DNA of 64,000 nucleotides, taken from positions 30,741 through 94,740 of the forward strand of contig JAKRSD010000023.1 of assembly GCA_022402535.1 (NCBI GenBank), written 5' to 3'. Shown here one piece after another: positions 1 through 64,000 of this stretch. Position numbers and translations under genes: made by a program. This DNA comes from Flavobacteriales bacterium. GTDB taxonomy: Bacteria > Bacteroidota > Bacteroidia > CAIKAF01. Each line of letters opens with the position of its first letter. The first letter of the stretch is position 1. Below the pieces are notes generated by a model. That model searched no databases and was not told where the DNA came from. It saw nothing but the letters and a program-made list of their open reading frames with translations.

Positions 1-103
1 CAATGTTTTTAGCCGTGTACCAGTTTTTGTTTACAAACAGATTCCCTTCGTTGCAACGCGGACATTTATCCTTTACGACACTATAAATAAAACCTCTTTG
101 CAT
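1..103 (-). CDS. N-terminal fragment of a protein running off the window (MQRGFIYSVVKDKCPRCNEGNLF...; CPxC zinc-ribbon-like motif)
   Basis: Reverse complement of 1..103 reads from an ATG (complement of 101..103) through a CPRC motif. The rest of the gene lies outside the window. Confidence 0.3.
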   Translation of the reverse strand, partial: MQRGFIYSVVKDKCPRCNEGNLFVNKNWYTAKNI

Positions 104-168
104 ATGGTGAATTTTGACACAAAATTATATGGGTTTGCGGTTGCAAAACGTAACAAATGTAACAGAAT

Positions 169-1245
169 TTATTTTTTAACTTTTGTGGAAGTTTTGCGGC
201 TTTTTTTGCCTGATATAAGCATCAGATTAACCATATGAAACAACATTCTGGCGCCCACGTTGGCATCCCATTCATCATCTCCCGGAGCTACTTCGTTCAG
301 GTCGAAACCGATGATTTCACGTCCGGAATCCACCACCGATTTCATCAGGTAAACCGCTTCATCAAATTCCAATCCGCCCGGCACGGGCGTGCCCGTATTC
401 GGACAATAACGGGGATCTAATCCGTCAATATCAAAACTGATATACACCTTCTGTCCCAATGTATTCACATATGATTTAATCATGTCGGCAAACGATTTTC
501 CTTCCGCTTTGCCGCGACCGATTTCGGCATAAAACAAGGTTTGCACACGCCCTTTGGAATTCTTGATCAGTTCGGCTTCGGCCTGACAGTAATCGCGGAT
601 TCCTACCTGAACCAGTTTTTCCACGCCCTTTAGTTTAAGTGCATTGAACATAATGGAAGCATGCGAATATTCAAATCCTTCAAACGCATCGCGCAAATCG
701 GCATGGGCATCAATCTGCAACACTGAAAAAGAGCCGTGACGGGCTTCCAAAGCCTGCATATAACCCAACGGGGTACTGTGATCGCCGCCCACTAAACCTA
801 CTTTTTTCCCTTCTTTCAGGCGTGAGGCGGTTTCGTTTTTTACCCATTCCACCATTTCGGTGCAGCCTTCGTTCACGGCACGAAGCAGCTTTTGCGACTC
901 GGCTCCCGTTTTTCCGTCAAATAACAAATCCAGATAGGCTTCCGTTTTTTTGCGCAGTTTTTCTGAAATTTTGCGCAGTTTTTTGGGGCTTTCGGCCATG
1001 TAGAAACCTTCTTTCCATCCGTCGGGATTTTCAGGATAATATAAATCCACCTGTTTTGAGGCTTCCAGAATGGCTTCTGGGCCTTCTGCCGTGCCAGCTC
1101 CGTACGAAACCGTTACCTCCCAGGGAACAGGAATCAACACCACTTCCGCTTCACTTTCGTCAAAAGGAAGTCCGAAAATATTCGATTCTGTGGCGGCGTA
1201 GGAGTTGGGATCAAACGCTTTTATTTTTTTCTCTTTTGAGGTCAT
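169..1245 (-). CDS. Arginase/agmatinase/formiminoglutamase-family ureohydrolase
   Basis: ORF 169..1353 contains GGDHS...DAHADL...DxDxLDP-type metal-binding motifs of the arginase fold. The start is trimmed to the internal ATG (MTSKEKK, complement of 1243..1245), since the upstream extension is non-conserved. Confidence 0.75.
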   Translation of the reverse strand: MTSKEKKIKAFDPNSYAATESNIFGLPFDESEAEVVLIPVPWEVTVSYGAGTAEGPEAILEASKQVDLYYPENPDGWKEGFYMAESPKKLRKISEKLRKKTEAYLDLLFDGKTGAESQKLLRAVNEGCTEMVEWVKNETASRLKEGKKVGLVGGDHSTPLGYMQALEARHGSFSVLQIDAHADLRDAFEGFEYSHASIMFNALKLKGVEKLVQVGIRDYCQAEAELIKNSKGRVQTLFYAEIGRGKAEGKSFADMIKSYVNTLGQKVYISFDIDGLDPRYCPNTGTPVPGGLEFDEAVYLMKSVVDSGREIIGFDLNEVAPGDDEWDANVGARMLFHMVNLMLISGKKSRKTSTKVKK

Positions 1246-1536
1246 TTTGCAAATAAATTTGGACGGCAAAGATACGCTTAGAACCAGCGGAAATCCATTC
1301 CACTTAAACCCATTTTTGCAATATCGCTTAAATCTTAAGCTGTTTTCTATCACACACTATTATAAACTGATTTATAATCTGTCATTTACGATGTAAGAAA
1401 AACTACCAAAATGCCTTCACTACGTTCACTATTTTGGTGTTTTTCTAAATCGGGGTTATCCCAACTAATGCAGGCAGTTCGGTGAGTGTTCACCTCCTAC
1501 TGCATATTTGGGTTAAATAAATCAGATATTTGCCCT

Positions 1537-3288
1537 ATGGGCCGCTTTGCATCGGGTTGGATAATTGTATTCCTTTTTGCGGGAATTTTCTGTGCTTCGG
1601 CTCAGGGGCCATACCGCCTACATATGCTGGCCGATTCGGCCGAAATAAAATCCTTGACATCTAAAGAACAGTTCAGCTACGATAATCGGTTTACCGGCAT
1701 ACAGGCCCGGCATAAAGAAATTCAGCGGGTCTTGCTGATTATGTATGATATGGGGTATCTGGCCGCCACGGCCGATTCCATGGGCGGCGATTCGTTATCG
1801 CTTACAGTGCATATAAACCGGGGAATAAAATATACCAAAACCCGCATAAGGCCCGGCAATGTCGATTTGAATATGCTCTCCAATTCAAACCTGAAAGATA
1901 AACTGCTGTACAACGAACCGTTCAGTCCGCGAAAAATTACGGCATTACTCAAAAAAATTCTAAGCCGTTACGAAAACAACGGGTATCCGTTTGCTTCCGT
2001 AAGCACCGACAGCGTTGAAATTTCGGGAGAAAATATTTCCTTCAGCATCAAGGTGGATAAAGGACCGAAAGTGGTAATTGACAGCCTGATAATATCTGGA
2101 AATGCCCTGCTCAAAAAATCATTTCTTCACGGTTATCTGGGTGTGAAACCCGGACAACTTTATAACGAAAAACAATTGAGCCAACTGAATACCAAACTGC
2201 GCCAACTTCCCTATATTCAAGTAACACAGCCGCAACGGGTAATTTTTACGGAACCCGGAAAAGCCAATGTGTTCATTTACGCCAAAAAGGTAAATGCATC
2301 CCGTTTTTCGGGGTTAATCGGGTTTATGCCGGGCAGTGCCGACGGACGCTTGCTGATTACCGGCGAAGCCGATCTTTCGTTGAAAAATGCCTTGGGATAT
2401 GGGGAACAGCTCACCCTGCGCTGGCGGCGGATACGAGCAGGAACCCAAAGTCTTAACGCACAGGCCACTTACCCTTATCTCTTCGGAACGCCCTTGGCCA
2501 TCAACGGATTTTTTAATTTTTTCAGGCGCGACAGCACCTTCCAGAACATTGATTTCGGGGTGGGCGTCCGATATATGTTTGTGGGCACCAGTTATCTGGA
2601 ATTGTTTTACAAACGGCAGATTTCGCAGGTAATCAATGTGGCAAATGTGCCCCAGCAGGCGCTTACCCGTTCCATAGATTACACAGCCAACAACATCGGG
2701 TTAACCCTGAATCTGGAAAAATACGATTACCGGTTAAATCCCACCTCGGGTTACCTGCTGAACACCACTTTGTGGGGAGGAAACAAAACCATGCGGACAC
2801 GAAAAGATGTGCCTCCCGAAGTGTATGAAAATGTTCGGTTAAATACCTATCAGATAGGCGGTGAATTAAAAGCGGATGTGTTTATCCGGCTTCATAAACG
2901 CATCACGCTAAAACCGGGCATTTTACTGGCCCATTCCGAAAATCCGTATCGTTTTTACAATGAACTGCTGCGTATGGGCGGAATCAATAACCTGCGCGGT
3001 TTTGATGAAGAAGGTCTTTATCTTTCCTCCTACGCATTCGGAAATGTGGAGCTGCGTTATCTGATTGAACAAAACTCAAACGTGTATCTGTTTTTCAACG
3101 GAGGATGGGGCGAACGAAGAACCACCGAAAATTACCTGCGGGATACCCCTTATGGATTTGGGGCAGGCATGAACTTTTTTACCAAAGCCGGCATCATTAA
3201 TTTTGCTTATGGATTGGGCAGTCAGCAGGGGCAGGCCATCCGCTTCCGCGATGGAAAAATTCACCTTGGATTTACCGGCGTTTTTTAA
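1537..3288 (+). CDS. Omp85-family (BamA/TamA-like, surface antigen D15) outer-membrane protein
   Basis: Signal peptide (MGRFASGWIIVFLFAGIFCASAQ) followed by POTRA-like repeats and a C-terminal beta-barrel ending in an aromatic residue (...LGFTGVF). Start taken at the ATG at 1537. Confidence 0.6.
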   Translation: MGRFASGWIIVFLFAGIFCASAQGPYRLHMLADSAEIKSLTSKEQFSYDNRFTGIQARHKEIQRVLLIMYDMGYLAATADSMGGDSLSLTVHINRGIKYTKTRIRPGNVDLNMLSNSNLKDKLLYNEPFSPRKITALLKKILSRYENNGYPFASVSTDSVEISGENISFSIKVDKGPKVVIDSLIISGNALLKKSFLHGYLGVKPGQLYNEKQLSQLNTKLRQLPYIQVTQPQRVIFTEPGKANVFIYAKKVNASRFSGLIGFMPGSADGRLLITGEADLSLKNALGYGEQLTLRWRRIRAGTQSLNAQATYPYLFGTPLAINGFFNFFRRDSTFQNIDFGVGVRYMFVGTSYLELFYKRQISQVINVANVPQQALTRSIDYTANNIGLTLNLEKYDYRLNPTSGYLLNTTLWGGNKTMRTRKDVPPEVYENVRLNTYQIGGELKADVFIRLHKRITLKPGILLAHSENPYRFYNELLRMGGINNLRGFDEEGLYLSSYAFGNVELRYLIEQNSNVYLFFNGGWGERRTTENYLRDTPYGFGAGMNFFTKAGIINFAYGLGSQQGQAIRFRDGKIHLGFTGVF

Positions 3289-4741
3289 GGATATAAAACG
3301 AATCCGCCTGTTCCCAGATTTCCCAATTTTCGGTATCATTCAGATATAAATCAATGAGGTTTTCAAACGCTTCCTGCGTGAGCGGATAAGTTACTTCACG
3401 TTTTGAAAACACGATAAATTCGGCATCCTTCACCATGGGAAACTGATAAATATTATTCCGCAAAGCCAGATGCGGCAGAAAAGGCGACTGCGCCGAAACC
3501 ACGGCATCGGCGGGTATTTTGCCCAACAGATGATGCACGGGAGCCACTTCGTATTTGCGGGTATAATGCCCTTTGTAGTAAAAACGGATTCTAGATTTAT
3601 CCGTAAACATTTCTGTACTGTCCATGCTTCGGAAGGTAACGGCCAGTGAAAGCAAAGGCAATATAACACAGGCGATTTTTTGCCATTTTTCAGAAGGGAA
3701 AGCCTGTACCACCGAAAATAATCCAATTGCCATCACGGGGGCAAACTCCGCCCCATAATGAAATCCCACGCCCCACATGGAAGGATCATTGTGCAGCATC
3801 TTTTGAAAATACAACGGAATCAGCATAAAAAAATAGGCCGGTCTCCATAACAGAAGCGGCAATCCGGTACACAAGACAAGCAGATGAAATTCGATTTTAT
3901 AGAAGTTGGCCAATTCTAACCCGGAATGATTGACAAAGAGTAGTTTAAGCGTTTCGAATGGATGTGTGATTGCATAGGTAAGTGCTTCCAACGGAGTATT
4001 TCCGACAACCGAATACAGAAAACCGCTATACGCTCCCGAATCCGAAAATGAAGGAATAACCCAAAAAATAAGGGCCGCAAAATACAACACCGCAACAGCC
4101 GAAGCCACCAATAAGCGGTTTCGCCAAACCGTGTTTTTTCGCTCTTCAAAAGCTAATCCTAACAAAATAAAAACCAGCCAAAGGCTTACATTTTCTTTGC
4201 ATAACAGCATGAATATAAACGCGGAAGTAAACCAAAGAGGCTTGTTCTTTCTAACGCCCAACACCAAAAACGGAAACACGGATGCGGCAATCACATTGGT
4301 ATGGAAATCAAAGGCTAAGGAGGCAAACAGGGTAAAATACCCCAAAAAGAAAATCAGAGCACCCAGGGCAATTCCTCTGCCCGATTTTTCAAACAAGGCG
4401 TACACCCCATAACCGCCCAAAAGCAAAAACACTACCTGAATGATCAACAGCGTGTATGTGCCGAACACCCATGAAAACGGGGCAAACAAGAACAACACGG
4501 GTTCAAAATGACCGCCGAGCATATTGGTTCCGTTTTCGAAAATAGTGGTGGAATCATTCCAACGCAATAGGCGGTAATCATAAAGCGCATTGGTATAAAA
4601 ACCCAAATCGAGCGTGTAGGTCCTAAAAAAATAGTGATTGACGAATGAAATGAGGGCGTATATAACCGCAAAAAACAGCATCAACGCAAAAGCAGAAAAT
4701 GCCAAAGAAGGAAATGTATATTTTTCAAGGTGTGTTTTCAA
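3272..4741 (-). CDS. Polytopic integral membrane protein, DUF2079-like
   Basis: 489-aa ORF with many hydrophobic helices. The N-terminal RxYTLDLGFY region is reminiscent of the DUF2079 family. The annotated start is a TTG; an ATG 60 nt downstream is an alternative. Confidence 0.5.
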   Translation of the reverse strand: MKTHLEKYTFPSLAFSAFALMLFFAVIYALISFVNHYFFRTYTLDLGFYTNALYDYRLLRWNDSTTIFENGTNMLGGHFEPVLFLFAPFSWVFGTYTLLIIQVVFLLLGGYGVYALFEKSGRGIALGALIFFLGYFTLFASLAFDFHTNVIAASVFPFLVLGVRKNKPLWFTSAFIFMLLCKENVSLWLVFILLGLAFEERKNTVWRNRLLVASAVAVLYFAALIFWVIPSFSDSGAYSGFLYSVVGNTPLEALTYAITHPFETLKLLFVNHSGLELANFYKIEFHLLVLCTGLPLLLWRPAYFFMLIPLYFQKMLHNDPSMWGVGFHYGAEFAPVMAIGLFSVVQAFPSEKWQKIACVILPLLSLAVTFRSMDSTEMFTDKSRIRFYYKGHYTRKYEVAPVHHLLGKIPADAVVSAQSPFLPHLALRNNIYQFPMVKDAEFIVFSKREVTYPLTQEAFENLIDLYLNDTENWEIWEQADSFYILKKRR

Positions 4742-4763
4742 CAGTCCAAAAGTAATGGAAATC

Positions 4764-7700
4764 CTATCGGGGCCACCATTCCAATTTTTCGCGAATCCGG
4801 CGCGGATTCAATTCCTGCATATTCAGGCGGAAACGAATCTGGTTATACCATTTGATATCCGCAAAAGCCAGATAATCCCGTATGTCTTTAGAATGATACA
4901 GCGGAACAAAAATTTCCAACACATCATTTATCACCGACATCATCACTCCCCCGCTATAGCTGAAGTTTACCGATTTTACCTGATTGCCTGTTCCGGCATC
5001 GGTAACCACCTGCCTGAAAACGGCCAAATCGATATACGGCTTAATCGGAATAGGTCCGGGAACTGATGCCTTCAGATTTAAGGCAATCATCCAACGGTCG
5101 GTTTGACCCAAAGGGGTCAACACTTTAAAGCCACCGTCATATTCATAAAACTGGCGCGAAGAAAGCCCTCGGGTTTCAGCCCTTCCCAGATAATAATTAT
5201 CAAACTTATAATCCCAGAATCCGGGATGACCTGAAAGCCGGTATCTGTAATCAAGTACCGTATTGGCTTTCCCCACAAAAGTTCCGGCAAATACACGGAT
5301 ATCCAATCCTTTATTGGCCGAGAGATACGTGATTTTTTGACGGAATTCCACCGAAAGTTTTATGGCACTTCCGGCGCTTACCCCAGGTTTTGAAAACTTG
5401 TCCAATTCCACAATGTATTCGGCCCAAGCCAATAGCTGATAAGGATGCAGTAATCGGGTATCGCGCATGGAAAAACCGATTTCATTTACGTTGAACGCCA
5501 GATTTTTTCGACCGTACGCAGCACGTAACACATCGGTGGCTTCCAGATAATTGAAAATACTGCGGGCATAGAGCTGGGTTTTTCGTTCGCTGAGCGGACT
5601 CGGCGGTCTGAAATTCACCATGATTTTGGGCATTATCCGGTTCCAGTTCCGGGCCTGGGTGTCGAAAAAATAATCGAACCGGGTATACGCCAGTTTGTAC
5701 CAGACACTTTCCACCCTTTTGGAACGCGGTGTAGAAAAAGCCCCACTGATAATTCCCACCCCGGCAAAACCGATGGGATTGAGTGAAACCATGGGCGCAA
5801 ACAGGTATTCAAATTTCTTACGGATAGGCGTTTTGTTATGAATGGCAATGCCTGCCATGCTTTTGTTATAGTTATTCCAAAGGGTTACGGGCAGATAAAA
5901 CACCTGATTCCGGTTGGGCAGATTGGGCGGTCCCATGATAAAATTAAAACGGGTTTTCTCCATACGGGGCAATACGGCTCCCGTCCTGTAAAGGTTATTT
6001 TTGCGGTTCACTTCCGGAATTACCCGATTCCGGTCAATCTGCACGGACATACCTTCCATTGAAGGCAGAAAAAGCACTTTTTCGCCGCTGAACCCTTCCA
6101 TCCAAACCGTGGCCCCTCCAATGCGTTCATCCTGAAATGTGGTAAGCGTAAACGGTCCGGAAACATTCCCTTTGTTTTGAATTAAAACTCCCGTTTCTTT
6201 TTTACCGGTTTGCGGATTCACGAAGGTGCCCACTTTTTTCACCACATAATCCAAATATCCTTTTTCGGGTAGCAGTTCATCAAAAAACCAGCTTAAATCT
6301 TTCTTGGACTGTTGTTCCATCCAAAACCGGAAATAAACAGGCGTGGAAAAATTCATAGTATTCTGTGCGTAATATCCGCTCATCAACGAATCGAAAAGGG
6401 CTGTGCCTAGGTATTGCTCCAGATAATTAAAATGCATGGCATTTTGCCCCCTTACGGCAATTCCGTAATTCCCATCGGGATATTCATCGGCAGCGAGACC
6501 CGAAGGTTGGTCATTGCCTCTGCGCACTTTGTATTGATAAGGAATATGATCCAAATCATCGCGGCGCAAAAAACGAAGTCCCATCACCGGCAATACCCGA
6601 ATGGGCAATCCGTTATAATCGGGTTTCTTTTCGCGCAGGTACTTGCGATAATAGTATGCACTGAGTCCTTCATTCAACCAGGGATTCTGTTTACCGTCGG
6701 AGCCTACTACACCACTAAACCAGGAGTTCGCCACCATACGCATGGTAATATCTTCTAACGAAAGGCGGGAACGTTTATACCCGATAACAGAAACCATGGG
6801 ATAGCTGCGATCTACCCCGGCATACTTCATCCCGTCGGTAATGGTGTATTGACTATACGGATACTCCCCTATTTTTTCGCTGTAATAGGTTATGGCATTT
6901 TTCAGGTATTCGATTTCGCGGGTCCAAAGCTTTTGAAATTTGGGACGGTAAAAAGCATACACATTCACTTTTTTGCCGGATGGAAGCGTGAATTCTTCTC
7001 CATCAACCCAAAAATCTTTGGATGCAAAAAAGGCAAAATCATTCACGTTGGAAGCTTCGTATTCCAAGGTTTTCAACCCTTTCTTTAGTTCGTTAACCGG
7101 CGCAGGACCATTTGCACGGAAAGCGGCCGTCTGTTTTCTTTTTTCATCCAAAAAGGCTAATTCTTCGGGCGTTTTCAGTTCGCCGGTAGAAGCTACCAGA
7201 TAAGAAGCCGGAAGGGTGAGCCTGACTTTAAAATCTGAAAAAGGAGAAAAGATATTTCCCTGATCGGTAAAGGGCACCGGGTATTGTCCGGTAGTTTCTA
7301 CCCACACGGGCTTAGGAAACCAATGGGTGATGTAGTATTCATGCTGCCTGTGTCCGAATGTGGAAACTCCCGCATCTGGAATTTTCACCCTGAAACTGAT
7401 GTTGAATGTGCAGGAAGTTCCAGGTATTATCGGTTTATCCGGAATCACATAAAGGATGTCGGGGTGGGTGTTGTGGTATCCCCAAACCAAGGGCGTCCCA
7501 TTCGATTGAAAATGCAGAGAATCGGTATACCCGCCATATTTTGCGGGTCGCAATTTGAGTTTTTCGTTGCGTTTGTCGGTTAGCTGATTCGCGAGCGCCG
7601 TGTTATTGGCCGAATACGCATTGGCCCATACATGAAACCATACCGTATCCATCGTGTTTCGGGAGGTATTGACAAAATACACCTCTTCGCGGCCATGAAG

Positions 7701-7847
7701 CGAATGGGTTTGGTCGTTGAGCGAAACCTGAATATCAAAACGCATGTTCTGTGCCTGAGTTTTCTTATTGAAAACCAGCACGGATAAAGCACATAAAAAA
7801 GCCGCAGAAATAAATCCGCGGCTGAAATGAGAATATGTTTTAGCCAT
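4764..7847 (-). CDS. Large secreted protein with M1-aminopeptidase-like core lacking the HEXXH zinc motif
   Basis: 1027-aa ORF with an N-terminal signal peptide. The segment TMRMVANSWFSG...NPWLNEGLSAYY has the spacing of the M1 gluzincin HEXXH-(18)-E motif (HELAHQWFG...WLNEGFA), but His/Glu/His are replaced by R/M/N. Confidence 0.6.
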   Translation of the reverse strand: MAKTYSHFSRGFISAAFLCALSVLVFNKKTQAQNMRFDIQVSLNDQTHSLHGREEVYFVNTSRNTMDTVWFHVWANAYSANNTALANQLTDKRNEKLKLRPAKYGGYTDSLHFQSNGTPLVWGYHNTHPDILYVIPDKPIIPGTSCTFNISFRVKIPDAGVSTFGHRQHEYYITHWFPKPVWVETTGQYPVPFTDQGNIFSPFSDFKVRLTLPASYLVASTGELKTPEELAFLDEKRKQTAAFRANGPAPVNELKKGLKTLEYEASNVNDFAFFASKDFWVDGEEFTLPSGKKVNVYAFYRPKFQKLWTREIEYLKNAITYYSEKIGEYPYSQYTITDGMKYAGVDRSYPMVSVIGYKRSRLSLEDITMRMVANSWFSGVVGSDGKQNPWLNEGLSAYYYRKYLREKKPDYNGLPIRVLPVMGLRFLRRDDLDHIPYQYKVRRGNDQPSGLAADEYPDGNYGIAVRGQNAMHFNYLEQYLGTALFDSLMSGYYAQNTMNFSTPVYFRFWMEQQSKKDLSWFFDELLPEKGYLDYVVKKVGTFVNPQTGKKETGVLIQNKGNVSGPFTLTTFQDERIGGATVWMEGFSGEKVLFLPSMEGMSVQIDRNRVIPEVNRKNNLYRTGAVLPRMEKTRFNFIMGPPNLPNRNQVFYLPVTLWNNYNKSMAGIAIHNKTPIRKKFEYLFAPMVSLNPIGFAGVGIISGAFSTPRSKRVESVWYKLAYTRFDYFFDTQARNWNRIMPKIMVNFRPPSPLSERKTQLYARSIFNYLEATDVLRAAYGRKNLAFNVNEIGFSMRDTRLLHPYQLLAWAEYIVELDKFSKPGVSAGSAIKLSVEFRQKITYLSANKGLDIRVFAGTFVGKANTVLDYRYRLSGHPGFWDYKFDNYYLGRAETRGLSSRQFYEYDGGFKVLTPLGQTDRWMIALNLKASVPGPIPIKPYIDLAVFRQVVTDAGTGNQVKSVNFSYSGGVMMSVINDVLEIFVPLYHSKDIRDYLAFADIKWYNQIRFRLNMQELNPRRIREKLEWWPR

Positions 7848-7864
7848 GTTTCAATAACAAACAT

Positions 7865-8995
7865 TTACGGCATTAGTTCAGCCAATTTTTGTTCCAGCAT
7901 CGGACCACGTAAATCCGAAGCAATGATTTTACCTTCTTTATCCAACAAAAACGATTTAGGAATAGATGTTACATTGTATAATTTGGCCGCTGCCGAATTC
8001 CAAAACTGCAAATCGCTCACATGAATCCAAGTCAGGTTATCGGCGGCAATGGCATCAGTCCAGGCTTTTTTCTCTTTGTCGAGCGAAACAGCATAAATTT
8101 CAAGGCCTTTACTTTTATATTTTGCATAGGCATTCACGATATTCGGGTTTTCCATGCGGCACGGACGGCACCATGAGGCCCAGAAATCGATAAGCACATA
8201 TTTTCCGCGTAGCGAAGACAGCTTAATATTTTTTCCGTTGGGATCGGGAAGGTCAATTTCCGGGGCTTCCGCACCCGAACCGGTACTGGCTTTGGAGGTA
8301 ATCATGGCGTGAAAATTCCGCACAAAGCCATTGTTCGGATGGGCTTTAATTAAACTTTCAGCTACTTTCTTGTGATAATCCATGTACTGGGCCGGATCTA
8401 ACTGACCCACCGTTTCCAGAGCCACCAGAGAATTCAGATTTTCATCTACCACTTTTTTCATGTATTCAATCTGCTGCTGTTGGCGTTTGTTGGCAATTTC
8501 CTGAAACTCGATGGCTTTGAGTGCCTTGGTTGCCGGATCGGTGATTTTTTGGAATTCGGTATTCAATGAATCATTAAATGCCTGATTGCTCATGATGCGG
8601 CGGGTAACCAGATTCAGCGTCTGTGACTCCGGACTTCCTTCCACTTCATAATCCTCGCCTATTTGCGCTCCTTTGGACGTAAAGTTGATTTTTTCGTTGG
8701 GTCCGGTGATGAAATACACCTGTGCACCGGGTGTAGGTTGAGGATTCCCACCTTTAACCCGAAGGCGGTAATAGTTATAATCCGTAGGTTTTTTAACGAT
8801 ATAAAACGTTCCGTTTTTTTCGATGCGGGCGCTATCCAAAAATTCGGTGTTGCCCACTACCACTTTTTCTACGATTACGGTTTTTCCTGCGCCTGCCGCA
8901 TATGAACCTTTGATGAAATACTCTTTAGGGGCAGAGGGCCCGCAAGCCGTAAATACTGAGTAAAATAATATTGAAAGTAAGGATATCATTCGCAT
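7865..8995 (-). CDS. TlpA-like thiol:disulfide oxidoreductase lipoprotein (thioredoxin fold, WxxWCxPC)
   Basis: Lipoprotein signal (MRMISLLSILFYSVFTACG). C-terminal thioredoxin-like domain with the DFWASWCRPCR active-site motif. N-terminal DUF4369-like domain. Confidence 0.8.
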   Translation of the reverse strand: MRMISLLSILFYSVFTACGPSAPKEYFIKGSYAAGAGKTVIVEKVVVGNTEFLDSARIEKNGTFYIVKKPTDYNYYRLRVKGGNPQPTPGAQVYFITGPNEKINFTSKGAQIGEDYEVEGSPESQTLNLVTRRIMSNQAFNDSLNTEFQKITDPATKALKAIEFQEIANKRQQQQIEYMKKVVDENLNSLVALETVGQLDPAQYMDYHKKVAESLIKAHPNNGFVRNFHAMITSKASTGSGAEAPEIDLPDPNGKNIKLSSLRGKYVLIDFWASWCRPCRMENPNIVNAYAKYKSKGLEIYAVSLDKEKKAWTDAIAADNLTWIHVSDLQFWNSAAAKLYNVTSIPKSFLLDKEGKIIASDLRGPMLEQKLAELMP

Positions 8996-9046
8996 TCTGA
9001 TAAAAATTTCAGGCCGAAAATACGGTAAAATTTTTAATGCAAGACC

Positions 9047-9640
9047 TTATTCTTCTTCATCGCTGCGGCGGAGTTTATCCGCCTTGGGAAATTTTTCGTG
9101 AGAGAGAATCCGTTTAGCCTGTTTGAAATGGCGTTCCTGATGAAGTGCCATGATTTCGAGCACATCTTTGAGTTTGTAGGTGATATATGGCGAAAAAGGG
9201 GAACGGACATAGTACTTGTCATTATTTACCGAATCCAGCTTTTTTAAGTATTCCAGCACCGATACTTCGTGTTCATTGAATTCATCAAGCAGTTCTTCAT
9301 TCAGTGCGGAAGCAGATGGAATAAAAATCTGTGGCGCTTCCACTTTTTTGAGCGATTCGGGTTTTACCAAACCGATAACCAAGCGACCCCAAAAACGGGC
9401 TTTCCCGGGAATCAGACTCCAAAAGGGTCTTCTATATTTTCCCGACAGGATTTTTTCTATCTGCGAAAAATAAGAACGGTCCGCAATCATGATGTGTTCC
9501 AGACATTGGCCGATGCTCCATGTGCTTTCATCGGGTTTCCAATTCAGCTGAAAACGGGTAAGATTGTTCAATTCATCATGAACATCCTGTTTTACCAAAT
9601 CAATGCGATATATAAGTTCTTCAAGATGTTTGTTGTGCAT
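9047..9640 (-). CDS. DinB/YfiT-like metal-dependent protein (DinB_2 family)
   Basis: 197-aa ORF with conserved His residues (EHIM...HQERH) typical of DinB-family four-helix-bundle proteins. Confidence 0.5.
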   Translation of the reverse strand: MHNKHLEELIYRIDLVKQDVHDELNNLTRFQLNWKPDESTWSIGQCLEHIMIADRSYFSQIEKILSGKYRRPFWSLIPGKARFWGRLVIGLVKPESLKKVEAPQIFIPSASALNEELLDEFNEHEVSVLEYLKKLDSVNNDKYYVRSPFSPYITYKLKDVLEIMALHQERHFKQAKRILSHEKFPKADKLRRSDEEE

Positions 9641-9655
9641 GGTTTTACAATTTTA

Positions 9656-11107
9656 TCAGGCGTCCAACTTTTCTTTCAGCAGGCGTGTGGTTACCTTGGG
9701 ATCGGCTTTGCCTCCTGAAATTTTCATGACTTCGCCCATAAACATGCCGATCAGTCCTACTTTGCCGCCTTTGTATTCGGCTACTTTTTCGGGAAATTTG
9801 GCAATCACCTGATCCACCCAGGCCGAAAGCGCACTTTCGTCGCTCTGCTGAATCAGATTTTTTTCTTCGGCAAGGACGGCTGCCGATTTTATCGGATTTT
9901 CCAGCAAGGCAGGGAAAATATTTTCCGAAGCCACCGTATTGCTCACTTTGCCCGATTTCACCAAAGCAATCAGTTCTCCTATTTTTTCGCCACCGAGCGG
10001 GAATTTTTCAATCGAAAGGCCTTTTTCATTCAGATATGAACGAATTTTACCCATCATCCAGTTGGCCGCCGCTTTATAATCTTCGGTGTGTTTAATAATC
10101 TGTAAAAAATAGGCTACCGTAGCCTTATCTTCCGTAATCCAGTAGGCATCATATTCGGGCAGTCCGTATTGTTTCACAAACTTTTGAAACAACGCTTCCG
10201 GAAGCTCTGGCAGTTCCGATTTAATTTTATCGATATAGGCTTCGCTCACAATAAGGGGCGGAAGATCGGGCTCAGGAAAATAGCGGTAATCGTGTGCCAT
10301 TTCTTTGCTACGCATCGAACGGGTTTCGCCCGAAACGGCATCGAAATTTCGCGTTTCCTGATAAATGGTTTCGCCAGTTTCAAGGCAGTTGCACTGACGC
10401 TGGAATTCAAATTCAATGGCCCGCTGCACATTGCGGATGGAGTTCATGTTTTTTACTTCCACTTTGGTGCCCAACTCCGTGGCGCCTTTCAGCCTTACGG
10501 AAATATTGGCATCGCAACGGAGCGAACCTTCTTCCATATTTCCGTCGCATACATCTAAGTAGCGTACCAGTTTGCGGATTTCGGTTAAGTATAAACCGGC
10601 CTCCTGAGAGGAAGAAATATCGGGACGGGAAACCATTTCCACCAGCGCCACACCGGCCCGGTTCAGGTCTATCAGCGAATCAAACGGATCTTGGTCGTGG
10701 ATGCTTTTTCCGGCATCTTCTTCTAAGTGTATCCGCTCCAAACGGATGTTTTTGGCATTGCCCGCATCATCTTTTATGGTAATGTATCCGTCGTAGCAGA
10801 TGGGTGTATCAAACTGCGAAATCTGATACCCTTTGGGAAGGTCGGCATAAAAATAATTTTTACGGGCAAAACGGTTCACTTCACGGATTTGGCAATTGGT
10901 GGCCAAACCCAGTTTCACGGCCAGTTCCACCACTTTTTCGTTCAGCTTGGGTAAGGTTCCCGGATGCCCCAGGGTGATCACGCTCACACAGGTATTGGGC
11001 GATGCGCCAAACTCGGTACTGTCTGCACTAAAGGCTTTGCTGAGTGTCTGCAGTTGCGCATGCACTTCCAGCCCGATTACGATTTCGTATTTGTCTTCAA
11101 ACTTCAT
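9656..11107 (-). CDS. gatB: Asp-tRNA(Asn)/Glu-tRNA(Gln) amidotransferase subunit B
   Basis: MKFEDKYEIVIGLEVHAQL N-terminus and full-length GatB similarity. Start trimmed to the MKFEDKY ATG (complement of 11105..11107). Confidence 0.9.
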   Translation of the reverse strand: MKFEDKYEIVIGLEVHAQLQTLSKAFSADSTEFGASPNTCVSVITLGHPGTLPKLNEKVVELAVKLGLATNCQIREVNRFARKNYFYADLPKGYQISQFDTPICYDGYITIKDDAGNAKNIRLERIHLEEDAGKSIHDQDPFDSLIDLNRAGVALVEMVSRPDISSSQEAGLYLTEIRKLVRYLDVCDGNMEEGSLRCDANISVRLKGATELGTKVEVKNMNSIRNVQRAIEFEFQRQCNCLETGETIYQETRNFDAVSGETRSMRSKEMAHDYRYFPEPDLPPLIVSEAYIDKIKSELPELPEALFQKFVKQYGLPEYDAYWITEDKATVAYFLQIIKHTEDYKAAANWMMGKIRSYLNEKGLSIEKFPLGGEKIGELIALVKSGKVSNTVASENIFPALLENPIKSAAVLAEEKNLIQQSDESALSAWVDQVIAKFPEKVAEYKGGKVGLIGMFMGEVMKISGGKADPKVTTRLLKEKLDA

Positions 11108-11289
11108 CTTGGGCAAATGTAGCCGTTCCCGGTTTATCTGCCTTACATGTGGATAAATTGACCCCTTATCTGTTAAAACCAACTTCGTAAACTCCTGTAT
11201 TTCAATGTATAAAAATTATGATGCATGCATACCTTTTATATAGTAAAAATGGCTAACTTGCAGACACAAACTGTAGAACCAAGATAATC

Positions 11290-12504
11290 ATGGAACAAAA
11301 TTTCATTCTGCTGGCCATTCCCGTTTTCTTTTTATCCATCGGCATCGAACTTTGGTATTCGCGCAAAAAAGGGGCACGTTGGTATAACTTTGAAGACACC
11401 ATTACCAATCTGAATCTGGGTATCGGCAGTCAGGCAGTGGGGATAATGACCAAACTGTTGCTCGTGGGTTCGTACCATTGGGTATATGAAAACGGACGTC
11501 TGTTCGACTTACCCCAAAACCATTGGCTGGTGTGGATTGCAGCCCTGCTGCTTTTTGATTATATCTACTACTGGGCTCATCGTCTGGGACACGAGTGGAA
11601 TTATATGTGGGGTGCTCATATTGTGCATCATCAGAGTACGGAGTTTAATCTTTCGGTGGCGCTGCGCCAGAGTTGGTTTCATAACCTGATTTCGTTTTTT
11701 ATGTTTCTGCCCATGGCACTGTTGGGTTTTCATACTTATGTGCTGGTTGGCGTGGCGGCATTCACCACCTTATATCAATATTGGATTCACACACGGGCCA
11801 TCAAAAAACTGCCTTGGATTTTTGAATATGTGCTGAACACGCCTTCGCACCACAGGGTTCACCATGCCACCAATGCCCACTATATCGACAAAAATTATGC
11901 GGCCACTTTCATTATCTGGGACAGGCTGCACAACACCTTTATGGAAGAAAAAGAAGAACCCGTTTATGGCATCACCAAACCATTTGAATCGCTGAATCCG
12001 ATTTGGGCCAACCTGCATTACTACAAAGAAATGGCCGAAGGCATGAAACGCGAAAAAGGATTCTGGAACAAACTGGCTTTGTGTTTCCGCGGTCCCGAAT
12101 ACCTGGGGAAACTGCTGAATGAACCCATTCCTGAACCCAAACCTGCGGTGCAGACGGCACTTCCCGTGAAGTTATATGTGCTGATTCAGTTTGTGATTCT
12201 TTCTGCCGGACTGGTAAAATACCTCATGCATTTTGAAGAACTGAGCACGTTTTATAAAATCTCGGGCTTTGGACTTATTATCGCCACCACCCATATCTGC
12301 GCCGGATTGTTGGAAAACAAACGCGCTGCCATCGTAACCGAAGTACTGCGTATAACGGCAGCCTTGCTGGTGTTGAACTCGCTGTATTATTTTAATTATG
12401 CCGAGTGGTTTGCCATTATGCTTACCGGTTCCTTGGTCATTACGGCTATTTCGGCGGTTTGGCTGGCATTCAATGTGAAAACGATACGCGTAAACGCCCG
12501 TTAA
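11290..12504 (+). CDS. Sterol desaturase/fatty-acid hydroxylase-family membrane protein with extra C-terminal TM domain
   Basis: Histidine boxes HRLGHEW, HIVHHQS and HHRVHH in the FA_hydroxylase arrangement. About 130-aa hydrophobic C-terminal extension. Confidence 0.8.
   Translation: MEQNFILLAIPVFFLSIGIELWYSRKKGARWYNFEDTITNLNLGIGSQAVGIMTKLLLVGSYHWVYENGRLFDLPQNHWLVWIAALLLFDYIYYWAHRLGHEWNYMWGAHIVHHQSTEFNLSVALRQSWFHNLISFFMFLPMALLGFHTYVLVGVAAFTTLYQYWIHTRAIKKLPWIFEYVLNTPSHHRVHHATNAHYIDKNYAATFIIWDRLHNTFMEEKEEPVYGITKPFESLNPIWANLHYYKEMAEGMKREKGFWNKLALCFRGPEYLGKLLNEPIPEPKPAVQTALPVKLYVLIQFVILSAGLVKYLMHFEELSTFYKISGFGLIIATTHICAGLLENKRAAIVTEVLRITAALLVLNSLYYFNYAEWFAIMLTGSLVITAISAVWLAFNVKTIRVNAR
12448..12504 (+). 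repeat. Left copy of 57-bp direct repeat (3' end of desaturase gene plus stop)
   Basis: GCGGTTTGGCTGGCATTCAATGTGAAAACGATACGCGTAAACGCCCGTTAATTTT is repeated at 13289..13345 with one mismatch (G/A). Confidence 0.9.
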
Positions 12505-13288
12505 TTTTCCCCGATTTATCCATTTTAGCGCTATAAATATAATGGGGACGATAACAAGCTAAGTTGCTCCTGCGTTTGTTAATAGTAAGGGGTAAAAGTA
12601 TAAAATAGTTCATTATCAAGGAATTTTAAATACTTTCCACGTTTACTCATTTATTGCCCTCAAGCCGGGCAGGCTTTTACTTTCTTTATCTCAGTTGATT
12701 TTATTGTTTTTATAGGAATCGATGAGCACTTCGTGGTTGCCTTGCCCAAAGAAAGTAAACAAAGAAAGGGCACTGCTTCCGGAGGCGTTGCGGAGCACCG
12801 GAAGAAAAAGGCTAAAACGCCTCCAATACCGATAGCCATCGGTATTCGCCATTTCTTAACGCCTTTTTCTTCCTACGCTACCGAAAGCAGGGCTTTCCTC
12901 TCCGGACGGCATCGGATTTATTGGCGGGGTTCCCACACGGCGAAAATTCCGTCAAAAGGGTGGGTCAAAAGGCACCACAGGGGCCGGCTTCCCACCCTTT
13001 AGGAATTGAGGCGGATGTGGGTCGCCAAAAATCCGCAGCCTTGATTTACTCCTCTTTGTTTATTTTATTTGGAAGTCGTGAGCTCGGCTTCGCCTCGGTT
13101 TTTTGATTCTTTTTTCATCAAGGAAAAAAGAATGCCCTGCGGCGAGCAGACAAAAGAAAAGCTACTGATTTCACTGAATATTGCACAATGATGTTCTTAG
13201 TTTGACTAATAAAACACTAAAACCATCATAATGCTGGACCTATAATATTTATATGGAAAATGAAAATTAAAGAGATCAAATCAGGAGC

Positions 13289-13345
13289 GGTTTGGCTGGC
13301 ATTCAATGTGAAAACGATACGCGTAAACGCCCATTAATTTTTGCG
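13289..13345 (+). repeat. Right copy of 57-bp direct repeat
   Basis: Near-identical copy of 12448..12504, read directly from the sequence. It overlaps the stop codon of the convergent gene 13334..14011. Confidence 0.9.
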
Positions 13346-14011
13346 GTAAGGCTGCACGCCTTTTCCCAGATAAAAAGCCAAACCAAAATTCAGATTTGGA
13401 CTGACAGTTAATCCTCCGTTGTAACTTTTTAAATTTGCCATTTGGAAATAATTAAAGGAAATGCTTCCAAAACCCGCTTCCATAGCCAAACGGCGTGTAA
13501 AAAAATAGACAATATGGGGCGAAACCCCAATATTAAGTCCAAAAGCTAAGGGATTGGAAGTAACAGCACCATTTTGCTCGGTTTTTCTGAAATTAAACCC
13601 GAATGTAGTATTGAATTGACCTATCAATCCAAATTTAGGGGTAAACATTTTATAATATCGCAGAAATACTCCCGGCAATATAGCGTGGCTATACGCTTTC
13701 ACCTCTGATGGCATAGTGGGAAAAACAGTGTAATCATAGTTCTTATCATAATTAAAACTATACCCAAGGGTTTTTCCGACTACCAGATTATGGGTTACAA
13801 AAAAACCACTCTGTTCTGATATCCAAAAACCGATGTTATTGAGTTCATTTGCTCCTAAAGGTTCGCTTTTGCTGCCCGAACCACCAAAAGACAAACTTCC
13901 CGTAATCAGTTTGGTGCCTTTTTCTATGCGGTATTTTGTTTTTAAGGAATCCTGGGCCGAGAGCGAAAGGCTGCTGCAAACAGCAAGTACTACAACAAAA
14001 ATCTTTTTCAT
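13334..14011 (-). CDS. Outer-membrane beta-barrel protein (OmpW/PorT-like small barrel)
   Basis: Signal peptide (MKKIFVVVLAVCSSLSLSAQ). About 200-aa mature protein with alternating hydrophobic/aromatic beta-strand patterns. Confidence 0.55.
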   Translation of the reverse strand: MKKIFVVVLAVCSSLSLSAQDSLKTKYRIEKGTKLITGSLSFGGSGSKSEPLGANELNNIGFWISEQSGFFVTHNLVVGKTLGYSFNYDKNYDYTVFPTMPSEVKAYSHAILPGVFLRYYKMFTPKFGLIGQFNTTFGFNFRKTEQNGAVTSNPLAFGLNIGVSPHIVYFFTRRLAMEAGFGSISFNYFQMANLKSYNGGLTVSPNLNFGLAFYLGKGVQPYRKN

Positions 14012-14022
14012 AGTCGATAAAT

Positions 14023-14841
14023 TTATAACATGGTTTGGATTAATTCTTTAAACAGACCGGTCATTACTTTTTCGGCTTCGTGGGCGGCTTTCACCACATC
14101 TTCGTGTGATATTTCAACAATTTTTCCTTCCACGCCTAAATCGGTGATGACGCTGATGGCAAAACAGCGCATGTTCATGTGTCGGGCCACGATAATTTCC
14201 GGCACGGTACTCATACCCACGGCATCTCCGCCCAAAATGCGGAACATTTTATATTCGGCGGGGGTTTCAAACGTGGGGCCCTGCACGCCTACATACACGC
14301 CCGTATGCAGTTTTATGTTTTGGGATCGGGCAATCTGCAATACTGAATCCATCAGTTCGGCATCATACGCCTGACTCATATCCGGAAAACGCACCCCGAG
14401 GCGGGTATCATTTTTTCCGCGCAGCGGATGTTCGGGCTGCAAGTTTATATGATCACGGATAAGCATCAGATCACCCACCTCAAAATCAGGGTGCATGCCT
14501 CCTGCGGCGTTGCTCACCAACAGGGTTTCTATGCCCAAAAACTTCATCACCCGCACGGGAAACGTTACTTTGTCCATATCGTAGCCCTCGTAGTAATGAA
14601 AACGCCCCTGCATCACCATTACTTCTTTACCGCCGAGATTACCGAATATCAGATAACCCGAATGCCCCTCTACCGTGGACACCGGAAAACCGGGAATATC
14701 GGTATAGGATATTTTTTCGGTGATGTCCACCTCTTTCACGAGGCCGCCGAGGCCGGAGCCTAAAATAATTCCGATACGCGGAGCCACGGAGATTTTACTT
14801 TTCAAAAAATCGGCACAGGCCTGATACGATTCGTAGGACAT
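14023..14841 (-). CDS. Purine nucleoside phosphorylase (PNP/MTAP family)
   Basis: GIILGSGLGGL phosphate-binding motif, and GHSGYLIFG...VMVMQGRFHYYEGY and MSTVPE motifs of trimeric PNP. Confidence 0.85.
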   Translation of the reverse strand: MSYESYQACADFLKSKISVAPRIGIILGSGLGGLVKEVDITEKISYTDIPGFPVSTVEGHSGYLIFGNLGGKEVMVMQGRFHYYEGYDMDKVTFPVRVMKFLGIETLLVSNAAGGMHPDFEVGDLMLIRDHINLQPEHPLRGKNDTRLGVRFPDMSQAYDAELMDSVLQIARSQNIKLHTGVYVGVQGPTFETPAEYKMFRILGGDAVGMSTVPEIIVARHMNMRCFAISVITDLGVEGKIVEISHEDVVKAAHEAEKVMTGLFKELIQTML

Positions 14842-14991
14842 GGAAAATTTGATTAGGGGACAAAAGTAAGGGTTAAATCAGAACGCTGCGCTCAAAGATG
14901 GATTACAGAAGTATCGGCGATGACCTGTCCTTTTTATCCGTACAACTACTACTGTTAATGGTTATCTGTTAATCATGAGTAAGAACAGTCC

Positions 14992-15012
14992 CAATACTTA
15001 ATACTCAATACT
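14992..15012 (+). repeat. CAATACT-type heptamer triplet (CAATACTTAATACTCAATACT)
   Basis: Same heptamer family as the arrays at 27579..27615 (inverted) and 28201..28299. Sits between the zupT stop and the PNP gene start. Confidence 0.7.
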
Positions 15013-15017
15013 GTTCC

Positions 15018-15833
15018 CTACGCAAACAACAGCAGACTCAACGCCATCACGCCCATACCGGCCACGAGGCCATATACGGCAATATGGTGTTCGCCGTATT
15101 TTTCGGCGGTGGGCATCAGCTGGTCGAGCGAAATGAATACCATAATGCCGGCCACGGAGGCAAACAATACCCCAAAAACAACCTCATTAATGAACGGCGC
15201 CAATAATAGATAGCCCACCACGGCACCCACGGGTTCGGCCAATCCCGAAAGGAAAGACAACAAAAAGGCACGCCTGCGGCTGCCCGTGGCAAAATAAATG
15301 GGCACCGAAACGGCTATTCCTTCGGGGATGTTATGAATGGCAATCGCCACCGCAATGGAAATTCCCAAAGCCGGGTCATTCAGCGCGGCAATGAATGTGG
15401 CCATACCCTCCGGAAAATTGTGAATGCCGATGGCCAGGGCAGAAAACATGCCCATACGCAATAATTTTCGGCGGCGGGCTTCCGCAGCATCCGAAGCAGA
15501 AAAATCGTTCACGTCCTTCGGTTCGTGCGGATTATCGAACGAAGGCACCAGGCGGTCAATAATGCCGATGAGCAGAATGCCGCCAAAAAAAGCCAGCGTG
15601 GCGTATATATAGCCTTCTTTTTCGCCGAGCGATGTGCTCAGAATATGGCGGGCTTTGGAAAATATTTCCACAAAGGATACATAAATCATCACCCCGGCCG
15701 AAAAGCCGAGCGCTCCCGCCAAAAACTGATGATTGGTTTTACGGGTGAAGAGGGCAATCAGACTGCCCACACCGGTGCTCAACCCCGCAAAAAGGGTTAA
15801 TCCGAACGCAAACCATATATTTTGTGTATCCAT
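15018..15833 (-). CDS. zupT: ZIP-family zinc/metal transporter
   Basis: HNFPEGMA and HNIPEGIAV signature motifs of ZupT/ZIP permeases. 8 TM helices. Confidence 0.85.
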
Positions 15834-15914
15834 AATTATGGCGACAAAGATATATTTTTCGACTTACCTAAAAATATATTTCCCTAAACCCAAGCGAATG
15901 GAATAGAGGAGATA

Positions 15915-16976
15915 TTAATCCTTCAGCATGGAGAGCAGTTCATTTTCAAATTTCATTTTATCGCTGCCTAACTCGGGCTGTATGCCCACAATCAGCAGTT
16001 GTGACGATTCCAGCCATTCGGGCCATACTTCGCGGATGCGCACCACATCTTTTTCGGTGACGATCCAAAACCAATCTGAAAAGCGGTTCACAATATGTTC
16101 CAGCTCGCTGCGCGTATAGGCATGATGATCGGAAAACGGTTCGCGGGCCACACGATGAAACCGGGTTACCAACCAGTTGTATAAGGGAGTTTGATCGGCT
16201 ATTGCAGCCAGCAGCACGGCTTTATCCTGTTCAAAACGGGGCAAATATTCCGTTCCTTTTCCTGTGGTGAGCGGTAAATAGCGGTAGACAGAAAAATATA
16301 CGGAAGCCTCCGTATAGCGGCGGATTTTGGCCCGCATTGCGGCTTTGTCGGAATCGGTAAGCCCATCGGGGCATTTGGTAATTAGCACCATTCGGGCATG
16401 GCGTAACGCAGACAAAGGTTCGCGGGCATTTCCGGCAGGCAACAGCATCCAGGGATTATGCAGCGATTCCCAGGTAAGGAGCACGATGGCTACATGCGGT
16501 TTTAACTTCAGGTGCTGAAAGGCATCATCCAGCACCACATACCGGGTTTCGGGATTTGTTTTTAAAAGCTGTTGGATTCCCGCAGGTCTGTTTTCGCAGA
16601 CAAACACAGGTATTTCGGGGTATTTGTGTTTCACCATCAGGGGCTCATCCCCTGTTTGGGAAGCGGGCGCATCGTAGCGCACTTCCAAAAATCCTTTCGT
16701 TTTGCGTCCGTATCCGCGGCTGAGCCAGGCCGCTTTTTTGCCATGCTGCAATAAGATTTCGGCTATAAGCGCCGTGTGGGGTGTTTTTCCGGTTCCGCCG
16801 GTGGTTAAATTACCCACCACAATGGCCGGCACAGGTGATTTCCATCTTCTGCCGCTTTGGCCATACCAGATTCTGCGCAGTTTTACGATGCAGTAAAAAA
16901 GAGCCGAAAACGGAAAAAGCAGGCAACGCAAAAATTTCACCATGAAGACAAAGCTACGTTTTTCGTTTCCATTCAA
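15915..16976 (-). CDS. lpxK: Tetraacyldisaccharide 4'-kinase
   Basis: VVGNLTTGGTGKTP Walker-A motif and overall LpxK architecture. The start may be the internal ATG (MVKFL) 33 nt downstream. Confidence 0.85.
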   Translation of the reverse strand: MNGNEKRSFVFMVKFLRCLLFPFSALFYCIVKLRRIWYGQSGRRWKSPVPAIVVGNLTTGGTGKTPHTALIAEILLQHGKKAAWLSRGYGRKTKGFLEVRYDAPASQTGDEPLMVKHKYPEIPVFVCENRPAGIQQLLKTNPETRYVVLDDAFQHLKLKPHVAIVLLTWESLHNPWMLLPAGNAREPLSALRHARMVLITKCPDGLTDSDKAAMRAKIRRYTEASVYFSVYRYLPLTTGKGTEYLPRFEQDKAVLLAAIADQTPLYNWLVTRFHRVAREPFSDHHAYTRSELEHIVNRFSDWFWIVTEKDVVRIREVWPEWLESSQLLIVGIQPELGSDKMKFENELLSMLKD

Positions 16977-17006
16977 AAAAGTACCTTTGAAAAAACAAAA
17001 ACAGTC

Positions 17007-17402
17007 ATGCGTAAAGATCAGGTACCACAGGACGACGGAAAGATGCTGGATGGTAAAACCCGCGATTTATACTACGTTTTAGACGAAAACGGCAACTATG
17101 TGCAGGCATTGAGCCAGGGCTGGGACCCTAAAACCACGGTACTGCAACAAGCCTGGGACGATATAAATGAACAGGCCGAACTGGCCCGGAAAGAGGTGCT
17201 GGAGGGTAAATATTCGCCCATTCATTATTACATGGAAAAAACGCAGATGGATTTGAAATTAGTTTCGGAATACACCGGGTTTTCCAAAGGAAAAATTAAA
17301 GACCATATTACCCCCGAAGGCTTTAAAAAACTGACGGAGGCAGAACGTAATGCTTACGCAGAAACGTTTAATATCAAACCCGAAGAATTGGAAAGTTTCT
17401 AA
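17007..17402 (+). CDS. Hypothetical cytoplasmic protein (131 aa)
   Basis: ORF 16857..17402 trimmed to the first ATG (17007), which lies beyond the lpxK start on the opposite strand. No recognised motifs. Confidence 0.5.
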   Translation: MRKDQVPQDDGKMLDGKTRDLYYVLDENGNYVQALSQGWDPKTTVLQQAWDDINEQAELARKEVLEGKYSPIHYYMEKTQMDLKLVSEYTGFSKGKIKDHITPEGFKKLTEAERNAYAETFNIKPEELESF

Positions 17403-17405
17403 AAA

Positions 17406-18185
17406 TTATTCGTTCTCTTTTGAACGGTTCCAATACACATCCAGCTCTTCGAGGGTAAGGTTTTTCATTTCCTTTCCTTCTTCGCGGATTTTTTCTTCCA
17501 TGAACGAAAAACGGCTGATGAATTTTTTGTTGGTGCGCTCCAGGGCATCCTCCGGATTTACCCCGATAAAACGGGCATAATTCACCAGCGCAAAAAACAC
17601 ATCGCCCATTTCGGCTTCAGTTTTATCGGCATTTCCTGCGGTTACTTCATGACGGAGTTCGTGCAGCTCTTCCTGCACTTTTTCCCAAACCTGTTCAGGG
17701 TTATCCCAATCAAAACCTACTCCGGCGGCTTTATCCTGCATACGCTGTGCTTTCACCAGGGCCGGCAGCCCTTTGGGCACACCCTCCAATACTGATTTGC
17801 GGCCTTCTTTCAGTTTTATCTGTTCCCAATTCTGTTTTACCTTTTCGGGAGTGTCGGCCTGCACATCGCCATAGATATGCGGATGCCTTACCACAAGTTT
17901 ATCGCAGATGCTGTTGAGCACATCGGAAATATCAAAAGCGCCCTGCTCCTGTCCTATTTTTGCATAAAACACGATGTGAAGCGCCAGGTCTCCCAATTCT
18001 TTTTTGATTTCGGGAAGGTTATTATCTAAAATGGCATCGCCCAACTCATAAGTTTCTTCAATGGTAAGATGACGCAGCGATTCCAAGGTCTGTTCGCGAT
18101 CCCAGGGACATTTTTCGCGCAGGTCGTCCATAATATCCAAAAGGCGCTTAAACGCCTGTAAACGGGGGTCTGAAGTAAAATCCAT
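17406..18185 (-). CDS. mazG: Nucleoside triphosphate pyrophosphohydrolase MazG
   Basis: EKCPWDREQT...EETYEL and a second EExGD-type MazG repeat. Start trimmed to MDFTSDPRL (complement of 18183..18185). Confidence 0.85.
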   Translation of the reverse strand: MDFTSDPRLQAFKRLLDIMDDLREKCPWDREQTLESLRHLTIEETYELGDAILDNNLPEIKKELGDLALHIVFYAKIGQEQGAFDISDVLNSICDKLVVRHPHIYGDVQADTPEKVKQNWEQIKLKEGRKSVLEGVPKGLPALVKAQRMQDKAAGVGFDWDNPEQVWEKVQEELHELRHEVTAGNADKTEAEMGDVFFALVNYARFIGVNPEDALERTNKKFISRFSFMEEKIREEGKEMKNLTLEELDVYWNRSKENE

Positions 18186-18229
18186 AGCACAAAGAAACAA
18201 ATTTACGCGCGGCTGCCTATTTTTGTCAT

Positions 18230-19366
18230 ATGAGGCTTTCACAGGGATTCATTTTCGGATTATTGATATGGAGTGTCGCCGCTAAGGGGCAGTCGGTTAA
18301 ACCCGACCCACAGGCACGTAAATTTTCGCTCGATGCACATTATTCGCGCGGATTTCTGATTGTGCATTCGCCTTTGATTGCAGCCATTGCCCAAGGACCG
18401 GTACAAACAATCGAAATTTCAGGACGTTTTCAGACTTCGGACAAAAACAAATGGGCCGCTACGCACCGTTTTCCCTGGATGGGTGTGAAATATTCGGTCA
18501 CCGATTTTTCGAACCCGAAACAAATCGGTTTGGTGCACAGTGTTGCGCCCCAACTCGGGTTTCCGTTAGTGCGCAACCGTTGGTTTTCGCTTCATTCGGT
18601 TTGGAATATCGGGCTTGGTTTTGTTTCCAGACCTTTCCATCCGCAAGAAAACAATAAAAATGCCGCCAACAGCACCGTTCCCAATGTGCTGATTGAAAGC
18701 CGGCTTGAAACACTTTTCCGTCCGCAAAAACACATGGCTATTTCTGCCGGAATCACCTTTTCACATTGGAGCGTGGGTGCCATAAAAATGCCCAATCTGG
18801 GCATGAATGTGGTATCGGTGTATGCCGGCGTGCAAGCCCGATTTGGCGAAACCGTACTGCAAAACGGACCCAAACCACCCAAAGAAAAGTATCCGTTTTC
18901 GCTGTGGATACAAGGCGGAGCAGCCGCAAAACAAATTTCTTTCAAAACCGGAAATGTATACCGCCCCTGCGCTGAAATCAGTTTAGAAATCAATAAAGCC
19001 TTCACCCCTAAATCGGTGGTTCCTTTGGGCATAAATTTTTTCTATGACGGCACCATTCCCTTCCGCACGGAAATGTTGACGAATACCCCCGGAAAACCGG
19101 GACAGGCTTTTCGGGCGGGCATTCATACCGGATACGAATTTAGGGTTCACCGGCTCAGCCTGCTGTTTCATGCGGGGTTATATTTTATCAAAACCGACCC
19201 GACCGACCGTTTTCATTTTGCACGAATCGGTGCCAAATATCAGGTGCATAAACGGGTGATGGTGTATGCAAATTTGAAAACCCATTTGTTCGTTGCCGAT
19301 TTTGTATTAGCCGGCGTGGGGTATAAAATCACCGATTTCCAATTTAAAAAACGTAAACCTGTATGA
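18230..19366 (+). CDS. Secreted outer-membrane protein, possibly lipid A deacylase/acyloxyacyl hydrolase (PagL-like)
   Basis: Signal peptide and a beta-rich sequence with C-terminal His/Ser-containing segments. The family assignment is an inference from recollection of Bacteroidetes acyloxyacyl hydrolase annotations. Confidence 0.4.
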   Translation: MRLSQGFIFGLLIWSVAAKGQSVKPDPQARKFSLDAHYSRGFLIVHSPLIAAIAQGPVQTIEISGRFQTSDKNKWAATHRFPWMGVKYSVTDFSNPKQIGLVHSVAPQLGFPLVRNRWFSLHSVWNIGLGFVSRPFHPQENNKNAANSTVPNVLIESRLETLFRPQKHMAISAGITFSHWSVGAIKMPNLGMNVVSVYAGVQARFGETVLQNGPKPPKEKYPFSLWIQGGAAAKQISFKTGNVYRPCAEISLEINKAFTPKSVVPLGINFFYDGTIPFRTEMLTNTPGKPGQAFRAGIHTGYEFRVHRLSLLFHAGLYFIKTDPTDRFHFARIGAKYQVHKRVMVYANLKTHLFVADFVLAGVGYKITDFQFKKRKPV

Positions 19367-20091
19367 AAAGAATTTCCTTGATGTTGGGTTGTGTTCTATT
19401 CTTTTTCGGCTGCGAAAAAGGAGGAAACTGTTTCAGAAATGCGGGCGATTCAACCACCATTACGTTATGGGACTCATCGCAGATAAATAAAATAACCTTG
19501 CGGAAAGATGTACATCTGAATTGGTATCCTGAAGGAAACGGAAAACTGGAATTAACGGGCGGAAAAAACCTGCTGGAATTGGTAAAAACCAAGCAGGACA
19601 GCACACATTTGCAGTTATGGGAACAAAACACCTGCAACTGGCTGGGCAAATACGATGAAAAAGTAAGCGCCAATATCTATTCCGACAAAATTCAGGAAAT
19701 AACCCTTAGGGGAGGTGGAGATATAACCATGAAAGATATGTTATATGCCCCGTTTTTCATTGTATTGATGTACACTTCATGGGGTAAAGTCGATTTAAAA
19801 CTAAACACCGATGAGTTCTATATATATCAGCATTCGGGTGTTTCAAACTGCCATGTGGAGGGAAGCACAAAACTGGCGGGTATTACCGCCTGGGACAGAG
19901 GCATATTGGATTTAAAAAACCTCACCTGCAAAAATGCCGGAATCGAAAGCCGGGGCACCGGAAATATTTATATAACCGTAACGGATACGCTTTCTGTTTT
20001 TTCTACAGGAACCGCAGATATTCATGTTTGGGGCAATCCGTATGTGAAGAAAGCGGAAATCAACGGAAAAGGGAAATTAATACTTTATTGA
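19363..20091 (+). CDS. DUF2807-like lipoprotein (putative autotransporter-adhesin head GIN domain)
   Basis: Lipoprotein signal (MKRISLMLGCVLFFFGC). Repetitive beta-solenoid-like G/N-rich segments ending ...VWGNPYVKKAEINGKGKLILY. Start overlaps the previous gene's stop by 4 nt. Confidence 0.5.
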   Translation: MKRISLMLGCVLFFFGCEKGGNCFRNAGDSTTITLWDSSQINKITLRKDVHLNWYPEGNGKLELTGGKNLLELVKTKQDSTHLQLWEQNTCNWLGKYDEKVSANIYSDKIQEITLRGGGDITMKDMLYAPFFIVLMYTSWGKVDLKLNTDEFYIYQHSGVSNCHVEGSTKLAGITAWDRGILDLKNLTCKNAGIESRGTGNIYITVTDTLSVFSTGTADIHVWGNPYVKKAEINGKGKLILY

Positions 20092-20756
20092 TTGGGGAAT
20101 ATAACCGCACCTTGATTTGTTATATTCAGCATTCCGTTTTCATCAAAATAATTTTCAATTGTATCGCCTTCGTGTATGTTGAGCCATAAGGTAGGAATAC
20201 CCGCCTGAACCGCTCCACGTACATTGTGCTCGGTATCTTCAATAAAAAGCGTTTCCGATGCATTCAGATTATTATCAAGCAGAACCAGATCAAAAATTTC
20301 TTTTTCGGGTTTACGGAAACCGGTTTCGTTGGAATAATAGACTTCTTCAAAAAAGGATGTAAAATCTTCCACCCCGTTGTTATATTTTAAATCCGCAAGA
20401 AACTGACGGATATGAATTTCGTTGGTGTTGCTTAGTAAATAAATCCGATACTGTTGTTTTACCTTCAAAAGCAGTTCCAACCGGTTTGAAGGGAATTGCC
20501 CCAAAATGGCATTCCAAGCCTTCAAAATATCTGTTTCGGACACGGAGGGCATTTTCTTTTTGAGTTCGAACAAAAATTCGCCTCCACTGATTTCGCCTCT
20601 TTCCAATTGATCGAACAAAGGCTGTTGGGCCTGTTGAGAATACATTTGGGCGGCATCGGAAACACCCAGTTCCTCAAAGGCACGGATTACCACCTGGTAA
20701 TCTACGGGGAGCAACACGCCCCCTAAGTCAAATATGATATTTCGAATCGTATTCAT
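20085..20756 (-). CDS. HAD-superfamily hydrolase (subfamily IA)
   Basis: IIFDLGGVL motif I with the catalytic Asp pair, and LLSNTN motif II. Typical HAD length. Confidence 0.75.
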   Translation of the reverse strand: MNTIRNIIFDLGGVLLPVDYQVVIRAFEELGVSDAAQMYSQQAQQPLFDQLERGEISGGEFLFELKKKMPSVSETDILKAWNAILGQFPSNRLELLLKVKQQYRIYLLSNTNEIHIRQFLADLKYNNGVEDFTSFFEEVYYSNETGFRKPEKEIFDLVLLDNNLNASETLFIEDTEHNVRGAVQAGIPTLWLNIHEGDTIENYFDENGMLNITNQGAVIFPNQ

Positions 20757-20792
20757 GGGCTAAAGATAAAATTTCTCTCTTCCTTTGTAGGC

Positions 20793-21407
20793 ATGTTTGA
20801 AAACCGGTTGAACATTACGCCCGAAGAAATTCACCATTTTTTTGAAGCCTGCCGGCTTACCCGAAAAAAGTGGTACCGCGAAATTCCGGATACCGAACAC
20901 CTTGTGTATGCTTATTTTGTCATCACCCGAAGAATGATTCAACCCGCGGCTTACGAGGTTTCTGAAACCGAATCCTGCCTGGCAGCTTTTCTTCCTGCGG
21001 AGGTCATTCACGAATATCACGAGTTAAAAACAGCCCTTTCGCAGGGCGGCGATTTAAAAAAGTACCACACCCAAAACTCACGTATCCTATATCCCGTGGA
21101 TGGTTTGCTGGAAGATTGGAACATTAACCATCTGCATCTGCAGAAAGGAAAATACCAGGTGTATTTTGTGGTGGAAGAAAATCGGATTTTGATGTTGAAA
21201 GTCGTGAAACATTTTGCCCGGCATCACACCTCCTATTCTAAAACCAAATTGCTGGAAATATGGGAAAATCATCGGGGCGAAAAACCGGTGAAGAACCCGT
21301 TGAACGTAAAATATCTCAATGACCCACGCATCAGTCCCCAATACCCGAGTGCTTTCGGATGGTACATGACCGACCTTTGGAAGGAGAAAAACGCGATATA
21401 CAAATAA
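20793..21407 (+). CDS. Hypothetical protein (204 aa)
   Basis: Clean ATG ORF with codon usage like its neighbours. No recognised domain. Confidence 0.55.
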   Translation: MFENRLNITPEEIHHFFEACRLTRKKWYREIPDTEHLVYAYFVITRRMIQPAAYEVSETESCLAAFLPAEVIHEYHELKTALSQGGDLKKYHTQNSRILYPVDGLLEDWNINHLHLQKGKYQVYFVVEENRILMLKVVKHFARHHTSYSKTKLLEIWENHRGEKPVKNPLNVKYLNDPRISPQYPSAFGWYMTDLWKEKNAIYK

Positions 21408-21527
21408 CTGTCATTCTGGCATTTACGCATAATTTAAGAAGTTCCTAATTTCATTTTGGCAATACCGTACCAAAAACTTACTTTTGCGCCCTTATAAAAT
21501 TTGTTACTCAACAACAGCACGTTAATT

Positions 21528-23810
21528 ATGGAACAATTTATTATTTATTTGCCGGCAGTATTGGCCGTGTTAGGTTTGGTTTACATGGCGATACAATCTG
21601 CCTGGGTAAACAAGCAAAACGCCGGGGATGCCAAAATGCAGTCCATTGCCAAAAGCATTCAGGAGGGCGCCATGGCATTTTTGAAAGCAGAGTACAAAAT
21701 CCTGTTGATTTTCGTAGTGATTGCTGCGATTGCTCTGTTTGCCGTATCTCAGGTAGTGGAAACCACACACTGGATTATTGTAGTGGCCTTTGTTTTTGGA
21801 GCCATCTTTTCCGCACTGGCCGGTAATATCGGTATGCGCATTGCCACCAAAGCCAACGTAAGAACCACAGAAGCCGCTAAAACCAGTCTTCCCCAGGCCT
21901 TGAAAGTTTCTTTCGGCGGAGGAACAGTAATGGGATTGGGCGTTGCCGGTCTTGCCGTACTCGGATTAAGCATCTTTTTCCTTTTATTTCTGAATATGTT
22001 TGTTGGAAAGGGCGGTTCCTTTTACAATGAAATGACCATTGCGCTGGAAGCCTTAGCCGGTTTCTCCCTGGGTGCCGAATCCATTGCCCTATTTGCCCGT
22101 GTGGGCGGCGGTATTTATACCAAAGCTGCAGACGTAGGCGCTGACCTCGTGGGTAAGGTAGAGGCGGGAATCCCTGAAGATGACCCCCGTAACCCCGCCA
22201 CCATTGCCGATAACGTGGGCGACAACGTGGGCGATGTGGCCGGTATGGGTGCAGACTTATTCGGTTCTTACGTGGCCACCGTATTGGCCTCCATGGTATT
22301 AGGAAACTATATTGTGAAAGATATGACCGATGTTTCGGGAACTCAATTCACGGATGCATTCAACGGAATGGGACCGATACTGCTTCCTATTCTTATTGCG
22401 GGGGTAGGTATTCTTGCCTCCATCATCGGTACGTTCTTTGTGAAAATTAAAAACAACGAAGCTAAAGAAGCCCAGGTTCAGCAGGCGCTGAACATCGGAA
22501 ACTACGTTTCATTGGCGCTTACCGTAGCGGCCTGTTGGTTTTTGATTCAATATATGTTGCCCGAAACCATGACCATGAAATTCTTTGGAGAAGGCTACAA
22601 ATCCGTATCCAACACCAATGTATTTTTCGCCACATTAGTAGGTTTGGCTGTGGGGTGGTTAATTTCAGCCTTCACGGAATATTATACCGCATTGGGTAAA
22701 AAACCGGTGTTGAACATCGTAAAAAACTCATCTACCGGAGCCGCCACCAATATCATCGCCGGTTTGTCAACTGGAATGATTTCTACTTTCTCTTCCGTAA
22801 TTCTTTTTGCTGCTGCCATCTGGGGTTCTTATGAACTGGCCGGATTTTATGGGGTAGCCATTGCCGCTTCTGCCATGATGGCCACCACGGCCATGCAGTT
22901 GGCTATCGATGCATTCGGACCTATTGCAGATAATGCCGGTGGTATCGCCGAAATGAGCGAATTGCCTAAAGAAGTGCGTCAAAGAACCGACGTATTAGAC
23001 TCTGTGGGTAACACTACGGCAGCCGTAGGTAAAGGATTTGCCATCGCTTCCGCGGCACTTACGGCTTTGGCCTTATTTGCAGCGTATGTAACATTCACCG
23101 GTATTGACGGAATCAACATTTTCAAAGCCGATGTATTGGCCGCCTTATTTATCGGGGGAATGATTCCGGTGGTATTTTCGGCCCTTGCCATGCAGTCGGT
23201 AGGAAAAGCCGCTATGGACATGGTGAACGAAGTACGTCGTCAGTTCCGCGAAATTCCTGGCATTATGGAAGGAACCGGCAAACCGGAGTACGGAAAATGT
23301 GTGGATATTTCTACCAAAGCCGCCCTTCGCGAAATGATGCTTCCGGGTGCCATTACCATTATTACACCCATCATCATCGGATTCATTATGGGTCCTGAAG
23401 CGTTGGGAGCTTACATGGCGGGTGTTGCCGTATCGGGTGTACTTTGGGCTATTTTCCAAAACAATGCCGGTGGTGCCTGGGATAATGCTAAAAAATCGTT
23501 TGAAGCAGGCGTAATGATCAACGGAGAAATGACCTATAAAGGTTCGGATGCCCACAAAGCAGCCGTAACGGGTGACACTGTGGGTGACCCATTCAAAGAT
23601 ACTTCCGGTCCGTCTATGAATATCCTCATTAAACTTACCTGTCTGGTAGGTCTGGTGATTGCACCGATTTTAGGGGAAATTTATACAGGCACTTCACACG
23701 AAACCGTTCAGGTGCAAAAAGAAGTGGTGATTACCGTAGATGAAAACGGAACGGAAACCCGCACCGAAACTTCATCGGTAGAGGGGGAAACCGAAACCAC
23801 TGCTGAATAA
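21528..23810 (+). CDS. hppA: Membrane-bound proton-translocating pyrophosphatase (H+-PPase)
   Basis: [20 protein letters not shown] and [21 protein letters not shown] signature motifs. 15-16 TM helices. Start at the ATG at 21528 (the ORF-track start is an upstream TTG). Unusual acidic Thr/Glu-rich C-terminal tail. Confidence 0.9.
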
Positions 23811-23830
23811 ATAAATAGATTTAAATATCT

Positions 23831-23866
23831 GAAAAGGCTGCCCAATCGGGTGGCCTTTTTTTGTGG
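23831..23866 (+). terminator. Rho-independent terminator (AGGCUGCCC-AAUC-GGGUGGCCU plus U-run), copy 1 of 3
   Basis: 9-bp stem containing two G-U wobble pairs, formable only in plus-strand RNA, followed by TTTTTTT. Directly after the hppA stop. Confidence 0.7.
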
Positions 23867-23999
23867 TTTTATTACGCGAAAAATCTGTAATTCATAGTAT
23901 TCCTATGGTTGTTTTTTCACAAACCATTTTCTGTACCATGCAATAAAAAATTTGCATACGTGAAATGTTTTTTTTTTTTTGTAAAAACATTAATGTCAT

Positions 24000-24230
24000 A
24001 TGAAAAAATTAATCATTATTTCCTTTACGGCTTTATTATCCTTATTCTCATTTCTATCTCCGATAAAATTAAATGCCGTACCCGGTGGTGCATGGACTTA
24101 TAATGTGATAGCCATAGACGGTTGCTACAAAAAATTTGCCTGCACCAAACCGGTAGCTCATCCCAACTGCGTTAAGGGACATGAAACAGGATGGGTTTGT
24201 ACCTGCGAACCGTGGAATTGTAACAAATAA
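24000..24230 (+). CDS. Small secreted cysteine-rich peptide (76-aa precursor; 6 Cys in about 50-aa mature region)
   Basis: Hydrophobic signal peptide (MKKLIIISFTALLSLFSFLSPIKLNA), then C-x5-C-x8-C-x9-C-x-C-x4-C. Preceded by a T13 homopolymer tract at 23967..23979. Confidence 0.5.
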   Translation: MKKLIIISFTALLSLFSFLSPIKLNAVPGGAWTYNVIAIDGCYKKFACTKPVAHPNCVKGHETGWVCTCEPWNCNK

Positions 24231-24254
24231 TATCTTTATCTAAAGCAATATCTT

Positions 24255-25391
24255 ATGAAAACAATCAAATGGGTTATACCCTCATTTTTGCTGCTTACTT
24301 TTGCCTGTACGCCTGAAAAAAAACATTCCACAGTAAAAGCCTATTTAAATCACCTTTCTACTGAAGATAAAAAGTTATCCATACAGGTGGTAAAAAATGA
24401 TCCTTTACCCTCATTTTCGCCTCAAACCGGCATGTATGTTCAAATGAGCAAAACGGCTCCTGGCAGCCTTGATTTTTACAATGGAGATGATTTTTCAGTC
24501 AAGAAGTTTGACTTATTAACCGGAAGAGAGTTGAATTACATTTCATTTTCGTTACAGGAAACCACCAAACAAAAATCAGGGTATTGCTTTAAGTCTGACG
24601 ACCAAACCTACATATGGCACACGGGCGAAAATAAGTTGTATCTTTTTAATCAGACAGGAGCCTTAATAAAAACGGAAACGCTTACGCTAAGCTTAAACGG
24701 TGAATCCTATTTTTTATCAGCATCTGCCAATTCCTCGGCACAATTTGATGCCCTTTCAAACACCGTAATTTTGCCGGTATATCCAACGGAAGGAGCTGAT
24801 GGTAAAACACTGTATGAAGTGCCCAGATTTGTGTCGTACAACCTCACGAACGGGAAAACCCAATTCATACCGATTAAGTTACCGAAAGAATACTCAACGG
24901 GTAAAACTTATGGCATGCTGGATGTTCCATACACGGCAATGGATAATGGCAGTTTTTATGCTATATTCCCCTTAGTGGCTACGGTATTTGAATATAACAT
25001 TGCTTCGGGTCAGTTAAATTCCGTTCCACTTTCATTACCTGTTTCACTTGCGTATCCATCAGCCGTTAAAGAAGGACGAGATTTTATGGATCAAAGTGAA
25101 AACGAATACCGCACTAACCGCATTACCGGATTTGCCGTTAATCAGGGTAAAATATACATTCAACAGACCGAAGGCTGGGACGAAACATTGGAGTCCAAAT
25201 TATTTACGGAAAACACCGTATTGCATGCTTTCAGCAGAAACGGCACATACCTCGGCGGAGGGCAATTCCCCGAAGATGTATTTGGCAGTCTGGGTGTTTT
25301 TTATCTGAAATACACCCAAAACAATGAATTGTATTTCACTTCGTTCGATAGCAAGAATTCTAAACGACTGATTGCGATAAAGACCAAATAA
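24255..25391 (+). CDS. Hypothetical lipoprotein (378 aa; beta-rich, possibly beta-propeller-like)
   Basis: Lipoprotein signal (MKTIKWVIPSFLLLTFAC). No catalytic motifs recognised. Followed by terminator copy 2. Confidence 0.6.
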   Translation: MKTIKWVIPSFLLLTFACTPEKKHSTVKAYLNHLSTEDKKLSIQVVKNDPLPSFSPQTGMYVQMSKTAPGSLDFYNGDDFSVKKFDLLTGRELNYISFSLQETTKQKSGYCFKSDDQTYIWHTGENKLYLFNQTGALIKTETLTLSLNGESYFLSASANSSAQFDALSNTVILPVYPTEGADGKTLYEVPRFVSYNLTNGKTQFIPIKLPKEYSTGKTYGMLDVPYTAMDNGSFYAIFPLVATVFEYNIASGQLNSVPLSLPVSLAYPSAVKEGRDFMDQSENEYRTNRITGFAVNQGKIYIQQTEGWDETLESKLFTENTVLHAFSRNGTYLGGGQFPEDVFGSLGVFYLKYTQNNELYFTSFDSKNSKRLIAIKTK

Positions 25392-25449
25392 GGTTTTAAT
25401 AACATTACTCAATTGAAAATTGTGTCGTAATCATACTCCATACATGACA

Positions 25450-25486
25450 TGTAAAAGGCTGCCAAAACGGGTGGCCTTTTTGTTTT
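25450..25486 (+). terminator. Rho-independent terminator, copy 2 of 3 (variant loop)
   Basis: AAAAGGCTGCCAAAACGGGTGGCCTTTTTGTTTTTT. Same stem as 23831..23866. Confidence 0.65.
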
Positions 25487-25597
25487 TTACATGACTAATA
25501 CTATCAAATATTTGACATTTTCCAGAGTTACAGACTGCTCGAAATCTATATTTAAAAATCGTAAATTCGCAGAAGTTTAATGAACTGAAACATCATT

Positions 25598-25747
25598 ATG
25601 AATAACACTGAAATAAAAATAGAGCGAAGGAATAAAATCGTTGAAGGGCTGAAAATTGCCTATAAAAGGCTGATTGAGGAAAAACGAAAAAACAACAGAA
25701 TGATAGTCATCAGCAGAAATGGAGAAATAATCGAGATTAAACCTTAA
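25598..25747 (+). CDS. Small ORF (49 aa, MNNTEIKIERRNKIVEGLKIAYKRLIEEKRKNNRMIVISRNGEIIEIKP), below the ORF-track length cutoff
   Basis: ATG..TAA ORF read directly from the sequence. Flanked upstream and downstream by copies of the terminator hairpin, with the downstream copy immediately after its stop. Confidence 0.35.
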   Translation: MNNTEIKIERRNKIVEGLKIAYKRLIEEKRKNNRMIVISRNGEIIEIKP

Positions 25748-25761
25748 TACAAGTTTATTAA

Positions 25762-25798
25762 TAGAAAAGGCTGCCCAATCGGGTGGCCTTTTTGTTTT
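25762..25798 (+). terminator. Rho-independent terminator, copy 3 of 3
   Basis: AAAAGGCTGCCCAATCGGGTGGCCTTTTTGTTTTT, identical stem-loop to copy 1. Confidence 0.65.
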
Positions 25799-25803
25799 TA
25801 GTA

Positions 25804-26841
25804 TTATCCTTTACGCAGCATATCGGCCTTATACAGGCGTGCTACTTCGCGCAGGGTTTCTTCAAACGGAGTGTACGAAAAATCTATATGCTGAAACAGT
25901 TTGGAGTTGTCGTAATAGCTTTTCAGATTGGCCGTTTTGGCCGTTTCGGGGGTGATGAGCGGTTCCCCTCCCGTTATTTTTGACTTAATCGTTTCCGCGA
26001 TTGCCGCCACTTTTAAAAGGGTATTCCCCGCTTTCAGGTAAGGTTTTTTACTGCCTAACATATCGGCCATTTGCTCAAAAGCCTCTTTCAAGGGAATATT
26101 TTGCGACGAAAGAATAAATCGTTCGTGTTTTATGCCGGCAGATTCCAACTGCAATATAGCCCTTACGGCATCCCGCACATCTACCCAACCGTTCACGCCC
26201 GAGGTGTAAAAAGGCTGTCCCTGGGCAATGGAATGTACCACACGTCCCGTGCCCGAATGCCAATCTCCATATCCGATAATCAAGGCCGGATTCACCACCA
26301 ACACATCAAGCCCTTCTTCCGCACCGCGCCATACTTCGCGTTCTCCCGCCTGTTTGGTGATGGCATAATGGGTATTTTCGGGGGCATTTTTCCAGGGTGT
26401 TTTTTCCGAAATAAATCCGTCTTCTTCGGCGTGGCCGAGCGCCGTCACTGAGCTTACATGCACCAGCCTTGATACACCCGTATGCAAAGCCGCATTCACC
26501 ACATTGGCCGTACCCTGCACATTGATGGCTTCCAGTTTGGGATGATGTTTTTTTTCAAACGAAATGTAGCCGGCAAGATGAAAAATTTTATCTACGCCCT
26601 GCATGGCGTTTTCCAGCGAATAGTAATCGGTTACATCGCCCGTAAGCCATTCGATTTGATTCAGCGATTCGGCAGGATTGGGAAGATACGCATGAAATAC
26701 TTTTTCCACGGTTTGGGCCGATGAACGCTCACGGCGTATGGCTTTTACACGGTATCCCTGTGAAACAAGCTCCCGGAGCAGATGCGCCCCCAACAGACCG
26801 GTTCCTCCGGTAACTAATATGGTTTGGTTTTCATTGGGCAT
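25804..26841 (-). CDS. NAD(P)-dependent epimerase/dehydratase (extended SDR; cinnamoyl-CoA/dihydroflavonol reductase-like)
   Basis: N-terminal Rossmann motif ILVTGGTGLLGAHLLRELVSQGYRV and a YxxxK catalytic region. Start overlaps the prsW stop by 1 nt. Confidence 0.8.
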   Translation of the reverse strand: MPNENQTILVTGGTGLLGAHLLRELVSQGYRVKAIRRERSSAQTVEKVFHAYLPNPAESLNQIEWLTGDVTDYYSLENAMQGVDKIFHLAGYISFEKKHHPKLEAINVQGTANVVNAALHTGVSRLVHVSSVTALGHAEEDGFISEKTPWKNAPENTHYAITKQAGEREVWRGAEEGLDVLVVNPALIIGYGDWHSGTGRVVHSIAQGQPFYTSGVNGWVDVRDAVRAILQLESAGIKHERFILSSQNIPLKEAFEQMADMLGSKKPYLKAGNTLLKVAAIAETIKSKITGGEPLITPETAKTANLKSYYDNSKLFQHIDFSYTPFEETLREVARLYKADMLRKG

Positions 26842-27542
26842 TACACTTGCATTTTGTTGGCCGGATTAAACGGCGAATTTTTCCTATGCAAATGTATGGC
26901 TCTTAAGGAAAGTACCACTCCGATAAGTAAAGAAAGTAAGGCCCCGATCACCATAAGTGGAATCTGTTCTGCCGAAAACAACGCAAAATCATAAAAACCA
27001 TGCATAAACACGGCACCAAAAAGTCCTATGAATTTCAGCCCGGTGGAATTGTTTTTGAATTTGGCCAATCCCATAAAATACCCCATAATCACCCCAAAAG
27101 TAACATGCGCCGGAACCGCCGTAAACATACGCAATACAGCCACAGACATGCCTCCCTGTAAAACGTACAGGATGTTTTCCAATGTGGCAAAACCCAGGGA
27201 AACCATTACGGCATAGGTTATTCCGTCGTAAGGCTCATCAAAGGCTTTTTTTCGGTAGGCGTAGGCATCCACGAATACGAATTTCCATCCTTCTTCAAAC
27301 AAAGCCACTATGATGAATGCCGTCACAAAATGTCCCCACAATCCGGAAAGGTATGGGCCTAACACTTCCTGCAGAGCAATCCCGGTAAAAGCTGCCGGGA
27401 ATGCGGATAATGCGCCCAACAAAAAGGAAATCATCAATAGTTTGAGTGGTTCTCTGTCAAATTTATCGCGCCAATAAATGAATACACCCAAGGCCAAACA
27501 GGGCGCCACCGCCAAACCCAGACTGATAAGCAGGTAAATCAT
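26841..27542 (-). CDS. PrsW-family intramembrane glutamic protease
   Basis: EEGWKF (EExxK) motif, FxxxH and HGFYDF motifs in a multi-TM scaffold. Confidence 0.75.
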   Translation of the reverse strand: MIYLLISLGLAVAPCLALGVFIYWRDKFDREPLKLLMISFLLGALSAFPAAFTGIALQEVLGPYLSGLWGHFVTAFIIVALFEEGWKFVFVDAYAYRKKAFDEPYDGITYAVMVSLGFATLENILYVLQGGMSVAVLRMFTAVPAHVTFGVIMGYFMGLAKFKNNSTGLKFIGLFGAVFMHGFYDFALFSAEQIPLMVIGALLSLLIGVVLSLRAIHLHRKNSPFNPANKMQV

Positions 27543-27578
27543 ATGTGCAAATTAGATGGACAAAGTAAGAATTATTAT

Positions 27579-27615
27579 AGTATTTGGTATTGAGTATTAA
27601 GTATTGAGTATTGAG
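27579..27615 (-). repeat. Inverted array of about 5 AGTATYR heptamers (reverse complement of the CAATACT family)
   Basis: AGTATTTGGTATTGAGTATTAAGTATTGAGTATTGAG is the reverse complement of the heptamers in 28201..28299 and 14992..15012. Confidence 0.8.
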
Positions 27616-27697
27616 ACTATGTGACTGAAGTTAACCATTTCTTGAAAAACAAAATCAACCCAAAAAACCTAAGAACATAAAAACATTCAAACAAATA

Positions 27698-27887
27698 CCT
27701 GCCTATCCCCTATTGCCTATTCCCTTTTGCCTATTGCCTATTCCCTTTTGCCTATTCCCTTTTGCCTATTGCCTATTCCCTATTGCCTATTCCCTTTTGC
27801 CTATTCCCTTTTGCCTATTGCCTATTGCCTATTCCCTTTTGCCTATTGCCTATTGCCTATTCCCCATTGCCTTCCCCTATTGCCTAT
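27698..27887 (+). repeat. Tandem heptamer array of about 27 units alternating TGCCTAT and TCCCTTT
   Basis: Direct reading: TGCCTATTCCCTTTTGCCTATTGCCTATTCCCTTT... for about 190 bp. The ORF-track proteins MPIPFCLLPIPF... are translations of this repeat. Confidence 0.9.
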
Positions 27888-27918
27888 ATTTTTTTACATT
27901 TACGGCAAACGAAGATTC

Positions 27919-28161
27919 ATGCGCATCATTGCAACCATACCGCACCCCAAGGTGAAAATTTCGGTCTTTCAGATGAATAATAAATACCTGCTGAAAATGG
28001 AAGCCGGGCCTTACGAGCAGACCTATAAAATTTACGAAGATGAAATCCAATCCATGGAGCAGCTGCAAGCCCTGTGCAACGAAGATTTTATGAATACTGT
28101 CATCAAACGATTTGAAGCTATGCACAGTGATTTTGAATCCAGCCTGAAACAAATAGTTTAA
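27919..28161 (+). CDS. Small hypothetical protein (80 aa; MRIIATIPHPKVKISVFQMNNKYLLKMEAGPYEQ...)
   Basis: ATG-initiated non-repetitive portion of ORF 27727..28161, located between the two heptamer arrays. Confidence 0.4.
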   Translation: MRIIATIPHPKVKISVFQMNNKYLLKMEAGPYEQTYKIYEDEIQSMEQLQALCNEDFMNTVIKRFEAMHSDFESSLKQIV

Positions 28162-28200
28162 TTTGGCAATTTGAAAATTTGAAAATGATAAAATTGTCTT

Positions 28201-28299
28201 GATACTTGATACTCAATACTTGATACTATTTCCTGATACTCAATACCAAATACTCAATACTTTTTTCCTGATACTTGATACTCAATACTTGATACTATT
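28201..28299 (+). repeat. Tandem array of about 14 YRATACT heptamers (TGATACT/CAATACT) abutting the thiolase start codon
   Basis: TGATACTTGATACTCAATACTTGATACTATTTCCTGATACTCAATACCAAATACTCAATACTTTTTTCCTGATACTTGATACTCAATACTTGATACT, ending 3 nt before the ATG at 28303. Confidence 0.9.
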
Positions 28300-28302
28300 C
28301 AT

Positions 28303-29508
28303 ATGAACGCCTACATTTACGATGCCATCCGCACCCCGCGCGGAAAAGGAAAAAAAGACGGAAGTCTGCACGAAGTGCGCCCCGTGAGTTTACTTTCGGG
28401 ATTATTAAAAGAAATCCCCCATCGAAACGGTCTTTCGGCCGATAAACTGGAGGATGTGATCATGGGCTGCGTAACCCAGGTGCGCGACCAGAGTGGCGAC
28501 ATTGCCATGGCGGCCGCCATTGATGCCGGATATCCCGATTCTGCCAGTGCCGTTACCCTCAACCGCTTTTGCGGTTCTGGATTAGAAGCCGTTAATCAGG
28601 CCGCAGCGTTGGTAAATTCCGGTCAGGCCGGGTTTGCCGTGGCAGGCGGAGTGGAAAGCATGAGCCGCAATGCCTTGGGTTCCGATGGAGCCTTTACGCT
28701 CATTGATCCGCTCATGATTACTTCGCACCGTATGATTCCACAGGGCGTTTCCGCCGATCTGATTGCCTCCAAATACGGATATTCCCGTGCCGATTTAGAT
28801 GCTTTTTCGGCAGAATCACACCGCCGTGCGGCACAGGCCTGGACCGAAAACCGCTTTGCCAAAGGCATTGTGCCCGTACGCGACAACAATGGCAAAATCA
28901 TCCTCGACCGCGATGAAACCATCCGCCCCGAAACCACGGTGGAAAAACTCGCCGAACTCAAACCCAGTTTTGAAATGCAGGCCAAAATGGCCGGTTTCGA
29001 CAGCATGGCGCTGCAGCGTTATCCCGAAGTGGAAGAACTCAACTATTTTCACCATGCCGGCAACTCGTCCGGTATTGTAGACGGAGCCGCTGCCGTGCTC
29101 ATAGGAACCAAAGAAGCCGGAGAAGCCGCAGGCATCAAACCCCGTGCCCGTATCCGCTCATTTGCCGTGGTGGGCACCGAACATGTCATCATGCTCACCG
29201 GTCCTTATCCGGCCTCGCAAAAAGCCCTCAAACATGCCGGTATGACTTTCGCCGATATAGACCTGTTTGAAGTAAACGAAGCTTTTGCCGTGGTGCCCAT
29301 GCTCTTTATGGATCAGGCAGGTGTAAGTGCCGACCGCGTAAACGTGAACGGAGGCGCCATCGCCATGGGTCACCCGCTCGGGGCCACAGGTGCCATTTTG
29401 CTCGGCACTGTGCTCGACGAACTCGAACGTACAGGTAAATCCACCGGATTGGTAACCCTCTGCATCGGCGGGGGAATGGGAATCGCCACGGTAATTGAAA
29501 GGGTGTAA
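28303..29508 (+). CDS. Acetyl-CoA C-acyltransferase (3-ketoacyl-CoA thiolase, FadA/FadI-like)
   Basis: [11 protein letters not shown] active-site Cys region, NEAFA, and C-terminal GHPLGATGA and CIGGGMG motifs. Confidence 0.9.
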
Positions 29509-29515
29509 AAACAGA

Positions 29516-29650
29516 ACAAGGATGAAAGAACAAAGATTAAGGACTACGTCTGTTTTTCATCCTTGTCCTTTGATCAAAAAATAGATAAATAGAGTAGAAA
29601 CCGGAGTATCAGGAAAAGAATCTTTCATCCTTGTTCCTTGCTCCTTAATC
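29516..29650. repeat. Inverted-repeat/hairpin-rich intergenic element between the thiolase and dehydrogenase genes (AAGGATGAAAGA motif x3)
   Basis: ACAAGGATGAAAGA (29516..29529) pairs with TTTCATCCTTGT (29557..29568) and with TCTTTCATCCTTGT (29619..29632). GATTAAGGAC (29535..29544) pairs with CTCCTTAATC (29641..29650). Confidence 0.6.
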
Positions 29651-29659
29651 CAAAATAAC

Positions 29660-31759
29660 ATGTTCACCATCACAAAAAATAACGAAATAGCCCATGTAAC
29701 CATGAATGCCGCAGGACCCGTAAATTCCTGGGGGCTGAATGCCGTAATCGAATTGCGTAATATGCTGGACAATGTGCTGGCAGATGCGGAAATCAAAGGC
29801 GTGATTCTTAGCTCAGCCAAAAAAGATTGGTTCGTGGGGGCCGACCTCAAAGAAATCATGGCCACCGACGATATTACAGGCGTGATGCAGATGGGCCGAA
29901 TGCTCACCGATCAGTTCCGCCGTATGGAAACCTCAGGCAAAATGTTTGTGGCCGCCATCAACGGATCGGCGTTGGGTGGCGGATATGAGCTGGCACTTGC
30001 TTGTCATAAACGCATTGCCCTAAACAATCCGCAGACCCGCATCGGATTTCCGGAAGTAACCATCGGATTATTACCGGGAGCCGGCGGAACCCAACGTTTT
30101 CCGCGCCTCGTGGGCATTCAGGCTTCGCTTCCGCTGATGCTGGAAGGAAAACGCCTGGCCGTAGATAAGGCCCTCGGTGCCAAAATGATTGATGCCATAG
30201 CCCAAACGCCGGAAGAAATGATGGATATGGCCACCAAAGCCATCCGCGAACAATTTAACGCCGTACAGCCCTGGGATGTAAAAGGCTACAAAATGCCCGG
30301 TGGCGGTATAGAACACCCCGACAATGTGATGTTTATGGCGGGAGTATCCGGAAACGTAATCAAACGCACATTTGGAAATTATCCTGCGCCCATTTACATC
30401 ATCCGCGCCGTAAACGAAGGCTTGCAACTGCCCTTTGAACGGGCACTGAACAAGGAGCAGGAGTATTTTGAAACCCTGCTGCGCAGCAAAGAATCCAAAA
30501 ATCTCATCCGCACTTTATTTCTGCACATGGGAGAAGCCGCCAAAATACCCGCTTCGCTCAAAGAAGTGGAAACCCTTCCCGTGCAGAAAATCGGCATTTT
30601 GGGTGCCGGCATGATGGGTGCCGGTATCGCGTATGTAAGTATCCTGGCCGGATACGATGTGGTGCTGAAAGACCGCGACAAAGAAAGCGCCGAAAAAGGT
30701 AAAGACTACTCGCGCAAACTGCTGGATGAAAGCATCAGCAAAGGAAAGAGCACCCGCGAAAAAGCCGATGCCCTGCTCGAAAAAATAAAAACCACCGGCA
30801 ATGCCGACGACCTGAGCGGATGCGACCTCATCATAGAAGCCGTGTTTGAAGACCGTGCACTGAAAGCCGCCGTGACCAAAGAATCCGAAGCGGTGATGAA
30901 CCCCAAAGGCGTATTCGCCTCCAACACATCCACCCTGCCCATTACCGGACTGGCTGAGGCTTCTGCCCGACCTGATAATTTTATCGGGCTGCACTTCTTT
31001 TCGCCGGTAGATAAAATGCAACTGGTGGAAATCATCCGCGGAAAAAACACCTCGGACTTTGCCGTGAAACTCTGCCTTGAATACGTGCAGAAAATCAAAA
31101 AAACACCGATTGTGGTGAACGACGGACGCGGATTTTTTACCTCACGCATATTTACCACCTATCTGTTTGAAGCCTTTGAAATGGTGGCCGAGGGCGTAAG
31201 CCCCGCATTGATTGAAAACTGCGGAAAAATGACGGGCATGGCCACATCTCCGTTGGCGGTAGCCGATGAAGTAAGCTTGGAACTCATATACAAAATAATG
31301 CTGCAGACCGAAAAAGATTTGGGCACGGCATATAACACGCCCGGCGCCGCCCTGATTAAAAAAATGGTGGGCGAACTGAAACGTTTAGGCCGCAAGAGCG
31401 GAGGCGGATTTTATGAATACCCCGAGGGCGGAAAGAAAAAGTTATGGAAAGGCCTGAGCGAATTGGTTAAGCCGGCAGCGGAGCAACCTGATGCCGAAAC
31501 AGTAAAACAGCGTCTGTTATACATACAGGCTTTGGAAGCCGCCAAATGCTGGGAAGAAGGCATTGTACAAAAACCGGCCGATGCCGATTTAGGTTCCATA
31601 TTTGGGTGGGGATTTGCCCCGCATACGGGCGGTGTATTGAGTTATATTGACCATGTGGGCCTGCCTGCCTTTTTAGCCCGTGCGGAAGAATTTGCCACAA
31701 AATACGGAGAGCGGTTTACGCCTTGTAAGAAGTTGAGGGAGATTAAAAGGGTGTATTGA
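29660..31759 (+). CDS. Multifunctional fatty-acid oxidation protein: enoyl-CoA hydratase/3-hydroxyacyl-CoA dehydrogenase (FadB/FadJ-like)
   Basis: N-terminal crotonase fold ([11 protein letters not shown]) followed by an NAD-binding [14 protein letters not shown] dehydrogenase domain. 699 aa. Confidence 0.9.
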
Positions 31760-31848
31760 ACTAATTACTTATAAATAACAATCTCAAAAACTCAATTTTT
31801 ATGAGGTTTAAGAATGAAAAGTACAATTAAGTTGATTTAATCTAAAAC

Positions 31849-32667
31849 ATGCTAGTTTATAAAATAAGGGAGTTTGGGAAAAAATATGAAGATGCTTCAA
31901 CATCTGATGATACTTTATTCAAACAAATACTTTTTTCCGCAAATCCAAATAGTTTCGATGACAAACATGACAGATTCATCTTACCAGAAATCCCGAAGCT
32001 TGATAGTGAGGAGGAAATAGATATAATTTCAACCCAAATAACTGAAAAACATATTGGTTATAAAAATTTAAAGTCTTTTTTTGAGAATAAAAAAAAAATA
32101 AAGGAAAAATTAAGAGTCAGAGATATCTTTATAGATGAATTAAAATATTCAATTCGTCAAGAAAACAAGAACTATGGTATATGTTCATTTACAAAAAATT
32201 GGAATCAACTTAAAAATTGGATTGAATATGGAAATTCCAATAATGGATTTTCGATAGGATTTGAAACAGATGATTTAATAAAATTAGATTTATTTAGCTA
32301 TGCTGCTGATGTTGTATACTCTAATGAATATCCCCAAATACCACTATTAGATTATTTCCCATCTGATTCATCAAACCCCTTGGATTGGTTTACAAACGTT
32401 TTTAGCAAAACTTTTTTCATCAAATCTATTGACTGGAAACATGAAAACGAATGGAGAATTGTAAAATCATTTGTAGATAACCCTTTTAGGATTGAAAGAA
32501 AATTTAAATTCCCAGCAGGAATAATAAAAGAGATTGTTTTAGGATTTGAAACAAATTCAAAAAATACTGAAAAAGTTGTTTCATTTTTTTCGGGTAGTAG
32601 TATTCCTATATATAAAACTTATCTTCCAGAAGATAGTTATGAACTTAAAAGAATTAAAATAAACTGA
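31849..32667 (+). CDS. DUF2971-like hypothetical protein (AT-rich island)
   Basis: CSFTKNWNQLKNWIEYGNSNNGFSIGFE resembles the DUF2971 core (S.F...W..YA..H.G.c.eF). Markedly AT-rich codon usage compared with flanking genes. Confidence 0.45.
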   Translation: MLVYKIREFGKKYEDASTSDDTLFKQILFSANPNSFDDKHDRFILPEIPKLDSEEEIDIISTQITEKHIGYKNLKSFFENKKKIKEKLRVRDIFIDELKYSIRQENKNYGICSFTKNWNQLKNWIEYGNSNNGFSIGFETDDLIKLDLFSYAADVVYSNEYPQIPLLDYFPSDSSNPLDWFTNVFSKTFFIKSIDWKHENEWRIVKSFVDNPFRIERKFKFPAGIIKEIVLGFETNSKNTEKVVSFFSGSSIPIYKTYLPEDSYELKRIKIN

Positions 32668-32802
32668 AAAACAAGCTGTCCCAAGCTGTTCGGGATTTGT
32701 CTACTGCTGATCTAGATTTTGTCGATTGCTGTTTTATATTATAAGATTGTTGCATAGTACTTAACAATCGTATGAATTAGAATTGAGATTTATTTACCTT
32801 AA

Positions 32803-33207
32803 TCACTTTTCCTGATTAGGTACAATACTAACATTTAACAAATCAGGAATAAATTCAACCATTAAACTAACCAAAGAAGGGTTAATTGAAATAATTAAAT
32901 TATTATCCTCTTTCTCTTTATCAAAGCGATTAAGAGAAATTCCAAAAAAATCAAATTTATCACCATAGAATTGCACGTTTGAATCTCCGTTTTTTTTGTA
33001 ACATTCATCAAAAAAGTCTTTCAAAAATTTATTAGCTTGGTTTTGCTTTCCCAATCCTAAATTCATACAATATAATAGGTAAATAGCCATAGCTTTTGTT
33101 TTATTGCCATGATTGCTTCCAATAAACTTATCTAATTTTATTTCTGCCGTATGAAATTCTTTCTTTTTTATTAGTTCAACAATTTCATTAAAGTCCTCTT
33201 TTTTCAT
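32803..33207 (-). CDS. Hypothetical small cytoplasmic protein (AT-rich island; 134 aa)
   Basis: ORF 32803..33240 trimmed to MKKEDFNEIV. AT-rich. No signal peptide. Confidence 0.4.
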   Translation of the reverse strand: MKKEDFNEIVELIKKKEFHTAEIKLDKFIGSNHGNKTKAMAIYLLYCMNLGLGKQNQANKFLKDFFDECYKKNGDSNVQFYGDKFDFFGISLNRFDKEKEDNNLIISINPSLVSLMVEFIPDLLNVSIVPNQEK

Positions 33208-33294
33208 TTTGTTTTTTCTTTCAAATGTAAATAAAAACAAAAAATCAACGCTATTAAGAATTAATAAAAGCGTAGCGCAAATTGGCTTTCCATT

Positions 33295-33500
33295 ATCCCG
33301 TCCCTAAAGGGACTTCACCGTTTTATCATTCCGGTTTCTACCAATATGTCATTCCTACTGAATGAATGCTAAATCCATTCAAACCCAAACGATTCTACCC
33401 AATAACATGGCGCACATAATGCCCTGTCCCGTCAGGGACAAAATACGGTAGAAACCATTTCCATTCCCAAAACCAAGTGCCTTTAGGTACGCGATGTGTG
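33295..33500 (+). mobile_element. MITE-like repeat copy 1 (about 205 bp, imperfect terminal inverted repeats, three internal hairpins)
   Basis: Starts CCGTCCCTAAAGGGAC and ends GTGCCTTTAGGTACGC (imperfect TIR). Internal palindromes CATTCCTACTGAATG and TGTCCCGTCAGGGACA. Closely matches 38183..38386. Confidence 0.7.
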
Positions 33501-34418
33501 CAATCTTATCATGTGATTTAATATCTCAACCCTATTGGAACTTCTCCAGTAGCATTTTTGATTTTTCGATACGGCTTATATTAGCCCCGATAAATTAATC
33601 CGTTGCCCGATAAACAAGGGAATACAGCATGGACGTTTGGAAGAAAGTAGAATCCAATTTTTAATAGTATTTGATGTGCCGTTTGTAATCGGCATGATGT
33701 GATTCGTGAATTACCTGATTTCGGGCGGGTAAGGAAAGATTGCCGAATTTTAGTACTGAATTGCGCGTTTGACCGAAAAATTCTCAAGGCTATTCCAAAC
33801 AAAAAACAAAGCATTGAATAAAATGAACGCGATTTTTTATAGAGCTTTCATGTTCGATAAATTTTTAAAGACAAAAAACTATGTAAGGTCGAATTCCTAA
33901 TTTAATGTTTAGCTAAAAAACAGGCCTTATCAATATCTTTTTTATCGAAAGAGATGCAACCTTCGTAAGTAATTATCCAAAAAAGTTTATATTGCTCAAG
34001 CCTTACACTATTAACAAATCCGTTAAAATTCAGTTCCGATGGGGTGAACCGAGCTCCGGCTTTATCGACTTCCACTGTGAAAATCGGGTTTATCATTCGA
34101 GATTTATCAAACGGAAAATGAAATTCTTCAAAAAAGAACGCTTTGATTTCCAATTTCTTTTCCAGAAATTAAAATAATAATCCCCAATTTTTTTCAAAGT
34201 TTCTGAAAATCCTATTGCCTTTCCTGTTCCTCCTTATAGGGCTAACCATTCAACATTTTGTTGGAATTTCATTAGTTAATTATACTGCAGTTTTTGATTA
34301 ATCAAACATAAAAACCAGCATCATAGACCAAAAGCAGAGAATAGACAAAATGAATATTCGAAAATGTTTAAAAAATAAAAATCATCAGATTGTATTCTTA
34401 TGATTTATTTACAGGTTC

Positions 34419-34946
34419 TCATTTCACATTACTCACCGCCGCATTCAGCTTATCTGCAAGCTCCTGAGCTTTCTGAAAATCATCGTATTTAAACGTAAAA
34501 ACCACGTAAGTCCTGTTATTATCCTCCATAAGCTCTCCTCTATCCGTCAATATTTTGTAATTAATATGACTGTCATTGCCCGTCCACTTTAAATACGCTT
34601 CTCCATCTGAATAATTTTTAACTACCTTAAAATTTGGCGCTACAGGTTTAGATTTATCTAAGGGTATCTGAATCATTTCGTATTCCGTAACCTGATTATT
34701 ATATTGATTTACGCGGTACGCATATACCAAAAATTCTTTTTTGACTTTATCTTCATAATATCCGATTTTACAACCATATTGCCTTACGGTATACCAAATA
34801 CCATTGGCAGGAATGTAATAATTATATTTAGGTTTAGCCACCGGAGCGGGCTTTTCCACTTCCTCCTGAACAGGTTGTTCAAACAGTTGTGCTCTTAATC
34901 CGCCTAGCGTAAAGAGCGCGATTAACAATAAACCGATTTTTTTCAT
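34419..34946 (-). CDS. Secreted small protein, paralog family A (175 aa)
   Basis: Signal peptide (MKKIGLLLIALFTLGGLRAQ). Shares a FLVYAYRV...IQIPL..KPVAP core and a C-terminal A.ELA.KLNA helix with 35650..36120 and 34982..35653. Confidence 0.6.
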   Translation of the reverse strand: MKKIGLLLIALFTLGGLRAQLFEQPVQEEVEKPAPVAKPKYNYYIPANGIWYTVRQYGCKIGYYEDKVKKEFLVYAYRVNQYNNQVTEYEMIQIPLDKSKPVAPNFKVVKNYSDGEAYLKWTGNDSHINYKILTDRGELMEDNNRTYVVFTFKYDDFQKAQELADKLNAAVSNVK

Positions 34947-34981
34947 GGTAAAATTTGACTATGTTTTATAAATTTTAGGCA

Positions 34982-35653
34982 CTATTTGGTCAATCCGAGT
35001 CGCATATTCAATTCGTTTGCAAGCCATTTTGCCGCATCCGGTTGAAGCGGAAGACTTACCAGCTCTTTAAAATATCCATTGGTGCTGCTTATGTTGTCAT
35101 AGTATTTTTTTGTTCTGCTCTCTTCAACCCAATTTTTATCATAGGCTTTCCAGGGCATCTCACTCAAATCAGCTTTGGGGATAACATTTACTTGAAAAAC
35201 TTTACCGCATTTGGTATGGTAGGGATCCGTATATATGTTTGCATACTCTTTTTCCCAGGGTTTGCCGTGATGGTAATACTCTTTCGTGATGAATTTAGGA
35301 ATGACACCGGAGCGTTTACAATCTTCAAAATCATCAGCAAACAGAAGGTATAATGTTAAATATTCAGGATCACCCATTTCATTTGATGCGGTAATTTTAT
35401 ATCGCACTACATATAACGAACAGGCTTTCGTTTTCTCATCCCACTTGTAATACAGCACATCAGCGTTTTCTTCGAAAAATTTTGATAAAAGCGCGCCTTT
35501 CCAATCGGTTAACTGCACAGCACCTGCAGGAATTTCCACTCCGTCAAAATTTGTTATAGCTTGTTTTGTTTTCGTTGGCACAAAATTTTGGCCGCTTACA
35601 TATACTGAAATCAAACTGAGTATGACGAAAGTAATTGCTTTATACCTTTTCAT
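34982..35653 (-). CDS. Secreted small protein, paralog family A (223 aa)
   Basis: Signal peptide (MKRYKAITFVILSLISVYVSGQ). LYVVRYKI core and an AKWLANELNMRLG C-terminus related to the two neighbours. Confidence 0.6.
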   Translation of the reverse strand: MKRYKAITFVILSLISVYVSGQNFVPTKTKQAITNFDGVEIPAGAVQLTDWKGALLSKFFEENADVLYYKWDEKTKACSLYVVRYKITASNEMGDPEYLTLYLLFADDFEDCKRSGVIPKFITKEYYHHGKPWEKEYANIYTDPYHTKCGKVFQVNVIPKADLSEMPWKAYDKNWVEESRTKKYYDNISSTNGYFKELVSLPLQPDAAKWLANELNMRLGLTK

Positions 35654-36120
35654 TTTTTGAATTTTGCATTAAGTTCATTTTTTAACCACTCGGCTTTTTC
35701 ATGCGAGCTGATGATTACATCCAAATCGCTTGAATTGTCACATTCCAGTGCGGTAGCCTCTTTATCTGCTTCACACTCCACGATGAAGTCATTTTCCTTT
35801 GCATCGGTCCATTGTACCCGTGATCCGTCAGACTCTTTAAGTGCCGTAAATGCAGGCGCCAGCGGTTTGATTTTGACCACCGGAAGGGTAATTATTTCCG
35901 CTTCCTGAAATGTGTTGTCTTCGTCATCATAGCGAACCAGATAAATCTTGGCTTCTGCTTTGGTGTTGTCGAAATAGTAAAATGCCTTTTCCCACTGATC
36001 TATTCCCTGTCCAAGCTCCACATGGCCGGCAGGAATGGTAAAGGTTTTGAATTTAAGCTCTTGCGCACGGGTAATCAGTGCAAATAACAAGGCTGGAATA
36101 ATTAAAACTATTTTTTTCAT
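35650..36120 (-). CDS. Secreted small protein, paralog family A (156 aa)
   Basis: Trimmed to the MKKIVLIIPALLFALITRAQ signal peptide. IYLVRYDD...ITLPVVKIKPLAPAF core and an AEWLKNELNAKFKK C-terminus. Confidence 0.6.
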   Translation of the reverse strand: MKKIVLIIPALLFALITRAQELKFKTFTIPAGHVELGQGIDQWEKAFYYFDNTKAEAKIYLVRYDDEDNTFQEAEIITLPVVKIKPLAPAFTALKESDGSRVQWTDAKENDFIVECEADKEATALECDNSSDLDVIISSHEKAEWLKNELNAKFKK

Positions 36121-36166
36121 TTTTTTTAATTTTATAGAGTAATACAGAGTATTGCTATTATTCAAA

Positions 36167-36736
36167 CTATTTGATTCCAAACACTTCTTTAAACTTATTT
36201 TCAGCAAACTGAATCCAAATATCATCGCCAATACCTTTATCAGAATACCAGATGAACCTTTTTGGAGTAAACGAATCTATTACACTATAATCTGTTTTAC
36301 CCCCGTTTACCATTTCCTTCTTAGTCTCGGAAATTCCATCTTTCCAATAGTTCAGCATGAATCCATCCTCCGGCAGCTCCACTTTGATGAAGGACCGCTT
36401 ACCCGGATAATACTATTCTAAACGGGTGCTTTTGAAACGCTCACTTTTAGCCAAAGCATCCGAAATTTTAATTTCATAACCGCTACCCAGTTCAGCAGAG
36501 TTCATTATAAAAAATACATGATTATTTGCCGCATCTTTCCAATACCACAATGAATTTTTATGGGGCGTATTGGAAAAACTGGAAATTCCCATTAATTCGC
36601 CTGTTGCATATTTAGCGCCCTCTGCGTTGTGCGGTATGATTAATTTGCCGTATTTGTATATCGGCGTCTGGGCAATTGCTGTTACACAAACACTCAGGGT
36701 TAGTAGTATTAAAATAAGCGTTTGTCTGTTTTTCAT
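36167..36736 (-). pseudogene. Nonsense-interrupted paralog of 36849..37412 (family B): in-frame TAG at complement of 36413..36415
   Basis: ORF 36413..36736 (signal peptide plus N-terminal half) and ORF 36167..36382 (C-terminal half) are in the same frame. The intervening read-through gives FKSTRLE*YYPGKRSFIKVELPEDGFML, against FKSTKIEIDKYSKAIEVILPENGFIL in the intact paralog. Confidence 0.7.
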
Positions 36737-36848
36737 AAAATAGTTGATGTTATGTTTGGTAAAAAACCGATTCCTGAATAGAATCCTTTACAATAGCCGA
36801 AATAAAATTCTTTCCTAAAATGAATTGACAGCGGAATGCTTAGAATTT

Positions 36849-37412
36849 CTAATTCAACCCAAAAACCGCTTTTACCTTTTTCTCAACAAACTGAAGCCAT
36901 TCCATTTCTTTTCCCTCTTTGTATTCCGTATTCCAGTAAAATTTATTGGGAGTAGAGGTACCTCGATGATTCAGGCCATAATCTATAAAGTTAATTTTGC
37001 TTTGCGCTTCCGAATATCCTGACTCATAAAATTGGGTGAGAATGAATCCATTTTCTGGTAAGATAACTTCAATGGCTTTTGAATATTTATCAATTTCAAT
37101 TTTAGTGGATTTAAATGGAGCACTTTTTGCCAATGCGTCTGAAATTTTTGCCTGATATGCGCTTCCGTTAGCTGAACTTAAAACACAAAATATATGATTT
37201 CCCGAAGCATCTTTCCAATACCAGAATGTGTTTCTCAAAGGCTTGTTTTCGTCGCTCGAAAGACCCAACAATTTACCATTGGCATCTCGCGGCCCTTCGG
37301 CATTATGTGGTATAGTCAGTTGCCCTTTCTGGAAAATGGGTGTTTGCGCTAAAACTAATTTACCTGTAAATAAAGTAAAACAGGAAACAGCTATAATCAT
37401 TAGTTTATTCAT
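36849..37412 (-). CDS. Secreted small protein, paralog family B (187 aa)
   Basis: Signal peptide (MNKLMIIAVSCFTLFTGKLVLAQ). QTPI..G.L.IPHNAEG...WYWKDA..NH.F core shared with 36413..36736. Confidence 0.6.
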   Translation of the reverse strand: MNKLMIIAVSCFTLFTGKLVLAQTPIFQKGQLTIPHNAEGPRDANGKLLGLSSDENKPLRNTFWYWKDASGNHIFCVLSSANGSAYQAKISDALAKSAPFKSTKIEIDKYSKAIEVILPENGFILTQFYESGYSEAQSKINFIDYGLNHRGTSTPNKFYWNTEYKEGKEMEWLQFVEKKVKAVFGLN

Positions 37413-37548
37413 GATAATGTGGATTTTTTACATTGATTAATCAATCGGTTGACTAACTTTTTTATTATGTTTATATATTATGAAAAATACAATTTTTATA
37501 AGAGCAGGAATTAACTATTAACCCCCGCTCTTTAGGTATTAACACAGT

Positions 37549-37827
37549 TTACGGTAAATTAATTTCAGGTTCGATTTGAAGAAATGATCCCATGATTATT
37601 TGTTTTCCAATGCATTGAGTTTGGAAAGTAAGACCTGCTTCGCGGTTTTGAGAAACAGAATTCCCAGCGTTTATTAATCCAGAGGCGACAATCTCTTTTC
37701 CATTTAAATATCTACAATTTAACGTCTTGAATTTGTCGTTTTTTATTGGAAAAGCTACTATCTGTGCCTTCAGGGTGATGCACAAACCTAATGCTGGAAG
37801 TAGAGTAATTATAATAACTCTTTTCAT
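37549..37827 (-). CDS. Small secreted hypothetical protein (92 aa)
   Basis: ORF trimmed to MKRVIIITLLPALGLCITLKAQ signal peptide. AT-rich island. Confidence 0.4.
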   Translation of the reverse strand: MKRVIIITLLPALGLCITLKAQIVAFPIKNDKFKTLNCRYLNGKEIVASGLINAGNSVSQNREAGLTFQTQCIGKQIIMGSFLQIEPEINLP

Positions 37828-37962
37828 GGTTATATTGAAATGACAATGCAAACTTACATTTTGAAAAAAAGGATTAGGATTGTGTTTGCATGAACAGAAG
37901 AGTTTATTTCACGAAAAGAGCAAAAATCTTCTTAAACAATTAAATCTGGTTTTATTAAATTA

Positions 37963-38150
37963 AAGCTTACAAAGCTTGTATTTGAGGTCGGAGCGGGTTG
38001 ATTGTCAGAAACTGGTATCACAATTTAGAGTTCGTATGTATTGCATACAAGTAATTCAGGTTTGGCTACCGTTTCTTCGAGATACTCGCCAAATAAATCG
38101 GAATGTTTTAAACCACTTTTTACCTGTTGATTATGGTCGCTCCTTATTTT
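37963..38150 (-). pseudogene. Fragment homologous to the 3' part of gene 39667..39987
   Basis: GCTTGTATTTGAGGTCGGAGCGGGTTGATTG...TCGCCAAATAAATCGGAATG...ATCGCTCC aligns with 39700..39880 (GCCTGTATTTGTCTGCGAAGCGGGTTAATTG...CTCCAAATAAATCGGAATG...ATCGCTCC). Confidence 0.5.
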
Positions 38151-38182
38151 AGACCTAAACTTATCATTACGTTGTCAATATC

Positions 38183-38386
38183 TCATCCCTAAAGGGACTT
38201 CCCCATTTTTTTATTCCGGTTTCTACCTATATGTCATTCCTACGGAATGAATGCGAAACCCTTCAAATCAAAACGATTGTACTACATCAAACTACGTAGC
38301 CACATGCCCTGTCCCGTCAGGGACAACCTATCGGTAGAAAATGCCACTTCCTCCAAATCAAGTGCCTTTAGGTACGCAATGGGTGT
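38183..38386 (+). mobile_element. MITE-like repeat copy 2
   Basis: Near-identical to 33295..33500 with small indels. Direct orientation. Confidence 0.7.
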
Positions 38387-38410
38387 AAATCATATTATGT
38401 GTCTTCAATA

Positions 38411-38476
38411 TCCCGTCCCTAAAGGGATTACTATTCCAGGTTCTACCATAGCTCATTCCTACGGAATGAGAGAGAG
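38411..38476 (+). mobile_element. Partial third MITE-like copy (5' end only)
   Basis: ATCCCGTCCCTAAAGGGATTACTATTCCAGGTTCTACCATAGCTCATTCCTACGGAATGAGAGAG matches the first about 65 bp of the element. Confidence 0.55.
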
Positions 38477-38627
38477 ACATATACCCAAGCCAAACCCATC
38501 TACCGGAATATTTAGTATTAATTCTTCCATCATACCGGAATATTTCATAGTTTTGAAACATGTAACTTCGTGTTGGTCATCAGCCCTTTATGATATTCAA
38601 TCCTTTTACTCAATAACAATTCTTTCC

Positions 38628-39554
38628 ATGAAAAAAGCCTTTATTTTTCTCAATCTGATTTTTCTATCCCTTGGCGCAATGACCCAGGCTCCTCAAAAAA
38701 TGAGTTTTCAGGCAGTTATCCGAAGTGCATCCGGTCAGTTGGTGATTAACGCCCAGGTAGGCATGCGTATCAGTATTTTGCAGGGTTCTGCATCGGGTAC
38801 ACCCACTTACGTGGAAACCCAAACGGCCCAAACTAACGGTAATGGCCTGATAAGTTTGGAAGTAGGCAGCGGAAATGCAGTAAGCGGCAGTTTTCAAAAT
38901 ATCAACTGGAGCTCGGGTCCGTATTTTATAAAAACAGAAACTGACCCCGCAGGCGGAAACAACTATTCCATTTTAGGCACCAGTCAGCTGCTTTCCGTGC
39001 CTTATGCCTTATATGCCGAGAAATTAAGCAGCAATGCGTTTCAATTTTTCTACGCCGACAGAGACGGTGACGGATTTGGAGACCCATTTGGGGCTTATTA
39101 TGGTCCTTCTACCCTAACGGGATATGTGAGCAACAATACCGACTGCAACGATCAGGAAGCTTCTGCATTTCCGGGAGCCACAGAAATATGCGATGGAATA
39201 GACAATAACTGTAACGGTCAGATTGACGAAGGCTTAACGCTGACTACCTATTATTTGGATGCTGACGGTGACAATTTTGGAAACCTAAGCATTTCCATCT
39301 CCACATGCGCGGCTCCCCCATCGGGTTATGTCATTAATGGAGGTGATTGCGACGATAGTAATCCGACGATTTTCCCCGGCGTTTCAGTCGCCTGTCAGGG
39401 CAATAATGTCGGTATCTGTAATCCGGGTACCAAAACCTGTCAAACCAATGGAAATTTCAGCAATTGTGTAGGGCAGGTATTACCGCTTCCTGCGGAAATT
39501 TGCGGAAACGGTATAGACGACGACTGCAATGGTATAGTGGATGACGGATGCTGA
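38628..39554 (+). CDS. Secreted protein with MopE-like putative metal-binding Cys/Asp repeats
   Basis: Trimmed to the MKKAFIFLNLIFLSLGAMTQA signal peptide. C-terminal repeats DxDGDGFGD...CNDxxAxxFPGATExCDGxDNNCNG...DEG are typical of the putative metal-binding motif. The upstream ORF-track extension is a translation of the MITE. Confidence 0.6.
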   Translation: MKKAFIFLNLIFLSLGAMTQAPQKMSFQAVIRSASGQLVINAQVGMRISILQGSASGTPTYVETQTAQTNGNGLISLEVGSGNAVSGSFQNINWSSGPYFIKTETDPAGGNNYSILGTSQLLSVPYALYAEKLSSNAFQFFYADRDGDGFGDPFGAYYGPSTLTGYVSNNTDCNDQEASAFPGATEICDGIDNNCNGQIDEGLTLTTYYLDADGDNFGNLSISISTCAAPPSGYVINGGDCDDSNPTIFPGVSVACQGNNVGICNPGTKTCQTNGNFSNCVGQVLPLPAEICGNGIDDDCNGIVDDGC

Positions 39555-39666
39555 TTGAATCAAAACGTATTTCTTGTAATTAGGCTCTCTACTTCTATTC
39601 ATTTTAGAGGCTATGATATGAAATTGGATTGATATTCATATTTCGGAACATCAACTTAAGAAATAC

Positions 39667-39987
39667 TCACAAATAATTTTGTTCAATTACTGCTTTTAGC
39701 GCCTGTATTTGTCTGCGAAGCGGGTTAATTGCAGCAAATTTATAGCCCATTATGGCGGCGGTATGTTTAGATTCCAATAATTCGGGCTTGGGTTCTATTA
39801 CTTCCCGATATTCTCCAAATAAATCGGAATGACGTTTAAAGTGTTGGAGCAGTTTGTTATAATCGCTCCACAGAAACTTCACATCGGCGGCACTGACTCC
39901 TTGAATTAGGGTTTCAGAAGGTATCTGACTTTTTTCAACGGAATTTTCCAATTCATGTAACATGCCTTTCAGCCGCTCTATATCCAT
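39667..39987 (-). CDS. Hypothetical protein (106 aa)
   Basis: Clean ORF. Its 3' portion is duplicated as a fragment at 37963..38150. Confidence 0.5.
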   Translation of the reverse strand: MDIERLKGMLHELENSVEKSQIPSETLIQGVSAADVKFLWSDYNKLLQHFKRHSDLFGEYREVIEPKPELLESKHTAAIMGYKFAAINPLRRQIQALKAVIEQNYL

Positions 39988-40104
39988 AACACTTAAATTT
40001 TCCCGAAGATACGCAAATAAAACCGGGATTTTTTACCTAATTCGGCATGGCATTTGTTTAAACAAATTGCCTTTTACGTTGTCATTTTAAAAATAAGTAT
40101 ATAT

Positions 40105-40875
40105 ATGAGAGCATTATGTATGTTAAGTTTGATTTCGGCCAGTTTATTTACCTCCTGTGCCATTATCCGTCCCGGCGAAGTAGGGGTTCGTTCCTCATTC
40201 GGAAAATTGAAGGGCGAAGTAAAAACCAGCGGCATGATTGTGTACAATGCCTTTGCCACCAAGGTGATTAAAATACCTACAAGAACCATTAACCGCGAAC
40301 TCAACATCAATTTACCGTCAAAGGAGGGCCTAACCATACAATCGGATATTTCCATTCTGTATCATATTAAAGGCGAAAAAGCGAAAGAACTGATTCAGAA
40401 CATCGGGTTAGAATATGACCAGATTATAACCTCCGTGTTCCGTTCGGCTGCCGCCGATGTATGCGCACGCTATTTTGCTAAGGATATGCACAGTGGCGAA
40501 CGCGATAAAATTGAAAAAGAAATTTGTGCCAAAATGAATGAGAACCTCCGTCCACGGGGTTTTGAAATAGAGTCAGTTCTGCTCAAATCCATTGTACTTC
40601 CTGCTGGATTGGCCAAAGCCGTAGAAAGCAAATTAGAGGCCGAGCAGCAGGCCCAACAGATGGATTTTGTGCTGATGAGGGAACGTAAAGAAGCGGAACG
40701 TAAAAAAGTGGAAGCTGAAGGTACCCGCGATGCCCAATTGATTTTATCGGAAGGACTGACGGATCAGATTTTGCAACTGCGCAACATTGAAATGATGCGG
40801 GAACTCATCAAATCAAATAATACCAAAGTGATTATCACGGATGGAAAAACGCCCGCGTTTATCGACGCAAAGTAG
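40105..40875 (+). CDS. SPFH/Band-7 (prohibitin/HflC-like) domain lipoprotein
   Basis: Signal/lipobox (MRALCMLSLISASLFTSC), then an SPFH core and a C-terminal coiled coil (EAEQQAQQ...RERKEAERKKVEAEG). Confidence 0.8.
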   Translation: MRALCMLSLISASLFTSCAIIRPGEVGVRSSFGKLKGEVKTSGMIVYNAFATKVIKIPTRTINRELNINLPSKEGLTIQSDISILYHIKGEKAKELIQNIGLEYDQIITSVFRSAAADVCARYFAKDMHSGERDKIEKEICAKMNENLRPRGFEIESVLLKSIVLPAGLAKAVESKLEAEQQAQQMDFVLMRERKEAERKKVEAEGTRDAQLILSEGLTDQILQLRNIEMMRELIKSNNTKVIITDGKTPAFIDAK

Positions 40876-40888
40876 CACCGGATCTTAT

Positions 40889-40918
40889 TAAGGGTTGGTA
40901 TGTCGCCAACCCTTTTTG
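40889..40918 (+). terminator. Rho-independent terminator
   Basis: AGGGTTGGTATGTCGCCAACCCTTTTTG: 7-bp GC-rich stem plus T-run after the SPFH gene. Confidence 0.65.
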
Positions 40919-40966
40919 TTTAATAATCAAGCCAATGAAGTTGAGCACAGATTATATAACATTATC

Positions 40967-41578
40967 CTATTCCATGGTATAAAACGCCCGAAAAGCCGGA
41001 TTTCGGTTTTCCGCTGTACGGATATGGACAAATGAAAGTGTAAATGTTTTTTTGTACTCACCGGTGCCTACTTCAAACACAACTAGCGTTTTATCCGGCC
41101 TGCATTCCACATATCCGTCTTGGGCTGAGCAATTCATTTTTTGTGCTTTGGTAAACTTCTCCCATGTTTTCGCCGCTTGTATTTCTTTAGATTCAATCGT
41201 AATTTCAAAAACAGGCTTATATTTTGTATCATGGGGTTCAAGCCAACGTAAGAATACCGACCCGTTCCATGTATCAAAATTTTCAGGAATTTGATAGTAC
41301 GTATACTCACGTATTGATTGGAAATAACCCATTCCTGCAAAAAGATAAGGCTCCGTATATTCATCATAATCCGGAATATCAAATGCATCTTCAAACAACC
41401 CATTATACCCCCTAACTTTTAAAAAATAGTTGTCCATCGATTCCAGTTGACTGTTGTTAATCATAACTATCAACTCCTTATTCAGCAGCTCATCACATGA
41501 AACCGGCTTCAAAGTCTGAGAAAACATACTTTGCATTGCCAATGTAATCAGCAGCAACATAAATCCAGATTTCTTCAT
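40967..41578 (-). CDS. Hypothetical secreted protein (203 aa)
   Basis: Signal peptide MKKSGFMLLLITLAMQSMFSQ. Confidence 0.5.
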   Translation of the reverse strand: MKKSGFMLLLITLAMQSMFSQTLKPVSCDELLNKELIVMINNSQLESMDNYFLKVRGYNGLFEDAFDIPDYDEYTEPYLFAGMGYFQSIREYTYYQIPENFDTWNGSVFLRWLEPHDTKYKPVFEITIESKEIQAAKTWEKFTKAQKMNCSAQDGYVECRPDKTLVVFEVGTGEYKKTFTLSFVHIRTAENRNPAFRAFYTME

Positions 41579-41626
41579 CCTAAAATAGATTGGACGTTAT
41601 ACTTAACAGAAATTCATTTTCGGCAA

Positions 41627-42043
41627 TCACTCTTCAATGATAATACCCGCTGAGTTTATAAAAGTATCCGCCTCGTTATACATGTCTATATAATACTTAC
41701 CGGGTTTGGAAAAAGTCTGACTGAAACTCACCCAATTCCAGTTTCTGTCTCCTACTTTTACCGTATAACTTTCCACAAGTCCGCCTGCCTCTTCATACAC
41801 TTCTACAATGAGTTCAGAGAGCATGAGAGGTTGCTCTTGCTCAAGGAGTACCTTTAACTCAACCGGTTTACCGTTGAGCGAAAAGGTTTCTGCCACTTCC
41901 TCCAAAAGTCCTTCGGAGTTTAATTTCTTTCCAAAATAAATTTGGGAATACTCATAATAATAGGTGTCATAAATAGACTCAGATTGCGACTGGGCGGATA
42001 AAACAATTCCACAGACCAATACAAAAAGTAATGTGAAGCGTTT
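41627..42043 (-). CDS. Hypothetical secreted protein (138 aa)
   Basis: Trimmed to the MKRFTLLFVLVCGIVLSAQSQ signal peptide. Confidence 0.5.
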   Translation of the reverse strand, partial: KRFTLLFVLVCGIVLSAQSQSESIYDTYYYEYSQIYFGKKLNSEGLLEEVAETFSLNGKPVELKVLLEQEQPLMLSELIVEVYEEAGGLVESYTVKVGDRNWNWVSFSQTFSKPGKYYIDMYNEADTFINSAGIIIEE

Positions 42044-42191
42044 CATAATAAAAGGATTAAGTTTAGTCAAAGGTAAAGTAATGTATTGGGAATAATCATC
42101 ATGTTGTGAAAGATTTCATGCAAAATAATGCATATGAATCATACTCGTGTGCGTTATCAAAACTATCTTTGGATAAAATGAACATCTTGCC

Positions 42192-43001
42192 ATGAAAAAA
42201 GCATTCCTAATTCTTTTCGCAATCGTAACAGCCTTTACCGCCAAAGCACAATCGGAAGAAAATACCGCCAAATCGGTTATTATGGCCCTAAAACACAAGT
42301 CGTTTTATCAACTGGAATTTATCTTAGCTGAACCTGAGAACAAAAAAGCCATCGAAACCAAGTTTAATCTTCTGCTCAGCAATGCCTCTAAAAGCGGAAT
42401 CAATGTAGAAAAGCTGGCTTTCGACTTTCATCAGTCACATAGAATTGAAGGCACCAATATGCTTGTACTGCTTATCGTGTACAAAACTGAAGACGGCACT
42501 AACTGGGATGATATTATTTTGCTGCTCGATAAAAAGAGTTACAGCATTATGGACATCGGTCAACCTGAAAAAACATTGAAAAAAGATGCGGCTTCCAGAG
42601 GTAAAAACATGAAAAATATCGCGGGTCTGATAAAGGTTTTTTATCCCAATATTCCCATAAAGGAGGATGCGCTGAATGCCGCAAAAAACATCATCAATAT
42701 TGTGAATACAGGCAAACCTGAAGATTTAATTCCGTTTATGGTGTACACCGGATCCGAAGATCCCACCCGTAAACACATGTCGCAACCGCTCAATCCCAAA
42801 ATTGAAAAAGACCAAAAGACAGCCAAATACATGTTTAACAAACTGAGCGGACTGTTTTCAGGCCCTGAAAGTATTTATGCGGAGGGGTTTAAGTCTAATC
42901 CCGAAAATAACACCTGCAACTTCCGTATCGTATGCAGTTCCACCAAAAACACAGAATACATGGCCTTTGTGTTGCTTAACGGTAAATACCTCTTATACTA
43001 A
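42192..43001 (+). CDS. Hypothetical secreted protein (269 aa)
   Basis: Signal peptide MKKAFLILFAIVTAFTAKAQ. Confidence 0.5.
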   Translation: MKKAFLILFAIVTAFTAKAQSEENTAKSVIMALKHKSFYQLEFILAEPENKKAIETKFNLLLSNASKSGINVEKLAFDFHQSHRIEGTNMLVLLIVYKTEDGTNWDDIILLLDKKSYSIMDIGQPEKTLKKDAASRGKNMKNIAGLIKVFYPNIPIKEDALNAAKNIINIVNTGKPEDLIPFMVYTGSEDPTRKHMSQPLNPKIEKDQKTAKYMFNKLSGLFSGPESIYAEGFKSNPENNTCNFRIVCSSTKNTEYMAFVLLNGKYLLY

Positions 43002-44296
43002 GCAAAAAGCTTATTGAGCTCATGTTTGATTTTGAATCGCACTTTATCAAAAAAGGAGTCAAACACATAGGCATAAGGCTCTCCCCGATTGATATGGGCC
43101 GCTATTTTTCCAAACCTTCTGATACGCGAATAATCTCCGTTTGGAGGTATCTGAAAACGGGCGTTGATATTGAGCGTATCCAATCCCCAAAGAAATTTAA
43201 AACAATACAATAAGGATTCCGCGCTTAGAGCAATATCGCAGTCATCGGGCGGCATTTCTATTTCGTTTAGGCCATTTCTGCCTGATAAGATAAATGCTTG
43301 CGCATAATCGGTTATATATACATGAGCATACATAGACTGAATATCTCTTCGGAATCGCGGATTGTTGGAAATCAGTTTGTCAATAAATTCAAGACCCCGT
43401 TTTTTCAATTCGGCTAATTCTACCGTTTGGGTTTTTAATAACTGCACATTGCCCAAAGCTTCGTAGTCGTTGTTATATTTTTGGATGGATGCTAAGGAAT
43501 CATGTTTATCACCCACAATCCATTCATCTCCCGGGTATAATACCACACAGGGCTTGTGCAACTCTTGAGAAATAAAATCATATATTTTCCCGATACGGTG
43601 CACGCCGTTGTTCATGTAAGCATTTTCTTCGTGACAGAAATAGATGAAACTCGCAAAAGGAACTATAACTTTAGGCTTAATGGCTGTATCCTGAAAACGG
43701 ATCCGTTGTAATTTTTCATCCGAGGCCGCTTTTCTCTTTTCCACATCGTCTTTGTTTCCCACTTTGTTGGCATACCCAAACTGGGTGAAAAGCACATCCA
43801 CTTCTCCGGTAATGTTGGCAATGCCTTCGGCGGCCTGCAGCGTATTTACGATGCAATCGTTCAGATTCAGAATTTTACCATCATCCGTAATAAATAAAGC
43901 GTACGAATCTCCGTCGGTGTAAGGGTTGCAGAGTATTTTAAAATCCTCTTCAATTGTGTAAGGCGTATTGCTTTTCAATTCTACAATATGGCCAAAGCCC
44001 ACTTTCCTGCAATATTCAGAGACCTTTCTATCAGCAGTTTCCTGAAAAAGTACGGTAATTTTTTTTCGATACGCTTCGGGAATTTTATTGAGATTAGGCG
44101 GCGAAAAATGGTCGGGATGTTCATGAGAAAACCAGATATGGGTGATATGCTCAAATTCTTCGTAGGGAAACTGTGTTTTGGCGAGCAGTCCCCACCCATT
44201 GTCAAATGCAGTGCCTTCCAGCCAGGGATCACAAATCAGGTTTACTTTTTTGTGACTGATGATAAACGACGCGTGGTTTACAAATTTTATTTTCAT
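42998..44296 (-). CDS. MBL-fold metallo-hydrolase domain protein with C-terminal extension
   Basis: N-terminal beta-lactamase-fold motif (WFSHEHPDH, HxHxDH) followed by an uncharacterised approximately 250-aa region. Confidence 0.6.
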   Translation of the reverse strand: MKIKFVNHASFIISHKKVNLICDPWLEGTAFDNGWGLLAKTQFPYEEFEHITHIWFSHEHPDHFSPPNLNKIPEAYRKKITVLFQETADRKVSEYCRKVGFGHIVELKSNTPYTIEEDFKILCNPYTDGDSYALFITDDGKILNLNDCIVNTLQAAEGIANITGEVDVLFTQFGYANKVGNKDDVEKRKAASDEKLQRIRFQDTAIKPKVIVPFASFIYFCHEENAYMNNGVHRIGKIYDFISQELHKPCVVLYPGDEWIVGDKHDSLASIQKYNNDYEALGNVQLLKTQTVELAELKKRGLEFIDKLISNNPRFRRDIQSMYAHVYITDYAQAFILSGRNGLNEIEMPPDDCDIALSAESLLYCFKFLWGLDTLNINARFQIPPNGDYSRIRRFGKIAAHINRGEPYAYVFDSFFDKVRFKIKHELNKLFA

Positions 44297-44504
44297 GAAA
44301 TCTCGCTTTTAAACAGGCTTTTTCAAGCATCCACAGGGAAACTGAACAAAGTTAGCAAATAGCCCGGGAATCGGAATGTAGGACAATAAATCCATTCCTC
44401 TATAAAATTTCAGGGGGAGTTCATTCTCAAATCCTTGATTATGAAACAGGTTGTCAAATACTGAAAAATGACTAAGTTTGCCCCCCTATAATTTGAAAAC
44501 GCAC

Positions 44505-45569
44505 ATGGCAAACCTTACCGAAATACTTGGCACTGACGCAGAATATCTGCTGAACCATACCTGCAAAGGCATCACCAAAGAACAGATTCACCTTCCGGGC
44601 GGCGATTTTACAGATCGTATTTTTTCGCTGAGCAACCGCAACAACCAAACCCTGAGAAGTATTGAAACACTATACAACCACGGACGTTTGGGCGGCACGG
44701 GCTATGTATCCATTCTGCCTGTTGATCAAGGAATTGAACACAGCGCAGGCGCAAGTTTTGCACCTAATCCTGCCTATTTTGATCCGGAAAACATCGTAAA
44801 ACTGGCCATCGAGGGCGGATGTAACTCAGTAGCTTCCACCTTTGGTGTATTGGCGGCATGTTCCAGAAAATATGCCCACAAAATTCCGTTTATGGTGAAA
44901 ATTAACCACAACGAATTGCTCACCTACCCCAATAAAGCCGATCAGGTGCTTTACGGAACCATCAAAGATGCCTGGAATATGGGTGCCGTGGCGGTGGGAG
45001 CCACCATTTATTTCGGTTCGGATGAAAGCAGCCGTCAGATTGTAGAAATAGCCAAAGCCTTTGAAATGGCCCATGAACTGGGCATGGCCACGGTACTTTG
45101 GTGTTATGTGCGTAACAATGCCTTCAAGAAAGACAAAGATTACCATGTGAGCGCCGACCTTACCGGACAGGCCAATCACCTGGGCGTTACCATACAGGCA
45201 GACATCATCAAACAAAAACTGCCTGAAAACAACGGCGGTTATACGGCCATACAAATGGGCGACAGCAGCTACGGAAAAATCGACAAACGCGTTTATACCG
45301 ACCTGACTACCGACCATCCTATTGACCTATGCCGCTATCAGGTAGCCAACTGCTATATGGGCCGTATCGGGCTGATTAATTCGGGAGGAGCCAGCAAAGG
45401 AGCCAGCGATTTAAAGGAAGCAGTAGCCACAGCGGTGATTAACAAACGGGCTGGCGGACATGGACTAATTTCGGGACGTAAAGCATTCCAGAAACCCATG
45501 CACGAAGGCGTTGCACTGTTAAATGCCATTCAGGATGTGTATCTGGATAATGGAATTACCATTGCCTAA
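44505..45569 (+). CDS. fbaB: Class I fructose-bisphosphate aldolase (FbaB/DhnA type)
   Basis: Full-length similarity to class I DhnA-type aldolases ([18 protein letters not shown]...). Trimmed to [16 protein letters not shown]. Confidence 0.75.
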
Positions 45570-45610
45570 TTCACCTTTTTTTGTAAATTCATTCACCTAA
45601 ACGGGAAATT

Positions 45611-46465
45611 ATGTCGTGGTTTAAACGTATCAGAAGCGGTATTTTAACCTCTACGGAAGAGAAAAAAGAAACTCCCGAGGGATTGTGGCATAAGTGCTCG
45701 GCCTGTAAATTTATTTCCAGAACCGAAGAACATGCCGAACACCTGTTTGTATGCCAGAACTGCGGATTTCATGACCGTATAGGCTCCGAAGAATACTTCT
45801 CCATCTTTTTCGACAACAATAAATACAAACTGCTCAATCCTAATATTATCTCGGGCGATCCGCTTCAGTTTACCGACTCAAAAAAATACACCGACCGCGT
45901 AAAACAGGTCATTGCCAATACCGGACTGAAAGATGCCATTGAAACTGCCGTAGGCAAAATAAACGGGAAAGAAACCGTGATTGCCTGTATGGATTTTGAT
46001 TTCATCGGAGGGTCAATGGGTTCTGTGGTGGGCGAAAAAATAGCCAGAGGCATTGATTATGCCCTGAAAAAGAAAACCCCGTTTATCATCATTTCCAAAT
46101 CGGGCGGAGCCCGCATGATGGAGGGCGCTTTCTCACTGATGCAGATGGCCAAAACATCGGCAAAACTCACCCAGTTATCCAAAGCTAAACTGCCATATAT
46201 TTCCATACTGACCAACCCCACCACAGGAGGGGTTACGGCTTCGTATGCCATGCTGGGCGACCTCAACATTGCCGAACCTAATGCCTTAATCGGTTTTGCC
46301 GGTCCCAGGGTGGTTAAAGAAACCATTAAACGCGACTTACCCGAAGGTTTCCAAACCTCTGAATTTGTGTTGGAATCCGGCTTTTTGGACAAAATTGTGG
46401 AAAGAAAAAAACTGAAAGAACACGTTTCATTCTTTCTTGAAGTAATGACGGCTAACACCCGATAA
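45611..46465 (+). CDS. accD: Acetyl-CoA carboxylase carboxyltransferase subunit beta
   Basis: N-terminal C4 zinc ribbon (CSACKF...CQNCGFH) and the carboxyltransferase GGSMG / GGARMMEG motifs. Confidence 0.9.
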
Positions 46466-46502
46466 ACGGTCATATTTACCGGTCTGAATTCCGGATTTCC
46501 AC

Positions 46503-47843
46503 ATGCGCAACACTGAATTACCTGACGCCATAAAAACAGATGAACGCTTTCATCGCAATTATATCTGGTTTTTATTGATTGCTTTGGCCGCAGGCTCCGA
46601 AGTATTTGCCTTGGCCACGGGGCCGCTTTCTATCTATCCCTATCGGTTTGCCGTAATGTCGGGCATGTTATATTATGCTGCATTACTTTTGAAAAATAAA
46701 GGTCCGGTGAAAATCGATTTTTCATTTGCCCTTCCTGCGCTGATTGTCTTTATGATTGTGTATGGAGGTATCCATTCGTTTTGGGTAGAATATAAATCAG
46801 CTGCCGTGAAAGAACTCGGAAACCTTGTTTTTGGATTTGCATTCGTGTTCAGTTTTCAGCAGGCCTGGAAACAGTTAAAAGAACCCTGGGAATTTTTACA
46901 ACACATTTTTTATTGGCCGTTGGGATTTATTTTGGCATTTAGTTTTTTCGAAATTGCCACCAAAAGTCACTTGCCTTCACCCTATGCCACTGAAATTTTA
47001 ATCACTGACCCTATTCACTTTGTAAGACTTTCCCCTTCTGCCACATTCGGAAATCCAAACCATCTGGGTATCTTTTTAGTTTTGTCTTTTTTCATCCTTT
47101 TTAATCAGATAATTCGTCGGATTCACCTACAAAAAGCCCTGATTTTTTTATTTCTCACGCTAATTGTGTTGTGGTTCACGCTTTCACGGTTCGGACTCAT
47201 GGCCGTTTTCTTGCCGATTTTGTATCTTCCTTTTCACTTTAAACATGAAATTATACGCTCCTTCAAAAATCAAAAAAGAAATTGGCTGGGCCTTGGTTTT
47301 CTGATTTTGGGCACAGGGCTGATTGTAGTGTTTCACCAAGGTTTTACGGGCGGAATGTTTGCCGCTAAAGGTGAAGGTGCCGAAACTCCGGTGGTAGATC
47401 CTATGGCTAAAAGCAGCCGTACGGTGCGAACCAACATGCTCAAAAACGGATGGGAAATAACGAAGGAGTCTAATTTCCTCGGAGTAGGGCCGGGACAATT
47501 CTCCGAATTGATGAAATACGAACCCCAGAAATTCGAAACCTTTGGTTTTACCGATCCCCATTCCGGAGCTATTGAAATCATCAGTCAATATGGGATACTC
47601 AGCATTTTGTTGTGGGCATTCTGGGGTGTGGGGGTACTTTTTATCTGCATAAAAGGACTTAAAACCGAACCGGCATATTGGCTTACTCCCCTATTTATGG
47701 CTATTGCCTTTATACCGGTTTCTGCAGCAAACAGTAGTTTTTTAGCTTCGCCTCTTACTTGGGCCTATGTAGGAATTTTACATATTTTAGTGGCTCAAAA
47801 ATTACCGTTCTCTCCATCACAGGAGGGAAAAACGATTCGGTAA
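46503..47843 (+). CDS. O-antigen ligase/polymerase-family (Wzy/WaaL-like) polytopic membrane protein
   Basis: 446-aa, about 10-12 TM protein with a large periplasmic loop, at the head of a glycosyltransferase cluster. Confidence 0.55.
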   Translation: MRNTELPDAIKTDERFHRNYIWFLLIALAAGSEVFALATGPLSIYPYRFAVMSGMLYYAALLLKNKGPVKIDFSFALPALIVFMIVYGGIHSFWVEYKSAAVKELGNLVFGFAFVFSFQQAWKQLKEPWEFLQHIFYWPLGFILAFSFFEIATKSHLPSPYATEILITDPIHFVRLSPSATFGNPNHLGIFLVLSFFILFNQIIRRIHLQKALIFLFLTLIVLWFTLSRFGLMAVFLPILYLPFHFKHEIIRSFKNQKRNWLGLGFLILGTGLIVVFHQGFTGGMFAAKGEGAETPVVDPMAKSSRTVRTNMLKNGWEITKESNFLGVGPGQFSELMKYEPQKFETFGFTDPHSGAIEIISQYGILSILLWAFWGVGVLFICIKGLKTEPAYWLTPLFMAIAFIPVSAANSSFLASPLTWAYVGILHILVAQKLPFSPSQEGKTIR

Positions 47844-47861
47844 TCGCTGATAACCAACCGA

Positions 47862-49013
47862 ATGTCCTCTCAAAAACTCCATATCCTCTTCATTTCTACT
47901 GCTTACCCCGGTCCATATCAACCGCTGGAAGGTGTTTTTTTTACCGATCAGGCACAGGCATTGGCAAAAGCGGGACATAAAGTGGGGTATATAGCCATAA
48001 ACCCGGTTTCCATTAAAGATATTTTTAAAAAAGGACTCTCGGGTTTAGGTAAAAAAACAGAGGAAAACAAAGGAGTGCATACCTTTATTTTTCGCTATCC
48101 CCACACGCCAAAAGATACCCAGCAGCCCATCCGTAAGGCATTGAAAAAAGGCAAAGTGTTGGCCGAAGAATACTTACAGCAATATGGCAAACCGGATATC
48201 GTTCACCTGCACCGGTTTGAAGGGGGATTACTAGCCGTTTACTTCAAAGAAAAATACAACATTCCTTATGTTGTAACCGAACACAGTTCGCGGTTTCTGA
48301 ACGGAACATTGCCCCAAAATCAATTAACACCGGCGTTAAAAACATTCAGTGAAAGCGCTGAAAATATTGCCGTAAGCAGGGCGTTTAAAGAAAAACTGGA
48401 ATCCATAACCGGGAAAACATTCACTTATCTTCCGAATATGGTGGATACTGAGGCTTTTTCGTTGGGTAAAAAGTCTAAAAAGGGATTCATTTTATTGTCG
48501 GTAGGCAATTTCACCCCAAATAAACGTCAAGATTTGGCGGTTCATGCTTTTGCAAATTTTTGTAAAATATATCCTGAAACCTCTTTATGGATGATTGGCG
48601 AAGGACCCGAAAAATCAACTGTTCAAAAACTGGTGGAAGAACTCGGTATTTCTGATCAAGTGCAATTTAAAGGACGTATCAGCCGAGAGGAACTTGCCCA
48701 GTGCATGAAACAAGCGCATGTATTATTGATTACCAGCAAAGTGGAAACCTTTGGTGTGGTAGCCATTGAAGCGCTCAGCAGTGGCATTCCGGTAATTTCT
48801 ACCCGCTGCGGTGGACCCGAATCGGTAATAAAAGAAGGGGAAAGCGGATATTTTTCAGACGCCAATGTGGACGCGTATGTCCAAACCATGCTAAAGTGTA
48901 AAGAAAATTACGGGCATTTTACCCCTGAAGAACTCCGTAAAAAAGCGCTGGAAGAATTCTCATCCGTAGAAATTGTAAGAAAACTCGAAAATATTTACCG
49001 AAAGTATATTTAA
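47862..49013 (+). CDS. Glycosyltransferase family 4
   Basis: GT-B fold with a C-terminal EX7E-type motif (ETFGVVAIEALSSGIPVI). Confidence 0.8.
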   Translation: MSSQKLHILFISTAYPGPYQPLEGVFFTDQAQALAKAGHKVGYIAINPVSIKDIFKKGLSGLGKKTEENKGVHTFIFRYPHTPKDTQQPIRKALKKGKVLAEEYLQQYGKPDIVHLHRFEGGLLAVYFKEKYNIPYVVTEHSSRFLNGTLPQNQLTPALKTFSESAENIAVSRAFKEKLESITGKTFTYLPNMVDTEAFSLGKKSKKGFILLSVGNFTPNKRQDLAVHAFANFCKIYPETSLWMIGEGPEKSTVQKLVEELGISDQVQFKGRISREELAQCMKQAHVLLITSKVETFGVVAIEALSSGIPVISTRCGGPESVIKEGESGYFSDANVDAYVQTMLKCKENYGHFTPEELRKKALEEFSSVEIVRKLENIYRKYI

Positions 49014-49038
49014 GCCCTTTCTTTGCAGTGTGCCATCC

Positions 49039-50157
49039 ATGAATACGGACAAAAATATACGCGTTTGCCACCTGACTTCGGTTCACCGGGCCGATGATAT
49101 CCGGATTTTTGTAAAAGAATGCGTATCGCTTGCCGCAGCAGGATTTGAAACCCATCTGGTAGCTCCTGCCGAAAAAAATTATACCGAAAAAGGCGTGCAT
49201 GTGCATGCCGTTTCAAAAGCAACGGGAAGCCGAATATCCCGCATGTGGAAAACGGTAAATGCCGTATATCAAAAAGCGCTGGAAATCAATGCCGACATAT
49301 ACCATTTCCATGACCCCGAATTACTTCGTATTGCCTTAAAATTGAAAAGAAAAGGCAAAAAAGTGATTTATGATGCTCATGAAGATGTGCCCAAACAAAT
49401 ACTCGCCAAACATTGGATTCCCGGGCTATTCCGAAATATCATCGCCTGGATTTTTAAGCGATATGAAAATCATACAGCTTCGAAACTTTCCGGAGTGATT
49501 ACATCTACACCGGGGATTCGGGATCGCTTTTTAAAAGTGAATAAAAACTCTACGGACATCAACAATTATCCTTTGCTCTCAGAGTTTCCGGAAGTTAACC
49601 ACAACACCGTGCAAAACGGAATCTGTTATATCGGCGGCATAACTGAAAACAGAGGGATTCTGCAACTCTTGAATATTTTATCTAAGGAAAAAAATATAAC
49701 ATTAGAATTAGCCGGTGCCTTTTCTCCCGCCGAGTTAGAGGTGCGGGCAACTTCACACCCCAACTGGCATTGGGTTACTTACCACGGATTGGTGAACCGT
49801 AAACAAATCGGAGAAATATTATCGCGCTGTAAAGTGGGTATGGTTACGCTGCTGCCTACGCCCAATCACCTGGAATCGCAACCCATAAAAATGTATGAAT
49901 ACATGGCTGCCGGTTTGCCGGTGATTGCCTCCGATTTCCCATTTTGGAAACAGATTGTAGAAAAACAAGCCTGCGGAATCTGCGTAAATCCGTTTGATGA
50001 AAAGGCCATTCAAGAAGCGGTGATTTATCTCTTTAATCATCCTGAAGAAGCGAAAAAAATGGGCGAAAACGGGCGAAAAGCCGTGTTGAATGAATACAAT
50101 TGGGAAGCCGAAACCAAAAAACTTGTGGCATTTTATCAATCTATATGTAGGCCATGA
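49039..50157 (+). CDS. Glycosyltransferase family 4
   Basis: GT4 C-terminal catalytic motif (ESQPIKMYEYMAAGLPVIASD). Start at the ATG at 49039; the ORF-track start is an upstream GTG. Confidence 0.8.
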   Translation: MNTDKNIRVCHLTSVHRADDIRIFVKECVSLAAAGFETHLVAPAEKNYTEKGVHVHAVSKATGSRISRMWKTVNAVYQKALEINADIYHFHDPELLRIALKLKRKGKKVIYDAHEDVPKQILAKHWIPGLFRNIIAWIFKRYENHTASKLSGVITSTPGIRDRFLKVNKNSTDINNYPLLSEFPEVNHNTVQNGICYIGGITENRGILQLLNILSKEKNITLELAGAFSPAELEVRATSHPNWHWVTYHGLVNRKQIGEILSRCKVGMVTLLPTPNHLESQPIKMYEYMAAGLPVIASDFPFWKQIVEKQACGICVNPFDEKAIQEAVIYLFNHPEEAKKMGENGRKAVLNEYNWEAETKKLVAFYQSICRP

Positions 50158-51179
50158 ATAAAGAAAACCCGATAGTCAGTATAGTCATTCCCTGCAGAAA
50201 TGAAGAGGCGTATATAACAAAATGCCTGGATTCCATCGTTGCCTGCAATTTTGACAAAAAACGGCTACAGGTAATTGTCTGCGACGGAATGAGTGAAGAT
50301 AAAACGCCCGAACTTATTCTAGCATACAGCCAACAATTTCCGTTTATCCATTATACAGAAAATAAGGAAAAAACCACCCCCCAAGCCTTTAATCTGGGGT
50401 TTAAACAGTTTGTGTTTGACATTGGAATCATTTTAGGCGCTCATGCCGAAATTGACAAAGATTACATCACAAATTGCCTTAAGGCGTTTGATGTAGATCC
50501 CGAAATTGGCTGTGTGGGCGGTGTTATAGAAAACGTGAACGAAAACCAAACTTCCGAAGCAATCGGTTTGGCGATGTCGTCGGTTTTTGGCGTTGGTAAT
50601 GCGCATTTTCGTACAGGAACCAAAAGTGGATTTGTAGATACTGTTGCCTTTGGTGCCTATAAAAAAGAAGTGTTTGAAACATGCGGTTATTTTGATGAAG
50701 AATTAATCAGAAACCAGGACGATGAATTTAATTTCCGGATACAGAAATTTGGGTTTAAAATTTGGCTGGAACCGACAGTAAAAAGCAAATATTACGTAAG
50801 AGCATCGTTTAAAAAGTTAAGTCGCCAGTACTTTCAATACGGATATTGGAAAGTTTACGTCAACCGAAAACACAAGGCAATTACCACACTCCGTCAGTTG
50901 GTACCTGCCGTTTGGGTATTGTACTTATTTCTGGGTTTTATTCCCGGTTTTTTCTTTACGCCACTATTCTATCTCTATGCTTCAGGGGTATTTCTGTATT
51001 TGATGCTTTCAAAATTTGCCGCCCTAAAAACGGCTAATCATTTCCGTCAGGTTCCTCAAATTCTATATGCCTTTTGGATTCTTCACTTTTCATACGGAAG
51101 AGGATACATTAAAGGCATATTTGACTTTATCGTATTGGGGAAAAAGCCAGCAAAAAAACAGGCAGAATTAACGAGGTAA
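50154..51179 (+). CDS. Glycosyltransferase family 2
   Basis: VSIVIPCRNEE N-terminus and DxD-type (CDGMSED) motifs with a C-terminal TM anchor. 4-nt overlap with the upstream gene. Confidence 0.8.
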   Translation: MNKENPIVSIVIPCRNEEAYITKCLDSIVACNFDKKRLQVIVCDGMSEDKTPELILAYSQQFPFIHYTENKEKTTPQAFNLGFKQFVFDIGIILGAHAEIDKDYITNCLKAFDVDPEIGCVGGVIENVNENQTSEAIGLAMSSVFGVGNAHFRTGTKSGFVDTVAFGAYKKEVFETCGYFDEELIRNQDDEFNFRIQKFGFKIWLEPTVKSKYYVRASFKKLSRQYFQYGYWKVYVNRKHKAITTLRQLVPAVWVLYLFLGFIPGFFFTPLFYLYASGVFLYLMLSKFAALKTANHFRQVPQILYAFWILHFSYGRGYIKGIFDFIVLGKKPAKKQAELTR

Positions 51180-51235
51180 TGCACAAAAAAAGGCTTCCGT
51201 ACATGGAAGCCTTAATCCTAATTCAATATTTGCAG

Positions 51236-51727
51236 TTATTGTCTGTTGAATGTGAGTCCTTCTTCAAACCACTCCGGTTTTTTAATAGAAACCGCCAATT
51301 GTTTTCTAAAGGTTTCTGTAGAAGTTACTGCATCCACACCGCCATCCAGCAACGCCGCAGAATATAACTTCAACTCATTGTTTCCTGACATTTTGTAGCC
51401 GTAACAATAGAATTTTTCTTCATCATCCGGTTTGATATAAATAAAACCCAACCCATCGATTTCGGTATGCCAACCTTTAAAATCATCGTCTTCTAACGAG
51501 TACATAGTTCCTTTTTCTAAAATGGTAACCTGATACGAAAAATCATCATTCCGAACCAGTTTAGCTTCCTTAAACTCCGGATCATCGTCAGAAGATACCC
51601 AGTGACCCAACAGCACAGGATTGATTTTTTCTTTTCCGGGCGTACCGGGAGGATAATCAATCCCAACAGGGCATCCGAATAATAACAGAACAACAGGCAG
51701 TGTAAATACAAATGCTAACTTTTTCAT
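51236..51727 (-). CDS. Hypothetical lipoprotein (163 aa)
   Basis: Lipobox MKKLAFVFTLPVVLLLFGC. Confidence 0.5.
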   Translation of the reverse strand: MKKLAFVFTLPVVLLLFGCPVGIDYPPGTPGKEKINPVLLGHWVSSDDDPEFKEAKLVRNDDFSYQVTILEKGTMYSLEDDDFKGWHTEIDGLGFIYIKPDDEEKFYCYGYKMSGNNELKLYSAALLDGGVDAVTSTETFRKQLAVSIKKPEWFEEGLTFNRQ

Positions 51728-51788
51728 AAGGGAAAATTTTGATGTAAATGTATGTGAGTGTTTGCTAAAAACGAATACTCCGGATGTA

Positions 51789-52556
51789 CTATTGTACTTT
51801 TTTAATCAGCGAATCCACCAATGCATTCAATCTTACACGGGCTTCCGTATCCCACCAGTGTTTCAGCGTGTCGCCAAACGATTCTTCAAAATCATTTTTA
51901 AGAGAATATAACACTTCTTTGCGCAAATTGAGTTTGGTTTTGGCAAATGTTCCCGCATCTAATTTCATCATTTGTCTTACGGCCGCTTCGGTTACTTCAA
52001 ATACTTTTTCCTGCGGATAAATTCCATCCACTAAACCGGCGTTCAACGCTTCCTGCGGATTAAGCAGTTTGCCCTGAATCAGAAATTGGTATGCATTCCG
52101 GGTTCCCACCCACATCGAATATAATTTATACACAGGCAGCGGAACTACAATGCCCACGGGCACTTCGTTCAGACCGATTTTAAAATTTCCTTCGGCCATA
52201 AAACGAAAATCTGCCGTAATGGCCAGAATGCATCCACCCGCAGGACTGTGCCCGTTAATCGCGCATGCCATCGGTTTCGGCCACGAAGCCAGATTATACA
52301 TCATATCCGCAAAGGCTTTCCAAAACACTTCAGATTCCGACTCGTTGTAGCCTACTACTTCAATTACATCCAAACCGGCCGAAAAAAAGTTATCCGTTCC
52401 GGTGATGATAGCCGCTTTTACGGTTTCGTCTTCTTTAATCCGGGTGAATAAATCCGAAAGTTCCTGAATCATTTCCACGTTGAGGGCATTAGCCGTTCCG
52501 CGGTTCAGCGTTACCACCCCGATACCGTTACGGTTTTCAAAAAGCAGGTTGTTCAT
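51789..52556 (-). CDS. Enoyl-CoA hydratase/isomerase-family protein
   Basis: Crotonase fold: AAIITGTDNFFSAGLDV and CAINGHSPAGGCILAITADFRF oxyanion-hole segments. Confidence 0.8.
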   Translation of the reverse strand: MNNLLFENRNGIGVVTLNRGTANALNVEMIQELSDLFTRIKEDETVKAAIITGTDNFFSAGLDVIEVVGYNESESEVFWKAFADMMYNLASWPKPMACAINGHSPAGGCILAITADFRFMAEGNFKIGLNEVPVGIVVPLPVYKLYSMWVGTRNAYQFLIQGKLLNPQEALNAGLVDGIYPQEKVFEVTEAAVRQMMKLDAGTFAKTKLNLRKEVLYSLKNDFEESFGDTLKHWWDTEARVRLNALVDSLIKKVQ

Positions 52557-52636
52557 GATGATGCGATTTTATTTTCGGTAAATATACATCACAAAATCAT
52601 TCGCCGGTTTACCTTTGGGGGTTGAATCTGCTCACA

Positions 52637-53305
52637 ATGCGTATAGATATTATTACTGTTCTGCCCGAATTACTTTCGCCTCTCCAACACAGCATCGTGA
52701 AACGGGCTGTGGACAAAGGAGTGGCCGAAATTCATGTGCATGACCTCAGGCAATTCGGAATAGGAAACTATAAACAGGTGGACGATTACCCCTACGGAGG
52801 CGGGGGCGGCATGGTGCTGAAACCGGAACCCCTTTCGGATTGTCTGGAAATGCTGCTGAAAGAAAGAGCATACGACGAAATCATTTATCTGACTCCAGAC
52901 GGAATAACCCTGAACCAAAAAGCCGTAAATACACTTTCGCTCAAAAACAATATCTGCCTGATTTGCGGACATTATAAAGGTATTGACCAGCGAATCCGCG
53001 ATGAATATGTAACGCTTGAAATCAGCATTGGCGATTATGTACTTTCGGGCGGAGAGCAGGCTGCAGTAATTCTTACGGATGCTATCATCCGCATTTTACC
53101 GGGTGCCATCGGCGACGAAATGAGTGCCCTCAGCGACAGTTTTCAGGATAATCTGCTGGCTCCGCCGGTGTATACCAAACCCGAAATTTGGAAAGACCGC
53201 AAAGTGCCGGAAGTACTGCTTTCGGGCAACCACAAAGCCATTGATGAGTGGCGTTTAGAACAGGCCCTGGAAATTACCCGCAACAAACGCCCCGACTTGT
53301 TATAA
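52637..53305 (+). CDS. trmD: tRNA (guanine37-N1)-methyltransferase
   Basis: MRIDIITVLPELL N-terminus, and GGGGMV and CGHYKGIDQR motifs of the SPOUT TrmD family. Confidence 0.9.
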   Translation: MRIDIITVLPELLSPLQHSIVKRAVDKGVAEIHVHDLRQFGIGNYKQVDDYPYGGGGGMVLKPEPLSDCLEMLLKERAYDEIIYLTPDGITLNQKAVNTLSLKNNICLICGHYKGIDQRIRDEYVTLEISIGDYVLSGGEQAAVILTDAIIRILPGAIGDEMSALSDSFQDNLLAPPVYTKPEIWKDRKVPEVLLSGNHKAIDEWRLEQALEITRNKRPDLL

Positions 53306-53357
53306 ACCCAAGTCGTCTCATTTGCATACTTTTATGGCTGTGGCGCAACAAGAATAG

Positions 53358-54590
53358 ATGAATAACCTACGGCACATATTACAGAAAGGATTCTACGCCG
53401 GCTTGGCGCTGATTTGTTTCCTGCTGCCTTTTCAGCCCGGCTTTTTGGCCACGGTGGAAATTATCGTGGTGGCTCTTTTTCTTTTCAGCCATTCGCCCCG
53501 TTTTATTTGGCAAAACCTGAGGAATAACCGGTTTGTCCTTCCCTATATTCTCTTTTTTATCCTTGTGGTAATCTGGTATTTTTTTTCATCAGAAACCCAA
53601 GAAGCCGGAAGACAGGTAGAAGTAAAAATGGCATTTGGAATTATTCCGATTTTGCTCGCAGGGTCAGGCATCCAAGGTAAAAAAGCCGAAAACCTGATTC
53701 GCCTTTTTGTGGTTTCAAACGGCATAGCCGCCATGATTTTGCTTTTCATGGCCGTGTTGAGATTTTATAAAACCGGAGAAAGCGCCGCTTTTTTCTACAC
53801 CGAATTTTCACACTTTATTCATGTAACCTATTTCAGCATGTATATGCTTTTCTGCATGGCATGGCTGCTGATGAAAGGCGTGGAAGAATATCAAAAATTT
53901 CCGCTTATGTTCGGCATTCCGATACTTCTTTTTGCCGTTTGTATTTTTTTGGCTTCGGCCAAAATGATGATCATTACCCTCGTATTTGCCATCGCTTTTA
54001 TGGCCATTTACATAGGCCGCCGGAAAAACACCTGGGGCCCAGCCCTTTTCCTTTTTGTCCTGGGTTTTCTTCTGCCCGTTTTGTTATACAACCTTTCCGA
54101 AAATTTTAAGCTCAGGGTAAACTATGGAATGAAGGAAATCACCGAAGGCTTCACCAAAAGATATCCGGAAACCATCGGCTCCACGGGATTACGTATGGTG
54201 GTTTGGTCGGAAACCATGCCCATTATTATGCAACGTTTACCGTTGGGAATGGGACCCGGAAATGTGCAAAACAAACTGCAGGAAATCTATATTGAAAAAG
54301 GAATGATACACGCCGAAAGCCGAAAATTCAATATGCACAACGAATACATGCAACAATTGGCGGGCAATGGAATTCCCGGACTTATTCTGTTTTTATTAAT
54401 TGTTCTCCTACCCTATTTTTTATCGGCGCAGCCCATGAAATTCGCTTCCTTCATTTTCAGTGTTACCCTGCTGATGGCTTCCCTTTCTGAAAGTATTTTT
54501 GAAAGACAGGCGGGCACCCTCTTTGCGGGACTCATCGGCGTATTGCTGATTCTTTCATACAGAAGAATTTCAAAACCGTCTAACTCTTAA
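53358..54590 (+). CDS. O-antigen polymerase/ligase-like polytopic membrane protein
   Basis: 410-aa multi-TM protein inside the glycan locus. Second Wzy/WaaL-like gene in the window. Confidence 0.5.
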   Translation: MNNLRHILQKGFYAGLALICFLLPFQPGFLATVEIIVVALFLFSHSPRFIWQNLRNNRFVLPYILFFILVVIWYFFSSETQEAGRQVEVKMAFGIIPILLAGSGIQGKKAENLIRLFVVSNGIAAMILLFMAVLRFYKTGESAAFFYTEFSHFIHVTYFSMYMLFCMAWLLMKGVEEYQKFPLMFGIPILLFAVCIFLASAKMMIITLVFAIAFMAIYIGRRKNTWGPALFLFVLGFLLPVLLYNLSENFKLRVNYGMKEITEGFTKRYPETIGSTGLRMVVWSETMPIIMQRLPLGMGPGNVQNKLQEIYIEKGMIHAESRKFNMHNEYMQQLAGNGIPGLILFLLIVLLPYFLSAQPMKFASFIFSVTLLMASLSESIFERQAGTLFAGLIGVLLILSYRRISKPSNS

Positions 54591-54635
54591 CAATTCGCGT
54601 ATTTTTGCGCCCATTAGTAAAGCAAATTCCTCTTT

Positions 54636-55865
54636 ATGAAAGTTGCATTTTCGCCACCAAGAATTGATGACCTTGTTTTAGAGGCCGTGTCAAACGCTCT
54701 TAAATCGGGATGGATAACCACCGGACCCCGCACCAAACTGTTGGAAGAAAAAGTAACGGCCTATTGCGGAAACAAAAAAAGCATCTGCTTTAACTCGGCT
54801 ACGGCAGGTATGGAACTCATTCTTCGTTTATTTGGAATCGGTCCCGGCGATGAAGTGATTGTGCCTGCTTATACATACTGCGCCACCGCCAATGTAGTGG
54901 TGCATTGCGGAGCCAAAGTGGTTTTTGTCGATATTAACGAACACGATTTTAATATTTCGGTGAACGAAATCCGGAAGGCTATCACCCCAAAAACGAAAGC
55001 AATCATTCCTGTTGATTTTGCGGGTTTTCCGTGTGATTATGATGAAATAAATGCACTGGTCAATGAACCGGAAATTCAATCGATGTTTTCTCCGGCCAAT
55101 GAAATGCAACAGAAGTTGGGAAGAATTTTGGTAATGGCCGATGCCGCCCATTCTTTCGGGGCGATGTATAAAGGAAAACATACCGGCGTTTTGTGCGATG
55201 TGAGTGTATTTTCATTTCATGCGGTAAAAAACCTCACCACGGCCGAAGGAGGTGCCGTAGCCATGAATTTCCCTGATACGTTCGACCATGAGGCGCTTTA
55301 CAAAGACCTGAATCGCATGTCGCTTCATGGACAAAGCAAAGATGCCATGGCTAAATTTTCGGGCAAAGCCTCCTGGGAATACGACGTGTTGGAAGCCGGC
55401 TATAAATGCAACATGACAGACATTCACGCAGCTATCGGACTGGTAGAAATAGAACGCTACGACAGCGAAAATCTGGCCGCCCGTAAATATATTTTTGATG
55501 TGTATTCTGCCGCATTTTCTGAATATTCCCTATTCGAAATTCCGGTGTACGAAACTGATTTAAAAACGACCTCGTATCACGTATATCCGCTTCGGATAAA
55601 AGGAATTACGGAAGCCCAGCGAAACCGGATTATTGAACTGATTTTTGAGAAAGAAGTTTCCGTGAACGTGCATTTCAAACCGGTTCCTATGATGACGGCC
55701 TACCGAAATCTGGGTTATCATGCTGAAGATTATCCGGTGGCACTGAAAAATTTCCGCTCCGAAATTTCGCTTCCCGTGTATTACGACCTGGACAATGAAA
55801 AAATCAATCTGGTGATTGATGCCGTTCTCAAAAGTGTGGAAGAAGTAATCGGCAACCTTTCGTGA
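54636..55865 (+). CDS. DegT/DnrJ/EryC1/StrS-family PLP-dependent sugar aminotransferase
   Basis: Fold-type I aminotransferase with a conserved lysine region (SFHAVKNLTTAEGG), adjacent to a PglC-like transferase. Confidence 0.85.
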   Translation: MKVAFSPPRIDDLVLEAVSNALKSGWITTGPRTKLLEEKVTAYCGNKKSICFNSATAGMELILRLFGIGPGDEVIVPAYTYCATANVVVHCGAKVVFVDINEHDFNISVNEIRKAITPKTKAIIPVDFAGFPCDYDEINALVNEPEIQSMFSPANEMQQKLGRILVMADAAHSFGAMYKGKHTGVLCDVSVFSFHAVKNLTTAEGGAVAMNFPDTFDHEALYKDLNRMSLHGQSKDAMAKFSGKASWEYDVLEAGYKCNMTDIHAAIGLVEIERYDSENLAARKYIFDVYSAAFSEYSLFEIPVYETDLKTTSYHVYPLRIKGITEAQRNRIIELIFEKEVSVNVHFKPVPMMTAYRNLGYHAEDYPVALKNFRSEISLPVYYDLDNEKINLVIDAVLKSVEEVIGNLS

Positions 55866-56452
55866 AACGCCTGTTCGACATCGTTTTTTCACTCTCGGCC
55901 ATTCTTTTTCTTTGGCCGGTGATGCTTTTCATTGCCGTTATCATTCTTACCGGTTCTCCCGGCGGAATATTTTACCGTCAAATCCGGATCGGAAAAAATT
56001 TTCGGGAGTTTAACCTGTTAAAATTCCGCACCATGCGCCCCGGAAGCGACCAAAAAGGGCTGATCACCGTGGGCGGAAAAGACAACCGCATTACCCGTGA
56101 AGGCTATTTTCTCAGAAAATACAAACTGGACGAACTGCCTCAATTTTTCAATATTCTTCTGGGTGACATGAGTTTTGTGGGCCCCAGACCGGAAGTGAAA
56201 AAATATGTGGATATGTTTCAGGAGCGGTACAAAAACATTCTACAGGTAAAACCGGGCCTCACCGATTATGCCAGCCTGGAATACATTTCTGAAAACGAAA
56301 TATTGGGCAAAAGCAGCGACCCCGAAAAAACCTATACCGAAGAAATTCTTCCCCACAAGCTGGATTTGGCCGACTTGTACGTAAAACGTCTTTCCTTTGC
56401 AGAAGACATCCGAATTATTTTTCGAACCCTACTCAAAATTATCAAAGGATGA
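55862..56452 (+). CDS. Monotopic phosphoglycosyl (bacterial sugar) transferase, PglC/WbaP-C-terminal type
   Basis: 196 aa with an N-terminal re-entrant helix, then KFRTM, DELPQ and GDMSFVGPRP motifs. Confidence 0.85.
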   Translation: MKRLFDIVFSLSAILFLWPVMLFIAVIILTGSPGGIFYRQIRIGKNFREFNLLKFRTMRPGSDQKGLITVGGKDNRITREGYFLRKYKLDELPQFFNILLGDMSFVGPRPEVKKYVDMFQERYKNILQVKPGLTDYASLEYISENEILGKSSDPEKTYTEEILPHKLDLADLYVKRLSFAEDIRIIFRTLLKIIKG

Positions 56453-57474
56453 TTTCATGCACCACAGATACCGCCGTTGTTATTCTGAGTTATAACGGAA
56501 AGCCTTACCACGAAGCGTTTCTTCCGCTTATTGTAAGCGAATCGGCAGGAAAATATGATGTGGTGCTCATCGATAATGCATCCACGGATGATACGGCCGC
56601 GTACATAAAAACAAATTTCCCTTCGGTAAAACTCATCCAGCTCCCTGTAAACTTAGGCTTTACGGGAGGATATACCGAAGGCCTCAAGCATATTGACACC
56701 CGCTATGTGGTGCTGCTCAGTGCCGATTTTGAAGTAACGCCCGGATGGTTTCAACCGCTTCATCGTCTGATGGAATCGGATGAATCCATTGCCGCATGCC
56801 AACCCAAAGTCCGTTTTCAGAAACAGCGCGAACTTTTTGAATACGCCGGAGCCGCCGGAGGATTTATAGACACATTAGGCTATCCGTTCTGCCGGGGGCG
56901 AATATTTTTCACGCTGGAAGAAGACAAAAATCAATATAACGACAACCGGGAATGTTTTTGGGCTTCGGGCGGATGCTTCTTCACCCGTAAACAACTGTTT
57001 GATGCATTTGGCGGATTTGATGCCGATTTTTTCGCCCACATGGAAGAAATTGATTTGTGTTGGCGAATGAAAAATGCCGGATATAAAATCATGGCCTGTG
57101 GCGAATCCACCGTTTTTCATGTGGGAGGCAGCGTAATCAGTTACGGCAGTCCGCAAAAAATTTTCCGCAATTACCGCAACGGGCTCATTATGCTGGTAAA
57201 AAATCTGCCTTGGGGGCAATTACTGTGGAAATTGCCGGTTCGCCTGCAACTGGATGTGATTGCCGCCTACAAAGCCCTGTTCAGCGGAAACCTGCAGGAA
57301 TTTATGGCCATTTTAAAAGCTCATCTCTCGTTTATTTTCGGAATGCCCAAATGGCTGGGAAAGCGGAAAAACATAAAACGCAGCAACCCCAATTCAACCG
57401 GCATATATCCGCGCAGTATGGTTTGGGATTATTTTGCCAAAGGAAAAAAGAAATTTTCGGAGCTGGAGTTTTGA
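56449..57474 (+). CDS. Glycosyltransferase family 2
   Basis: VVILSYNG...DNASTDDT N-terminal GT-A motifs and a DxD-type region. 4-nt overlap with the previous gene. Confidence 0.8.
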   Translation: MISCTTDTAVVILSYNGKPYHEAFLPLIVSESAGKYDVVLIDNASTDDTAAYIKTNFPSVKLIQLPVNLGFTGGYTEGLKHIDTRYVVLLSADFEVTPGWFQPLHRLMESDESIAACQPKVRFQKQRELFEYAGAAGGFIDTLGYPFCRGRIFFTLEEDKNQYNDNRECFWASGGCFFTRKQLFDAFGGFDADFFAHMEEIDLCWRMKNAGYKIMACGESTVFHVGGSVISYGSPQKIFRNYRNGLIMLVKNLPWGQLLWKLPVRLQLDVIAAYKALFSGNLQEFMAILKAHLSFIFGMPKWLGKRKNIKRSNPNSTGIYPRSMVWDYFAKGKKKFSELEF

Positions 57475-57544
57475 GATTATTGCCTATTTGCAAAACATGT
57501 GATTCTCATTTTTCAACCTGAATGGGATTTTGTACTTTTGAAAC

Positions 57545-57727
57545 ATGCTCAGCAAAAAACAAATCATAAAATCGATTGATACCCTACCGGAAAATGTTTC
57601 GATAGATCAAATTGTGGATCACTTGATTTATATCGAAAAAATAGAAAAAGGCCTTTCTGACTCGAAAGAAGGCAAAATAAACACCGTAGAAGAGGCAAAA
57701 GTCAAGTTGAAAAAATGGTTAAAATAA
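57545..57727 (+). CDS. Putative antitoxin of type II TA pair (60 aa)
   Basis: Small ORF overlapping the downstream RelE/ParE toxin by 13 nt. Short helical protein typical of addiction-module antitoxin components. Confidence 0.5.
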   Translation: MLSKKQIIKSIDTLPENVSIDQIVDHLIYIEKIEKGLSDSKEGKINTVEEAKVKLKKWLK

Positions 57728-58017
57728 TTTGGACCGACAATGCCATTTTTGACTTGGATGAAATAGGTAATTATATTGCTTTACACTCGGTAAAATATGC
57801 TGAAAAAACGGTTGATTATCTATTTAACTCCGTGTCCATTTTAAGCAGTTATCCGCAAGCTGGAAAAGTGGTAACCGACTTCAATTCCAATGCAATTCGA
57901 GAAATTGTAAGAGGTAACTACAGAATCGTTTATAAAATCATTTCAAAACAGCGTATAGATATTTTAGCTGTTCATCATGGAGCAAGATTCATGGATGATG
58001 AAAGGATTGAAGAATAA
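57715..58017 (+). CDS. RelE/ParE-family type II toxin
   Basis: 100 aa with IWTDNAIFDLDEI...REIVRGNYRIVYKI...IDILAVHH, characteristic of RelE/ParE toxins. Confidence 0.8.
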   Translation: MVKIIWTDNAIFDLDEIGNYIALHSVKYAEKTVDYLFNSVSILSSYPQAGKVVTDFNSNAIREIVRGNYRIVYKIISKQRIDILAVHHGARFMDDERIEE

Positions 58018-58067
58018 CATGACACCTCAATTATGGTACATTTTTTCTGAGCACTACCAAACGTTCC

Positions 58068-59486
58068 TTACGATTTATACTTCCTTCGCATGTAGAAATA
58101 AACGGGCACACCCGATAAAATCAGCAGCGTTCCAATTCCCGCTTCGCGGGGTTTTTCCATAACTGATACAATAACCAAAGCCGCACAGAAAACCACAAAC
58201 AAAGCAGGCACAAAAGGATATCCGAATACCTTATACGGTCTTGGCGTTTCTTTCATTTTTCGGCGAAGCACAAATACACCGAATGCCCCGGCACCATAAA
58301 ATATGAAAGCCGCAAAAATGAGCATGTCGGTCAATTGGTCAAAATTCCCCGACAATACCAGTACCGAACCCCATATTCCCTGTATCAGCAGTGCATTGGA
58401 AGGCGTACGGAATGTGGGATGAATTTTGGCAGCCCCCTTAAAAAATAATCCGTCATTCGCCATTCCGTAGTATATACGCGGTGCACCCATAATGGTCGTA
58501 TTTGTACTGTTGAATGTAGACATCATAATCAGAATGAGAATAAAAAAAGCGCCACCCGCACCCAAAAAAGAACGTACCACTTCAACGGCGGCTATCTGAT
58601 TTTCGGCATTATGAATGGCCACAAACTGTTCTGCCGGCAACACATACAGGTATGCAAAGTTGATGAGCATGTACACCACAATCACAAACAAAGTTCCGAA
58701 GGTTAATGCCCGGGGGATATTTTTGTACGGATTTTTAATCTCACCTCCCATAAAACCGATGGTGTTCCAGCCTTCATAAGACCAAAAAGCAGCCATCATG
58801 GCGGCAAAAAAGGCACCCATAAAACCCAGACCCGATGATTTTTCAACGGGTACAACGGCTGCCTGGGAAAGATTTGAAATATCCCCTCCGCCCATGGAAA
58901 GGCAAAGTAATATGATAGCAAAAATGCAGATGATCACAGAAGAGGCCAAAACCTGCAACACCAAACCGCCCCATTTTACCCCCACATAGTTAATGGTGGT
59001 AAGGGTCAGCAGCAGGCCGATGGTTACGGTTTTCACCCCCAGGTTGGCAAACGGGGTAAACAAAAACGGATCTGAACCATAGCTGATGGCTTCCCATTCG
59101 GGTCCCAAGCGGGGTAATTCCACCAACGCATTTAGCGATTCGGCAAAAACATACGCCACAGAAGCGCCTGTGGCAGTCTGCACCACACTCATCATGCTCC
59201 ACCCGTACAAAAAGCTGAAAAACTTCCCGTACATCTTTTTGAAATAAGCATATTGCCCTCCCGGTTCGGCAATCAATCCGGCCACCTCCGCATTGGTTAA
59301 AGCCCCCAAAAGACTAATGATGCCCGCAGTTAACAGAGCGGCGAGCACTAACCAGGGCGAACCTAACTCGGCGGTCATGGGGGCTACTTTTTTAAATACG
59401 CCCGAACCGATCATGGAACCGGCTACAAGTAAAAATGCTGTGTAAAGACCAAACGATTTAATTAAACCATTTTGATTGTCGTTCAT
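58068..59486 (-). CDS. APC-superfamily amino-acid permease
   Basis: 12-TM transporter with an N-terminal GSGVF motif typical of the amino acid/polyamine/organocation family. Confidence 0.85.
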   Translation of the reverse strand: MNDNQNGLIKSFGLYTAFLLVAGSMIGSGVFKKVAPMTAELGSPWLVLAALLTAGIISLLGALTNAEVAGLIAEPGGQYAYFKKMYGKFFSFLYGWSMMSVVQTATGASVAYVFAESLNALVELPRLGPEWEAISYGSDPFLFTPFANLGVKTVTIGLLLTLTTINYVGVKWGGLVLQVLASSVIICIFAIILLCLSMGGGDISNLSQAAVVPVEKSSGLGFMGAFFAAMMAAFWSYEGWNTIGFMGGEIKNPYKNIPRALTFGTLFVIVVYMLINFAYLYVLPAEQFVAIHNAENQIAAVEVVRSFLGAGGAFFILILIMMSTFNSTNTTIMGAPRIYYGMANDGLFFKGAAKIHPTFRTPSNALLIQGIWGSVLVLSGNFDQLTDMLIFAAFIFYGAGAFGVFVLRRKMKETPRPYKVFGYPFVPALFVVFCAALVIVSVMEKPREAGIGTLLILSGVPVYFYMRRKYKS

Positions 59487-59580
59487 CAGGTATTGGATTT
59501 AGCACAATGATAAGAAGAGTTTCTAAGATTATTCCTTGATGCCAAACCGAAATATAAATAATGTGATTGTTTAAAAACTA

Positions 59581-59683
59581 AACCCGGTATGATATCCGGT
59601 TTACCAAATTCGCGCTCTTTTGGGGGAGTTGGGGGCTGCGAATGTTATTTCGATGCGGCAAACCGGATATACATATTCGGGTT
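59581..59683. other. About 100-bp near-perfect palindrome with central G5 runs in the permease/AraC intergenic region
   Basis: AACCCGGTATGATATCCGGTTTACC...GGCAAACCGGATATACATATTCGGGTT, with central TTCGCGCTCTTTTGGGGGAGTTGGGGGCTGCGAAT. Confidence 0.6.
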
Positions 59684-59940
59684 AACCTAGGTCGGGGAAA
59701 GGGTAATTATAATAATGACCGATAGGTATGAGATAAGGTAAAGAACTAAACCAAAAAGAGAACAGGGCTGCTTACTTTCTGATACAATGCAAGTTTACCT
59801 CAATTCGTTCAACTCAAACAAATATTTCTGGTTTCCATAACGCAACTTTTATAAAAGTTGACCGATAACCAACTGATTAATATATAATTAAAAATATTTC
59901 ATGGGAAATGAAACATAATGGATTTTACCTAAAACCTTCA

Positions 59941-61578
59941 CTAACTTCCATTCTTTCTATACTGAAGCGGGGTAGTACCCGTAAACTTTTTGAAGGCGTT
60001 ATAGAAAGATGATTTATTACTGAAACCACATAAGGAGGCGATAGCCTCTTGGCTATATTGGGTAATAATTTCGTCATCGGACAGAAGCTTTTTGGCATGG
60101 GCAATCCGAAAGGAATTGACAAAATCGAAAAAGTGCATTTCGCTGCAACTGTTCACGGCATTGGATATGGCATGCGGACTCTGATGAAGCGATGAGGCCA
60201 CGGTTTCCATTCTCAGTTTTGAATTTAGATATGGTTTTTCCGTTTCAAAATAGTGTACAATCGCTCCAAATAATTTCAAGACTTGTTCATCGGCTCCGCC
60301 AGGTTTTTCTATGAGTATACCCGTTTCGGTTTTGCCATTTTCCAAAACCGATGCCTCATCGGCTTGGCCCGTTTCAATTTCAGGAATCTTCAATACATTA
60401 ATCCTTTTTACATAACTGATTAAGCAAAAGAGTGTTACTGAAGTTTCCCAGATCAACACCCCGAAAATGATATTTTCCGACATTCCATTGTACGGAATTA
60501 ACTTAAAATTTCTGAGAATAAAAATCAGCAAAACGGCCACAACGGGTATCTGACCTATTAAAAAATACAAGCCCGGCGGGTGTTTTTGAATGGCCGCTTT
60601 ATAGGCTGCATAGAGCAGCACCAAAAATCCAAACGGTGAAATCAGATAAAATATAAGGGCACCGATTCGCTTAGCTTCAATCCCTATGGGCAAAAAAACT
60701 AACCCCATAAAAACGGTCATGACCCATGCGGTAATTTTTAAAAAACGGGCCACTTTTTTCCCAGCTAATTCATTCACATCCAGCAATCCATAGCCAAAAC
60801 CCAACATGGATAAATACCCGGGAATAGTCCAAAAAAACCGGAAATCATTCATCATATACAGCATGGAATCGGGTAAAATAAATACGCCCCATCCTAAGTT
60901 AAAAGCTTGATGTAGCAATGTAAACACAACATAAAACACATAAAACACAAACCAACGGATTCGATAAAGAAAATACTGTCCGAGAACATAAAGAGCCTGC
61001 AAAAAAAGACCTCCCAGCAGGAAGAAAAAAAGGTAATTTTCCCATAACAGCTTTTTGTACAGTTCTCCGGCAGAAAGAATGCTCAACCTTGTCTTCAATG
61101 AAGCACCATGGTTTTTAAACTTTACATATATTACTTTGCCTTCTCCCTCTTCCGGCAATTGAAAAACAAAGTGATTCAGTGAAAACTCCCGACTCGAAAC
61201 CGGAAAATACAAACCGGTTCTTTGATGCGTAATCAACGAATCTCCTTCCAGTAAAAAATACTCCACTTCATTCACCGCCTGATGATGAACCAACAGATAA
61301 TGAGGCACTTCTTGAAATTTTTCACCTGTCGGTGGCTGAATTTTTATCAGACATCCTTCATCAAAGTAACTCAACTGTACATTGTCCGCTGATTTAAACA
61401 ATTGCTCATTCAATTGATTAAAAGGCGTTTCTATATCCCCGGAATAAACCAGAAACGAAATATTTTTCTGTGAATAAGAATTGGAAGCACACAAAACCCA
61501 CGTAGCAAGCCAAACAAAAAGTTGCAAAACTCTTTTGGGCTTTGAAAAATAACCGGTTATATGTAGCGTCACCCCCAC
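59941..61578 (-). CDS. 7TM-DISM-type membrane sensor fused to AraC-family HTH transcriptional regulator
   Basis: Signal peptide and extracellular domain, seven TM helices, and a C-terminal AraC HTH (FRIAHAKKLL...SSFYNAFKKFTGTTPLQYRK). Confidence 0.7.
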   Translation of the reverse strand: MGVTLHITGYFSKPKRVLQLFVWLATWVLCASNSYSQKNISFLVYSGDIETPFNQLNEQLFKSADNVQLSYFDEGCLIKIQPPTGEKFQEVPHYLLVHHQAVNEVEYFLLEGDSLITHQRTGLYFPVSSREFSLNHFVFQLPEEGEGKVIYVKFKNHGASLKTRLSILSAGELYKKLLWENYLFFFLLGGLFLQALYVLGQYFLYRIRWFVFYVFYVVFTLLHQAFNLGWGVFILPDSMLYMMNDFRFFWTIPGYLSMLGFGYGLLDVNELAGKKVARFLKITAWVMTVFMGLVFLPIGIEAKRIGALIFYLISPFGFLVLLYAAYKAAIQKHPPGLYFLIGQIPVVAVLLIFILRNFKLIPYNGMSENIIFGVLIWETSVTLFCLISYVKRINVLKIPEIETGQADEASVLENGKTETGILIEKPGGADEQVLKLFGAIVHYFETEKPYLNSKLRMETVASSLHQSPHAISNAVNSCSEMHFFDFVNSFRIAHAKKLLSDDEIITQYSQEAIASLCGFSNKSSFYNAFKKFTGTTPLQYRKNGS

Positions 61579-61614
61579 CGGTTAAAAGTAATGATTTATA
61601 ATATCCCTAACCTA

Positions 61615-62829
61615 CTACAGGTAAGTTTTCATAAACTCGGACACCGAGTCGCACATATGGTTAAGTTGCTCTTGGCTCAATCCCTGATGACAACCCAATA
61701 ACATTCCCCCGCCCATCACCTTATCGGCTTCAGCATATCCGCCTTGTGCGCGTTTGCATGCAATATTTTTAAACCCGGGCTGCCTGAGGATATTTCCCGT
61801 AAAGACGGTACGGGTCTGAATATTGCGTTTCTCTAAGAATATCTGTAAATCTTTACGGATGAAAGGGGCATTTTCACGAAGGGTAACGGGGAAAGCCAAC
61901 CATCCGGTACGGGAATCTTTCAATTGCTCCGGAAGAATAAAAAACGCCTCATACTGAGCAAAGAAATTTCTCAGGTGATTATAATTGTGAATCCGGGTAT
62001 CGATATTCGCCTGTAATTTGGCCACCTGAACTAACCCGAAAGCAGCCCCCATTTCCGAAGGCTCCACATTGTAACCCGGCTCTTCAAACACAAACTTGGC
62101 ATCGTAAGGAATTCCGTCCACCTCTACATTAAAGCGGTTTTCAATTTTTTCAGATTCCACAAAAAGCGAAGAACTTCTTCCCCAGCTTCTGAGTAGTTTT
62201 CCCCGGCGAAGATGTTCGTCGTCGTTCACACACAACATGCCTCCGTTTCCTCCGCAGTTTACCACATGCGATCCATAAAAGCTGGTCGTACTCATATCCG
62301 TAAACCTTCCACTGCTGCTTCCTCCGATTTCTGCACCCAGTGTATCGGCAGAATCTTCCAACACAAACAGATTATATTTATCGGCTATGCGTCTCAGCTC
62401 TTGCCAGTCAGGTAAATTACCGATCAGGTTGGGAATAAAAAGTGCCTTGGTTTTAGGCGTAATCATTTCTTCCACCTTATTCACATCTATATTATAGGTG
62501 CCTTCTTCTACATCCACAAAAGCAGGTATCCATCCTTTTTTCACCAAAGGAGCCACGGTTGTGCTGAATGTAAGTACCGGAGTAATTATTTCCGAACCCT
62601 CAGGAAAATCAAGCAAATCGGCCGCCAGATACAATGCCGTAGAACCGGAATTCAACATGATGCCATGCTTTTTGGCATATAATGCGGCCACTTTTTCTTC
62701 CATTTCGCGCACGTGTTTCCCCATCTGGGTTGTTGTGCGGAGTACATTGACTACGGCGGCTATTTCATCTTCGCCATGTACACTTTTACCATACGGTACA
62801 TGAATATATTGAGTTGTTTCGGTTGACAT
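61615..62829 (-). CDS. DegT/DnrJ/EryC1/StrS-family PLP enzyme (RfbH/CDP-4-keto-6-deoxyglucose-3-dehydrase-like)
   Basis: Fold-type I aminotransferase/dehydrase signatures (LNSGSTALYLA, SFYGSHVVNCGGNGGM). 404 aa. Confidence 0.75.
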   Translation of the reverse strand: MSTETTQYIHVPYGKSVHGEDEIAAVVNVLRTTTQMGKHVREMEEKVAALYAKKHGIMLNSGSTALYLAADLLDFPEGSEIITPVLTFSTTVAPLVKKGWIPAFVDVEEGTYNIDVNKVEEMITPKTKALFIPNLIGNLPDWQELRRIADKYNLFVLEDSADTLGAEIGGSSSGRFTDMSTTSFYGSHVVNCGGNGGMLCVNDDEHLRRGKLLRSWGRSSSLFVESEKIENRFNVEVDGIPYDAKFVFEEPGYNVEPSEMGAAFGLVQVAKLQANIDTRIHNYNHLRNFFAQYEAFFILPEQLKDSRTGWLAFPVTLRENAPFIRKDLQIFLEKRNIQTRTVFTGNILRQPGFKNIACKRAQGGYAEADKVMGGGMLLGCHQGLSQEQLNHMCDSVSEFMKTYL

Positions 62830-63023
62830 GCGTTTTGAAATTTTGTGCTAAATACTTCAATTTTAAACAAACCAACAAATAGCCCCATCCTAAAGTTTTT
62901 TTAAAATCGTTCTTCCCTTCTTTTTCAGAGGGCTGCAAAAGAAAGTTCCCATATTCTTTATAGAAGATAATCGCCCAGTTACAAATTTAGGATTTACCTT
63001 CACGGCCCAAATATTTTATTAAA

Positions 63024-63470
63024 ATGACTCCATCTGAAAAAATAAACAACGATATCAAGCAAGCCATGCTGGCTAAAGATTCGGTGAAATTAGCGGCGCT
63101 TCGTGCCATTAAATCAGCCATTCTATTAGCCCAGACCTCGGGCAAAAATGCCGAAATAGGAGAAGACGATTTTCTGGCCATCATCAATAAAATGGTAAAA
63201 CAAAGACAAGACAGCATTACCGTTTATGAGCAACAAAACCGTCCGGACCTGGCCGAAGAAGAAAAACTTCAATTGGATGTGATTAAACAATTTCTGCCCG
63301 CACAGCTTTCTGATGAAGAATTGGAAAGTGCTGTAAAAGAAATCCTGCAAAAGATCGGGGCTAATTCCCCGGCAGATTTCGGAAAAGCCATGGGAGCCGC
63401 ATCGAAGGAACTCTCCGGAAAAGCGGACAATAAAAGGGTTTCACAAATCATAAAAACCATTTTAGGATAA
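63024..63470 (+). CDS. GatB/YqeY domain-containing protein
   Basis: 148 aa with the YqeY family pattern (DIKQAMLAKD...LAALRAIKSAI...VYEQQNRPDLAEEE). Confidence 0.85.
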   Translation: MTPSEKINNDIKQAMLAKDSVKLAALRAIKSAILLAQTSGKNAEIGEDDFLAIINKMVKQRQDSITVYEQQNRPDLAEEEKLQLDVIKQFLPAQLSDEELESAVKEILQKIGANSPADFGKAMGAASKELSGKADNKRVSQIIKTILG

Positions 63471-63543
63471 CCCGGCTTTTTAAACGCAAAATTTCTGATT
63501 CATTTTATTCAATTATCTTTCCGCCCCAAAACAATCTAGTATA

Positions 63544-64000
63544 TGGCAAAAAATCTGGTCATCGTTGAGTCTCCCGCAAAAGCAAAAACAATTGAAGGAT
63601 TTTTAGGCAAAGATTTTATTGTAAAATCAAGCTATGGCCACGTCAGAGATTTATCAGAAAAAGGCATTTCCATTGAAATTGATAAAGGGTTTTTACCCAA
63701 CTACGAAATTTCGGCGGACAAGAAAAAAGTAATTTCCGAACTCAAAAAACTGGCAGACCAATCCGAAACCGTATGGTTGGCATCGGATGAGGACCGTGAA
63801 GGAGAAGCCATTTCCTGGCATTTATATGAATCGCTGAAACTTAAACCCGAAAAAACCAAACGGATTGTTTTCAACGAAATCACCAAAAAAGCCATTTTAT
63901 CTGCTATTGAAAAGCCCCGAAACATTGATTTAAACCTGGTGAATGCCCAACAGGCACGCCGTGTGTTAGACCGTTTGGTGGGCTACGAAATATCCCCCGT
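63544..64000 (+). CDS. topA: DNA topoisomerase I (N-terminal part; continues beyond the window)
   Basis: MAKNLVIVESPAKAKTIEGFLGKDF...SYGHVRDL Toprim domain N-terminus. Confidence 0.9.

Follow-up and report, generated by a model that had tools for sequence, protein, structure and literature searches.

The stretch of DNA analyzed here (the window, 64,000 nucleotides) contains an open reading frame whose product is identical to NCBI MCG9911619.1, annotated as "M1 family metallopeptidase [Flavobacteriales bacterium]" and derived from a metagenome-assembled genome (MAG). The product consists of a signal peptide, M1-like domains I-III and a predicted C-terminal beta-barrel, and it is preceded by a gene for a TlpA-like protein (Table 1). 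A sequence-only reading had described the protein as giant; this was overstated, as ~1000 aa is the usual length in the family of proteins with this architecture (hereafter, the M1-barrel family). That reading had also left unstated that the gene is on the minus strand. Q33 is nearly invariant in the M1-barrel family (at least 90% in the alignment), so cleavage of the signal peptide after A32 fits the Bacteroidetes Q-rule (PMC5837995). The signal-peptide region also includes a stable terminator-like hairpin followed by a U-run (7800..7823, minus strand, within codons 9-16), which an ortholog with 60% identity also has; how it relates to the loss of the peptidase site described below is uncertain. 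A search with Rfam over the whole 64-kb window returned zero matches.

Table 1. Positions of the M1-barrel gene, its features and its upstream neighbor, numbered from the first nucleotide of the window.
Feature	Position	Strand	Content or basis
Whole gene	4764..7847	-	1027 aa, from signal peptide through M1-like domains I-III to the predicted C-terminal beta-barrel
Sec/SPI signal peptide, aa 1-32	7752..7847	-	sequence; putative cleavage between A32 and Q33, assigned from the sequence and Q33 conservation
M1 domain I (N-terminal beta domain), aa 33-230	7158..7751	-	model, Foldseek, alignment
Asn at family-invariant Glu198 (domain I)	7254-7256	-	alignment
Thermolysin-like M1 catalytic domain II, catalytically degenerate, aa 231-530	6258..7157	-	Pfam, profile, model, Foldseek
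GVDRSY, family GGGMEY (GXMEN-type exopeptidase motif), aa 344-349	6801..6818	-	alignment
RMVAN replacing HExxH, aa 370-374	6726..6740	-	alignment
Glu393, retained third zinc-ligand position (WLNEG, family WMDEG)	6669..6671	-	alignment
Arg466 at catalytic Tyr position	6450..6452	-	alignment; VYxK in the family pairs with isYsKG of puromycin-sensitive aminopeptidase
Beta-sandwich corresponding to M1 domain III, aa 531-610	6018..6257	-	model; Foldseek, ~620-640 columns to ERAP/IRAP
Predicted 16-strand transmembrane beta-barrel, aa ~631-1008	4824..5957	-	closest in structure searches to Omp85-superfamily barrels
60-aa loop joining predicted strands 11 and 12 (Omp85 L6 position)	5094..5273	-	model, alignment
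KPYIDLA in predicted strand 13; family KPFxDxG resembles Omp85 FxDxG	5022..5042	-	alignment, hhalign
TlpA/ResA-like thiol:disulfide oxidoreductase gene (NCBI MCG9911620.1)	7865..8995	-	Pfam/NCBIfam

The sequence-only reading had identified the protein as M1-like, and both profile and structure searches bore this out. Based on Pfam analysis of the target alone, PF01433 scored 18.3 bits (E 0.0018), under the 27.7-bit gathering threshold, and NCBIfam gave no match; a profile built from the family, compared with PDB sequences, matched PSA (1.5e-13), F3 (7.5e-13) and PepN (2.7e-11). We used 37 sequences to build AlphaFold2 models; the full model had a pLDDT of 85.9 and a pTM of 0.83, and Foldseek aligned it over ~630 columns spanning domains I-III to ERAP2, ERAP1 and IRAP at E ~1e-20 (ERAP2, 6e-21). 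The target is a genuine M1 homolog, with domains I-III homologous to those of PepN, ERAP1/2, IRAP, tricorn factor F3 and LTA4H (PF01433). Whereas classical M1 enzymes carry a helical domain IV, the models place a predicted beta-barrel at that position in the target and in the whole Bacteroidota subfamily. Proteins that join M1 to a barrel in this way are spread widely through Bacteroidota (~980 clusters at 50% identity), and almost all of them are catalytically intact; the active members have HExxH-X18-E, the GGMEY (GXMEN-type) motif and the catalytic Tyr. An active M1 paralog was not encoded by any of the ten largest other open reading frames of the window, which we scanned for one.

We aligned the target with 26 full-length homologs bearing HE[VI][GA]HNWF...WMDEG. 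The peptide quoted in the sequence-only reading, ITMRMVANSWFSGVVGSDGKQNPWLNEGLSAYY, is found in the translation of the open reading frame, and RMVAN aligns exactly on HExxH (HEVGH in the relatives), such that both His and the Glu are substituted, as had been claimed. The flanking gluzincin context was also correctly described as kept: Glu393 remains within NEG, and it is retained in the target and in 8/11 sequences of the clade to which the target belongs, with ADG, TGG and SDG elsewhere in the clade. Neither HExxH nor HxxEH occurs anywhere in the target, whose catalytic domain has two His only, neither of them invariant in the clade. The predicted abolition of the zinc and catalytic site holds, and the loss is wider than was proposed, as the target differs from classical M1 enzymes in lacking HExxH, the GXMEN Glu, the domain-I Glu198, which is likely one of two anchors of the substrate N-terminus, and the catalytic Tyr, at whose position all 11 clade sequences have R or K. 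With the zinc ligands, the GXMEN-type motif, the domain-I Glu and the Tyr all lost, the target cannot be a metallopeptidase, and canonical binding of peptide N-termini by its M1 module has probably been lost as well.

The HExxH motif is degenerate in 11/11 clade sequences and present in 26/26 other homologs. Conservation of RMVAN itself was only partial: a degenerate site is kept across ~10 ortholog clusters (50-94% identity), but the letters vary, with RMVAN, TTASN, RLIGQ, KLAAH and IATAN among the clade pentapeptides. Of the 126 alignment columns that 24 or more of the 26 active homologs conserve, the clade has lost 27, all of them within aa 30-500 and none in the barrel.

The upstream gene encodes, as the sequence-only reading had stated, a co-oriented TlpA-like protein 17 bp away, with a CxxC and a lipobox-like N-terminus (VFTAC, read by eye). 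Its product combines DUF4369 with a thioredoxin fold (FWASWCRPCRME; active site WCRPC) and matched the AhpC-TSA (8.9e-22) and Thioredoxin_8 (7.5e-20) profiles, as well as the ResA subfamily (E 1.9e-28, under the curated cut-off). The thioredoxin fold and WCxPC are held in common with TlpA/ResA-like oxidoreductases, to which the neighbor adds the N-terminal DUF4369. We scanned contigs using a peptide pattern unsuited to the degenerate clade, and the scan returned active homologs only. Of 67 informative species genomes, 36 have a co-oriented TlpA-like gene immediately upstream and 31 are without it; gatB is found further upstream in 22. The CxxC is retained in all 44 of the TlpA-like neighbors (44/44), and the gaps between the two genes are ~2-60 bp (few larger) across orders with 55-65% GatB identity. 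Because the TlpA-like gene is found upstream of active homologs too, the target is the positional ortholog of an active enzyme; the pairing is common to catalytically intact orthologs across Bacteroidota and is not particular to the dead form.

These results support one part of the earlier proposal that the two genes form an envelope folding or binding module, namely that the TlpA-like gene is an old and real neighbor, but they do not support specificity for the dead form or a role of the M1-barrel protein as disulfide client; folding is speculation. Action of the TlpA-like protein on disulfides of the M1-barrel protein was rejected: no cysteine is conserved in the family (a single one is present in the mature target, and none at all in some members), so the M1-barrel protein is not itself a disulfide client of its neighbor.

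Neither Pfam nor NCBIfam matched the C-terminal half of the target. In the model, the C-terminal ~400 aa (pLDDT 86) form 16 long strands, and we predict on this basis that they constitute a 16-strand outer-membrane barrel. Almost all of the best 50 Foldseek matches of the barrel are Omp85 proteins (top Sam50, TamA and BamA), with modest TM-scores (0.32-0.47). The Omp85 lid-lock consists of (V/I/L)RG(F/Y) in loop 6 and FxDxG in strand 13 (PMC11358297). In the long loop between predicted strands 11 and 12, R889 and Q899 are family-invariant and D879 and Y880 nearly invariant; the context of Arg889 is GRxE, differing from the Omp85 RGF. The model points to an Omp85-like fold, for which sequence profiles give no confirmation: Pfam PF01103 (D15 domain) had no match at E <= 1, the barrel profile retrieved one irrelevant match and no Omp85 chain from PDB sequences at E <= 10, and its comparison by hhalign with a 25-sequence Omp85 alignment was non-significant (E 0.065, probability 0.85%). 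POTRA (PF07244) was not found by Pfam, and the region before the barrel is modeled as the helix-free M1 domain-III beta-sandwich; POTRA is likewise absent from the "noNterm" Omp85 proteins.

The barrel could instead be a porin-like generic anchor independent of Omp85, and the TlpA-like neighbor could reflect synteny without functional coupling. The modest TM-scores and the non-significant profile-profile comparison are in line with such an anchor, but two structure-comparison methods ranked Omp85 barrels over all other 16-22-strand barrels, a single long loop and an FxDxG-like motif are found where Omp85 has L6 and strand 13, and the one match given by hhalign, albeit in a non-significant alignment, pairs the strand-13 motif of the family with the Omp85 FxDGG. 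As for the neighbor, housekeeping gatB is syntenic too, indicating that synteny persists at this locus, and the TlpA-like gene is absent in nearly half of the informative genomes; against plain synteny, the closely spaced pair is kept across orders that differ substantially in GatB. We consider this alternative doubtful. Less probable still, and in our judgment unlikely, is that the C-terminal half is not a barrel and that the protein is a soluble pseudo-peptidase, either periplasmic or secreted, whose C-terminal domain is beta-rich; this would agree with the lack of a match to any outer-membrane protein family (Pfam, PDB profile, hhalign), with the predicted nature of the barrel and with the C-terminus, where the last strand is followed by a tail of ~19 aa and there is no C-terminal aromatic residue. 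The earlier description of the protein as secreted is correct in that there is a Sec/SPI signal peptide; however, its C-terminal half is a predicted membrane barrel, so it would not be a free soluble protein. [quoted passage not shown]

The gene is not decaying. Based on comparison with a 94%-identical ortholog, dN/dS is 0.14 overall, 0.11 in the barrel and 0.15-0.18 in the M1 module. We compared rates using pairs matched at 54-65% GatB identity. Identity of the M1 part was 35.1 +/- 2.4% between clade and active sequences, against 49.6 +/- 2.7% between active sequences, whereas the corresponding values were 32.3% and 31.4% for the barrel and 38.4% and 39.0% for TlpA. Once species divergence is matched, acceleration is confined to the M1 part, and the barrel and the TlpA partner are unchanged. 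At least two further lineages, P0332 and P0087, independently lost the catalytic motifs, and both retain the barrel. The retention of the barrel half and of the redox partner gene implies that the conserved job is probably independent of peptide cleavage.

In favor of a working peptidase or hydrolase with a remodeled active site, using other metal ligands or another nucleophile, are the purifying selection on the M1 module, the retained third ligand Glu393 and the clade-specific conserved charged residues at active-site positions (D346, R/K466). We nevertheless regard it as very improbable: both His, the general-base Glu, the GXMEN Glu, the domain-I Glu and the Tyr are lost together, the few His that remain in the catalytic domain are not invariant, and the replacement pentapeptide varies within the clade, a pattern of relaxed constraint rather than of a new catalytic site. 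Ongoing decay into a pseudogene, or an artefact of assembly or annotation, can be dismissed almost entirely, since the faster M1 part is set against low dN/dS, an open reading frame that is intact in ~10 clusters and full length in many independent assemblies and samples, and length and architecture retained by clade members down to 50% identity.

Among known systems, the best architectural analog is PlpD, in which a patatin-like enzyme domain, shown to be periplasmic, is fused to an Omp85 barrel (PMC11116518). In both cases the enzyme module is N-terminal to a 16-strand barrel, which in PlpD is of Omp85 type; however, PlpD has a patatin lipase domain, POTRA and a barrel recognizable as Omp85 by sequence, whereas the M1-barrel family has M1 and neither POTRA nor an Omp85 sequence signal. 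The target had no Pfam match to a patatin domain, and it does not belong to type Vd. The "Omp85-metalloprotease" subfamily of Heinz and Lithgow (2014), for which a role in periplasmic quality control was proposed, has a hydrolase-type domain on an Omp85 barrel and carries PF00149 rather than M1 (PMC4104836); that survey lists ten Omp85 subfamilies, none of them the M1-barrel family (PMC4104836). BepA is described as a periplasmic M48 metalloprotease that docks on BAM and acts in outer-membrane protein quality control (PMC13478230, PMC13655028). It is a separate soluble protein of another peptidase family, which makes the analogy with the M1-barrel protein a functional one only. BepA also has a protease-independent chaperone-like activity. 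A non-peptidase M1 homolog is known in TAF2, a subunit of the eukaryotic TFIID in which the M1 fold is a scaffold without a zinc site; TAF2 is a nuclear protein without a membrane barrel and is not close kin of the target. In the literature, we found no M1-Omp85 or M1-barrel fusion and no M1 or TlpA subunit of the Bacteroidota BAM complex.

On balance, we favor the explanation that the conserved function lies in the barrel and that the dead M1 module is a periplasmic scaffold beside the TlpA partner. The target would then be embedded in the outer membrane and belong to a family that spans the phylum Bacteroidota, with a Sec signal, M1 domains I-III and, in place of the helical domain IV of classical M1 enzymes, a putative 16-strand Omp85-like barrel. 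By analogy with PlpD and with Omp85 topology, the most likely place for the M1 module is the periplasm, suspended beneath the barrel. The module is a complete zinc aminopeptidase in most family members; in the small Flavobacteriales lineage that includes the window, the positional ortholog (gatB - dinB - tlpA-like - M1-barrel) has lost all catalytic motifs, after which the M1 module evolved faster yet under purifying selection, while the barrel and a putatively co-transcribed, CxxC-bearing TlpA-like lipoprotein kept their normal rate. Our best guess for the folded M1 module is a non-catalytic scaffold or binding platform on the outer-membrane barrel, which may work alongside the redox-active TlpA-like partner; the genomic link is what suggests functional coupling between the two.

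For the family as a whole, we tentatively raise the possibility that it is an unrecognized branch of Omp85, or a convergent 16-strand relative, which has M1 in place of POTRA, is operonic with TlpA and forms a periplasmic quality-control or processing station anchored in the outer membrane. If so, the repeated loss of the peptidase site (in the target, P0332 and P0087) would indicate a non-proteolytic core role, such as client binding, barrel-mediated insertion or transport. If the barrel is genuinely related to Omp85, the family would be a third type of enzyme-Omp85 fusion, and a large one (~980 clusters), after those with patatin (PlpD) and with metallophosphoesterase (PF00149, the calcineurin-like metallophosphoesterase family). 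The outer-membrane biogenesis machinery of Bacteroidota has recently proved unusual. The public name "M1 family metallopeptidase" is wrong for the dead clade, which has no catalytic residues, and throughout the family it overlooks half of the protein, the predicted outer-membrane barrel. The dead clade amounts to a natural separation-of-function mutant, in that selection on the gene and on its TlpA-like partner needs no peptide hydrolysis, and it points to an activity worth seeking in tractable Bacteroidota with an active version of the protein.

In GenBank, the 1027-aa M1-barrel protein is named 'M1 family metallopeptidase'. Searched alone, it matched Pfam Peptidase_M1 below threshold (aa 361-523; E 0.0018; 18.3 bits vs. 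a 27.7-bit cut-off), and an NCBIfam search with the protein returned no match. Its membership was settled by a homolog search, which identified ten clusters at 50-94% identity, mostly without recorded PF01433, and ~85 more proteins (mostly 900-1050 aa; 24-34% identical), nearly all with PF01433. A family profile built from 37 full-length sequences matched solved M1 enzymes (puromycin-sensitive aminopeptidase, 1.5e-13; tricorn factor F3, 7.5e-13; PepN, ERAP2, and LTA4H, 1e-11 to 1e-9). Foldseek aligned the AlphaFold2 model (pLDDT 85.9, pTM 0.83) to ERAP2, ERAP1, IRAP, and Toxoplasma APN at E ~1e-20 over ~630 columns, a span covering M1 domains I, II, and III. The protein is an M1 homolog, as the sequence-only reading had claimed; that reading had also correctly described the RMVAN-bearing ORF and the co-oriented TlpA-like lipoprotein gene 17 bases upstream, leaving the strand (minus) unstated.

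Coordinates of the M1-barrel gene, its neighbors, and other features in the window
Feature	Position	Strand	Remarks
POTRA + Omp85 protein, 583-600 aa	1486-3288	+	100% identical to NCBI MH137_09995, Flavobacteriales MAG
DUF2079 polytopic membrane protein, 489 aa	3272-4741	-	TTG start as listed
M1-barrel ORF, 1027 aa	4764..7847	-	translation contains EDITMRMVANSWFSGVVGSDGKQNPWLNEGLSAYY
Lower-confidence stretch, aa 401-441	~6525-6647	-	catalytic domain
RMVAN, aa 370-374	6726-6740	-	M1-barrel protein sequence
Terminator-like hairpin	7800-7823	-	within codons 9-16 of M1-barrel gene
TlpA-like partner gene, 376 aa	7865..8995	-	DUF4369 + AhpC/TSA/thioredoxin-like domain; active site FWASWCRPCRME; lipobox-like N-terminus
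gatB + DinB_2-family gene	9047-11182	-	directly upstream of TlpA-like gene; gaps 15 and 51 bp
435-aa ORF	38247-39554	+	repeated Cu-binding MopE-like 'putative metal-binding motif' matches; PF11617, E 4e-22

All 26 distant full-length homologs in the alignment read HE[VIA]xHNWF...W[ML]DEG, and RMVAN aligns against the HE[VIA]xH, which bears out the proposed loss of HEXXH. RMVAN itself is not conserved among orthologs: across 11 sequences of the clade, the small Flavobacteriales lineage with a degenerate site to which this protein belongs, the pentapeptide reads RMVAN, RMVAE, TTASN, TTAGN, RLIGQ, TTAAN, NTAAN, KLAAH, KLTAH, KLIAH, or IATAN, and thus varies as a degenerate site instead of forming a new conserved motif. 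Among 126 conserved columns (the same residue shared by 24 or more of the 26 active sequences, i.e., those with intact HExxH), 27 are gone from the clade. The losses include H370, E371, and H374; G346, M347, and E348 of the family's GGMEY (GXMEN-type) motif; domain-I E198, invariant among active members; and Y466, which aligns with the catalytic Tyr in 'isYsKG' of solved enzymes and is replaced by R or K throughout the 11 clade sequences (roles of M1 catalytic elements are summarized in PMC5545687). E198 probably belongs to the pair of Glu residues that anchor the substrate amino group. No other HExxH and no HxxEH was found in the protein, and its catalytic domain holds two His only, both non-invariant. 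Because HExxH, the GXMEN-type motif, E198, and Y466 are all replaced and no alternative motif is present, the protein cannot be a gluzincin peptidase, and its peptidase is, as predicted from the sequence, almost certainly dead. Elsewhere in the catalytic domain, aa 401-441 were modelled with lower confidence (pLDDT 58-70) and are rich in clade-only conserved residues (R401, K408, N412, G413, P415, P420, R425, R429, D433, P436, and Y439); this stretch is a candidate clade-specific interaction surface.

A pseudogene is ruled out by the intact ORF in many independent assemblies and by a dN/dS of 0.14 against a 94%-identical ortholog (M1 part, 0.15-0.18; C-terminal part, 0.11), values that indicate purifying selection. 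We compared rates in genome pairs matched at 54-65% GatB identity. Active members differed from each other (137 pairs) at 49.6 ± 2.7% identity in the M1 part, 31.4 ± 4.0% in the barrel, and 39.0 ± 3.0% in the TlpA-like protein, whereas clade vs. active comparisons (66 pairs) gave 35.1 ± 2.4%, 32.3 ± 3.1%, and 38.4 ± 1.9%, respectively. M1 identity is lower in the clade, with barrel and TlpA-like protein unchanged; therefore, the acceleration is confined to the former enzyme module. Within the clade, at 85% GatB identity, the usual order is inverted (M1 part 53.5% identical, barrel 71.4%).

At least two other lineages degenerated independently and look like pseudo-peptidases. Both kept the barrel: P0332 has HELLQ and FGLDF in place of the GXMEN-type motif, and P0087 has HAIGY, no GXMEN-type motif, and His for Tyr. 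These two and the clade protein are 27-36% identical among each other. Two further M1-barrel proteins have a damaged HExxH (P0274, HEVGQ; P0370, HEVGW plus a gap), which may reflect single substitutions or sequence errors.

In classical M1 enzymes, the C-terminal domain IV is all-helical (PMC5545687). Here, the full-length model and a second one built from aa 531-1027 alone (pLDDT 86) agree in predicting 16 long antiparallel strands for aa ~631-1008. In structure comparison, the barrel scored highest with Sam50 (17.5/16.6/16.4), followed by the TamA barrel (15.4), Flavobacterium johnsoniae BamA (15.3), Toc75 (15.1), Bacteroides thetaiotaomicron BamA (15.0), and FhaC (14.2); porins and TonB-dependent transporters reached at most 13.7. 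In an independent Foldseek search, BamA, TamA, or Sam50 made up nearly all of the top 50 (E 1e-6 to 8e-4; TM-score 0.32-0.47). The sole long loop (aa 859-918, with family-invariant R889 and Q899) connects strands 11 and 12, as loop L6 does in Omp85 proteins, and the family consensus of strand 13, KPFxDxG (KPYIDLA in this protein), resembles the Omp85 strand-13 FxDxG that locks L6 (PMC11358297). Pfam identified neither PF01103 nor POTRA in the protein, a 47-sequence barrel profile retrieved no Omp85 chain from the PDB at E ≤10, and hhalign against a 25-sequence Omp85 alignment gave only E 0.065, in a single match pairing both strand-13 motifs. Omp85 homology is unconfirmed by these sequence methods, so we call the predicted 16-strand barrel Omp85-like, its superfamily membership being unproven. 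The models make an outer-membrane barrel probable; for true Omp85 homology, we put the chances at roughly even. The barrel is also present in shorter family members from Chitinophagaceae (hhalign E 2e-44). The protein starts with a Sec/SPI signal peptide, likely cleaved at A32|Q33, and the nearly invariant Q33 agrees with the Bacteroidetes Q-rule (PMC5837995); Pfam detected no T9SS C-terminal domain. The signal peptide supports the earlier term "secreted", but given the predicted C-terminal barrel, the protein is better described as exported and inserted into the outer membrane.

Exhaustive phmmer analysis of 1.84 billion 50%-identity representatives identified 981 at E ≤1e-30, among which the degenerate clade is reduced to one representative and a fragment. 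A family pattern unfit for the degenerate clade fetched homologs from 80 species-level Bacteroidota genomes, each homolog carrying exactly one HExxH. In 38 of these 80 genomes, the gene immediately upstream, on the same strand, is a full-length TlpA-like homolog (36 of the 67 loci whose upstream sequence reaches 1200 nt or more), FWASWCxPCRxE is kept in 44 of 44 TlpA-like neighbors, and gatB lies further upstream at 22 of the 80 genome loci. The operon-like pairing with this CxxC protein is ancient: since TlpA-like and gatB genes lie upstream of active homologs, the order gatB-dinB-tlpA-like-M1-barrel, part of five co-directional, tightly packed genes in the window, is ancestral, and the degenerate gene is the positional ortholog of the active enzyme. 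No cysteine is conserved in the family (one in the mature clade protein, none in several members), which rules out the M1-barrel protein as a disulfide client of its TlpA-like neighbor. Functional coupling of the two is about an even bet.

Synteny in the clade also covers an arginase gene and the POTRA/Omp85 gene, which runs convergently to the operon, with a 17-nt overlap at the 3' end of DUF2079; at 58-63% identity, clade members keep this gene syntenic with the pseudo-M1 gene, and it was not found beside active family members. The DUF2079 gene follows the M1-barrel gene after 22 bp and is co-oriented with it. It occurs only in the closest relatives (loci L001-L003); L004 and L006 lack it at the corresponding site. 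Its start differs between gene callers, giving 416 or 489 aa. The hairpin (9-bp stem, six G-C pairs; centroid -16.4 kcal/mol; z -4.0 vs. shuffles) is followed by UUUUUU. The 60%-identical ortholog L004 keeps its stem and U-run and differs in the loop only; in L006 they are not kept. The hairpin may be due to chance, or it may act as an attenuator within the operon, between the TlpA-like and M1-barrel genes. The 435-aa MopE-like ORF is unrelated to the M1-barrel finding.

Non-peptidase M1 homologues are already known. So are enzyme-Omp85 fusions, namely PlpD (PMC11116518) and a PF00149 subfamily (PMC4104836). Our finding varies these known kinds; we found no description of the M1-barrel combination in the Omp85 survey (PMC4104836), recent Bacteroidota BAM/TamL papers, or full-text searching.

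An even strand number combined with Omp85 topology would place the N-terminal M1 module in the periplasm, the location shown experimentally for the PlpD enzyme domain (PMC11116518). In most Bacteroidota, the protein would then be an outer-membrane-tethered periplasmic aminopeptidase beside a lipid-anchored thiol reductase. The obvious guess for the active version is a role in quality control or processing of envelope proteins. Its analogues are BepA, which acts at BAM (PMC13478230, PMC13655028), and the quality-control role that Heinz and Lithgow put forward for PF00149-Omp85 fusions (PMC4104836). In the clade, hydrolysis and, probably, canonical N-terminus binding are gone; the M1 fold would remain as a scaffold or a module for binding, with the conserved function residing in the barrel and the complex. 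We lean slightly toward this whole package of dead M1 scaffold, outer-membrane barrel, and TlpA-like partnership. The main value of the finding lies in a barrel absent from the annotation and in a natural catalytic-dead lineage.

Follow-up and report, generated by a model that had tools for sequence, protein, structure and literature searches.

Genomic islands and prophages that enter the 3′ ends of tRNA or protein genes by means of tyrosine integrases typically duplicate tens of bases at the gene end, which is thereby reconstituted and the gene preserved. The insert described here resembles them in this duplication and in its precise presence/absence polymorphism, and differs from them in having neither an integrase nor any other gene and in a circular form that is presumptive. 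A second described class, the cis-mobilizable elements (CIMEs), comprises decayed integrative elements in which attL and attR persist but the genes for integration and transfer are gone (PMC5704250). The insert shares with CIMEs flanking direct repeats that include the 3′ end of an intact target gene, an interior free of recombinase and transfer genes, and a one-copy empty site in related strains. Unlike CIMEs, it has no related integrase-bearing element that we could find using the same site and no conjugative or phage context; its target is the overlap of two convergent protein genes in an uncultured Flavobacteriales, and its cargo is a foldback repeat. To our knowledge, every CIME is far larger than the unit formed by the insert and one repeat (833 nt).

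On one side of the insert is a fatty-acid-hydroxylase gene and on the other a convergent gene for a small outer-membrane beta-barrel protein; the locus belongs to a 64-kb stretch of DNA derived from a metagenome-assembled genome (MAG) and analysed over its full 64,000 nt (the window). The features of the locus are as follows.

11290–12504, plus strand: fatty-acid hydroxylase / alkylglycerol-monooxygenase-like gene, 404 aa (Pfam FA_hydroxylase, E = 5.9e-27)
12454–12508, strandless: left repeat copy, attL-like, with G at 12500 (repeat search and sequence)
12509–13286, strandless: strain-variable non-coding insert, 778 nt, absent from contigs L078, L079 and L080 and partly present in contig L081
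12509–12647, strandless: left arm of the insert, AT-rich (GC ~0.34), not common to contig L083, whose alignment begins near 12648
13111–13286, strandless: right arm of the insert, also in the independent contig L081 with 9 differences in 176 nt
13287–13341, strandless: right repeat copy, attR-like, with A at 13333 (repeat search and sequence)
13334–14011, minus strand: predicted small outer-membrane beta-barrel gene, 225 aa, with a signal peptide in its translation

We found that the two copies of the 55-nt direct repeat, offset by 833 nt, abut both ends of the insert directly and match at 54 of 55 positions, the sole mismatch being G12500 on the left versus A13333 on the right. No third copy occurs within the 64-kb window, and a match of this kind inside 64 kb cannot, to judge from its length, be chance. 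The final 16 codons and TAA stop of the hydroxylase gene lie inside the left copy, and the barrel gene has its stop and its final two codons in the right copy. A first-pass annotation of the sequence had reported a 57-bp duplication with its second copy at 13289–13345 and an insert of about 780 bp at 12505–13288; the duplication, its single G/A change and the insert all stand, with the repeat length corrected to 55 nt, the second copy to 13287–13341 and the limits of the insert, slightly off, to 778 nt at 12509–13286.

Comparison with related strains revealed both states of the site. Three conspecific metagenome contigs from three independent runs (L078, L079 and L080), 96–98% identical to the window at the nucleotide level, carry an empty site: the repeat is present once and the two genes overlap by 4 nt at TTAA. 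The genes also abut in L004, a more distant relative. The empty site of the three contigs is exactly the one expected if, as had been proposed, the genes originally overlapped at TTAA and the insert arrived with duplication of its target. The filled state recurs in L081, a contig from an independent run (SRR29362564), in which the junction from insert through repeat to barrel gene is present with an insert arm about 5% diverged; this contig has low coverage, was assembled at k = 31 and belongs to a mixed-sample series, and a chimeric path through the 55-nt repeat is possible. Its right flank differs from the empty contigs at 0 of 1199 nt, yet it runs into the insert, so the site changed state without divergence of the flank. 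The comparison with relatives suggested by the first-pass annotation thus finds the insert absent from three contigs and partly present in a fourth: it is a presence/absence polymorphism, not an artefact.

An assembly artefact had been named in the first-pass annotation as one outcome that would overturn its interpretation. It could be a mis-join through the repeat in the MAG, or the wrong resolution of a free 833-nt circle alongside an empty site. The origin of the window in a MAG and the breakage of k = 31 contigs inside the repeat speak for such an error. We nevertheless consider it very improbable, as the contig from the independent run links the barrel gene, by way of the repeat, to a diverged copy of the insert, the G/A variant ties each repeat copy to a different right-hand context, and contigs end exactly 31 nt away from the variant, as a true two-copy repeat predicts.

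The two repeat copies and the arms offer some indication of history. The A variant is found beside the barrel gene, both in the right copy and in three other contigs of the same clade, and the left copy has G; this single difference fits a crossover model in which the chromosome-proximal right copy has A. Between the window and L081 the insert arm differs at 9 of 176 positions, and synonymous divergence is 0.070 in the hydroxylase gene and 0.071 in GatB. Arm divergence close to the synonymous divergence of the neighbouring gene would fit vertical co-divergence followed by recent loss. An A in the downstream copy opposite a G in the gene copy is also the pattern of a diversity-generating retroelement, with the gene's 3′-end copy as variable repeat and the downstream A-carrying copy as template. 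That reading is effectively refuted: no reverse transcriptase or accessory gene is encoded in the 64 kb, a single adenine position differs, the target is the tail of a membrane enzyme and not a ligand-binding domain, and the second copy is simply missing from empty-site strains.

We examined what the insert itself contains. At its centre lies a GC-rich foldback structure, and the features within the insert are listed below.

12648–13165, strandless: foldback element E, about 0.5 kb, with its left boundary and its homology up to 12926 shown by L083
12662–12686, plus strand: terminator-like hairpin and T-rich run at the left edge of E, kept in L083 with a loop substitution
12688–12736, strandless: 49-nt segment missing from L083 but found in the window and, as protein P0138 suggests, in a third copy
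12691–12852, minus strand: 53-aa ORF annotated at NCBI as hypothetical protein MH137_10030 (MCG9911624.1), a singleton cluster and probably spurious
12746–13072, strandless: GC-rich nested inverted-repeat core with a 20-nt closing helix (12746–12765 / 13053–13072)

No frame of the insert has a Pfam match, the 53-aa ORF matches no Pfam or NCBIfam family, and the substitution pattern in a homologous copy of the insert sequence betrays no coding constraint, in agreement with the first-pass view that the insert has no credible ORF. An exhaustive phmmer search returned two homologous spurious ORFs; a six-frame concatenation of the insert searched against 5.8 billion proteins gave no match, a weak result given that the known self-match MCG9911624.1 was also missed. 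By blastn and blastx the insert matches nothing in the rest of the window, and we rejected a decayed duplicate of neighbouring genes. An IS element was likewise rejected (no transposase gene, and a 55-nt duplication instead of a short target-site duplication), as was a group II intron (no reverse transcriptase or Rfam match).

The strong hairpins noticed earlier were all found again, and the whole insert folds far more stably than shuffled sequences (z = −5.3 on the plus strand and −6.0 on the minus strand). This signal is confined to the core at 12746–13072 (z = −6.3 and −6.2); the AT-rich arms fold unremarkably (z = −0.2 for 12509–12735, and −1.35). Within the core the closing helix surrounds two long hairpins, 12768–12895 and 12908–13040, between which no kinship is evident. 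Element E extends outwards from this core, and its right boundary at 13165 is inferred from an outer helix pairing 12673–12686 with 13152–13165; folded as single-stranded DNA, 12645–13172 has z = −6.7.

Copies of E are known from the window, from L083 and from a contig of GCA_041443065.1, three loci in all. The JGI copy, L083, matches E at 12649–12687 (92%) and 12737–12926 (94.7%) in an unrelated PPK2/EamA gene context and stops at 12926, so that at least the left part of the core recurs there. Four of five substitutions fall at unpaired positions and the fifth turns a G·U pair into A–U. L083 lacks the left arm and left terminus of the insert. By sequence comparison the insert is thus composite, with a structured core that recurs in an unrelated context and a left arm that is not shared, a feature that the first-pass annotation had missed. 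Since the left arm is missing from L083, which shares the core, there is as yet no instance of the complete 778-nt unit moving; the full unit is seen at one site only, and E occurs once within the 64 kb.

These properties bear on whether the core encodes a new structured non-coding RNA, a reading compatible with any mechanism of insertion. Its very stable fold (z = −6.3), terminator-like hairpins and three diverged copies in different contexts would suit such a gene, as would substitutions between two copies that avoid helices, one of them preserving a pair. The two strands, however, fold equally well (−142.3 versus −141.4 kcal/mol, with 7 and 6 G·U pairs), and the helices, long (9–20 bp) and near-perfect, are more like DNA palindromes. 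No Bacteroidota −7 promoter motif (TAnnTTTG) occurs on either strand of the insert in sigma-70 and Bacteroidota promoter scans. Searches of Rfam 15 with positions 12000–14000, with the core under lax filters and with the whole window gave chance-level matches only (E ≥ 0.2), and no tRNA or tmRNA was found. The insert is also dispensable in near-identical strains. The small structured RNA gene suggested at first is therefore not borne out as a member of a known family, the folds having no strand asymmetry either, and we regard a new RNA gene as unlikely.

Our preferred reading, which we give a probability of roughly 45%, is that the insert is a gene-less remnant or non-autonomous integrated element, CIME-like, that came in through one crossover at the 55-nt site. 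It would carry a foldback repeat that is dispersed, and recombination between its flanking repeats would remove it precisely. Foreign, gene-less DNA of 778 nt would have been inserted at the 4-nt TTAA overlap of the two genes, most likely by single-crossover (Campbell-type) recombination between the chromosomal 55-nt junction and the same sequence on a small DNA circle. Either a site-specific integrase acting in trans or homologous recombination would have joined the two. A crossover of this geometry would duplicate the 55 nt into attL- and attR-like copies, the left preserving the hydroxylase frame and stop and the right preserving the barrel gene stop. What resides at the site would then be a non-autonomous or decayed element whose cargo is the nested foldback repeat E, present also at other genomic sites. 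The insertion would be old: between lineages its arm has diverged by about 5%, on a par with the neighbouring gene's synonymous divergence. Precise loss by recombination of the two 55-nt copies would restore the overlapping-gene empty site of near-identical strains. Presumptive parts of this reading are the small circle, the recombinase, the preference for loss over repeated gain, and any function.

Recombination between the repeats suffices to explain the loss, with no element-encoded activity required. Deletion between direct repeats, by homologous recombination or replication slippage, similarly accounts for precise empty alleles on an identical background without a dedicated enzyme; it differs from the preferred reading in accounting for loss only and not for the origin of the duplication or the insert. 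The first-pass annotation had offered, among other options, the footprint of an excised element. That description does not suit the locus: after site-specific excision one repeat is left, and this is the empty allele. If the preferred reading is correct, the locus represents a minimal integrated element, consisting only of att-like repeats and a structured repeat, that is still polymorphic in a natural uncultured Flavobacteriales population.

Against an integrated element stand the lack of any recombinase gene in the 64-kb window, where no integrase, transposase or reverse transcriptase is encoded, and the lack of a parent element in IMG/VR or the JGI metagenomes, in which exact 24-mer searches with the 55-nt site found no larger element or phage. 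The integrase-carrying element with the same repeat core for which the first-pass annotation proposed a search was thus found in none of these three places. By blastn the insert matched no PLSDB plasmid or INPHARED phage, and exact 22–28-mers of the core, arms and repeat returned nothing relevant from IMG/VR. A core 25-mer conserved in L083 (12780–12804) had no match in GTDB species representatives; a core 24-mer (12959–12982) had none in the JGI metagenomes, which is misleading, as L083 is the JGI copy and, ending at 12926, could not be matched by it. Among 59 loci of the hydroxylase gene family in GTDB genomes we found no insert homologues or 3′-end duplications, and 0 of 36 other loci of the family had a 3′-end duplication or an inserted element, so the site is not a recognised integration hotspot. 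Of the earlier proposal of att reconstitution by site-specific integration, the geometry fits and the integrase is hypothetical, there being no recombinase within 64 kb, no parent element in IMG/VR or the JGI metagenomes and no duplication at any of those 36 loci.

The same results could be read as a one-off illegitimate insertion, in which a break, or template-switching during replication, took up an intergenic fragment that came from elsewhere in the genome or from a different genome and already contained E. The 55 nt would have been duplicated accidentally, without mobile-element machinery, and the later loss would be an ordinary deletion between direct repeats. Such an event would sit well with the composite insert, of which only core E is common to L083 and the arms are orphan AT-rich DNA, with the failure to find a recombinase (64-kb window) or a parent element (IMG/VR, JGI metagenomes), with the lack of a comparable event at the 36 other loci and with arm divergence near the neutral rate. 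It is harder to reconcile with a duplication that is exact and preserves the genes on both sides, as expected of shared-site recombination and not of a random break, and with filled and empty states on the same background. We consider this explanation doubtful, if a serious candidate.

A third possibility is a non-autonomous MITE-like transposon mobilised by a trans-acting transposase or casposase-like enzyme whose cuts are staggered by 55 nt, making the repeat a very long target-site duplication. The insert does resemble MITEs, foldback elements and REPIN-like repeats in being non-coding, sub-kilobase, built of nested inverted repeats and intergenic (here between convergent genes), and in having dispersed core copies with pairing preserved. 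The duplication directly adjoins the insert ends, as it should in a transposon; the whole insert is a foldback, and its ends show some inverted similarity (CATTTT..TATAAATAT[A/T]AT[G/A]GG). This similarity is weak, with a local alignment score of 22 versus 15.6 ± 2.5 for shuffles, and 3% of shuffles and 2% of AT-rich windows score as high, which makes the ends of the 778-nt unit weak candidates for terminal inverted repeats; the motif has two changes in L081 and is not conserved there. Known prokaryotic target duplications span about 2–15 nt, and the 55-nt flanking duplication is no short duplication of fixed length. E has one copy in 64 kb and three known loci in all. No associated transposase or RAYT gene was found, L083 lacks the left terminus and there is no second copy of the unit within the window. 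Taken at face value, these points make a MITE-like transposon distinctly improbable.

More speculatively, the 833-nt unit of insert and one repeat may be an active gene-less mobile element of an undescribed kind, site-specific at a gene overlap, with 55-nt duplication and precise excision. It would be moved by a host or distant trans-acting recombinase or by recombination of single-stranded hairpins, and the conserved foldback core would be the module for recognition or function, perhaps a bidirectional terminator or an insulator placed between the colliding genes. We think this quite unlikely. A mobile element would imply a trans-acting recombination system that uses an unusually long segment of identity; if the element is not mobile, the locus is an ordinary insertion-deletion polymorphism of limited consequence. 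E represents a foldback repeat family that conserves its structure and had not been catalogued before; Rfam does not contain it, and it is nearly absent from the collections searched.

The genes on either side give the insert its setting. On the preferred reading of an integrated element later lost through its repeats, the locus would be a natural example of overlapping convergent genes pushed apart and then rejoined, and it is plausible that the insert acts as a spacer or terminator between two genes whose transcription would otherwise collide. The hydroxylase protein is 100% identical to NCBI MCG9911623.1 from a Flavobacteriales MAG. For its convergent neighbour, an AlphaFold2 model (pLDDT 81) is all-beta and the best Foldseek matches are OmpA-TM, NspA, OmpX and OmpW, so the gene at 13334–14011 is predicted to encode a signal-peptide-bearing small beta-barrel like OmpA-TM, OmpX or OmpW.

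A 55-nt sequence (GCGGTTTGGCTGGCATTCAATGTGAAAACGATACGCGTAAACGCCCGTTAATTTT) occurs as direct repeats on either side of a 778-nt non-coding insert that separates an FA_hydroxylase-family gene from a 225-aa gene on the minus strand:

11290-12504: FA_hydroxylase-family gene, 404 aa, stop at 12502-12504
12454-12508: left repeat copy, 55 nt
12509-13286: insert, 778 nt
13287-13341: right repeat copy, differing from the left by one change (G12500 to A13333)

The copies are placed exactly at both insert ends and both genes are preserved, the left copy forming the end of the hydroxylase gene and the right including the stop (13334-13336) and last two codons of the 225-aa gene. No third copy was found within the 64-kb window. 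The duplication reported in the first-pass annotation is real, although its length of 57 bp and the coordinates of its second copy were slightly off. The hydroxylase is 100% identical to MCG9911623.1 (NCBI) and the 225-aa protein is MCG9911625.1 (MH137_10035), both from the same MAG of an uncultured 'Flavobacteriales bacterium'; the hydroxylase of the closest GTDB species representative is only 67% identical. That the 225-aa protein is an outer-membrane barrel, as first proposed, is supported by a signal peptide, an all-beta AlphaFold2 model (pLDDT 81) and the best PDB matches of this model (OmpA-TM, NspA, OmpX and OmpW).

We fetched contigs of relatives through the 90% cluster of the barrel protein. 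Three contigs from three different runs (L078, L079 and L080), 96-98% identical to the window, carry an empty site with one repeat copy, at which the hydroxylase and barrel genes overlap by 4 nt (TTAA), exactly as predicted by the earlier proposal that the genes once overlapped there and the insert was added later. In L081, a contig from a fourth run, the barrel gene and the repeat are followed by 176 nt of the insert's right arm, which has nine differences from the window; L081 is a short k=31 contig, apparently from a mixed-sample series, for which a chimeric path through the repeat is formally possible. In L004, which is more distantly related (79% protein identity), the two genes lie 3 nt apart, and in a 93%-identical lineage (L001) the barrel gene is wholly absent. 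Taken together, these contigs indicate that the compact arrangement is ancestral and the insert a later gain. They also make an assembly artefact, the objection raised at first pass, very improbable, since L081, from a separate run, also enters the insert. Contigs L006, from the window's own strain, and L077 both end at 13303; the G/A variant is 31 nt away, the distance at which two repeat copies must make a k=31 graph branch. Unlike these, the k=31 contig L076 ends at its position 1181 (window 13286), exactly one base beyond the right repeat's left boundary, which may point to a different allele mixture in that sample. In the sister lineage L001-L003, the stretch corresponding to window 12465-14041 is not shared: homology is lost 10 nt inside the left repeat and returns where the PNP gene ends, and the hydroxylase C-terminal tail differs (LLLNLKPGKLANR). 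A second strain-variable spot lies 1.5 kb from the insert, where an island in L079 (1-2100) and L080 (1-710) replaces the DNA beyond PNP (window 14871-15018); it encodes a HigB-like toxin, an HTH antitoxin, a nucleotidyltransferase and a 112-aa ORF, and has no similarity to the window, in which a ZIP transporter gene follows PNP.

Repeats at the exact insert ends, two preserved genes and an empty site with one copy are what would be left if the chromosomal site recombined, by one crossover, with an identical site carried on a circle, a geometry like that of att-flanked integrated elements. The G/A difference fits such a crossover: A stands next to the barrel gene in the right copy and in three other contigs of the same clade, and the left copy carries G, so that to the right of the crossover the right copy would be the chromosomal one. 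Integrase-mediated islands reconstitute target gene 3' ends in this way. We therefore tentatively favor, with a probability of about 45%, an origin of the insert by single crossover at the 55-nt site, leaving a gene-less att-flanked remnant. The literature term for a remnant that keeps attL and attR but has no genes is cis-mobilizable element, or CIME (PMC5704250). Several results count against this CIME-like reading: there is no recombinase near the insert, no parent or integrase-bearing element with the 55-nt site in IMG/VR or JGI, no other occupied site among 36 loci of the hydroxylase gene family, and no second full 778-nt unit in the collections searched. The att reconstitution suggested at first pass fits the geometry and is a candidate explanation. 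Because the searches of the 64-kb window, IMG/VR and JGI yielded no cognate integrase-bearing relative, the weightiest feature of CIME membership, we do not file the insert as a proven CIME.

The window's neighboring genes are housekeeping (GatB, PNP/UDP phosphorylase, ZIP, LpxK, MazG, H+-PPase, beta-oxidation and polysaccharide synthesis). Of the ORFs scanned, among them all those of at least 250 aa in the 64 kb, none encodes a reverse transcriptase, a transposase or an integrase; two (DinB_2 and thioredoxin-like) were named by the annotation of their homologues. The chance that the insert is a diversity-generating retroelement is negligible. In content the insert resembles a MITE or foldback repeat, but a MITE is expected to have a short target duplication and here it is 55 nt. 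A transposon with so unprecedented a stagger is quite improbable, the terminal inverted similarity of the insert being weak.

The insert consists of AT-rich arms (GC ~0.34) and a GC-rich center (~0.54). The center, 12746-13072, is a nested inverted repeat in which two long hairpins, their perfect helices 9-15 bp in length, are enclosed by a 20-nt closing helix. Its fold z is −6.3 on the plus and −6.2 on the minus strand, with the same energy on both and 7 and 6 G.U pairs, respectively; the arms folded alone are unremarkable. With the outer helix (12673-12686/13152-13165), 12645-13172 folded as single-stranded DNA gives z −6.7. No Rfam family matches the insert, a known RNA family having been raised at first pass as a possible refutation, and the TAnnTTTG promoter motif is absent from both strands; it is unlikely that the core holds a functional RNA gene, a reading that would be compatible with the others. 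The view that the insert has no credible ORF stands: no frame matches Pfam, the 53-aa ORF annotated by NCBI (12691-12852, minus) is a singleton, and coding is not conserved in a homologous copy.

That copy came to light when the longest open frame (12604-12999) was used in an exhaustive phmmer search, which matched two short 'proteins', P0137 and P0138, both spurious calls on homologous DNA. P0137 sits on JGI contig L083, where a PPK2 gene and an EamA transporter gene precede the element, a context unrelated to the window's. The match of L083 to the window covers 12649-12687 (92%) and 12737-12926 (94.7%), at which point the contig ends; 12688-12736 is missing from L083, and none of its sequence resembles the left arm (12509-12647). 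Within 12746-12895, four of five substitutions are unpaired and one turns G.U into A-U (~70% of positions paired; p ~ 0.03, simple binomial, on a structure computed from one member of the pair); read in the open frame, two are synonymous and three non-synonymous. This pattern points to conservation of pairing and not of coding. A hairpin drawn at first pass (GGAGGCGTT/AACGCCTCC) is broken by substitutions at 12819-12820, and the minimum-energy helices are intact. P0138, on a 635-nt contig of GCA_041443065.1, marks a more diverged copy, known from the protein, without the apical hairpin. Because L083 shares the core without the left arm and the core recurs, the insert is composite, made up of orphan AT-rich arms and one copy of a foldback repeat that is uncatalogued. 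A less likely origin than the CIME-like one, though the likeliest of its rivals, is that a fragment already containing this repeat was captured in a one-off illegitimate event. The rarity of the repeat applies to the collections searched and, within this genome, to the 64-kb window; a JGI 24-mer probe fell beyond the end of L083, the one real JGI copy, and a word-indexed protein search (six-frame concatenation), whose negatives are weak for short ORFs or concatenated queries, missed the 53-aa self-match MCG9911624.1 present in its collection. The insert is a clean natural polymorphism and contains an uncatalogued structured repeat.

At synonymous sites the window and L078 lineages have diverged by 0.070 in the hydroxylase gene and 0.071 in GatB, and by more, 0.18, in PNP. 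Between the window and L081 the divergence of the insert arm is ~5%, as expected for neutral sequence inherited vertically since the lineage split. Over the 1199 nt right of the repeat, L081 has no differences from the three empty contigs, compared with 38 for the window, so that filled and empty states are both found on an identical flank. These observations are most simply explained by a single old insertion and a recent, precise loss in which the two 55-nt repeats recombined; the alternative is repeated site-specific integration of diverged copies.

Elsewhere in the window, a ParE-family toxin gene (57715-58017, Pfam E 3e-14) lies at the edge of the polysaccharide-synthesis cluster, and a perfect 16-nt inverted repeat (29514-29529/29621-29636, 91 nt apart) lies in the thiolase/3-hydroxyacyl-CoA dehydrogenase spacer. 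A terminator-like hairpin family (AAAAGGCTGCCnAAnCGGGTGGCCTTTTT) has three copies (23832-23866, 25453-25487 and 25765-25799). Three 7-nt-based tandem arrays (27573-27615, 27700-27887 and 28198-28296), with units AGTATTG, TGCCTAT/TCCCTAT and CTTGATA, surround ORF 27727-28161; the TGCCTAT/TCCCTAT array has ~13.5 copies and super-periods of 14, 21 and 35 nt, and a similar array (TATCAGGTATCAAG) starts L079. A ~250-nt non-coding dispersed repeat (33290-33540 and 38176-38430, 84% identity, 4885 nt apart), without an Rfam match, has conserved palindromic boxes (TCCCTAAAGGGA, CATTCCTACNGAATG, CCCTGTCCCGTCAGGGACA and GTGCCTTTAGGTAC), and its copies flank a block of small ORFs without Pfam matches.

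Follow-up and report, generated by a model that had tools for sequence, protein, structure and literature searches.

We consider it somewhat likely that the gene of a six-cysteine mini-protein and the lipoprotein gene downstream of it constitute a contingency, i.e., phase-variable, two-gene operon of uncultured Bacteroidota, tuned by a repeat and coding for envelope proteins that act together. Since a slippage-prone repeat in front of the pair changes length between near-identical strains, expression of the two genes probably flips on and off at random. The locus belongs to a Flavobacteriales metagenome-assembled genome (MAG), in which the two products are annotated as a hypothetical protein (MCG9911636.1) and a 'DUF4221 domain-containing' protein (MCG9911637.1). 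In the window, meaning the whole 64-kb stretch of DNA that was analyzed, its features are as follows.

23831..23867 (+), intrinsic terminator of the upstream H+-pyrophosphatase gene, found by terminator scan
23951..23954 (+), putative -33 element TTTG with an A6 tract before it, assigned by the Bacteroidota sigma-A promoter consensus (PMC9723704)
23968..23980 (+), T13 simple-sequence repeat, a hypervariable tract by sequence and allele comparison
23974..23981 (+), putative -7-like box TTTTTTTG, made of the 3' end of T13 and G23981, from the sequence
24000..24077 (+), Sec-type signal peptide of 26 aa (n-region MKK, hydrophobic core, c-region KLNA), by inspection, with a predicted cleavage site
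24078..24230 (+), mature six-cysteine mini-protein of ~50 aa and stop codon, supported by invariant residues, dN/dS and AlphaFold2
24255..25391 (+), partner lipoprotein of 378 aa with lipobox Cys18, supported by homologues, the lipobox and a dN/dS of 0.16 against the relative L030
25453..25487 (+), intrinsic terminator closing the two-gene unit (hairpin 25453..25480 and T run), copy 2 of a repeated hairpin, found by terminator scan

The terminator at 23831..23867, behind the H+-pyrophosphatase gene (PPase; Pfam H_PPase, E = 6e-266), is the upstream boundary of the two-gene module. It is copy 1 of a hairpin pattern that occurs in the whole window at 23834, 25455 and 25767 only. The lipoprotein ORF starts 24 nt past the mini-protein stop codon, and the scan placed a terminator after the pair but none in between, which bears out the shared terminator proposed in an earlier note on this DNA. 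That note had also placed a 13-T tract in the promoter region at 23967..23979; the tract is there, one position further on. Neither inverted repeats nor a recombinase were found at the locus, the leader held no RNA element by Rfam or RNA folding (z-score, -0.96), and the window contains no paralogues of either gene.

The product of ORF 24000..24230 is a 76-aa protein, MKKLIIISFTALLSLFSFLSPIKLNA followed at the predicted cleavage site by VPGG..., with exactly the pattern C-x5-C-x8-C-x9-C-x-C-x4-C. The six-cysteine mini-protein with a Sec-type signal that had been read from the window is a real ORF, and its cysteine pattern is kept in every homologue. Invariant in the 8-member alignment are T33, C42, Y43, C48, C57, G60, T63, C67, C69, P71, W72 and C74. 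By inspection, the eight family members have the MKK... start, 12 to 16 hydrophobic residues and small-residue end (at -3/-1, as in A-x-A) of a signal peptide, and their c-regions end in ...LNA, ...AKA, ...TYA, ...AFA or ...SLA. The family is very small: exhaustive HMMER searches returned four small homologues (E from 1e-9 to 2e-8), a profile search found seven 90%-identity clusters among 5.8 billion, and searches of metagenome contigs with the peptide alignment gave one locus. The exhaustive search also returned four giant proteins (P0007 to P0010), which are Ig/fn3 repeat proteins matching through low-information motifs and were rejected as homologues.

Scans of both proteins against Pfam, NCBIfam, PHROGs and PADLOC gave nothing but a subthreshold DUF4221 match. 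For the eight peptides, no Pfam family appeared at E ≤ 1 apart from one chance match to LPAM_1, and none matched the NVEALA small proteins (PF14055), which are neighbours of beta-propeller lipoproteins in Bacteroides. A tblastn search against plasmids and phages found no match, and a literature search on DUF4221 and NVEALA found no papers.

AlphaFold2 modeling was uninformative with a 2-sequence alignment (pLDDT 45), but the 8-sequence alignment gave block-mean pLDDT values of 86 to 93 over residues 31 to 70 and a beta-hairpin (31-40/43-52) with no helix. This model had no structural neighbour in the PDB or in BFVD, a viral library. PDB sequence searches with single sequences and profiles yielded chance matches only, to a WD40 blade-like segment and to the GGAWTYNV motif in Ig-like repeat proteins. 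The knottin or defensin-like fold that the earlier note had suggested for comparison is unsupported, because the model matches nothing in the PDB. Like knottins, CS-alpha-beta defensins and SCIFF peptides, the mini-protein packs six cysteines into about 33 residues of a ~50-aa chain that includes a CxC element. However, its loops of 5, 8, 9, 1 and 4 residues fall outside the knottin loop-length consensus at loops 2 and 3, the defensins need a CxxxC motif and a helix, both absent from the model, and it differs from SCIFF peptides by its Sec signal and lack of a radical-SAM neighbour.

In lipoproteins the signal peptide is followed by a lipobox of the form [LIVMFSTAG]2-[LIVMFYSTAGCQ]-[AGS]-C (PROSITE). 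The window lipoprotein carries LLTFA-C18, as expected of a signal peptidase II substrate, and the boxes of the six sequences, its own included, read LTFA-C, FLS-C, IMA-C, LIS-C, LIS-C and ITA-C, with the cysteine invariant in the alignment. Residues 70-239 match DUF4221 (PF13970) with 22.1 bits (E = 1.3e-4), under the gathering cutoff of 23.4, and four of the five homologous lipoproteins have no match to this family at E ≤ 1. DUF4221 resembles the window protein, which NCBI names after it, in being a Bacteroidota lipoprotein of about 380 aa; in contrast, the lipoprotein described here belongs to a family of its own, which is much rarer and is set apart by its association with the six-cysteine peptide. 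DUF4221 and related Bacteroidota lipoproteins are, we assume from their Pfam clan, six-bladed beta-propellers. One blade-like segment of the lipoprotein weakly resembles WD40 repeats, and self-comparison of its profile revealed weak internal repeats (P about 0.01). The lipobox Cys is the only invariant cysteine among the five lipoproteins, and none of their His, Asp or Arg residues is invariant, so that the protein appears to serve in binding or as a scaffold rather than in catalysis.

The surface-export signal C-X-K-(D/E)2-X (LES) needs two acidic residues at +3 to +6 (PMC5080379). Five of the six sequences have a single acidic residue after the lipobox (CTPEKK, CQTETR, CNKKEA, CTKKES and CTQEKT); only L007 has two, and its CTEETK could be a surface-export signal. 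From these residues, the lipoprotein probably faces the periplasm.

The operon-like arrangement with the lipoprotein gene, seen initially in the window, was found in eight lineages (the window, L001, L030, L003, L006, L007, L009 and L029), in which the mini-protein gene lies 17 to 62 nt upstream of a homologous lipoprotein gene of 378 to 382 codons. The lipoprotein homologues that follow it in every lineage are full length, 32 to 35% identical and all equipped with a lipobox. Contig searches with the lipoprotein found nothing among genome contigs with the single sequence and two MAG loci with the alignment; the alignment found nothing among metagenome contigs. As judged from these loci, mini-protein and lipoprotein are a conserved two-gene module, because the pair is kept in eight lineages while the flanking genes differ between them (PPase, SusC-like/T9SS, SecDF, and ABC transporter/DUF3276). 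At L012 the lipoprotein gene is present without the small gene, and therefore the lipoprotein can exist alone; in this peptide-less relative, residues 1-60 of the lipoprotein are swapped. The peptide was never alone at loci with known downstream DNA.

Other views of the product were weighed against this evidence. That the small ORF is no gene but a chance frame in a long leader preceding the lipoprotein is scarcely credible and already contradicted. The dN/dS against the closest relative, L001, is uninformative (0.73 from 11 changes), and the JGI and Logan gene callers missed the GTG-initiated copy in L030/L031, but the frame stays open with all six cysteines down to 35% identity, dN/dS against the 69%-identical relative L030 is 0.30 at a dS of 0.59 (20 synonymous and 27 nonsynonymous changes; 0.37 for the mature part), and the model of the mature part is confident. 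Coding conservation thus marks ORF 24000..24230 as a real gene. Equally remote is a double-glycine-leader peptide, as the earlier note had considered, i.e., a class II bacteriocin or RiPP precursor cut after GG by a C39 peptidase-ABC exporter. A GG pair does occur in the window protein, at residues 29-30, and P0001 and L030, its closest relatives, share it. It is absent from P0003, P0004, P0005, P0006, P0011 and P0012, with homologues having QKCY, RKT, KPS, PKR or KKA instead, and therefore the idea fails; the alignment already contradicts it. The leader is moreover built around a hydrophobic core of the classic Sec type, unlike amphipathic GG leaders, no radical-SAM or other maturase is nearby, and the 6-kb flanks of five lineages hold no C39 peptidase/ABC exporter. 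The sole ABC transporter nearby, at L007, has only ABC_membrane and ABC_tran as listed domains and is not conserved at the other loci. A toxin, bacteriocin or signalling role of the mini-protein remains a minority rival. Its most concrete form, in which the mini-protein is a Sec-dependent toxin that resembles bacteriocins or acts in the periplasm, leaves the cell in vesicles or by lysis, and has the lipoprotein as co-transcribed immunity protein, is improbable in our view, though it has points in its favor. The product is small, disulfide-rich, secreted and fast evolving (dN against L030 of 0.178 versus 0.049 for the lipoprotein; nucleotide identity of 76% versus about 90% for the neighbours), it is tightly linked to a lipoprotein of the same compartment, and the genomic surroundings of the module vary, as those of mobile toxin-immunity pairs do. 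Yet no export or lysis function is conserved alongside, neither protein matches bacteriocin or immunity families in PADLOC, PHROGs, Pfam or NCBIfam, and a 380-aa immunity protein would be unusual for a 50-aa toxin. The family is also extremely rare and has no paralogue arrays, and the distribution of the two genes, with a solitary lipoprotein at L012, likewise speaks against this rival.

The reading as a contingency operon draws on the DNA in front of the pair. Contingency loci have a simple-sequence repeat within a gene's promoter or at its 5' end, and in the window T13 lies 18 nt upstream of the ATG. On its own T13 is unremarkable in this AT-rich DNA, as at least one such run occurred in 20 of 100 dinucleotide shuffles, and it is significant only through comparison among loci. 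Over the 108 kb of the window and related loci, five of seven simple-sequence repeats lie directly upstream of mini-protein homologues. Almost every lineage has a repeat at the same promoter position, composed of poly-T, (CTTT)n, (ATTC)5 or (ATTT)n. Because the position is kept while the unit changes between lineages, the comparison argues for selection on mutability itself.

Repeat number varied among near-identical genomes in three lineages. In the window lineage the alleles are T13 (window), T10 (L001), T14 (L002) and the interrupted T9-A-TTTG (L030), and the T10 and T14 contigs encode an identical peptide. The P0011 lineage has T10 in two contigs and T15 in three, with zero to three differences in 900 coding nt. 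In the P0004/P0015 lineage there are three, five, six or at least seven copies of CTTT and an interrupted allele, with at most five differences in 1400 nt, as measured for the L003-L023 contigs. Further repeats are T20 at L006, T21 at L009, (ATTC)5 at L010 and an imperfect (ATTT/ATTTT)4 at L029. Public sequence sets containing the locus are SRR23375770, SRR30765736, SRR31228762, SRR31228766, SRR19361207 and SRR33233605 with (CTTT)n, SRR15359035, SRR32875427, SRR32875428 and SRR32943635 with T10/T15, and SRR29243433, JGI 3300010356 and JGI 3300044940 for the window lineage. The T tract, suspected of variability in the earlier note, is thus length-variable both within its own lineage and across distant ones. 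Many assemblies break inside the repeat; ten Logan contigs start exactly 30 nt before the first post-repeat base, and others where alleles diverge. These starts fit a k=31 de Bruijn graph with a within-sample mixture of repeat lengths, from clonal switching and co-existing strains alike, and the length differences between samples could be stable strain polymorphism rather than reversible switching.

In Flavobacterium, the -7 box lies at -12 to -5, and the median 5' UTR is 24 nt (PMC9723704). The G ending the T tract is 18 nt from the ATG in the window, where TAnnTTTG boxes range from 4 to 28 nt and are 2.2-fold enriched in intergenic DNA; this distance is 27 nt at L006, L009 and L024. L010 has a perfect TAcaTTTG box 3 nt past the end of the repeat, with the G of the box 26 nt from the ATG. 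The repeat of the P0004 lineage lies about 135 nt from the ATG rather than at 18 to 27 nt. L030 and L024 likewise have an A-tract followed by TTTG ahead of the repeat. In poly-T and (CTTT)n alleles, the conserved TA is missing from the -7 box (TTTTTTTG, TTTCTTTG). Putative -33/-7 spacers in the window lineage are 17, 19 and 21 nt, with both T13 and the interrupted T9-A-T3 of L030 giving 19 nt. We infer the promoter elements and the on/off states at the locus from sequence; under the spacing model, the commonest CTTT alleles, (CTTT)5 and (CTTT)6, and T10 of the P0011 lineage, with spacers of 27, 31 and 12 nt, would possibly be 'off'.

It could be objected that the repeat switches nothing and is only AT-rich filler in the promoter or a hot spot of mutation, with length differences that are neutral or in part assembly artefacts. 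The shuffles above accord with this, Illumina data are prone to errors at homopolymers, where assemblies also break, and the -7 box assignment is imperfect, with promoter activity deduced from sequence. We nonetheless think this explanation unlikely, because neutral decay would erase a position-conserved repeat across divergent lineages, and the repeat holds the same promoter position with different units (T, CTTT, ATTC and ATTT) in lineages 35 to 44% identical at the protein level. Variation of a tetranucleotide from three to at least seven copies is not sequencing error, the same alleles recur in independent samples, and only two other simple-sequence repeats exist in the remaining ~108 kb.

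The contingency operon that we favor would work as follows. After export by Sec, signal peptidase I would trim the mini-protein to about 50 residues, which three disulfides would hold together. The lipoprotein, of about 380 residues and probably beta-propeller-like, would reside in the outer membrane, probably facing the periplasm; inherited as a unit, the two would most likely form one cell-envelope complex. Transcription of the pair would be set by the hypermutable promoter repeat, located between the -33 TTG/TTTG element and the -7 box, and in poly-T lineages the 3' end of the repeat would supply the TTTG of that box. Slipped-strand mispairing would then alter the -33/-7 spacing and therefore switch or tune expression stochastically, as in a contingency locus. 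The operon might, e.g., let cells under pressure from phages or predators vary a component of their envelope. Of the possible locations, the lipoprotein sequences favor a periplasm-facing envelope complex, and phase variation is less expected for such a complex than for a surface protein.

Promoter-located repeats in other bacteria include (TA)n between the -35 and -10 elements of Haemophilus influenzae hifA/B, poly-A in the vlp lipoprotein promoters of Mycoplasma hyorhinis, and poly-C/G in front of Neisseria opc and porA. In Helicobacter pylori, a poly-T tract in the sabA promoter mediates phase variation of this kind (PMC2715451). Like these systems, the locus combines a slippage-prone repeat in or near the core promoter of an envelope-protein gene with repeat numbers that differ among otherwise identical strains, and stochastic on/off or graded expression would be expected. 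It differs in its environmental Bacteroidota host with a -33 TTTG / -7 TAnnTTTG promoter type, in the replacement of the unit between lineages (T, CTTT, ATTC, ATTT) at a kept position, and in being known here from sequence alone.

Within Bacteroides, invertible promoters control lipoproteins and S-layer proteins. The phase variation described in Bacteroidota is DNA inversion, and inversion-controlled genes in Bacteroides include those for capsule, polysaccharide metabolism and restriction-modification (PMC11868660); our literature search found no report of repeat-based switching in Bacteroidota. Invertible promoters come from the same phylum and follow the logic proposed here, an envelope lipoprotein operon expressed heterogeneously within a population. 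However, they rely on site-specific inversion by a recombinase, whereas this locus has a repeat tract.

Neither protein falls into a curated family at threshold, and with no structural neighbour for the peptide, the pair points to an envelope function that is unexplored. With its conserved repeat position and changing unit, the locus represents a clean natural experiment. A bolder proposal, which we hold only tentatively, is that environmental Bacteroidota may have true repeat-based contingency loci. Selection would keep a hypermutable repeat in the sigma-A -33/-7 spacer while its unit arises anew time after time (poly-T, CTTT, ATTC, ATTT), so as to switch stochastically an undescribed envelope pair in which a propeller-like lipoprotein binds a triple-disulfide mini-protein of new fold. 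In an arms race, e.g., over phage or predator recognition or its blockade, the peptide, which evolves fast, could then be the side that varies. If true, a repeat-slippage switch acting on -33/-7 spacing would represent a second phase-variation mechanism for Bacteroidota, operating in free-living uncultured members of the phylum rather than in host-adapted pathogens.

Re-reading of the sequence bore out the ORF, the cysteine pattern (C-x5-C-x8-C-x9-C-x-C-x4-C) and the 24-nt gap to the lipoprotein gene described in the earlier note, as well as the run of 13 T, which however lies one base further on than reported (23968..23980, not 23967..23979). The locus is laid out as follows:

23968..23980: homopolymer of 13 T
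24000..24230, + strand: six-Cys peptide gene, 76 aa, with an MKK n-region, a hydrophobic core and a ...KLNA/VPGG junction
24255..25391, + strand: lipoprotein ORF, 378 aa, lipobox LLTFA-C18, starting 24 nt past the small gene
25453..25480: hairpin-plus-T terminator, 3' of the gene pair

A terminator scan found none between the two genes. The pair is preceded by an H+-pyrophosphatase gene that has a terminator of its own, and a convergent epimerase gene and prsW lie downstream. In a Flavobacteriales MAG, NCBI annotates the peptide as hypothetical (MCG9911636.1) and the lipoprotein as DUF4221 domain-containing (MCG9911637.1). Three copies of the terminator hairpin AAGGCTGCCnnnnCGGGTGGCCTT are present in the 64 kb, clustered within 2 kb (23832-23866, 25453-25487 and 25765-25799). 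Copies 2 and 3 flank a 312-bp cassette with a 49-aa ORF (25598..25747), which is missing from the relative L030, where a single hairpin is found, and looks like a cassette insertion or duplication at the terminator. The six-Cys/lipoprotein pair is likewise flanked, by copies 1 and 2.

Comparative analyses show the small ORF to be a genuine gene whose family is very rare. One relative, P0001 (89% identity), came from a word-indexed search of 5.8 billion clusters, and exhaustive HMMER against 1.84 billion representatives contributed four further proteins, 68-86 aa long (E 1e-9 to 2e-8); after profile search, the family totaled seven clusters, with identities to the window peptide down to 35-44%. 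The exhaustive search also returned four giant proteins, which were discarded as Ig/fn3 repeat proteins matching through chance motifs. All six Cys are invariant across the family, as are T33, Y43, G60, T63, P71 and W72. A GTG-initiated copy was recognized by context in L030/L031; the L030 copy had been passed over by two gene callers. The window and L030 peptides share 52 of 75 residues, with a dN/dS of 0.30 at dS 0.59; dN/dS against the closer L001 was uninformative. In the comparison with L030 (1239..1466), divergence peaks locally at the small gene, where nucleotide identity is 76% vs ~90% for both neighbors (pyrophosphatase and lipoprotein), and the dN and dS of the small gene (0.178 and 0.59) exceed those of the lipoprotein gene (0.049 and 0.30).

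The peptide matched nothing in Pfam, NCBIfam, PHROG or PADLOC. AlphaFold2 gave a pLDDT of 45 with a two-sequence alignment; the model used, from eight sequences, has block-mean pLDDT of 86-93 over residues 31-70, with a predicted beta-hairpin (31-40/43-52). As this model has no structural neighbor in the PDB or BFVD, the proposed knottin or defensin fold was rejected. The suggestion of a double-glycine leader was also abandoned, since the GG after the signal peptide occurs only in the window sub-lineage.

In every locus with downstream DNA available, a protein of 378-382 aa is encoded 17-62 nt after the small gene. The partners can be aligned from end to end (32-35% identity), and all carry a lipobox. 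The flanking genes vary between lineages (pyrophosphatase in the window, SusC-like receptor and T9SS protein in L003, SecDF in L006 and L009, ABC transporter and DUF3276 in L007), and the small gene is therefore linked to its partner rather than to a neighborhood. This conserved linkage supports the co-transcription proposed earlier. L012 (MAG Bacteroidia bacterium JBKBHS010000004.1, 3878..5050) has the lipoprotein gene without the peptide gene, with tatA and purM upstream. Its product is ~90% identical to that of L009 from residue ~60 on and ~35% before, indicating a mosaic breakpoint inside the L012 lipoprotein N-terminus, with exchange of the 5' part of the module. The P0004 contig JACSSC010000058.1 (L011/L003), named Candidatus Competibacteraceae bacterium, encodes a SusC-like TonB receptor with CarboxypepD_reg and a protein with Por_Secre_tail (T9SS); because these are Bacteroidota hallmarks, its Gammaproteobacteria label probably results from misbinning.

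The window lipoprotein scored 22.1 bits against Pfam DUF4221, just under the 23.4 threshold, and the other four members did not match this family at all; its relationship to DUF4221 is distant at best. Similarity to WD40 blades was weak and confined to one segment, and the internal repeats are likewise weak. Because the alignment contains no invariant His, Asp or Arg, and no invariant Cys beyond the lipobox, we read the lipoprotein as a putative binding or scaffold protein, not an enzyme. The Bacteroidota surface-export signal requires two acidic residues (PMC5080379), whereas only one follows the lipid-modified Cys in five of six sequences. Orientation to the periplasm is thus more likely, in which case the lipoprotein and the Sec-exported peptide would share a compartment.

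The repeat upstream of the small gene is the most informative feature of the locus. The T13 tract alone is not beyond chance in a window of 43% G+C (present in 20/100 shuffles). Among 108 kb comprising the window and unique loci, five of the seven simple-sequence repeats lie just upstream of the peptide gene family.

Repeat alleles upstream of the small gene, by lineage or protein cluster
Window lineage: T13 (window), T10 (L001), T14 (L002), T9-A-TTTG (L030); L001 and L002 peptides identical
P0011: T10 (two contigs), T15 (three contigs); 0-3 coding differences in 900 nt
P0005: T20
P0012: T21
P0004/P0015: (CTTT)3, 5, 6 and at least 7, plus an interrupted allele; ~20 contigs
P0003: (ATTC)5; single contig
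P0006: imperfect (ATTT/ATTTT)4; single contig

Within P0004/P0015, the contigs compared (L003-L023) differ at no more than 5 coding positions in 1400 nt. Across lineages with only ~40% protein identity, the position of the repeat is constant and its unit different. That the repeat is a neutral hot spot appears improbable to us, as retention of position while the unit changes would not be predicted by neutral decay. The idea of a phase-variable spacer in the earlier note is instead substantially strengthened by this constancy, together with length variation among near-identical contigs. Ten Logan contigs start exactly 30 nt before the base following the repeat, L006 starts 30 nt before the G that closes T20, and others start where regular and interrupted alleles part. 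As Logan assemblies are built with k=31, these starts are suggestive, though not proof, of graph branches from mixed repeat lengths within a sample.

The window holds a second, different array 2.3 kb downstream of the peptide locus, of ~27 tandem heptamers (TGCCTAT/TCCCTAT, 27700..27887), between prsW (-) and the next + gene. The only other homopolymer of at least 10 nt is an A10 run (32089..32098) inside ORF 31849..32667, a possible frameshift-prone site. Unrelated to the peptide locus, several small proteins with signal peptides are encoded in a row at 34419..37851 (-). At least two are paralogs, as AQTPI[YF].[YK]G[KQ]L.IPHNAEG recurs in ORFs 36413..36736 and 36849..37412.

Bacteroidota sigma-A promoters combine a -33 TTG/TTTG with a -7 box, TAnnTTTG, at -12..-5, and 5' UTRs in Flavobacterium have a median length of 24 nt (PMC9723704). 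TAnnTTTG is enriched 2.2-fold in intergenic DNA of the window, with G-to-start distances mostly of 4-28 nt. In L010, (ATTC)5 is followed at a distance of 3 nt by a perfect TACATTTG box, and the G of this box lies 26 nt from the ATG. L006, L009 and L024 have the G closing the T tract 27 nt from the ATG, and the G closing the repeat is 18 nt from the start in the window lineage and L029 and 19 nt in L030. From these distances, the terminal TTTG of the repeat would occupy the -7 position, with the repeat body as spacer. Counted from an upstream A-tract and TTTG, the spacer is 17 nt in L001, 21 nt in L002 and 19 nt in both the window (T13) and L030; the interrupted tract of L030 is as long in total as the window T13 tract. 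Slippage in the repeat would thereby put the promoter into or out of register. However, the conserved TA is missing from the -7 boxes of the poly-T and CTTT alleles, the model would make the common (CTTT)5/6 alleles "off", and the P0004 lineage has its repeat ~135 nt away from the ATG. Neither Rfam nor RNA folding revealed an RNA element in the leader of the pair.

Promoter repeats acting as contingency loci are a well-known mechanism class, and the classical spacer repeats of Haemophilus, Neisseria and Mycoplasma are analogous to the slippage proposed here. So is the poly-T tract of Helicobacter pylori sabA (PMC2715451). Phase variation described in Bacteroidota proceeds by DNA inversion (PMC11868660), whereas this locus has no inverted repeats or recombinase; our literature search found no repeat-based phase variation for Bacteroidota. 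We give little credence to a toxin-immunity reading of the pair, a minority rival. The peptide and lipoprotein are an undescribed pair, the peptide belonging to no curated family, and the combined explanation that we narrowly favor is that they form a conserved envelope pair, encoded by a two-gene operon whose promoter repeat may switch expression by slippage.

Follow-up and report, generated by a model that had tools for sequence, protein, structure and literature searches.

The three blocks of heptamer repeats that lie between prsW and the thiolase gene of this Flavobacteriales bacterium are probably heptanucleotide simple sequence repeats (SSRs) of a kind typical of the intergenic DNA of its clade (uncultured Flavobacteriales/Bacteroidia) and also known from many other bacteria, driven by slippage and with a regulatory effect that is at most graded. 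They are neither a dedicated switch of the fad operon nor a mobile element. The reason for which 7-nt repeats accumulate, and any function they may have, has been a question since the description of the cyanobacterial STRRs, and the present locus offers a compact natural experiment, as it combines three arrays, two unrelated units, a conserved small gene and a copy number that varies between strains.

The window, i.e. the whole stretch of 64,000 nucleotides that we analysed, contains prsW, which encodes a PrsW-family intramembrane protease (26841..27542, − strand; Pfam PF13367, E 2.2e-38) and is the divergently transcribed left-hand neighbour of the repeats. On the + strand follow a small ORF (27919..28161), the thiolase gene, first of the beta-oxidation pair (28303..29508; Pfam Thiolase_N and Thiolase_C), and the gene for a FadB-like enoyl-CoA hydratase/3-hydroxyacyl-CoA dehydrogenase (29660..31759; Pfam ECH_1, 3HCDH_N and 3HCDH). 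The Pfam matches agree with the names that a previous, sequence-only reading had given to these genes (PrsW, thiolase, FadB-like) and to the ZIP and PNP genes.

Tandem Repeats Finder delimits the left array at 27579..27615, with 5.3 copies of AGTATTG and 83% matches; these five units on the + strand read YRATACT on the − strand, and the array is thus oriented toward the prsW start codon (27542), at a distance of 36 nt. The middle array (27700..27887, + strand, 188 nt, 87-88% matches) is made of about 27 units, TGCCTAT, TCCCTTT or TCCCTAT (TGCCTAT/TCCCTWT). It is pyrimidine-rich on the sense strand of the small ORF and ends 31 nt before its ATG, from which it is separated by the sequence atattttttt(t)acatttacggcaaacgaagattc, conserved across strains. 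The right array (28198..28296, + strand) consists of YRATACT units detected at period 7 (14.3 copies, 65% matches) and at period 14 (71%). It is impure, since its approximately 14 units form three 35-nt super-units, each composed of four YRATACT and one T-rich unit (tatttcc, ttttttcc or tattcat). The right array is oriented toward the thiolase ATG (28303), and its existence had been correctly noticed from the sequence, but the gap to this ATG is 6 nt and not 3 nt, as 28296 is the final base of the last canonical TGATACT. Directly 5′ of it, the sequence gaaaatgataaaattgtc is conserved in three strains and would be compatible with a promoter.

These blocks are far above chance. Indeed, three consecutive YRATACT units (with at most one mismatch) occur seven times in the window and never in 100 shuffles, and all the blocks are intergenic head-to-tail arrays of a 7-nt unit in at least three copies. 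The same holds for the isolated CAATACT/TAATACT triplet whose recurrence between zupT and the PNP gene had also been pointed out (14992..15012, + strand; Tandem Repeats Finder and motif count). It starts 5 nt past the stop codon of zupT, a − strand gene, so that the zupT mRNA carries it as AGUAUUG, in reverse orientation right after the stop. Read against the reverse complement of the left array, the triplet agrees with it at 20 of 21 bases. A general lag-7 signal throughout the intergenic DNA of the window was considered and rejected: in the 64 kb of the host genome that we examined, such a periodicity is limited to four of the 38 intergenic spacers (27543-27918, 28162-28302, 29509-29659 and 14842-15017). 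Three of these four belong to one locus, a tighter clustering than spacers scattered at random would show.

The sequence-only reading had described the two YRATACT arrays as mutual reverse complements, and they are: positions 27579-27597 and 28236-28254 form a perfect 19-nt inverted match, and additional imperfect inverted matches extend over 25-34 nt. The inverted look of the pair arises because each array is turned toward the gene that lies downstream of it, the left one toward the start of prsW (− strand) and the right one toward the start of the thiolase gene (+ strand). The left and right arrays moreover appear to exchange sequence, because rare variant units are common to both: ATACTCAATACCAAATACT in the window, and TGATACTTGCTACC in the left array of one related locus (L013) and the right array of another (L002).

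Such an architecture had raised the idea of a mobile or miniature element with inverted heptamer-array ends and the small ORF as its cargo, a scenario to which we give almost no credence. It is true that inverted arrays with arms of 19-34 nt bracket a small gene, and that arrays also flank a small gene in a metagenome contig (L076). In the latter, however, as in similar contigs, the arrays on either side of the gene belong to two distinct intergenic hairpin modules, of which they form the arms that face each other. The small ORF itself is a real, conserved and ordinary resident gene of 80 codons that was caught between the arrays and is distinct from them, as homologs, synteny and the AlphaFold model indicate. 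Its 45 homologs share 50-98% identity and an invariant N-terminus, MRI..T.PHP. It was found once per related locus fetched, and it lies between prsW and the thiolase gene in relatives that have no arrays there (L006, L009, L014 and L022), so that it is not the cargo of a mobile element. No transposase or recombinase gene was seen beside it, inspection of the flanks by eye revealed no direct (target-site) duplication, and the presence or absence as a unit, the duplication and the multiple copies expected of a MITE or TIR transposon were not found; instead, the arrays vary independently.

The protein encoded by the small ORF is confidently modelled (AlphaFold pLDDT 90.9) with four predicted beta-strands followed by two helices. 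It has no Pfam match, and the best match of a Foldseek search against the PDB (E = 0.28) does not amount to a convincing structural relative; on these grounds we did not retain it as a candidate array-binding protein. An exact-protein look-up gave no match either, probably because short-read contigs break on either side of the gene; the same look-up for the gene at 61615-62829 also gave none. In other strains a segment of about 52 nt separates the small ORF from the right array, and no other exact copy of it exists in any of the loci fetched.

Copy-number change by slipped-strand mispairing, which had been one of the suggestions made from the sequence, is supported by the comparison of related strains. 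Close ones are L012 and L013 (96.8-97.9% coding nucleotide identity to the window) and L002 (85-97%). All three blocks vary among them: the middle array has 5-9 units in these strains versus 27 in the window, a difference found at about 97% coding identity, the right array 8-10 versus 14, and the left array 3-4. Between the window and L012, the nine ATG-proximal units are identical and are followed by a difference of exactly four units (28 nt, in register), upstream of which the conserved sequence is again the same in both. These whole-unit steps are seen directly in the comparison, in all cases as variation between strains, and slippage is their likely mechanism.

Could the long arrays be artefacts of assembly, that is, collapsed or over-expanded repeats? 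Contigs assembled from short reads of the same strain do break within the middle and right arrays. In an independent short-read assembly of this strain, a Logan contig (L165) stops 40 nt into the middle array, and that assembly resumes 33 nt before the thiolase ATG. Nevertheless, L165 reproduces the left array exactly, and the array ends match base for base in this assembly, which confirms where the blocks end; the numbers of copies inside them (27 in the middle, 14 on the right) are those of the window assembly only. Related strains from other samples carry the blocks at identical places, and we regard an artefact as very improbable. At the other end of L165, at about position 13303 of the window, no repeat was seen.

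Relatives whose small-ORF protein is 84-94% identical have none at the prsW, small-ORF and thiolase sites, with the exception of L010, in which a YRATACT remnant is found at the contig end. L006, L014 and L022, which possess the same operon, have neither YRATACT nor TGCCTAT arrays at the locus; such relatives have instead other heptamer arrays in the thiolase-fadB spacer. In a convergent-gene spacer shared by L029, L032, L033 and L035 the array is kept and its unit changed, and orthologs of the thiolase-fadB spacer likewise retain an array with a different unit.

This behaviour extends to the whole clade. In 323 kb of related MAG loci, 20 of the 36 tandem arrays have a period of 7, 14, 21 or 28, with species-specific units. 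Merging of the period-7 arrays yields 40 in 445 kb, of which 35 are intergenic versus an intergenic fraction of 11.7% (p = 8e-28). The SSRs of this lineage are thus non-coding, dispersed over many loci and of several unit types, and the possibility, already envisaged in the sequence-only reading, that such arrays occupy many intergenic sites as a generic repeat is essentially realized for the clade. YRATACT arrays also occur in at least 120 metagenome contigs, whose GC content ranges from 0.25 to 0.71. An association with start codons was examined and rejected, as these metagenome arrays show no orientation bias to starts (66 forward to a start versus 70 toward a stop) and those of the clade adjoin stops (22) more often than starts (13).

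Heptamers are the most abundant class of long SSRs in bacteria, and polymerase slippage has been proposed as their origin, according to the accounts of the Mrazek 2007 survey given in PMC4679880 and PMC4692102. As summarized there, long heptanucleotide SSRs resemble the present arrays in their tandem 7-nt units and in being intergenic, sporadic and variable in length among relatives, and period 7 is the dominant class, as it is here. These summaries do not describe the present lineage, its units or three-array composite loci with inverted arms. Intergenic heptamer assemblages of Flavobacteriia are missing from close relatives and break assemblies (PMC4679880). The TAACTGA direct repeats and larger heptamer assemblages of Beggiatoaceae, Cyanobacteria and Flavobacteriia (MacGregor 2015, PMC4679880) share several properties with our arrays: forward arrays just before SD-less starts, some reverse-orientation arrays right after stops, several heptamer types per spacer, shorter and repeat-free spacers in relatives, and contigs that end in arrays. 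At the present locus the forward arrays likewise stand near SD-less starts, 6 nt from that of the thiolase gene, 36 nt from that of prsW and 9 nt from that of fadB. The unit is different, however (YRATACT, TGCCTAT/TCCCTTT and GAACAAG/CTTGTTC instead of TAACTGA), and our arrays are longer than those of most of these genomes. Hairpin-forming inverted arrays are also prominent here, whereas BOGUAY has one indirect repeat among 170 sets (PMC4679880). The heptameric STRRs of Calothrix PCC 7601 and the GGGGAYT/GGGAATC arrays of Nostoc and Xanthomonas are, as presented in PMC4692102, alike in that several families coexist in a genome, in their location in intergenic and intra-operon spacers, in their extensive variation in length and sequence among relatives, and in inverted arrangements with a stem-loop potential. 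Those arrays are G-rich and quadruplex-capable, whereas the sense strand of ours contains little G and is rich in A/T or in pyrimidines. A literature search for exact TAATACT or TGATACT arrays returned nothing relevant.

How could the arrays be tolerated so close to genes? We propose that they arise, lengthen and shrink by slipped-strand mispairing, in steps of 7 nt, and that they would persist at the sites of least sequence constraint. As this organism uses no Shine-Dalgarno sequence (an SD-like motif is found for 0 of the 56 window genes), the DNA up to the start codon would be free to vary, as long as the leader remained unstructured, rich in A/U and poor in G, properties that these arrays have. 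Indeed, neither the left array, taken as RNA in the prsW sense (z +0.73), nor the middle array (z +1.42) nor the right array alone (z +1.04) is structured. An effect on expression would probably be graded and could be mediated by changes in how long the leaders of the thiolase gene and of prsW are; a second graded route might be the altered distance between the core promoter of the small ORF and the DNA upstream of it. Either of these, a 5′-UTR or an upstream-spacing effect, is possible by analogy with known heptamer repeats, and such an effect would probably resemble the hmw rheostat of Haemophilus influenzae, with no on/off switch and no specific fad regulator. In hmw1A and hmw2A an (ATCTTTC)n repeat of variable copy number lies between the promoter and the start codon, can form one arm of an RNA hairpin and exerts a graded control of expression (PMC12721329). 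The comparison has its limits, since the transcript of hmw, its cleavage by RNase III and the function of the repeat have been demonstrated (PMC12721329), whereas the present locus is known from its sequence; moreover, hmw encodes a surface adhesin, whereas the gene here is metabolic and the right array alone is unstructured. Phase variation through promoter spacing, another role suggested from the sequence, is unlikely, as promoter hexamers leave no room between them for arrays of 100-190 bp. A scan of the region for sigma-70-type promoters and terminators gave weak matches only, no more than in shuffles, and the region contains no exact Bacteroidota −7 box (TAnnTTTG).

The arrays could also be iterated protein sites, bound either by a DNA repressor that reads contiguous heptads or by a single-strand RNA-binding protein (Csp- or S1-like) whose footprint is 7 nt, for the control of prsW, the small ORF and fad. 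The omega repressor operators of plasmid pSM19035 are a precedent, with 7-10 contiguous 7-bp units, direct and inverted, located before promoters and beside the gene of a protein of about 70 residues. Our contiguous 7-bp units, direct and inverted, likewise stand beside a small-protein gene and three start sites. In addition, distant relatives share the alternation of CCTAT and CCTTT seen in the middle block (L029 with CACCTAT CACCTTT, L035 with CACCTAA TACCTAT), and a polarity bias of inverted arrays, described below, would be compatible with head-to-head protein binding too. Csp proteins each bind one heptamer, and a single-strand RNA binder of this sort has been proposed by MacGregor for the TAACTGA repeats (PMC4679880). 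Several observations nonetheless make this reading doubtful. At orthologous sites the units differ by block, strain and species, while the small protein stays 84-98% identical, so that no single heptad consensus is conserved with a regulator, and the relatives at 84-94% identity have the same operon without the arrays. The confident model of the 80-residue protein is predicted to be neither a ribbon-helix-helix nor an OB fold, the protein has no convincing nucleic-acid-binding relative, and no cognate small ribbon-helix-helix repressor of the omega type is found at the locus, which is chromosomal and is no plasmid partition or copy-control locus. The same heptamer, finally, stands beside unrelated genes and in convergent spacers. 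The earlier suggestion of binding sites for a fad regulator in particular is not supported by these comparisons, given the absence of arrays in L006, L014 and L022, the unrelated units, and the occurrence of YRATACT at zupT/PNP and in the unrelated metagenome contigs.

In the neighbouring spacer of the operon, between the thiolase and fadB genes, inverted arrays retain a hairpin architecture while their sequence shifts. A purine-rich 5′ arm (29514..29543, + strand; GAACAAG GATGAAA GAACAAA GATTAAG), homologous to modules of L022 and L006/L014, starts 5 nt past the thiolase stop. It is followed by a proximal pyrimidine-rich arm (29555..29575, + strand; TTTCATC CTTGTCC TTTGATC) and an A-run, and then by a distal pyrimidine-rich arm (29623..29650, + strand; TTTCATC CTTGTTC CTTGCTC CTTAATC), which ends 9 nt before the ATG of the fadB-like gene (29660). 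The distal arm pairs with the 5′ arm in a 16-bp stem, present in both the MFE and the centroid structure (z −2.93). The spacers of the window, L022 and L006/L014 are laid out alike: a 5′ arm that follows the stop codon, one or more arms complementary to it, an A-run, and a terminal arm 9-14 nt before the ATG. Their units partly differ, and they fold strongly, with z scores of −2.9, −6.2 and −8.8.

In the metagenomes, inverted YRATACT pairs have a marked polarity: 23 are of the form (AGTATnn)n-spacer-(nnATACT)n (type A), versus 7 of the opposite one. All 23 type-A modules lie within a single spacer, without an internal ORF, and most of the flanking genes are co-directional or convergent. Their folding is much stronger than that of shuffled sequences. 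The direction of genes or of replication cannot cause this bias, because the polarity of a palindrome is the same on both strands. The bias suggests a constraint beyond neutral slippage, and together with the intergenic hairpins it hints at a role at the RNA level.

The arrays may accordingly be viewed as parts of RNA hairpin modules, in which a purine-rich arm after a stop and its G-poor complement before the next start would gate or couple translation of the downstream gene, form an RNase III site or act as a stabilizing hairpin. In that case the two YRATACT arrays of our locus would be one module spread out on both sides of the small ORF, with arms that pair over a distance of about 600 nt on a long transcript. 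We hold this to be a minority possibility. It is favoured by the conserved, strongly folding thiolase-fadB spacers, by the polarity and folding of the metagenome modules, by the pairing of the left and right arrays in the MFE and centroid structures of both the window and L002 if they are co-transcribed, and by the hmw1A repeat, documented as a functional 5′-UTR hairpin cut by RNase III (PMC12721329). At the locus, however, a gene and an array of 190 nt come between the arms, which is not the case in any of the 23 metagenome modules, and a transcript starting upstream of 27579 would require a promoter inside prsW or abutting it. Furthermore, shuffled sequences fold as well as the 741-nt region (z +0.36), the right array by itself has no structure, arrays in convergent spacers cannot act on any start codon, and template-switch (fold-back) replication can make and maintain inverted arrays without selection. 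A stronger version, which appears to us slightly less probable still, takes the heptamer arrays of SD-poor bacteria not for passive microsatellites but for the arms, able to evolve, of polar RNA hairpins between genes. The thiolase-fadB spacer would be the canonical case, and the arms at prsW, the small ORF and the thiolase gene would co-evolve across a gene. If this were true, the hairpins would couple or gate the translation of the downstream gene, or mark RNase III cuts. As for known structured RNAs, an Rfam scan of the window at gathering thresholds had no match, and a permissive scan of 27400-29750 gave two chance-level matches only (E ~0.8-0.9).

REPs, which also come to mind, are fixed imperfect palindromes of 20-40 nt spread by a RAYT transposase. 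Like REP/BIME elements, the type-A modules are intergenic hairpins that exist in many copies, often with co-directional or convergent genes on either side, but their stems are tandem heptamers of variable number and sequence. Moreover, the three blocks at the prsW-thiolase locus are direct arrays without self-pairing, and only the spacer between the thiolase and fadB genes and the type-A modules of the metagenomes are palindromic, with arms that vary in number and sequence.

We thus retain slippage-driven heptanucleotide SSRs as the probable explanation of the three blocks, with two observations that purely neutral slippage does not predict: the arrays stay at the same spacers across species despite their changing units, and the polarity of inverted arrays is biased (23 versus 7). 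On the practical side, heptamer arrays interrupt assemblies made from short reads and raise the number of ORFs called. The middle array gives an example of the latter: all three + frames through it are open solely because its units contain no stop triplets, and a 144-aa ORF that runs through it was discarded as an artefact of these stop-free repeat units.

The three repeat blocks between prsW (26841-27542, minus strand) and the thiolase gene (28303-29508) are hypervariable intergenic heptanucleotide repeats, an already known class, in a Flavobacteriales lineage. They were found where the sequence-only reading had placed them, with a left block at 27579-27615 (AGTATTG x5.3), a middle block at 27700-27887 (TGCCTAT/TCCCTWT, about 27 units) and a right block at 28198-28296 (YRATACT, about 14 units). 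The left and right arrays are, as proposed, reverse complements, sharing a 19-nt perfect inverted match, and a YRATACT triplet is indeed present at 14992-15012. The right array exists as such but is less regular than claimed (65-71% matches), its higher order being a 35-nt period made of four YRATACT units and one T-rich unit, repeated three times. It had been described as ending 3 nt from the thiolase ATG; its final canonical unit stops 6 nt before it. The window has seven occurrences of three YRATACT units in a row, versus none in 100 shuffles. Lag-7 periodicity is seen in only 4 of 38 window spacers, and hence is not general to its intergenic DNA; three of these four belong to the prsW/thiolase locus (27543-27918, 28162-28302 and 29509-29659, the last separating thiolase from the FadB-like gene, fadB). 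In an independent short-read assembly of this strain the left array is identical; the sequence breaks off after the first 40 nt of the middle array and picks up again 33 nt upstream of the thiolase ATG. The blocks are therefore real, their internal copy numbers being those of the window's assembly. Directly after the stop of the small ORF lying between the middle and right blocks, an octamer repeat (AATTTGAA x3.4, 28160-28186) places three TTTG motifs ahead of the right array.

The same three blocks, much shorter, occupy the same places in the related loci L012 and L013 (flanking coding DNA 96.8-97.9% identical to the window) and L002 (85-97%). There, the middle block has 5-9 units versus 27 in the window, the right block 8-10 versus 14, and the left block 3-4 units of the variant RGTATCW. 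Counting back from the thiolase ATG, the first nine units are identical in the window and L012, after which the two differ by exactly four units (28 nt); upstream of the right array both also carry atttgaaaatgataaaattgt. The stretch that separates the left and middle blocks (27616-27698), which is not repetitive, is unrelated to its equivalents in L013 and L002, where the flanking genes are about 92-98% identical; the whole spacer is therefore a replacement hotspot with fast turnover. The loci L006, L009, L014 and L022 (84-94% small-ORF identity) have no arrays at the three positions. The right array is probably older than the other two, because a YRATACT array is retained downstream of the small ORF in L010, at the contig end. 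The other strains carry an extra 52-130 nt (L012 339-420, L013 1258-1335, L002 10244-10390), absent from the window (28162-28200), ahead of the right array and after the stop of the small ORF. One extra piece in L002 lies between direct copies of AATTTGATAATTTA and resembles the footprint of a small insertion or deletion; a similar motif, gctacgcttcgct, is found three times in another related contig, L044 (5230-5650).

The small ORF (27919-28161) is a genuine gene. Its 45 homologs (P0001-P0045), all from uncultured Flavobacteriales, Bacteroidia or Crocinitomicaceae-type MAGs, are about 80 aa long with 50-98% identity and an invariant N-terminus (MRI..T.PHP..ISVFQMN). Every one of them begins at MRI, and the 144-aa ORF that reads through this array is the product of stop-free repeat units only. 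The protein model is confident (pLDDT 90.9), with four strands followed by two helices; the protein belongs to no Pfam family, and the structure search returned no convincing structural relative. In close relatives the gene always lies between prsW and thiolase, and its adjacency to the fad genes is limited to the closest ones. It is not tightly coupled to the latter, because other genes intervene before thiolase in relatives at 90-94% small-ORF identity, namely an unknown 383-aa protein in L006 (10530-11681) and a PHO4 phosphate transporter in L014 (10401-11804). The inverted flanking arrays had also suggested a repeat-ended mobile element. This was rejected, as the small ORF resides at the same site in array-less relatives and the arrays vary independently. 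The record of L022 (CAYYRB010000040.1) bears the name of a gammaproteobacterial family, Candidatus Competibacteraceae, yet the L022 locus is syntenic with the window's Flavobacteriales-type locus and 70-82% identical in DNA, so that the title is probably a binning or labelling error.

Heptamer arrays characterise the lineage rather than the prsW/thiolase locus. The 323 kb surrounding the small-ORF homologs (23 species-level MAGs) contain 36 tandem arrays, of which 20 have a period of 7, 14, 21 or 28, with species-specific units. Clade DNA totalling 445 kb has 40 arrays; 35 of them are intergenic, versus an intergenic fraction of 11.7% (p = 8e-28). Their enrichment near gene ends is only mild, with 22 arrays beside stops and 13 beside starts. 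The L044 genome is very array-rich, with at least eight heptamer arrays of different units in 16 kb (dense stretches at 5100-6250, 10500-10620 and 15470-15770), of which TAATACN x8 ends 13 nt upstream of an ATG and a TCGTAAC array encodes the last codons and the stop of its small-ORF homolog. The same contig carries 8-10-nt repeats and a repeat unit of roughly 120 nt. Some spacers retain an array though its unit changes, such as the thiolase-fadB spacer and a convergent-gene spacer (L029 145-171, CACCTAT; L032 7295-7385, TTCGTCC x13; L033 7452-7480, CCTAATA; L035 7422-7485, ACCTATT x9). The latter is orthologous, its right-hand 822-aa protein being 90-93% identical among L032, L033 and L035. 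Pyrimidines predominate on the same strand in all of its arrays, as they do in the window's middle block. When JGI metagenomes were scanned for three YRATACT units, at least 120 contigs matched, with a GC content of 0.25-0.71; among the matches listed, other heptamer arrays were also present in 52 of 120 loci, and no start-codon bias was seen (66 arrays forward to a start, 70 toward a stop, 30 coding). A regulator site specific to the fad operon, as first proposed, does not fit these data: the arrays are absent from relatives with the same operon, the units of the three blocks are unrelated, and the YRATACT heptamer also adjoins unrelated genes.

Heptamers are described as the most abundant class of long bacterial SSRs, the mechanism put forward for them being polymerase slippage with a 7-nt footprint (Mrazek 2007, cited in PMC4679880 and PMC4692102). 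TAACTGA repeats immediately precede SD-less start codons and in some cases follow stops in reverse orientation, and intergenic "larger assemblages of heptamer repeats" in Gramella, Aequorivita and Elizabethkingia have close relatives without repeats and contigs that end inside them (MacGregor 2015, PMC4679880). Heptamer arrays of Xanthomonas and Nostoc vary extensively among close relatives, with inversion possible (PMC4692102). Our literature search found no mention of TAATACT/TGATACT arrays themselves. The hmw1A (ATCTTTC)n tract, a transcribed 5'-UTR heptamer SSR with an RNase III-processed hairpin, grades expression (PMC12721329). Phase variation through promoter spacing, another suggested role, is implausible at array lengths of 100-190 bp; a graded effect of leader length or upstream distance is possible. 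Any function past leader-length modulation is hypothetical, and all that sets the locus apart is that three arrays from two families surround a single small gene, next to a hairpin-forming spacer.

All three blocks are unstructured as RNA in the sense of the downstream genes (z against shuffles, +0.7 to +1.4). None of the 56 predicted window genes has an SD-like motif (GGAG/GAGG/AGGA, 4-20 nt upstream of the start), consistent with initiation independent of Shine-Dalgarno sequences, as in Bacteroidota. The inverted look of the YRATACT arrays already follows from each one being directed at the start codon of the gene downstream of it (prsW, minus strand; thiolase, plus strand). Beyond this, the two arms share the rare variant unit ATACTCAATACCAAATACT in the window, and L013-left and L002-right share TGATACTTGCTACC, suggesting possible sequence exchange between arms or selection for complementarity. 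On one transcript, the left and right arrays of the window and of L002 would pair; the whole region between prsW and thiolase folds no better than shuffles.

The thiolase-fadB spacer (window 29509-29659, fadB 29660-31759 on the plus strand; L006 13116-13404; L014 13191-13460; L022 11501-11743) is made of heptamer arrays in inverted orientation, with a common order of stop, purine-rich arm, complementary pyrimidine-rich arm(s), A-run and terminal arm 9-14 nt before the ATG. It folds strongly (z -2.9 in the window, -6.2 and -8.8 in L022 and L006/L014), into one hairpin module or two, according to species. The window's 5' arm can pair with two alternative 3' arms, of which the minimum-energy fold chooses the one at the fadB start.

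The most interesting remainder is the polarity bias of inverted arrays and their conserved stop-arm...arm-start geometry. The design of the thiolase-fadB spacer recurs with YRATACT in the metagenome contigs: among the matches listed, neighbouring arrays form 23 pairs of the type (AGTATnn)n-spacer-(nnATACT)n, 7 of opposite polarity and 20 direct (23 versus 7, two-sided binomial p about 0.005 by hand arithmetic); inverted pairs occur in L053, L058, L060, L065, L070, L076, L098, L104, L110, L116, L119, L124, L126, L138, L140, L149, L159 and L163. Neutral slippage alone does not seem to account for this bias. Gene or replication direction cannot do so, because the polarity of a palindrome is equal on both strands. 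In these listed matches, all 23 pairs of the favoured polarity occupy one spacer each, which contains no ORF and in most cases separates co-directional or convergent genes. The modules form strong hairpins that take up the spacer, typically begin 0-20 nt past a stop, end about 6-38 nt before the next ATG and fold far better than shuffles. Most pairs of opposite polarity, among the same matches, consist of arms that face each other from two neighbouring modules.
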